Below the pieces are notes generated by a model that was not told the DNA's origin, did not search any database, and was given only the letters and a program-made list of their open reading frames with translations. Positions 1 to 64,000 of a stretch of 64,000 bases of DNA are shown here, piece after piece. The first letter of the stretch is position 1. Every line of letters starts with the position of its first letter. The stretch spans positions 1,230,330-1,294,329 of the forward strand of contig NW_003314283.1 of assembly GCF_000143415.4 (NCBI RefSeq). The letters run 5' to 3'. Both the position numbers and the translations under genes were made by a program. Origin of the DNA: Selaginella moellendorffii. Lineage: Eukaryota > Plantae > Lycopodiophyta.

Positions 1-9
1 CGGATCGGT

Positions 10-395
10 CTCCATCTCGGTTTCGGAACGGACTCAGTCTCGGTTCCATCTCGGACTCCATCTTGGGTCCATCTCGAACTCCATCTCGAGTCCATCTTGG
101 ACTCCATCTCGGGTCCATCTCGAACTCCATCTCGAACTCTATCTCGGGTCCATCTTGAACTCCATCTCGGGTCCATCTCAGACTCCACCATGTGTCATCT
201 CGGGTCTATCTCGAACTCCATCTCGAGTCCATCTCGGGTCTATCTCGGGTCCATCTCGAACTCCATCTCAGACTCTATCTCGGGTCCATCTCGGACTCCA
301 TCTCAAGTCCATCTCAGACTCCACCATGTGTCATCTCAGACTCCATCTCGGGTCTATCTCGGACTCCATCTCGGGTCCATCTTGGACTCTATCTT
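10..395. repeat. Degenerate ~11-bp tandem repeat (CCATCTCGGGT / CCATCTCGAACT variants)
   Basis: Dozens of visible ccatctcg units; ORFs 97..738, 155..397 and 192..443 are repetitive by-products. Confidence 0.9.
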
Positions 396-626
396 AGACA
401 CTTCCACGTGTCATGTTTTGGTCCTCTTGTGTCCTTTTTCTAAAGACTCACTTATTGCTCGCTTCGTGCTTGTTCCTCAAGCACTTTGTTGGGAGTTCCA
501 CTCCCGCTCTCAACCTTTCAAGTCAGAGCTTTTAGTCCAACTGTGTTACGCTTGTTTGGTTTTCACTTTGGCCACTACCACGTGGCACCCTTTCGGCTCC
601 ACTTTGGGGCCTAGGGATTTTTTGTC

Positions 627-2716
627 TCACATCTCTAACCTCTCCTTAACATTTGCACGTAAAATCTTGATCTCTTTGGGTGACCAACGACGAACAAGAA
701 CCTTGATTGGACGAGCATCCCTGGTTGGAATTAGATGATGTGTGGCAATCTTAGCTCCATACGATAAATCAAATTCAAAGAGATCAGAATACTCCTTCAT
801 GAGCTGGTTAACCACTGCAACACAAAGATTGTTGGAAGGATCGAAAAAGGGAAGAGTAGAACAAGACGAAAATATAGGAGGAAATAGTCGGGGGACAAAA
901 GTAATGGAAATAGAGGTAAAAGTAGAGGGATAAAGAGGTTCAAAAGTGAGAGGAATGAATAAAACATAAGAAAGTATAAGATAAGGGGGAAAAGCCTCAA
1001 AGTCACACTTAACATGATTACGCTGCAACCAATTCATACTAAAGATGAGGTCAAAAGCTTGACTCGGCACCACCCGCAATAACTACAACCCAAGCTCAAG
1101 ATTGCCCACACACACAACTAGGTCCGCCTCATCTCAAGCACATACATGTGTATGGCCGTTGCCATAAAGAATGAAAACTAGCTCTACTGTATGATGCAAG
1201 TGTAGATGGTAATGTGTGGTAACAGGTCAAACAATAGAAGATAAACTCGAATCTATGTCAAGCAATACGAAGAGAATAATAGGAGACCTCTTGTTATAAA
1301 AACAAGTTTGGAAAGTAAACACTAGATGAACCGGTGTCGAGTGAACGCCTTGATAATACTCCCGAAAGAAAGATTAAAGGGTCACTGACTTATTCACGCA
1401 AGGTCCCTTTGTTACTTGTGTGACTCGTCGTTTCCCAAATGCATCTTAGTGTCTAAACCTTTCACTGTAGCAACACCAACAAGACGTTGTTGATGCCAAG
1501 ATCTCCACCTAGGAAATGAAGGTTGCCAATCTGGAAAACGCCGACAACGCCAATAAGTGTGACCAACTTCATCACATACCTAACACCAAATGTCACAGTC
1601 ACGACCACGTCCTTACCCTTATCCTTGGACTCAAGTAGCAACAACATTAACCTCCATTAAAACAAGACTATCGCCCACAGAAGTGGAAGAGGCAATATTT
1701 CATAACGTTGTGCCAAATGAAGAGTATCGTCAAGGGTGGCTAGAGCAAATGCATGCACAAATCCAACAAAATTTTGACAAAGTGTTGGCCACAACATTCT
1801 TAGCTTGATCCGCTCCGGCATATTTGACTCCGATGAAGTAAGAGGCTTTGGAAACAAATGCTAAATTGCATCACCGACTAAAATGGCCCTTGATGAAAAC
1901 AAAGCAATTGTTAGAAGGCATCATCACAATTGTCAATATGTCTGAATGCGTGTTTGAAGATGTCTAGAAGAACACTCCAATCCCTACAAGTGGCTACACT
2001 CAAACCATTGTACCACTGTAGTGCTATCCCTTGGAGACACATGGGAAACTCACACAAATGTCGAGCATCATCCCAAGAATGATATGTGGCAATCACCGTG
2101 AAGTGATTAAACCAATAGTACACATCATCCCCAAGATTCCTACGAAAAAACTCTGGTCAAACGCGAGGATTGGCACCAAAAATAGGAGGAGTTGTACCAC
2201 GTGCCGTGAATGCCACCATCAATTGAGTTTGGTTGTTCAATTGCAATCACATGGCATCAAGCAATTGCACCAATTGCTGCTCCAGAGTCAGAGGAGGAAA
2301 TTGTTGCTCTGCCATGAAGATAAATGAAAAGGAAATAGCAAAAGAAGATAAATGAGAAAAAAAAACTAGAAGGAAAGGAAGATCTAGACAATAGAAAAGT
2401 TAAATGTAAATCAAAATCCTAAAAGGAAAGAACAAAAGAAAAGAAATAGAAAAATCTAGATCTAGATGATGCAAAAGCTAGATCTAAATCAAAATTCAAA
2501 ATCCAAGCACTCCTTAGGGACAATGAAAGGTGCCCCTCATCTCCACTAATGTGAGTGCTTAGAATATGGAAAAGGAATACAAAAAAATGTGCATAAGCTC
2601 AAAAACCTTAATTTATATATAGAATCGAGTCATCCGGATTGAAACCAATTCGACAGCTACTAAAATCCCATTATGCTAATATTAATATCTGGCATCGTAG
2701 CCGTATACTTGGACTT
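627..2716 (-). mobile_element. Decayed, internally deleted Ty3/gypsy LTR retrotransposon (LTR part, PBS, gag, protease, start of RT)
   Basis: Gag-like LQGIALQWYNGL..DWSVLLDIFKHAF (1911-2123); protease-like VLLDIDSS (~1250) and FDLIFSMNWL; pre-RT HLIPTRDARPIK..RRWSPKEIKIL; many stops; PBS at 2533-2548. Confidence 0.8.
2533..2548 (-). other. Primer-binding site complementary to the tRNA-Ala 3' end
   Basis: Minus strand CA-T-TAGTGGAGATGAGGGG versus expected TGGTGGAGATGCGGGG; matching site in the second copy at ~30868-30883. Confidence 0.65.
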
Positions 2717-2717
2717 T

Positions 2718-2868
<151 letters not shown>

Positions 2869-4667
2869 TTACTCTACCTAGGTAATATGTTAAGTATAAT
2901 ATTATAGCATATAAACCATTTATTTGGGACTAAATTTGGTCTATCCATTCATGTATATGAGCCAATTAATATACTTATTCCACTCACATACTTATAATTT
3001 AAAATTATTTTCTGTATATTGCATATATCAATGCTTAGTTTACTTAATAGTAGTGTTATTTCTATTTAATAATTTAATTATAAAAAATATAAACATGTTT
3101 ATAATTTATAGACACAAGATTAATTTTATTGAATATCAATCAGAGTTAGCTAGAATATACTTCAAAGTGTTCAGGAAAGTTTATAAATTATAAACATGTT
3201 TATAAATTATAAATATAAAATTAATCTAAATATCCAACCATATTCTCACTTAAAGCAAACCAAAAAAGACTTAAAAGACTTTTGTTGTGGTATTGATCTA
3301 AAGCAAGCTCTTTTTCTGTTAGCAAACCCTAAAGACTTGATTCATCAAGCAAGAGTTCTCCTTATAGTAGTGCCACAAGGTCCTATAGTGTGTCATCCCA
3401 CAGATTCGTCTTCTATCTCATGATGAGTAGAACAAATTCATGCAAGCCATTACAGATTAATCCTGTCTCTGCTGCAGTTGAACTTTAGAGCTTTGATGAA
3501 TGCTGCGTGTTTGTATGCTTGAGGCACCACTGATCTAGTAGCTTCTTCTGCAGGTGCTCTGAGATTCACGCCCACCTTGAACCGGAAATAAGGGGCTTAG
3601 AAACATCAGCTTCCTATTGCTATCCCAAAGCATGTATAATTGTTGGGTGCATGGATGACCTGTGAGCACCAGCATCAACAGTGATCCAAGCTCCTCTGTG
3701 GTTTCTTGGCTTGCAACCATTGCCTCAAACTTCTGCAGATACAGCTCATTCACTTCGGCCACGAAAGCCACCAGGCATTTGATCTGTAAGAGTGTCCAGA
3801 CTCTCCAGTGTGGACTCCAGCAGGCTGGATTGTGCAATCCAAGTTGCCAGCTCCTTGGAATCAAAAGGCCTGTGCCACCCAAAGCAGGAAACAACAAAAC
3901 TTGTGGTATAAGGTTTGGAGGTACATGATAAGGTGCCCAGGTGGCATGGAGGCTTCAGTGATGCCTAGAGGGATCTACAATCTGGCATTTATGGTTGAGA
4001 TCCAAGTGGATTGTGAAGTTATGGAGGATAACTTACGAATTACGAATTTGTGGCCCATCCTTGTATTTATCTGTGTTTACTAGCAAATAATGACCTTCAG
4101 AAGTTTGTGGGATCTTTCTATGTATTTGAAAGACCCTTCTACAACATGTTGCAGCGCCTCAACACCACCGTGGGGTTTCTTATGGTTCTTGTGGCCCGAA
4201 GAGTTTTGTGAGTGTCTAAGAGAGACTTAAGGGCACAAGTGGAAAAGACACATTGCCTTTGGCAGCTCTTTTGGGCTGAATGTGGGCAAGATCAATGCTC
4301 AAGGCTTGACAGAGCCTTGATCAATGCTTTTGCAGTTTCCAGCTGTTGGGCTAGTATTGATTTGCTAGTCTTTTATTAGTTTTTCTAAAAATAGATCTAG
4401 CTGTTCCAGGAATCTTGGAACCATCAAAGAAGGTGGAGTTTGGCTCCACAAGCTCATGACAAATTGGGTCAATCTTGGATGGATATCAGAGAGGCACACA
4501 TGGAAACCATTACCAGCAAATAGCAATTTCTGGGCAGCAGGCAAGTCTCCAACCTGGGGTGGCCACCCAGAATAAATCTCTGGATATGGCTGCATTCAAA
4601 AAAATTCAAAACCCCAAGTATATTCAAAAAATAAATAAATTTTAACCCTTATATATCTTATTAACAG

Positions 4668-4669
<2 letters not shown>

Positions 4670-4746
<77 letters not shown>
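4670..4746. repeat. (AT)n microsatellite
   Basis: Directly visible. Confidence 0.97.
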
Positions 4747-4748
<2 letters not shown>

Positions 4749-6148
4749 AACACCTTGTTAATTGTGACTTCTTACAAGCTTGCTTCTTAGGTATAATAAG
4801 CTGCACCAATGTAGACGCTATTCCTATTGATAAATCTACCTTATTCTAAAATAAAAACCCTCTCCATAAGATTTATTCATACAAAACCCTATATGTATTA
4901 TGCTTTCATGCATATTTACAGCACCTATCCTAACCCTAAAGAAGAGTGGCCACCCTGTGGTCTCCAATAGCAAGAGTGGGTTTTAGTGCCTCATACTCAA
5001 CTCTAAAGCAGCTGTGAGCAACAAAAGGATCATTGTAGGACGTTCCAAAGGTTGAGTTACAAATAGACCACCATATAAGCCTGGTTTATAAATAAAAACT
5101 TAGAAACAAAAAATATTTTATATCTCCATTTTAAAATAATTTGTTGCACTTTGCATGCACTTAGTTTGCTTAATAGTAGTGTTATTCTTATTATTAATCC
5201 AATTAATCAGATAGAAGTTTATAATTATAAAAAAACCATTAAATGGTAAAATATCCTAGAATATCCAAGCATATAATAGGTTTGAGACAAATTACAAGCA
5301 AATCAAAAAACTTCACATTAGCAATATTTTAACAAACTACTGAGACATATTTTAGGGTTTTAGCTATCCATGACATAAAAATCATTTTAGAGCTTCCCAC
5401 AAAGATAATATGTAGGGAAGAATTTCATCTCTCTTAATTTTTCTTTTAAAATTGATAATTTTCTAAAACCATTGGGATAGAAAAAATTTAAGAATTAGTA
5501 TTAAAGAATCCACAATAAAATCAGGTTTTCCTTATAAACTAGTAAATTGCTAAATATTGGATTGAGTCTCATCAGTAGAATCTTTATGCCTCTTCCATGT
5601 TGGCTGTTTGTATGTATTTATGTAATGCCTTTTTGAAAGGTTCCTGTTTGCCGTTTAACACAAGCTCAAAGCGGTGCGTGGATCATTACAAAAGCATCTC
5701 TAGGTAGATGCACAAGCGGTTAGGGGTAGAACCGATGATCAAATAGATCCATACTTAGTGAACTCATCTACTCATCCAAGCCTGAGTTATAGTACAGTCC
5801 ATACAACCAGGAAGCTTGATATTCCTAAAGAAAGAAATGGAACAGTTCTCAATTTGAAGTTACGACTATTTCATTTGATGGCCACACATACGATTACACA
5901 AAACAAGGTGAAAGAAAATCACGAAACAACGATGAAACTAGAAACCTGTTAGCTTCCTTCTTCAGTCTAGACTGCTTGATTTTTAGAAGCTCCAATTCAC
6001 ATGGTTATTACGTTCCCGCAACCAAATCCATCCTGCAAGGAAGAGGACAACATCAAAAAATCAATCTCTCGCGCTCGCATACCTGGATGAGTGTTGTCGA
6101 CGATGCAGAGTTTGGCGTACTGCCGTGAAGCCGAGCGGAGACAAATTC

Positions 6149-7462
6149 CTAGTCCGAGTCGTCGTACACGCCCTCGTCGTCGGAGATCTCATCGAAGGTC
6201 CTCATGTCCAGCTGGTAGCGCAAGATCCCTCCGATCCCTCCAAAGCCCCGGCAAAACTGCGACCCCTCCTGGGACTTGTTGGTGATGAACTCGAGCGTGC
6301 ACCCAAACCGCCGGTACTCGTTCGCAAACCACTCGAGCAGCGCGATCTTGTCCTGCACCTCCAGCTCCGCCTGCGTCTCCGGGTCCCGGAAGTGCGACTG
6401 GTCCGACTCGTGCTCCTTGCTCAGGTGCTTGATGATGATCTCCCCGCTCACCGAGTGCTTGAGCGTGTAGCGCGTCACCTCCAGCGCCTCCCACACGATG
6501 AGCGTCTCCACCGCCCCCATCTCCAGCGCCTTGAGCGTGTCATCGATGCCAAACACGTACTTGCCCGTGTCCTGGCTGATCTCCTCAAAGTACTTGCCAA
6601 TCAGCCGCTTCTCCTGGATGAACTTGACGTTGGACAGGATCTCGGCCGAGAGCTCGATCGCCTGGTTGAACCCATTCTCCCCGCCGTAGGAAACGTCCAC
6701 CACGTTGAGCACCTTGGTCTGGAGCCGTGGATCAAACATGTCCGACTGCCCGAGCTCCGTCTTGAAGTCCGCCGACCCCGCGAGGATGAGCCCGGCAACG
6801 TTGGGCTGGCTCGTCACCGGGTTGACGAAGAACTGCGTCGCTAGCTCCGCGGTCTTCCTCACGTAGTTGTGCCTCTTCTCCATCCGGAGCCTCGCGAAAC
6901 GCAGCGCCGACTGCCCTCCACGGCCGTGCTTCTTGGGCAGATCCACCGTGAACTTGTGGAGAACCTCGCGAGTGTTGCCGCTGAGCGTGCCAAAGAGGGT
7001 CCCGTTTCCATCCATGATGATGAAGCCGAACTTCTCGTCGGACTCCAGGAGCTCGTTGAGCGCCTCGGTGTGGAACTTGTTGTCGCAGAGGTAGAGCGAC
7101 GCGTTGATGGGCTTGAAAGGCTCGAAGTCGATGGTCACCTTCTTCTCCTTGCCGTCCTCGGTGACGATGGTGCCCGTGTAGAGCACCAGGCCATTGGGCG
7201 GCACCTTGTTGTAGAGCTTGAGGCGCTGCTGGGCGGAGGTGATGGCGCCGAGCACCGACTGGCGATTCACGCGGTTCTTGATGTTGGAGGCCGTGCCGAA
7301 TTCGTCGCCAAGCATCTTCTGGACGCGATTGACCTGGTCGCGCGGCGGCATGATGAGCGAGATCATGCTGGTGCCGTTGCCCCTCGCGGATTCCAGCGCC
7401 TTGATCAGCTTCTTGATCTTCCATATCTCGATGTTCTTGTCGGTCTCAGCGCCGTCCGCCAT
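6149..7462 (-). CDS. eRF1: Eukaryotic peptide chain release factor subunit 1 (intronless CDS; predicted 5'UTR intron 7465-7521 and 3'UTR intron 6033-6082)
   Basis: [33 protein letters not shown] (NIKS loop), YLCDNKF and GGQ motif; ATG at 7462. Confidence 0.98.
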
Positions 7463-7570
7463 CCCTGGCAAGGAGAGAGGAGCGATGGATCAGAGAATGG
7501 AATCGAGAATACGCGTCTTACCGCTCGACCGCGCTCCGCTGCTGGACGCCACACTGCCCACCGCCAGAGA

Positions 7571-7579
7571 AAACCCTAA
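7571..7579. promoter_or_regulatory. Telo-box AAACCCTAA upstream of eRF1 (similar boxes near 8749, 45699, 49693)
   Basis: Exact motif; telo-boxes are typical of plant translation-machinery promoters. Confidence 0.6.
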
Positions 7580-7599
7580 CCCTACGAGGAGGATGAGGG

Positions 7600-8740
7600 G
7601 CGAATATCCACCGGCATCTTCCAAGAGTTTGTTTGAGCTTTGGCCTCTCGGAAATTCTCGAGCGCCTCGCGGACACGTCTCAAGCTGGGAAAAGAAAGTC
7701 ACGATCAGCGCATTCTTCCACTCACACTGGACGACGATCACTCGAGAAAATCGGAGGAGAGATTTCATACTTACTTTGATACGCTTGACCACTTCTCGAG
7801 CAGGCGATCGGCTTCCAGGAACTTTAGCGGCGAATCGGCCAAGCCCAAGACGAGAGCTTTCCAGTCTTGTCGCTGGAAGAGCTCCTCCGCGAGATCTAGA
7901 CCCGGTTGTTCCACTGCGGCGTGGACGAAGTCGGAGAGATCTTGTTTGAGCTGCTTTGGATCCAATCGCCAGGCTTGCAATCTGGGAGGAGCGATGGTGT
8001 CAATCCAGCTTACTTGGAAAGTTGGAATGGACTGACCTGGAGGATGGAGCGAGCTTGGAGTAGAGGTTTTCCTCGCGGAGGATGTCCAGTAGCTCGATGA
8101 TTCTTCCAGTGGCAGCGTCGCTGGACGATCCGGGATTTTTTACGTAGAGCATGCACGACGATGGTGTCTTGAGCTTGCAGCGAGGAATGTCCGTGGCCAC
8201 CTTGAGCACGGCCTCGATGAGAGGAAGAGCTTGGTCACCTGAGAGAGAAGGAAAGAAGCTTATAAGAACACGAAGAACACGAACGATTCCATAGGAAGCT
8301 GGCATACCTTGTCCATTCCTGACGAATCCTTTGCAAGTCTCGGCGAGCTTCTCCAGGCACGACATGGAAATGCAGGATCCATATTCCACTCGCTCTTGCG
8401 ATACAGCGAGATTATCGTCGAGATTCTTGCCCTGGCATCTGTCCATCTCTGGAATCCCCTGTCCCACGCAGCCGGGCCGAGAATCGCCGTGGAATTTTGC
8501 CGATGAGAGAATGGACACCAGCGCTTCGATGGAGAATGCCGTCGTTCTTGGATAGAGCTGCGAGGAATGGATCCATTACCGCATTGCAAGAATCACAGGC
8601 AAACTTACAACGGCGGCAGTAAATCCCATCATTCCCAGCGCCCGATCGACCAGCGGCGATCGAGCCTGGCACGACAGCGCGCCGGGAAATGGATCGGCGG
8701 AAGGCGAGGCGCGCGACACAAGCTCTTCCAGTTGTTGCAT
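7600..8740 (-). CDS. Multi-exon uncharacterised helical plant protein (3' end uncertain)
   Basis: ATG at 8740 (MQQLEELVSRAS..); GT-AG introns link ORFs 8000-8518 and 7771-7980; WRLDPKQLKQDLSD..EELFQRQDWKALVLGLADSPLKFLE looks like conserved coding sequence. Confidence 0.55.
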
Positions 8741-8862
8741 CTCTCCTAAAACCCTAACCGCATATTCTCCTCTTTGAAATCGAACATTCCGCCAGAATCT
8801 CTAACTGACAGAATATCTCTAGGATTGTCCTTAATTTAAAACCACGTGGAAAACCTTGGGCA

Positions 8863-11182
8863 ATGGCGACAATGAAGGCGGGGCTCGCGTTTGTTTCTCT
8901 GGCGATTCTCCTCTTCGCGATCGCTGGAGCGAATCAGGTACTCGATTTTTGATCGCTCGGGGCTCGCCGATCGTTAGGATGATCACGGGGGTTGAATCTT
9001 CTCTTTTTCGATCTTAGGCTCTCGATCGATGCAGCCTTCTCCCGATCGATCACTTCTTCCTGTTCAGCAAGCGCGTGATCACTCCCGCGGGGATAATCTC
9101 CGCTTCTGGTAATATTGGAAGGATTTTGAGCTAGTGCGCTATAGTGGTTTTGCTTGTGTAGTGGAGATTGACAATGGCAAAGTGGTATCGATTCTCGAGC
9201 GGCAAGAGGCGCCATCCAAGGAGATAAACGGCGTGCCTGTGATGGATTATGGAAATGCGGTCGTCATGCCGGGTCTCATTGATGCGTAAGAACGAAGTTT
9301 CCATCTTTTCTTCTGCGGAGCTCATGGTTTTTCCTTCTTTCAAAGGCAGTCATGTTCATCTAAACGAGCCAGGAAGAGAAGAATGGGAAGGATTTGTTAC
9401 AGGAACTATGGCTGCCGCAGCGGGTAAGAATCTGAAACTAGAAAGCAAGTGAAATCGTTTTATGTAGTGTTGTAGAAACTTTGTTTTCTTAGGTGGAGTG
9501 ACTTCTCTCGTTGACATGCCTTTGAACAGTTTCCCGACCACTACGTCAAGCGAGCTTCTCAAGTTAAAGGTACTTTTCCTTCTTCGTTTTCTTGTTCTCG
9601 AACTTTGGTCGATGAACTTTGTTTGATCAGCTTGCAAGCGCAGCAGAGAAACTTATGGTCGATGTTGGTGAGGATATCTTTCTTTCTTCTTTTTTCTCCA
9701 ACTTTCGCTTGATCACCTTTAGGATTTTGGGGAGGCCTTGTTCCTGAGAATGCTGCCAATCTAACAATCTTGGACGAACTTCTTGATACTGGAGCTTTGG
9801 GCCTCAAGGTATTAGCCGCTGCTCGTACATATGAAAATGTTTCTCAAGGCTCCGATGATTTTTACGCAGTCTTTTATGTGTCCATCAGGAATAAACGACT
9901 TCCCCATGACCACGGGTCAGCACATACAGGTCTTTTTTCAAGAGGTATTGGCTTTCAAACTGAAAACTCAATGCAGGCGGCGTTGCCCGTGTTAGCAAAG
10001 TATGGTCGTCCGTTGCTCGTCCATGCAGAAAAAGAACAACCCGGGGTTAAATCCTCTCAAGTGGACAAAGACCCCAGGCTGTATTCAACACATCTCGAGT
10101 CAAGACCAAATTCGTGGTACATGTTTTAAGCAGCTTTTTAAGTCACTGAGTGTTTTAAATGTGTTTGCTTTGTTGTTCAAGGGAACAGGAAGCTATACGA
10201 GAGCTACTAGATGTTGCAAAAGATACAGCTCCTGGAGGAAAAGCTGAAGGTGCTCGTGTCCATATTGTCCATTTATCTGATGCCGACGAATCCATTCAAA
10301 TGATCAAGGTGACCAAAGCTTTCTGGGTTTCATTTCATTGACATATGTTTCGGCAGAAAGCCAAAGCTCAAGGCTTGAATGTGTCGGTAGAAACATGCAC
10401 TCACTACCTGGCATTCTCGTCGGACAACATAGGCGATGGTGATACTCGCTACAAGTGCGCCCCTCCCATTCGGAGCGAGCTCAACCGAAAGAAACTTTGG
10501 AGTGCTGTGAATGTGAGTTGTTTCTCGCTTTTAGTTTTTCCAAACTTCTAGCCTTGAACTCTCTTCTCTTTCCAGGATGACTTTTTCGATCTACTCAGCT
10601 CGGATCACTCTCCGTCTCCCAGTGACATGAAGTTACCGGAAGAAGGTGACTTCATGAGAGCTTGGGGCGGAATTTCTTCGCTTCAGGTTATATAGTTTTC
10701 TACTCAAATTTAGTTTCTGACTGACGGCTTAAACTCAGTTTGTGCTTCCAGCGACTTGGACCGCCGGAATACCTCACGGACTGACGCTGGAGAAGCTCTC
10801 AAATCTGTGGAGCCGAGGTCCAGCGAAACTTGCAAACATTTACTCCTCCAAGGTACTCTCGTCTCGTATAGGATTTCTATTCAACCTTCGTGATTGCACA
10901 GGGATCTTTAGAACCAGGGAAGGATGCCGACATCGTAGTATGGGACCCGGAGAGCTCCTTCGTAATTGATGAAAACTACACCATTTTCCACAAGCACAAG
11001 GTAAGTGATTGCTTTCCACGAATTTATGTCATTTGGTTTTTCTCCAGCTCACACCATATGCGGGACAAACGTTATATGGACGAGTGATCGCTACTATTGT
11101 TCGAGGCCAGCATGTATATCAGGAAGGCCACCATGCAACGCAACCGTGTGGAAAGGTGCTCCTTGCTAAATCAACGAGTTAG
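8863..11182 (+). CDS. ALN: Allantoinase (amidohydrolase/dihydroorotase superfamily), many short introns, N-terminal hydrophobic anchor
   Basis: [79 protein letters not shown]. Confidence 0.95.
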
Positions 11183-11214
11183 TTTGATCAAAAAAATATT
11201 AAATAAAAAAGGGT

Positions 11215-11286
11215 CGCCGTTGCCGGGGATCGAACCCGGGTCGTCCGCGTGACAGGCGGAAATACTTACCACTATACTACAACGAC
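11215..11286 (-). tRNA. trnD-GUC: tRNA-Asp(GTC)
   Basis: 72-nt cloverleaf GTCGTTGTAGTATAGTGG..CTGTCAC..GGTTCGATCCCCGGCAACGGCG followed by a T-run. Confidence 0.97.
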
Positions 11287-11331
11287 TTCGAACGATCACA
11301 AAAGAAAGTTCTAGCTAGAAGTGTGGCCATT

Positions 11332-11572
11332 CTAGTTTGGTTTTTTCTTTCGCTTGCTTCGCTTTTTTCTCCCAATTGCGCCTTCTTCTTCTTCTTCGGG
11401 GTATCTTTCCTCCAATAGATCCATGGATTTCTACAGCGCAACACAAAATCGTTCAAGAAAAGATCATTCCACCGCCTACCTTGTTCATCTCCATGAAGCT
11501 CACTCCATAAAATGTTAGTGCGGCAGTAGCAACAATGCCAAGAACAGGCATTACAAGCACTGATAGATCCAT
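11332..11572 (-). CDS. 63-aa single-TM protein, two exons (11572-11480, 11430-11332); absent from the ORF track
   Basis: MDLSVLVMPVLGIVATAALTFYGVSFMEMNK|KSMDLLEERYPEEEEEGAIGRKKRSKRKKKPN*; 49-nt phase-0 intron AAG|GTAGGC..CTGTAG. Confidence 0.8.
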
Positions 11573-11920
11573 GCCTTATCTCTTGTTCCCTAGAACCACA
11601 CAAAACTATTTGAGATGAACTGTGAGAATAAATCATAGATAACTATTTTTTATCTTATTTTTAAAGTTAAAATAAATGGAATTGATCTACATGAGCACAA
11701 GAGATTTATGGTACACTTCCTCACTTGGAAACAGAGCAAAAGTAAGACAATTAAGAAGAAAAAAGTTATAAAATGAAGAGCCAAGAGCAAAACAAGGATC
11801 TTTTCTGGATTTCTATCGCAGCTCCCTGCACAGGAATAACTCGGAGCTCAAATTCCTAGAAGGAAAACTGTAGAAAAAAATAAAAATAAAAATGGAAGAG
11901 GGCGTGGGAGTGGAGAGTGG

Positions 11921-50942: not shown

Positions 50943-53625
50943 TTATATCACAGTTCCATCCTTTAGTATCGAGTTCTTCACGACAACAGTGATTCCAGAA
51001 CGGATGTAGATTCCTTCGGATGGTCTCTCAGCCTCTTGCACACCCTGGTTGATCCACAGTGGTTGATGAGAGCTCATGAAAAAGGAATCGAGAAAAACAA
51101 ACTTACATCTGTGTTTGTGATAATGACATGGCTGCCGATCCTTGCGTTCTTATCAACCAAGCAGTTCCTGAGATCGAGAAAATGGCATTATTTAGCTTCA
51201 GTGACTATAATAACTTGTCACCTATGGTTTACCTCATTGTTGTGTGCTCGCCCACACCAAGTGGAACTTTGCCCTGTGCTCTCAGTGCAGCAATCTCGGC
51301 CTCAGTTTCATAGGAATCAGCTCCCATTATGATGGTATCCTGTTTCAAAAAATTTAAGCAGTTCTACCTTTACCACTGTCTTGGGTATGATGGAAATGAC
51401 AAACCTTAAGCTCTACACCAGACTCTAGCCTGGAACGGACGCCAATGAGTGAATGCTCCACACTGCAGGACTTTAGAAAGCAGCCGTGCGATACGATAGA
51501 ATCTATAATCTGCACCGGCGACAAATCATGGTCAAGAATTTTTCCTCATGAGGCAGCCCGACACTTACCCTGCATTTCTCCATCTTTGTTGGAGGCAAAA
51601 ATCGCGGAGATGTGAAGATGGGATTGGAAGCATCGTAAAAGCTGAACTTTGGTGGCTGCAAAAGAGTTTTCTTTTTGTATGAGTAAGTGTTTAACTGCGA
51701 AGTTCCAACTCCAAAGGCATTACCTGAGCGGTGAGAGCGAGATTAGCGTCAAAAAACGACTTAATAGTTCCAATGTCTTCCCAGTAGTCATTGAAGAGAT
51801 ACGCCTGCAATATCAAGTTTTAGGGGTAGAATGCAAGACAAAGCACACGAACTTCCCACCTGAACATTGTACTCGTTCGCTGCAGCGGGAATGATCTCCG
51901 AGCCAAAGTCATTAGAGGTAGGATACCGCCATCTAACAATGATTTAACAAACCGGAAAGAATAGGTAAAATAAACCAATAAATTTGGAAGACTGATATCA
52001 CCTGAGGAGTTTGAGGAGTACGTCTTTGCGAAACACGTAAATCCCCATGGATGCAATGTATGGCATCTTTTTCGCCTCCTCCCGTGAAAGACCCAACGCA
52101 GTTGTGTCAACTTGCTGTTGAACACGAAAAAGAAAAAGTAAAAAGCACTTGCATGAGAAAGTGAAACAAAAGAACCTCTTTCTGAAAAGCTTACCATTGC
52201 TTTCAGATCCATGCCTTTGGGCTTCTCGCTAAACGAGATGATCCGGCCCCTCGCGTCGGTCTTAACGAGCCCGAAATCCGATGCCCGGCTAAACAAGAAA
52301 AGAAGAAGAGAAACAAGAAACGAATCGTCAAGTGCTCGGCAGAATGCCAGAAACAATTGAATAAAGTACGACAAAGATACTGTGAGAAACGACACCAAGT
52401 GTTCGCCGGAGCGGGCCACAGCTGTCCGCGCTAGCATTTTAACCTCTAGTGGTTCACTTGCATGGGAAATTCTAAAGGTGCTCACCTCTCGTCCACAGGA
52501 ACACATGAGATGGTGATGTCTGCACCAGAGTCCTTGTGCTTCTGCGGGAGCAACGCCAACCACCATACGACTGACATAAGTCACACGCCACACAAACTGC
52601 GCGCATAAGAAAACATACCTGGACAAAGTCCATGTAGTCCATGCGGTAGAGGTGATCACCGGAGAGAACAAGCACGTAGTCGACGTCCTTGTTTCTCACA
52701 TCCTTGTCATACAAAACGAAACCTCAGCATGCGAGTCCAACACCTTGGAAATGGTAAGAGTACCTCAAAAAGCCAAGTGAACTGCCTCACGGCGTCCGCG
52801 GTCCCTTGAAACCAATTCATACCAGACTCCCCTGGAGTTTGCGTTGCTGCCAGTACCTACATCAATCACACGCACAAAGATCTGAGACCAAACACTCCGT
52901 ATAACAGATTTTTCTAGCTCTCTCATTTCCTCCACCTCAACAAAGCCTTCCCCAGCATTGATGAAGTTGTAGGTGCGAGCGAGGTGGCGGTTGAGCGACG
53001 CCGAGTTGAACTGCGTGAGTACGAAAACTCGATTGATCCCGCTGTTGATGCAGTTGCTCATTGGAACATCGATCAAGCGGTAGCCACCGCCAATTGGCAC
53101 CTTGAGGAACAAAGTGTGTGACGGGGAGTTAATACACACACGAGAAAGCAGAGGAAGAAAAGGTGTAGCTCTCGATCATACCGCAGGCTTTGCCCTTTGC
53201 TTTGTGAGGGGAAACAGTCGCGTTCCAACGCCGCCTCCCAGGATGATGGAGACGACCGACTTGGGATCCACGCGCGGGGTCTCAAACACTGAGAATGGTA
53301 GCTCGACTTGCTGGAAATCGATCAAACAAGAGGAATCAATGCTTCCATAGGAGAAGAGGCTATACAAACTCACCTTTGCTTCGCGCGGGGGATAATCCAC
53401 TAGAACAGCGGACGATAGAGCGGCATTCCCTCCTTTCTGGGCCGCCTGGCATTTGGCGATCCTCGGCTTAGATTTCTCGGGGATCTTCTTGAGATGGAGA
53501 GCTGCCCCGAATAAATCGCGCTTGGCGAGCGACGAGCTGGCTGATTTGCAGGCATGCAGGTAGTCTTTCCTGCCCCCCGCACTGACCGATCCCATTGGAC
53601 TGGAAGAAATCGCGGCGTTGGCCAT
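50943..53625 (-). CDS. APL: ADP-glucose pyrophosphorylase large subunit with transit peptide
   Basis: [67 protein letters not shown]; C-terminus [18 protein letters not shown]. Confidence 0.96.
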
Positions 53626-54888
53626 GGATGATCTCCTCGAGCGAAATATCGATCAAGAACCCCTGGGACGCGATATTTCCTCTGTTCCTCGCGAAGATCG
53701 AGATAAATAGCGCTCGCGTTGTCACCTCCTCACGGGCTGGGATGTCTGTAACACGAGGAAGGAAAAGAGAAAGCCGGGAGCCGCTCGCTGCTTGACACAC
53801 AAGGCACTACAGGACGAGATCACCGACACACCCTGCGCCTGGCACGCCGATCAGTCCCTATTTCGCTTTCGATCAGCAGCGGCATTGATCCATCACTGGA
53901 TCGCAAAGGATTTCTAGCTAGCGAATCGAGGGAGAAGGAGCGGGGGGCTCTCGATCGATCGAGGAGAGCGTTTGCTAGCAATCGTATAAGTAACACTGGC
54001 GCTCACCGCCAAAACACAAGAAAAACAAAAAACCTAGCCCTCGCCTGTGATACGTCGCGGGTTCACATCCCACGCACATTTCTTCCACTTGCGAGAACAT
54101 TCGGTGGCATATGCTGTCCCCGTTGTACGCGATTGGACGTACTTTCACTAGTTGGTAGGGGTTTTTCAGTCACATTTCCTTGATATTTTCCATGGAATCT
54201 CACAATGTGTGGTCTCTAAGCCCTAACCAATTGTGGCGCAACACTGTCACCCTCATCCCGTGCGTGTGGGCCTCTCTTTTTTGCCCTAGAACACTGCTAA
54301 ATGAAAAAGAGAGCTACCTTTCAAACAAATTACATTTTCAACCACGTTTTATTTACCGGTGGACGATGCCTATTGGTCGCGATTTGCCATCTTGTTGGTT
54401 GTGCTTGGATTTGATCACGAGGACCTATAGATAATAATATCGTTTACTCAAACAACCTTAATACGTGATCTCATCCACAACGAGAATAGTTTATATTATG
54501 GCCTTTAGCGCAGGGATCGCTTTCAGGATCATATGAATTCACGTCGGATCCACGCCCAGGTGTCGCAATACGATTGAATAGACATACTTTTCGTGCCTGC
54601 AATACAGTATTATACGTAAGATCTTTCCTGAAGAAGCATCGGGCCTCGCAGCACGTTCTGCATGGAGTTTCTTTTCTTGCCACCTTTTTCTCTCTAGCTC
54701 ACGGGCGTGCACGGGCGACGTGGCAACATCTTCGCCTACCACGTGTCTGGGCAATCCAATGACGTGGACGTTGCCAGCTGTCAGACGGTTTGCTAGATTG
54801 CTGGTCCCACCCGAAAGAGACATACAGGCCTATGATTCGCCCCCCTGAGATCCACATTCTCTAGCCGCGAAGATTCGAGCATTGGGAA

Positions 54889-54918
54889 GAATATACACCA
54901 CAATATCTGGGTATATTC
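54889..54918. promoter_or_regulatory. Paired P1BS (GNATATNC) phosphate-starvation elements
   Basis: GAATATAC at 54889 and GTATATTC at 54911, upstream of TATAAA at 54992; third site GCATATGC at 54107. Confidence 0.7.
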
Positions 54919-55540
54919 GAATGATTATTGAATCTTTTAATATTCCCAACGGGATCGCGCCAAGTGGCGTAGCCCTAGCCGTCCGTTTTGGTATAAAGGG
55001 GCGGCGACCCATGCGTACGACTGTACGTCATTGCTAAAACGAGTTGCTATGAAGCTCCCCTGGAATTTTGAGTGGCCCGGCTAGGTTTTCCAGGAGAGTG
55101 CGCAGGCATTTCGATCGATCGATCGATCGATCTCACCAGGCGATTGGCGCACACGCGTTGGATCGAATCGGTCGTCGTGGCGTGATTAAGGTGATCTCGC
55201 GTGAATTTTCTAGCCTAGTTTTTGCTTTGAGATGCATGTGAAACTGGAGCTCTTGTTTTGTCCTGTTTGCGCAGAGGTCCCAGGGACCAGCTGTGTGATG
55301 TGAGCTCCTCTACCAAAAATTTCTCCCAGGATCCATTGTGTTCCTCCTTGCGCATTAATTGCGTATAGCGCTAGATCTTCTCTTCTCGGCCAATTCATTC
55401 CCAAGGCATAGCTGGCAGTCCCTCGTTGCGTACGCATTTGGGGCTTGATCTTCGGCGTGGCCAAGTCATTGAGCTTTTTGGTTGCTTTTCTTTTCTTCCA
55501 GTGGATAGTGGATTGCAACTATAGCAGGAGTTAAGGTATC

Positions 55541-58244
55541 ATGGTCCACTTTGGACATTATATCTTGGCGAACAGAATTCCAGAATGGGAAAGGTAAGAT
55601 CACAGGAATGTCGGGGGAATGTCAACTCTAAAAATTTATGATCTTTTTGATGTTCCAGTCACTACATTGGCTACAAGGCTCTGAAGAAGAGGATAAACGA
55701 GTATGCAGCTCGCGCGTCTCATGCTTCCTCGGAGGAAAGAGAGCAAATCATAAGCTCTTTTGCGCAACTTCTCGACTCACAGGTACCAAGTTCAACTAGT
55801 TCTTTGCAAAGCTTGTGATTTTGGCACTCCTGTTTGGAAAGGTGGAGCGAATTGTGCTGTTTCTCATGGAGAAGCAAGGACTTCTCGCAGAAAAGCTGCT
55901 GAAGCTGGCCGAGAAGCAGGAAAAATCCCTTGCCACCATGGAAATTGACGTGGAGGCTGCGACAAGCTATCACCTAATTGAGGAATACAGGCAAGAACAT
56001 CTGTCACTTGAATTCACTGTGTAAACTCCGTGTAAACAACGCAGAGCTATTGGACAAGAGCTTCTCAAGCTTTTGAACTTTGTGGAGATGAACACCACTG
56101 GCCTCAGGAAGATACTTAAAAAATTTGACAAGCGCGTTGGCTTTCGTTTCAGAGAACAATATCTGGCGTCCCGAATAAACCACCCTTATTCTCAACTACA
56201 ACAAGTCTTCAAACAAGTGGTAAGTGTTCCACATTTTCTTCTGTTTCGTTGTTTTTCCTTCTCTCTCTGGTATTTATTTTTTACAAGCTTGCAGGGTATT
56301 GGAGCTCTAATGGGAACTATAGCTCAAAATCTTGCTCAGCTGAGCTCCGGGCACAGTCACAGACAGAGTTACTTCTCTCTCTTTAGAAAGTCATCTCTTC
56401 CTATCGAGCATGAACCTATAATCAAGGTCTGTATTGTCTCATCCCAAAACATGGAAATGTAACACTAGGTATTGAACAGGCTCTCGAAGGAGCACTACAC
56501 AGGCTTACAAAAGAAGTGACTTTTATGTCCTTCGTTGCAAATGACCTGCTCTTACCTGAACCGTCTGACCATGCTTTAGAAACTGCCGATGAGCGAGAGT
56601 TCCATTTCATGTCGGTCCAGCTCAACCTATGGAATACTTTCCTCTACATGGTACTGCGATTGCCACATCCATGCTCTAAAAGTTCTAATCGTGGATCTTG
56701 TACCAGGCAAACTACTACATTATAGTTCCCACTTCAGATGATTATGCCGAAACTTTACACGTTCCTGGAACCATGAACGGGGTGATTATTGGAGCCATGC
56801 CACTGGCAGCACTTGTGTCTGCACTGGTTTATAGCTGGTGGTCGAACTTCTCTTACAGAGCTCCACTGTTTATAAGTACGCTGCTCTTGATGGCCGGCAA
56901 TCTCATGTACGCGCTGGCGTTGCCCTTCCACTCGTTCTGGTTTTTGGTCATAGGACGTGCCTTGAGCGGGTAAACTTGCTTGCGACATTTTAATGTTTTC
57001 GTATTTTTTTACGTGCTCGAGCCTTGTGTAACAGGCTGGGAGGTGCAAGGGCGATCAACCGGCGATATCTTATGGATCATGTTCCTGTTAAGCACCTTAC
57101 AAACGTATCAGCGTCGTTTGTTATCGCCAGCTCGCTAGGAATGGCGGCTGGCCCTGCACTTGCAAGCCTCCTCATCAAGCTAGACTTCCAGGTAAGCTGA
57201 AAACATATCGATAGTTTATGAATGACTTCAACCTTTCAAACAGATGCTAGGCTTTCCAGTGAACCAATTCACGGCTCCTGGATGGGTGATGTTACTTCTT
57301 TGGGGAATATATCTGATCGTTTCACTCTTTGCATTCAAAGAACCAAAGCGGCTGAGCGTCAACCATGACACAGAAAACCAGGTTCACAGTGCTTTTGTAG
57401 ATGATGGTTCGGATTCTGGTTCTGGTATCACTGACCCTTTATTGGGAGAAGAAATGGTTCCGGCCAAAGGCAGGAAACCTGCTGGAAGTATTTCAGAACT
57501 CTTCAGGGCGATAAATACACCAGTACAGATCTTGCTCTTGGTGTATTTTATGCTCAAGTTTGCCGTGGAAATGTTGGTATCCGAATCTGGGATTATCTCT
57601 GAGTTTTACTTCCAGTGGAGCTCTTCACAGGTATGCAAACATTTGCAGATTTTTTAATATGCACATATATTTTGATCAGGTGGGATACTTCTTAGGAGCA
57701 CTTGGATTGGCTGTGCTTCCAATTTGTGCAGTGGTTGCTAACTATATCAGCAACACATTCGCGGATAGGTAGTAACACCTTTTTTTTCTCACATTTCTAC
57801 GTTTTTTTCTTGTAGGGTCGTAATTTTTTGGACAGAGATTCTAATTGCATTAGGAGTCATTGCAAACATCTGCTATTATCCATTATTCAGATATACCACA
57901 GTGCAATATGTTGCTTCGGCTATTGTAATTTTCCTTTCAACAAATGTGCTTGAAGGTTAGTCTTGGATTTCCTGGAGCTTTTATCTCACTTGGAAAAAGT
58001 TTCAGGGGTTAACATGTCACTTCTTTCCAAAGTAATGCCGTCGCGTCTATCTAGAGGAGTTTTCAATTGTGGATTTCTTTCCACTGAAGCTGGGACACTA
58101 GCTAGAGCATTATCTGATGGATTAATATCTTTGGCTGGTAAAGCAGGAATGGAGTACCTTCTTATTGTTACTATGATTCCAACTCTAGTGCTTGTCTTGG
58201 CAACAATTGCCTGCACCTGGATTGGGTATTATACACTCTATTAA
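55541..58244 (+). CDS. SPX-MFS: SPX-MFS vacuolar phosphate transporter (PHT5/VPT-like)
   Basis: [77 protein letters not shown]. Confidence 0.95.
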
Positions 58245-59503
58245 CCCATAAATATTTGCACTCAATTTTGAGTTTAAAATTTTGCATTTTGCTGTATAAA
58301 ATACTGTATTAAACAATTTGAGCAATTAGGGCTTGAATTTATTTTTCTAGTTATAACATATACTCTATGTTCAGATTTTCAGGTTTGCCTCGGTCACCTA
58401 TACAAGGACTAAAATCTGCATAAATATATTTGTGGAAACTTTCTTCGGGCAATTCTTGCATATATTTCCTGTTTTTCTATTGCTAACGAAATATATAGCT
58501 TTTTTCGTTGGCAATGTATTTTACAAACTATGAGTTCATTTGTAACTAATATATACTTTTTTCAGCTTTTTGCCCTTAATATTTTATCTTGAGCGTTCTA
58601 TCCATCTCCATACCTGCGAGTCTCAAAGGCTCTAATCAGGTCAAAACTTCGCAGATGCTGTGTGGGCGAGAGGCTGGGATCTGGCTGCCAAGTCCAAGTC
58701 TCTCATGAGGTATGCCAAGTTCAAGTCGCTTATGAGGTATGCTGGGAAATTGTTCATGCCCAAGCTCCCTTTGACAAGGATTTTGTGAGGAAGAGAGACG
58801 GTGGGAAGTGCTACGGGACCTGGAGCTGTGCTGTCAGCCAGTGAGCGAGGAGGAGGCGATCAAGACGCTGGTGGAGACACTGAAGAGGGATGCCGTCTCG
58901 ATCTCACGCCGAGACCATCTTTGAAAAACTTGGCCATAGACTTGTGGGGACTGTAAGAAAAAAGGAACATCACATGAACAGCAGTTTGGAACTTTCAGGT
59001 CGCTTGTTTGTCCTGGACTTTGAAAAACTTTTGGTCTCCCAGAAAATGACATGGATATAAAAGCATTTAAATATGAAACTTGTGCCCACACATTGGGCAG
59101 TCTAGCCTTCATCTCAACGTCACCTTTGAGGAGACAAGTTTTCTGCTTCCAAAGTCAACATCCCTTTAAGGTATTAAAAATGTCATTTAAATAAGTGTTG
59201 AAAATTACCAGTTAATATGAGGTCGCAATCACTCATTGTTTACAATTGCGACCGACGAATTATAGTACCCAATCTCTCACGTGGAGGCCACATGTGCTCC
59301 TTGGCCTTATGTGCACAAGATAACTCACGAGACACACGCCTTTTCATTTGTGTGGTCAATATAGTCATTGCAATATGTAAAATAAAAGTAATTTGTCTTA
59401 AAATTAATCAGAAATATACTTTATATAGGCCTTTGGTGTTGCAATATATCTCCTTGGAGGAGTATAAATTGCCAAACCCCACAAGCCCACTTTGCAGACA
59501 ATC

Positions 59504-60083
59504 ATGTCTAGTTCTTTTCTCGTAGCATTGCTTCTCTTCTCCATTTGGGGTTGCGCTGCTGCTGCTTCAACAAGTGGAGAAGAGAACTTGATTTCTTCCA
59601 TTCAAGACGTCAATGGAAGCTTCACTGGTACGTAGCTCAATTTAGTGTAATGCAGATGGATTGAGAGGATATCCTCAGTGGGTATCTTTCAAGATAACAA
59701 ACCTGGGACCAGACACCTTAGTAGTGAGAAACTCCGTCTTACCATGGGGGAAATGGTACAAGTACCCAAATAAGGGCATTGATGGTAGCTCTCCGGGTGG
59801 GGTAACGATTGCATCAGGAGCAACCTCTCCCACCCCACCATTTGCTGCATGTGGAAGAGAAAACTCTCCATCTGGGACTGAAGGTACGTTTGACCTCTAT
59901 GCCAAGGAGATCAAAGTTGCCACTATATACTTTGATTGTCCCTACATTGGCAGCAATAAGCTGTCTGTCCAATATGCGTGCAACACTTGTGTTGTGCAGC
60001 TTCCCTCCTTTTCTACTTCTGGTCCCTTAGGAGACCTTGTAATCAAAGTGGTGGCACTCGTAAATCTTGAGGCTGAAGCTTAG
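59504..60083 (+). CDS. Aegerolysin-family protein with a predicted signal-peptide exon
   Basis: YPQWVSF.ITN..WGKW..ACGRENSPSGTEGTFDL..IYFDCPYIGSN..SGPLG matches ostreolysin/pleurotolysin A (YAQWV, SWGK, ACGR..GTTGTFDL, YWDCPW); upstream MSSSFLVALLLFSIWGCAAA; TATAAA at 59463. Confidence 0.9.
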
Positions 60084-60209
60084 CATGAAGCTTCATTGCC
60101 AGTGCTCACATACTCCTTTTAAATAATATATTGCCCCCAGTTTGAGGCACAGGCTCTTCTCCTTTGAGGTCTCGGGTTCTAATCTACATGTTTTGGTAGA
60201 ACAGAGGAC

Positions 60210-60720
60210 CTGGACGACAATCCGGAGGAGGAGGAAGAGATTGATCGTAAAGAAGTTGATGTGGAGCAAGGGGAGGGCGAGATCGAGGCGGTGGCGAGCG
60301 AGGTTGACGGGTGCTTGTGGGGATACGCCGAGAGCGGCGTGATCTCGTGCGAGACTTTTGTGGCGCTGGAGCGGGCATTTCCTCCGGGATCGCGGGGGAA
60401 CCACGACATGCTCTACTCGGCGGTGGAGAAGATGATCGCCAAGCGGTGGCGACGAGATCCACAAGCTGTGGAGCTTCGTGGATTGCTCCACGCTCAGCTC
60501 GGGTGTGTATGACAAGGCGATGAGGAACGCCTCGTATCTCTGCCAGCCCCATGTGCTCGAGTGTGTGCTGTGAAGGCACAGCGAGGAGCTCGATGGCGAT
60601 CACGACGGCCACCATGCTTCGTCCATTGACTTTCGGGATGTCATGCACAAGGTGATCAGGCGAGCCTGAAGCTGCTCCAAGAGAACTCGTCAAAGAGATC
60701 AAGGAGCTGCAAAAGCAACG
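60210..60720 (+). pseudogene. NPH3-domain fragment, frameshifted
   Basis: VASEVDGCL..FVALERAFPPGSRGNHDMLYSAVE, then (shifted frame) KLWSFVDCSTLS; resembles NPH3 VAKLVDGYL..AR..HDGLYRAID..MDC.KLS. Confidence 0.65.
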
Positions 60721-60839
60721 AGATGAGCTCCCAAGAGACCTCGGTCATGGTTACTTTTTCTGTTAGCAAACGAGATACAAATCTTGCTCCTGGACCATGT
60801 TCATTTCACGTGCTTTTTGTGAGCAATTGTTTCCCGACG

Positions 60840-61100
60840 TGCAAAGTCCAACATGCTGCTTCACATGTATGCCAACTGCGGGAGCCTGGAGCGTCCGCGC
60901 TCGCGCCGTGTTCAATGGGATCGCGCCCTGGGCCAGGAATCTCTTCTCCTGGGTGCTCATGCTGTCCACGTATGCCCAAAGTGGGCATACGCCCCAGGTG
61001 TTTGAAGCCATGCCCACGACCTCTTCTCCTGGACAAGCATCCACGGAGGGGATGCTAGGTCAAGCATGGCAAGTGTCTTGCAGCATGAGTCTCTCCAATT
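60840..61100 (+). pseudogene. PPR fragment, frameshifted
   Basis: LLHMYANCGSLE / ARAVFNGIAPWARNLFSWVLMLSTYAQSG. Confidence 0.75.
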
Positions 61101-61219
61101 GACAAGGACGACTTGTTGCTGGTATCGCAAATGTTCAATATTGAATATGCTCTATTCTAAATATATTTTATCCTGTTTGTGCTCCTGAGATATTCTAGAA
61201 TATTTTACCATTCTTCAGG

Positions 61220-62250
61220 TGTTTAACGATGCTATGTCTATCTTCTCGGAAGCATATCGTCAAGATCTACAAGGCATCAAGGATGATCTATCATGATGAG
61301 AGGCTGGGCAATTGCATCCAGTACTTCAGCCTGCAAATCGACCGAAAGCCTCAAAACTCGAAAATCGGTCCATGATCCAATCTATGATCCAGCAGCAGTA
61401 GGTGATATCAAAATATGGGAAGCGTGATGATTACGAGGTTTATTCACATCCTATGTGCAAGTCTCAAACAGCCCATAATTCGAGCTACTCTATAACTCAG
61501 AGAGGGCTGGCCATTCGCAAGCGGCTTTCAAAGAATCATGTCATTCGTTGGATCCGGGATTCACCTGTCGTATGCTGTCAAAAGAGGATTGCCATGACGC
61601 TCATGCTGTTGGTGTCGTCAGCGAGGAGCTCCGTCCCAAGATTTCTGGATTCAACCAAGGAAGGATCGAAGCGCAGCGACAAGCGGCCGCAGAGCAAGGA
61701 ACAGATCCGGTGGAAGACTCCCGAGATGCTGGCACACACAAATCCATTGCAGAAAAACAGTCGCCCCCGGATTACAGACGTCTTCTCGCTGGGAGTTTAT
61801 CATGTGGGAGCTCAGCACTTGGTCTTTAACAAGAATATCGAACCACCCAGATCAAGAAAATCAGAAAAAAGCACCAAGCCAGAGATTGTTGGACAAAGCC
61901 GCTTGGACCTTGGAGACGCAAATCACGGTGAAGACCCGGAATCATGTTCGGAGAATGAGCGCGCCATCTTACTGGATTGGCACAAGAACATGAACAAGAG
62001 GAGGTGGGGCAAGAACATGACATTACGCGGGCGCGGACAGGTGTCGTGCATGCAGAGGCGAGAAATCTACAGGATACAGCCTGTAGGTCTGAATCTTGTT
62101 CTCCATATTAACAGGAGTGTGGCCAGCAGGAGAGACTGCCATATGCAAGAAGGCCGCGGTTGAATGCGGCAAGTCACTTAGTCGACTGAGGGAGAAGATC
62201 AGCAGCCACCTACTTAGCTAATCTTTTATTTCTGCATGGAGGCACCACCG
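61220..62250 (+). pseudogene. Decayed paralog of the gene at 63700 (exon 2 onward) with kinase subdomain VIII-IX remnants
   Basis: cag|GTGTTTAACGATGCTAT shared with 63975-64000; RWKTPEML..TDVFSLG / IMWELST; frameshifts. Confidence 0.6.
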
Positions 62251-62445
62251 CAACCGGGCAAGGATTGGAGACTGATGCGAAACTGCTAGCCGATTCTCTA
62301 GTGATGGATCGAGGTTAATGAAGACATTATCTGTTGCTTTTCTCTGTTTGCTCCATTTCTCCTGAGCTCTCCATGAATTTTCCAAATCCGCTACCCTTCG
62401 TATATTCTAAGCTCACCCAATAGCTGCGGCTTATTGTCAACCATT

Positions 62446-63151
62446 TCACGATACAGAAGGTACAGGAGCCGAAGATGATCTCATAACCGGGTTCATGTTC
62501 CACTTGCACTCGCGGTCCACAGCAACGCCTCTTAACTTCTCTTCAAGAATGCAGCTGACCAAACCAGAGAAGATGAAATTGCTCTTCATGAACAAGGGGT
62601 CCTCCCTTCTCCATGTCCTGCCTCGACTGAAGGATGAGACGTGGCCGCTCTTCTCCAAAACCCCGACCATAGCAGCCCAGTAGAAGAACAGTCTGGAACC
62701 AGATTGCGAGGTGACAAGCGGAAGAAAGCTACATATCCGCACACAGCGTGAACAAGTGGCTAGAGCTCCAGGCCAATCCTTGTCAACAGCGTCACTTAAA
62801 GCGCCCACAGCACCCCAGTCGATCAAAGTGTAGACTTAAGCATATGTTCCTAGGAACTATGTCGTTGTGGACGAGCCCGTGCTCTTTGAAAGCCCGAGAG
62901 GTTGTTGCAAAGAGCTGCTCGCTCATGTCCAAACCGTCCACCGGGCCAAGGCTCGCTTGCAAGTCTGCAAGAGAGGCACCTGTATCAGCATGTTGACACC
63001 TTCCATAGTACCGGCTCGAGCTTCGATCGAAAAGCCACCACGTCATGCAGGAAGTCATGGCACAGCATGTCCCTCTCCGCCTTACCAGAGTTCTCTGTTC
63101 CATTCCAGAAGCATTAGGGCAGGGTGCCATCCTTTTCAAGGTGGAATCCAA
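62446..63151 (-). pseudogene. Fungal-type/Crinkler-associated-like protein kinase fragment, frameshifted
   Basis: HGLVHNDIVPRNI catalytic loop, shift near 62826 to IDWG (DFG equivalent), then WPGALATCS. Confidence 0.55.
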
Positions 63152-63473
63152 AGTTTCCCCCGGTCTGTCCCGTTATGGTAAATTAGAATGCTCATTCTCA
63201 ATTATCTCAAGGAGCTCCTAAAGTTTTCTTCATGCTCCAGGTATTGCTGCCATTGGGATGAGGAATGTAACTGCTTGAGTGAGCGTGACAAATATCAGTT
63301 CTCTGATCTTTCAATTTTGAAGTTCGTTAATATTGCAAGAATCATGAAAATCTGGTAAGTTTGTCTTTAAAATGAGAGTTTATGAGATTCGTTTTTCTGG
63401 TTCTTGGATGCAAGGTGCTTGAAGGCGAGCAGGAGTTCATGTTGCTACTTTTGCAAAAACAAAAGATGCCGAA

Positions 63474-63544
63474 TGCACTGCCCGGGAATCGAACCCGGGT
63501 CTGTACCGTGGCAGGGTACTATTCTACCACTAGACCAGCAGTGC
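63474..63544 (-). tRNA. trnG-GCC: tRNA-Gly(GCC)
   Basis: 71 nt GCACTGCTGGTCTAGTGGTAGAATAGTACCCTGCCACGGTACAGACCCGGGTTCGATTCCCGGGCAGTGCA. Confidence 0.96.
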
Positions 63545-63699
63545 TTAATTGATATTAACACTAAATTGTTTCCGAGCCTTGAGGGATATTATTTCCATCA
63601 TTGGTCGAGCCAAAGGCAAGGGGGCGGAGCACGCTCGGAAGCAGTCCTCCAGGTCAGTGAGATCGCTTGCGCATCGCATCGAGCTCATTCCCCATCGCA

Positions 63700-64000
63700 A
63701 TGAGCGAGCGCATTGTGAGATCTTTGATGCAGGCCGTGGTGACCGTTGACCTTGGCAAGCTCGTCGAGACGCTGCTGGATCTCGCTTACAGCGCCCAGCA
63801 TTGCAGGGAGAAATCCAAGACGCTGGCACTCAAGGTGGAGCTCCTCAGCGAGTCCATTGCGGAGCTCATCGAGAAGAGGGAGCACTTTACTCGAGAAAAC
63901 TTTGGAACACATGTTAGAAGGCTCGAGGTAAGATCTTGTTGTTCTTCCAAGATCTAAATGTTTTCTCTTCCCAGGTGGTGTTTAACGATGCTATCTATCT
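63700..64000 (+). CDS. 5' part of a gene with an MLKL-NTD/MCAfunc/RPW8-like four-helix bundle (runs off the window)
   Basis: LGKLVETLLDLAYSAQHCREKSKTLALKVELLSESIAEL..HVRRLE|VVFNDA; intron 63928-63974. Confidence 0.6.

What the first reader, a model, noticed from the sequence alone, without database searches (positions are those of the whole stretch)
5997..6151. eRF1 3'UTR has readthrough/NMD autoregulatory geometry
Seen: the TAG (6151-6149) is followed by 22 stop-free codons (66 nt), then a canonical 50-nt intron (CAG|GTATGC..CCTTGCAG, 6082-6033), then 11 more sense codons before TGA. Known: an exon junction more than 50-55 nt past a stop triggers NMD, and angiosperm eRF1-1 is autoregulated by this RT-NMD layout. 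Inference: efficient termination destroys the mRNA, while readthrough under low eRF1 clears the junction complex and stabilises it, adding about 34 aa. The stop context is TAG-GAATTT, not CARYYA, so any readthrough signal would be non-canonical.
Basis: partly seen in the sequence, partly recalled or inferred. Interest (0 to 1): 0.75.

Follow-up and report, generated by a model that had tools for sequence, protein, structure and literature searches.

The report
Spikemoss eRF1 gene: spliced 3'UTR intron
The spikemoss gene for the protein that ends translation really has a small spliced intron just past its stop codon, a layout expected to expose its mRNA to nonsense-mediated decay, but nothing shows that the ribosome reads through this stop as it does in the flowering-plant version of the circuit.

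Summary
The canonical eRF1 gene of Selaginella moellendorffii (minus strand, single-exon CDS 7462-6152) ends at TAG 6151-6149. Then come 66 nt, a 50-nt GT..AG intron (6082-6033), 11 codons and TGA (5999-5997). Transcript contigs from three independent studies lack exactly these 50 nt. A fourth run retains them. Both haplotypes keep the layout.

The junction lies more than 50 nt after the stop, and the spliced 3'UTR is only about 246 nt. However, 66 nt falls between the distances tested in plants (28 nt inactive, 99 nt active).

The readthrough half is unsupported:
- The base after the stop is G, the change Nyikó et al. used as their non-readthrough control.
- No known readthrough motif, RNA structure or Rfam match follows the stop.
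- All three frames stay open for 29-37 codons, so the stop-free run is within chance (P about 0.13-0.25).

eRF1 of Marchantia, fern-like and moss-like transcripts, and seed plants has C after the stop. Marchantia shows a complete readthrough-plus-decay layout.

Best reading: a decay-only variant of the known plant eRF1 feedback, untested. Moderate interest.

The scan noted a divergent eRF1 paralog elsewhere in this genome, not this locus.

The parts
6152..7462 (-). eRF1 coding sequence, one exon, 437 codons (ATG at 7462-7460)
   Evidence: ORF; Pfam eRF1_1/2/3; identical to the S. moellendorffii protein on GL377587.1
6149..6151 (-). Main stop codon TAG, followed by GAATTT (+4 = G); preceded by GAC (-2 A, -1 C)
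   Evidence: Sequence; same in the other haplotype
6083..6148 (-). First 3'UTR exon segment: 66 nt, 22 stop-free codons in the eRF1 frame
   Evidence: no stable fold (z +0.48)
6033..6082 (-). 50-nt 3'UTR intron, GTATGC...CCTTGCAG
   Evidence: Skipped in contigs of X1, X4 and X6 (three studies); retained in one X15 contig
5853..6032 (-). Second 3'UTR exon up to where the transcript contigs end (5853 in two runs, 5881 in one). Holds 11 more in-frame codons and the next stop, TGA, at 5999-5997, 33 nt past the junction
   Evidence: The spliced 3'UTR is about 246 nt
7465..7521 (-). 57-nt intron in the 5' leader, ending 2 nt before the ATG
   Evidence: Joint in X1, X4, X6 and X15; GTAAGA...TTGCCAG
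7685..7774 (-). 90-nt intron in the 5' leader
   Evidence: Joint in X1 and X4; GTAAGT...TCCCAG
7582..7617 (-). Single upstream ORF in the spliced leader (ATG at 7617, 11 codons plus stop)
   Evidence: not analysed further

Best explanation
This is the canonical eRF1 gene of Selaginella moellendorffii. Its mRNA is normally spliced at a 50-nt intron whose exon junction lies 66 nt after an efficient-looking stop (UAG-G).

Inferred mechanism: a ribosome that terminates at UAG does not reach the exon-junction complex deposited about 20-24 nt upstream of the junction. The mRNA would therefore be a standing substrate of intron-type (EJC-type) nonsense-mediated decay. In plants, raising eRF1 makes NMD more intense even on reporters with ordinary stops. 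That alone would give negative feedback on eRF1 mRNA. This would be a decay-only version of the seed-plant readthrough-plus-decay circuit, with readthrough at background level only.

Shown here: gene identity, splicing, the distances, both haplotypes, and the absence of any recognisable readthrough signal.

Inferred only: NMD sensitivity and feedback.
For: - Splicing is seen in three studies.
- The junction is 66 nt past the stop, beyond the plant rule of more than 50 nt.
- The spliced 3'UTR is about 246 nt, so the intron is the only NMD-type feature.
- eRF1 overexpression lowers NMD reporters that have non-readthrough stops, and this depends on UPF1 (PMC5397192).
- A 3'UTR intron also sits in the eRF1 3'UTR of Marchantia polymorpha and of seed plants. 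An intron here is therefore unlikely to be a coincidence.
- Against readthrough: +4 is G, no structure follows the stop, no Rfam family matches, and all three frames are equally open.
Against: - No measurement of NMD sensitivity exists for this mRNA.
- In plants an intron 28 nt after the stop was inactive, one at 99 nt was active, and a ubiquitin intron at 80 nt had no effect. So 66 nt may be too close.
- This is the only canonical eRF1 locus found. A constitutively decay-targeted essential mRNA with no rescue route is an uncomfortable design.
- The transcript assembles readily in every RNA run, although contig depth cannot rank expression.
Confidence: 0.45

Rival explanations
1. The intron is functionally inert for mRNA stability. 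It would be an ordinary small 3'UTR intron, possibly a remnant of an older regulatory layout or a splicing-dependent expression enhancer, that sits too close to the stop to trigger decay.
For: - 66 nt lies in the untested interval for plants, and an intron at 80 nt had no effect in one study.
- The open frame is at chance level.
- No sequence or structure element is recognisable.
- Riccia sorocarpa and a Sphagnum paralog have plain stops (UAA-AGG, UAA-GUU) with short open frames, so the layout is not universal outside seed plants.
Against: 3'UTR introns are uncommon in plant genes (general knowledge, not measured here). Even so, eRF1 carries one in Selaginella, Marchantia and seed plants. The distance does exceed the 50-55 nt rule.
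Confidence: 0.33
2. One reading: low eRF1 lets ribosomes read through UAG by a non-canonical signal, cross the junction, strip the junction complex and stabilise the mRNA, adding 33 residues.
For: - The geometry allows it: the next stop is 33 nt past the junction.
- Low readthrough can already protect an mRNA from NMD (PMC5397192).
- Related lineages appear to use leaky stops in eRF1: UGA-CGG in Marchantia, UGA-CGC in fern-like transcripts and UGA-CUG in moss-like transcripts.
Against: - +4 G is the published non-readthrough control.
- No CARYYA, type II or type III signal is present.
- The downstream fold is no better than shuffles.
- The frame is not specifically open.
- Selaginella is the exception to the +4 C seen in Marchantia, the fern-like and moss-like transcripts, and seed plants.
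Confidence: 0.12
3. Regulation works through retention of the intron. The unspliced isoform has no downstream junction (3'UTR 296 nt) and escapes decay, so the splicing ratio, not readthrough, sets mRNA stability.
For: Run X15 assembled only an intron-retaining contig (6006-6814), while its 5' leader intron is spliced.
Against: This is one low-depth contig (6.7) in one run. It could be pre-mRNA or DNA carry-over. Three other studies assembled only the spliced form.
Confidence: 0.1

Closest known systems
Seed-plant eRF1-1 'intronic RT-NMD 3'UTR' autoregulatory circuit (Nyikó et al. 2017, PMC5397192)
   Same: Same gene family, with a single-exon CDS. A spliced 3'UTR intron lies more than 50 nt after the stop. 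The next in-frame stop is in a position that does not induce decay. The stop is TAG.
   Different: - The stop is followed by GAATTT, not the nearly invariant CAATCA. +4 is G rather than C, and -1 is C rather than A.
- The intron is 66 nt after the stop, against 130 nt in Arabidopsis.
- The next stop lies after the junction, not less than 25 nt before it.
- No second, canonical-3'UTR eRF1-2-like gene was found.
- There is no functional evidence.
Marchantia eRF1 3'UTR
   Same: Intronless eRF1 CDS and a spliced 3'UTR intron with a GTATGC donor.
   Different: Marchantia has UGA-CGG (the type II readthrough triplet) followed by 119 codons that are open in two species (P about 0.005 each). Its junction is 398 nt after the main stop and 38 nt after the next stop. 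Selaginella has none of these frame-specific signals.
Generic EJC-type NMD targets with 3'UTR introns in plants (Kertész et al. 2006, PMC1693880)
   Same: A spliced intron downstream of the termination codon, beyond the 50-55 nt limit.
   Different: The distance of 66 nt lies between the tested 28 nt (inactive) and 99 nt (active). UPF1 dependence was not tested.
Bacterial RF2 +1 frameshift autoregulation
   Same: A release-factor gene whose expression could sense termination efficiency.
   Different: RF2 needs the recoding event to make the protein. Here the normal product comes from ordinary termination, and no recoding signal is present.

Membership tests
eRF1-1-type intronic RT-NMD 3'UTR (Nyikó 2017) | Stop codon in a readthrough context (stop + CARYYA; CAATCA in almost all members) | tested here: not met
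   TAG GAATTT. +4 G is the paper's non-readthrough control.
eRF1-1-type intronic RT-NMD 3'UTR (Nyikó 2017) | [quoted passage not shown] | tested here: met
   66 nt; spliced in contigs of three studies.
eRF1-1-type intronic RT-NMD 3'UTR (Nyikó 2017) | Next in-frame stop in a position that does not induce NMD | tested here: met
   TGA lies 33 nt past the junction. This is expected by chance: only about 6 open codons are needed, P = 0.69, and all frames are open.
eRF1-1-type intronic RT-NMD 3'UTR (Nyikó 2017) | TAG stop with A at -1 and -2 | tested here: inconclusive
   TAG yes; -2 is A, -1 is C.
eRF1-1-type intronic RT-NMD 3'UTR (Nyikó 2017) | mRNA rises when NMD is blocked and falls when eRF1 is overexpressed | not testable with these tools
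   Needs a UPF1 dominant-negative or cycloheximide experiment and an eRF1 co-expression assay.
eRF1-1-type intronic RT-NMD 3'UTR (Nyikó 2017) | [quoted passage not shown] | tested here: inconclusive
   Only this locus and its allele appear among the close hits. Earlier scan notes report one very divergent paralog with an internal UGA; this was not checked here.
Plant readthrough signals type II / type III | Type II: UGA + CGG or CUA + hairpin about 8 nt downstream. Type III: UAG + G or purine-rich octamer + 3' structure | tested here: not met
   The stop is UAG, so type II is excluded. For type III, G at +4 is present, but GAAUUUGU is not purine-rich and the folds give z +0.48 and +1.02. Long-range pairing was not tested.
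EJC-type NMD substrate | Exon junction at least 50-55 nt downstream of the terminating stop in the mature mRNA | tested here: met
   66 nt. Plant experiments bracket this distance only at 28 and 99 nt.

The most novel reading that the evidence does not exclude
The eRF1 readthrough-plus-decay sensor may be older than seed plants. Marchantia has the whole layout, built on a type II UGA-CGG stop. Fern-like transcripts share UGA-CGC-YAU-GC followed by a hairpin. On this reading, Selaginella is a lineage that kept the decay-inducing intron on its only canonical eRF1 gene but replaced the leaky stop with a tight one. It would then run a decay-only feedback, perhaps with leaky-stop sensing moved to the divergent UGA-containing eRF1 paralog noted elsewhere in this genome.
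Probability: 0.2. Interest if true: 0.65.

Novelty: new variant of a known kind. Interest (0 to 1): 0.42.

Why it matters
eRF1 dosage sets how faithfully every stop codon in the cell is read. The only described eukaryotic feedback on it is the seed-plant readthrough-plus-decay 3'UTR. A lycophyte that keeps the decay intron without a leaky stop would show whether the two halves can be separated and which half came first. The Marchantia layout found alongside suggests the circuit may go back to early land plants, with a different readthrough motif. Both points can be tested directly with the published Nicotiana benthamiana reporter assays. If the intron proves inert, this is simply an ordinary 3'UTR intron.

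Tried and rejected
- **Other lycophytes.** Two protein searches, whole protein and residues 322-437, returned no other Selaginella or lycophyte eRF1.
- **Ceratopteris genome locus.** No DNA was served.
- **Supplement of Nyikó 2017.** Table S2 and Fig. S10, which discuss evolution across Plantae, are not held. I cannot tell whether Selaginella is already listed there.
- **Literature.** Searches for eRF1 with Marchantia or Selaginella plus readthrough or NMD found nothing relevant.
- **Rfam.** The scan of 5800-6250 gave no match.
- **RNA structure after the stop.** None beyond shuffles.
- **Haplotype comparison.** Too few differences to test selection: one SNP in the intron and one nonsynonymous SNP in the extension.
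- **Riccia sorocarpa.** Fetched to test whether the Marchantia layout is shared. It is not (UAA-AGG, 11 codons, no similarity).
- **Spliced sequences.** They were built only inside scripts, to count stops.

Full report
**What is there.** On the minus strand the window holds a single-exon ORF, 7462-6152, that ends at TAG 6151-6149. It carries the three eRF1 Pfam domains and is 85-92% identical to land-plant eRF1. The exact protein lies on Selaginella moellendorffii scaffold GL377587.1. An allele differing by one residue lies on GL377593.1, with the same allantoinase-like neighbour, so that is the second haplotype.

After the TAG come 22 sense codons (6148-6083), GTATGC...CCTTGCAG (6082-6033, 50 nt), 11 sense codons and TGA (5999-5997).

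**Is the intron real?** Yes. I laid Logan contigs of four runs from four studies on 5300-8300. Three of them (X1, X4, X6) join 6083 to 6032 with CT..AC ends on the + strand and run on to 5853 or 5881. The same contigs also lack two GT-AG introns in the 5' leader (7521-7465 and 7774-7685), so they derive from spliced RNA.

The spliced 3'UTR is about 246 nt. That is below the 350-400 nt at which plant 3'UTRs trigger decay by length, which leaves the intron as the only decay-type feature.

Run X15 (low depth, labelled as another organism but near-identical) has one contig, 6006-6814, that keeps the 50 nt although its 5' leader intron is spliced. This may be real retention, pre-mRNA or DNA carry-over. 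Both haplotypes keep the whole layout.

**Is the open frame meaningful?** No. After splicing, frames 0, +1 and +2 stay open for 33, 29 and 37 codons. Shuffles of the UTR give at least 22 open codons in 25% of trials and at least 33 in 13%. With the junction only 66 nt away, a readthrough ribosome needs only about six open codons to come within 50 nt of it, which happens in 69% of shuffles. So 'the next stop is in a harmless position' is nearly automatic here.

**The decay half.** The published plant rule is an intron more than 50 nt after the stop, and 66 nt meets it. The experimental bracket in plants is wide, however. An intron at 28 nt was inactive and one at 99 nt was active. The authors noted that a ubiquitin intron at 80 nt had no effect in another study. 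NMD competence is therefore plausible but not secure.

**The readthrough half.**
- The context is GAC UAG GAA UUU.
- The seed-plant eRF1-1 context is stop-CAAUCA, almost invariant, with A at -1 and -2.
- The authors' non-readthrough control was precisely +4 C changed to G.
- The three plant readthrough classes are UAG-CARYYA, UGA-CGG/CUA plus a hairpin about 8 nt downstream, and UAG plus G or a purine-rich octamer plus a 3' structure.
- Only the bare G of the third class is present. GAAUUUGU is not purine-rich.
- The 78 and 92 nt around and after the stop fold no better than dinucleotide shuffles (z +0.48 and +1.02).
- Rfam finds nothing.

**Comparison with other lineages.**

| Lineage (locus) | Stop and context | Open codons in eRF1 frame | Intron or structure evidence |
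|---|---|---|---|
| Selaginella moellendorffii (window) | UAG-GAA-UUU | 33 (spliced) | 50-nt intron, junction 66 nt after the stop; spliced in three studies |
| Marchantia polymorpha (L009; transcript L013) | UGA-CGG-CAG | 119 | 158-nt intron (GTATGC...TTTGCAG); junction 398 nt after the main stop and 38 nt after the next stop |
| Marchantia paleacea (L003) | UGA-CGG-CAG | 119 | GT donor at the same position; no transcript checked |
| Fern-like Logan transcripts (L014-L016) | UGA-CGC-YAU-GC | 36, 40, 70 | Predicted hairpins 15-20 nt downstream (only L016 beats shuffles, z -1.9); introns cannot be seen from transcripts alone |
| Moss-like transcripts, three peat-bog metatranscriptome contigs plus one Logan contig (L004-L007) | UGA-CUG | 44 (42 in L006) | 6-nt CTACAG difference exactly 50 nt after the stop, which looks like a tandem acceptor; unverified |
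| Riccia sorocarpa (L017) | UAA-AGG | 11 | No similarity to the Marchantia 3' region |
| Sphagnum magellanicum paralog with CDS introns (L008) | UAA-GUU | 21 | Not assessed |

For the two Marchantia species, the 119 open codons have P about 0.005 each under shuffling, while the other two frames hold 5-8 stops. The two extensions differ by 12% with no indel. Their dN/dS is 0.97, and their dS is 0.13 against 0.37 in the CDS. That is the full published geometry, and, as in Arabidopsis, the extension is kept open rather than conserved as protein.

A leaky-looking stop followed by C thus recurs in liverwort, moss-like, fern-like and seed-plant eRF1, but it is not universal. Selaginella's UAG-G departs from it. 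This raises the prior that the Selaginella 3'UTR intron belongs to an old regulatory architecture. It lowers the probability that readthrough operates at this particular stop.

**Most likely mechanism.** Nyikó et al. showed that overexpressed eRF1 lowers NMD reporters that have ordinary stops, in a UPF1-dependent way. An eRF1 mRNA that is an intron-type NMD substrate would therefore be under negative feedback without any programmed readthrough.

| Reading | Probability |
|---|---|
| Decay-only variant of the known feedback | 0.45 |
| Inert intron | 0.33 |
| Full readthrough-plus-decay model | 0.12 |
| Intron-retention switch | 0.10 |

Nothing beyond anatomy and splicing is shown. Decay sensitivity and feedback are inference.

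**Novelty and limits.** The main text of PMC5397192 claims the circuit for seed plants and defers evolution within Plantae to a supplementary figure that I could not read. Selaginella may already be tabulated there. No searchable paper links eRF1 readthrough or NMD to Selaginella or Marchantia. No other lycophyte sequence could be retrieved. Earlier notes of this scan describe a divergent eRF1 paralog with an internal UGA elsewhere in this genome. I did not test them, and they concern other DNA.

Noticed in passing
L009:4312-4871 (Marchantia polymorpha KZ772797.1), L013 (Logan transcript), L003:3812-4230 (M. paleacea): Marchantia eRF1 has a complete readthrough-plus-decay layout. The stop is UGA-CGG-CAG, followed by 119 codons open in both species (P about 0.005 each; other frames hold 5-8 stops; dN/dS 0.97; no indels). 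The next stop, TAA, lies 38 nt before a transcript-verified 158-nt 3'UTR intron that sits 398 nt after the main stop. An old gene model (P0137, 506 aa) even fused this extension to the CDS. No searchable paper reports this.
   Followed up: partly
L014:1358-1446, L015:1375-1463, L016:1471-1559 (Logan transcripts that group with ferns in the tree): Three fern-like eRF1 transcripts share the stop context UGA-CGC-YAU-GC. A GC-rich hairpin is predicted 15-20 nt downstream, with AGGCCACCAGGGAGCAC shared by two of them; only the L016 fold beats shuffles (z -1.9). Frame 0 stays open for 36, 40 and 70 codons, longer than the other frames in two of the three. This looks like a type II-like leaky stop. 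Introns cannot be seen without genomes.
   Followed up: partly
L004-L007 (three peat-bog metatranscriptome contigs and one Logan contig, protein P0021): A moss-like eRF1 mRNA with UGA-CUG, 44 open codons and a 3'UTR of 717 to over 1000 nt. L006 lacks six bases (CTACAG) exactly 50 nt after the stop, which looks like a tandem splice acceptor and so an exon junction there.
   Followed up: no
window 7775-8240 (minus strand): In run X4 one contig joins the eRF1 5' leader to exons of the upstream gene (7775-7981 and 8037-8240, intron 7982-8036). In X1 the eRF1 contig stops at 7886 and the upstream exons sit on a separate contig with far lower depth. This could be read-through transcription, overlapping ends or an assembly merge.
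   Followed up: no
window 7582-7617 (minus strand): A single 11-codon upstream ORF (MPVDIRPSSSS) lies in the spliced eRF1 5' leader, which itself holds two introns. This could be a further translational or decay input.
   Followed up: no
L008:4001-8565 (Sphagnum magellanicum CM038918.1): This Sphagnum eRF1 paralog has at least five introns inside the CDS. The eRF1 genes of Selaginella and Marchantia are intronless in the CDS. Its stop context is UAA-GUU.
   Followed up: no
window 5964 and 5966: Run X6 carries the haplotype-B letters at these two 3'UTR positions (matching GL377593.1). Both alleles are therefore expressed and spliced at the 3'UTR intron.
   Followed up: partly
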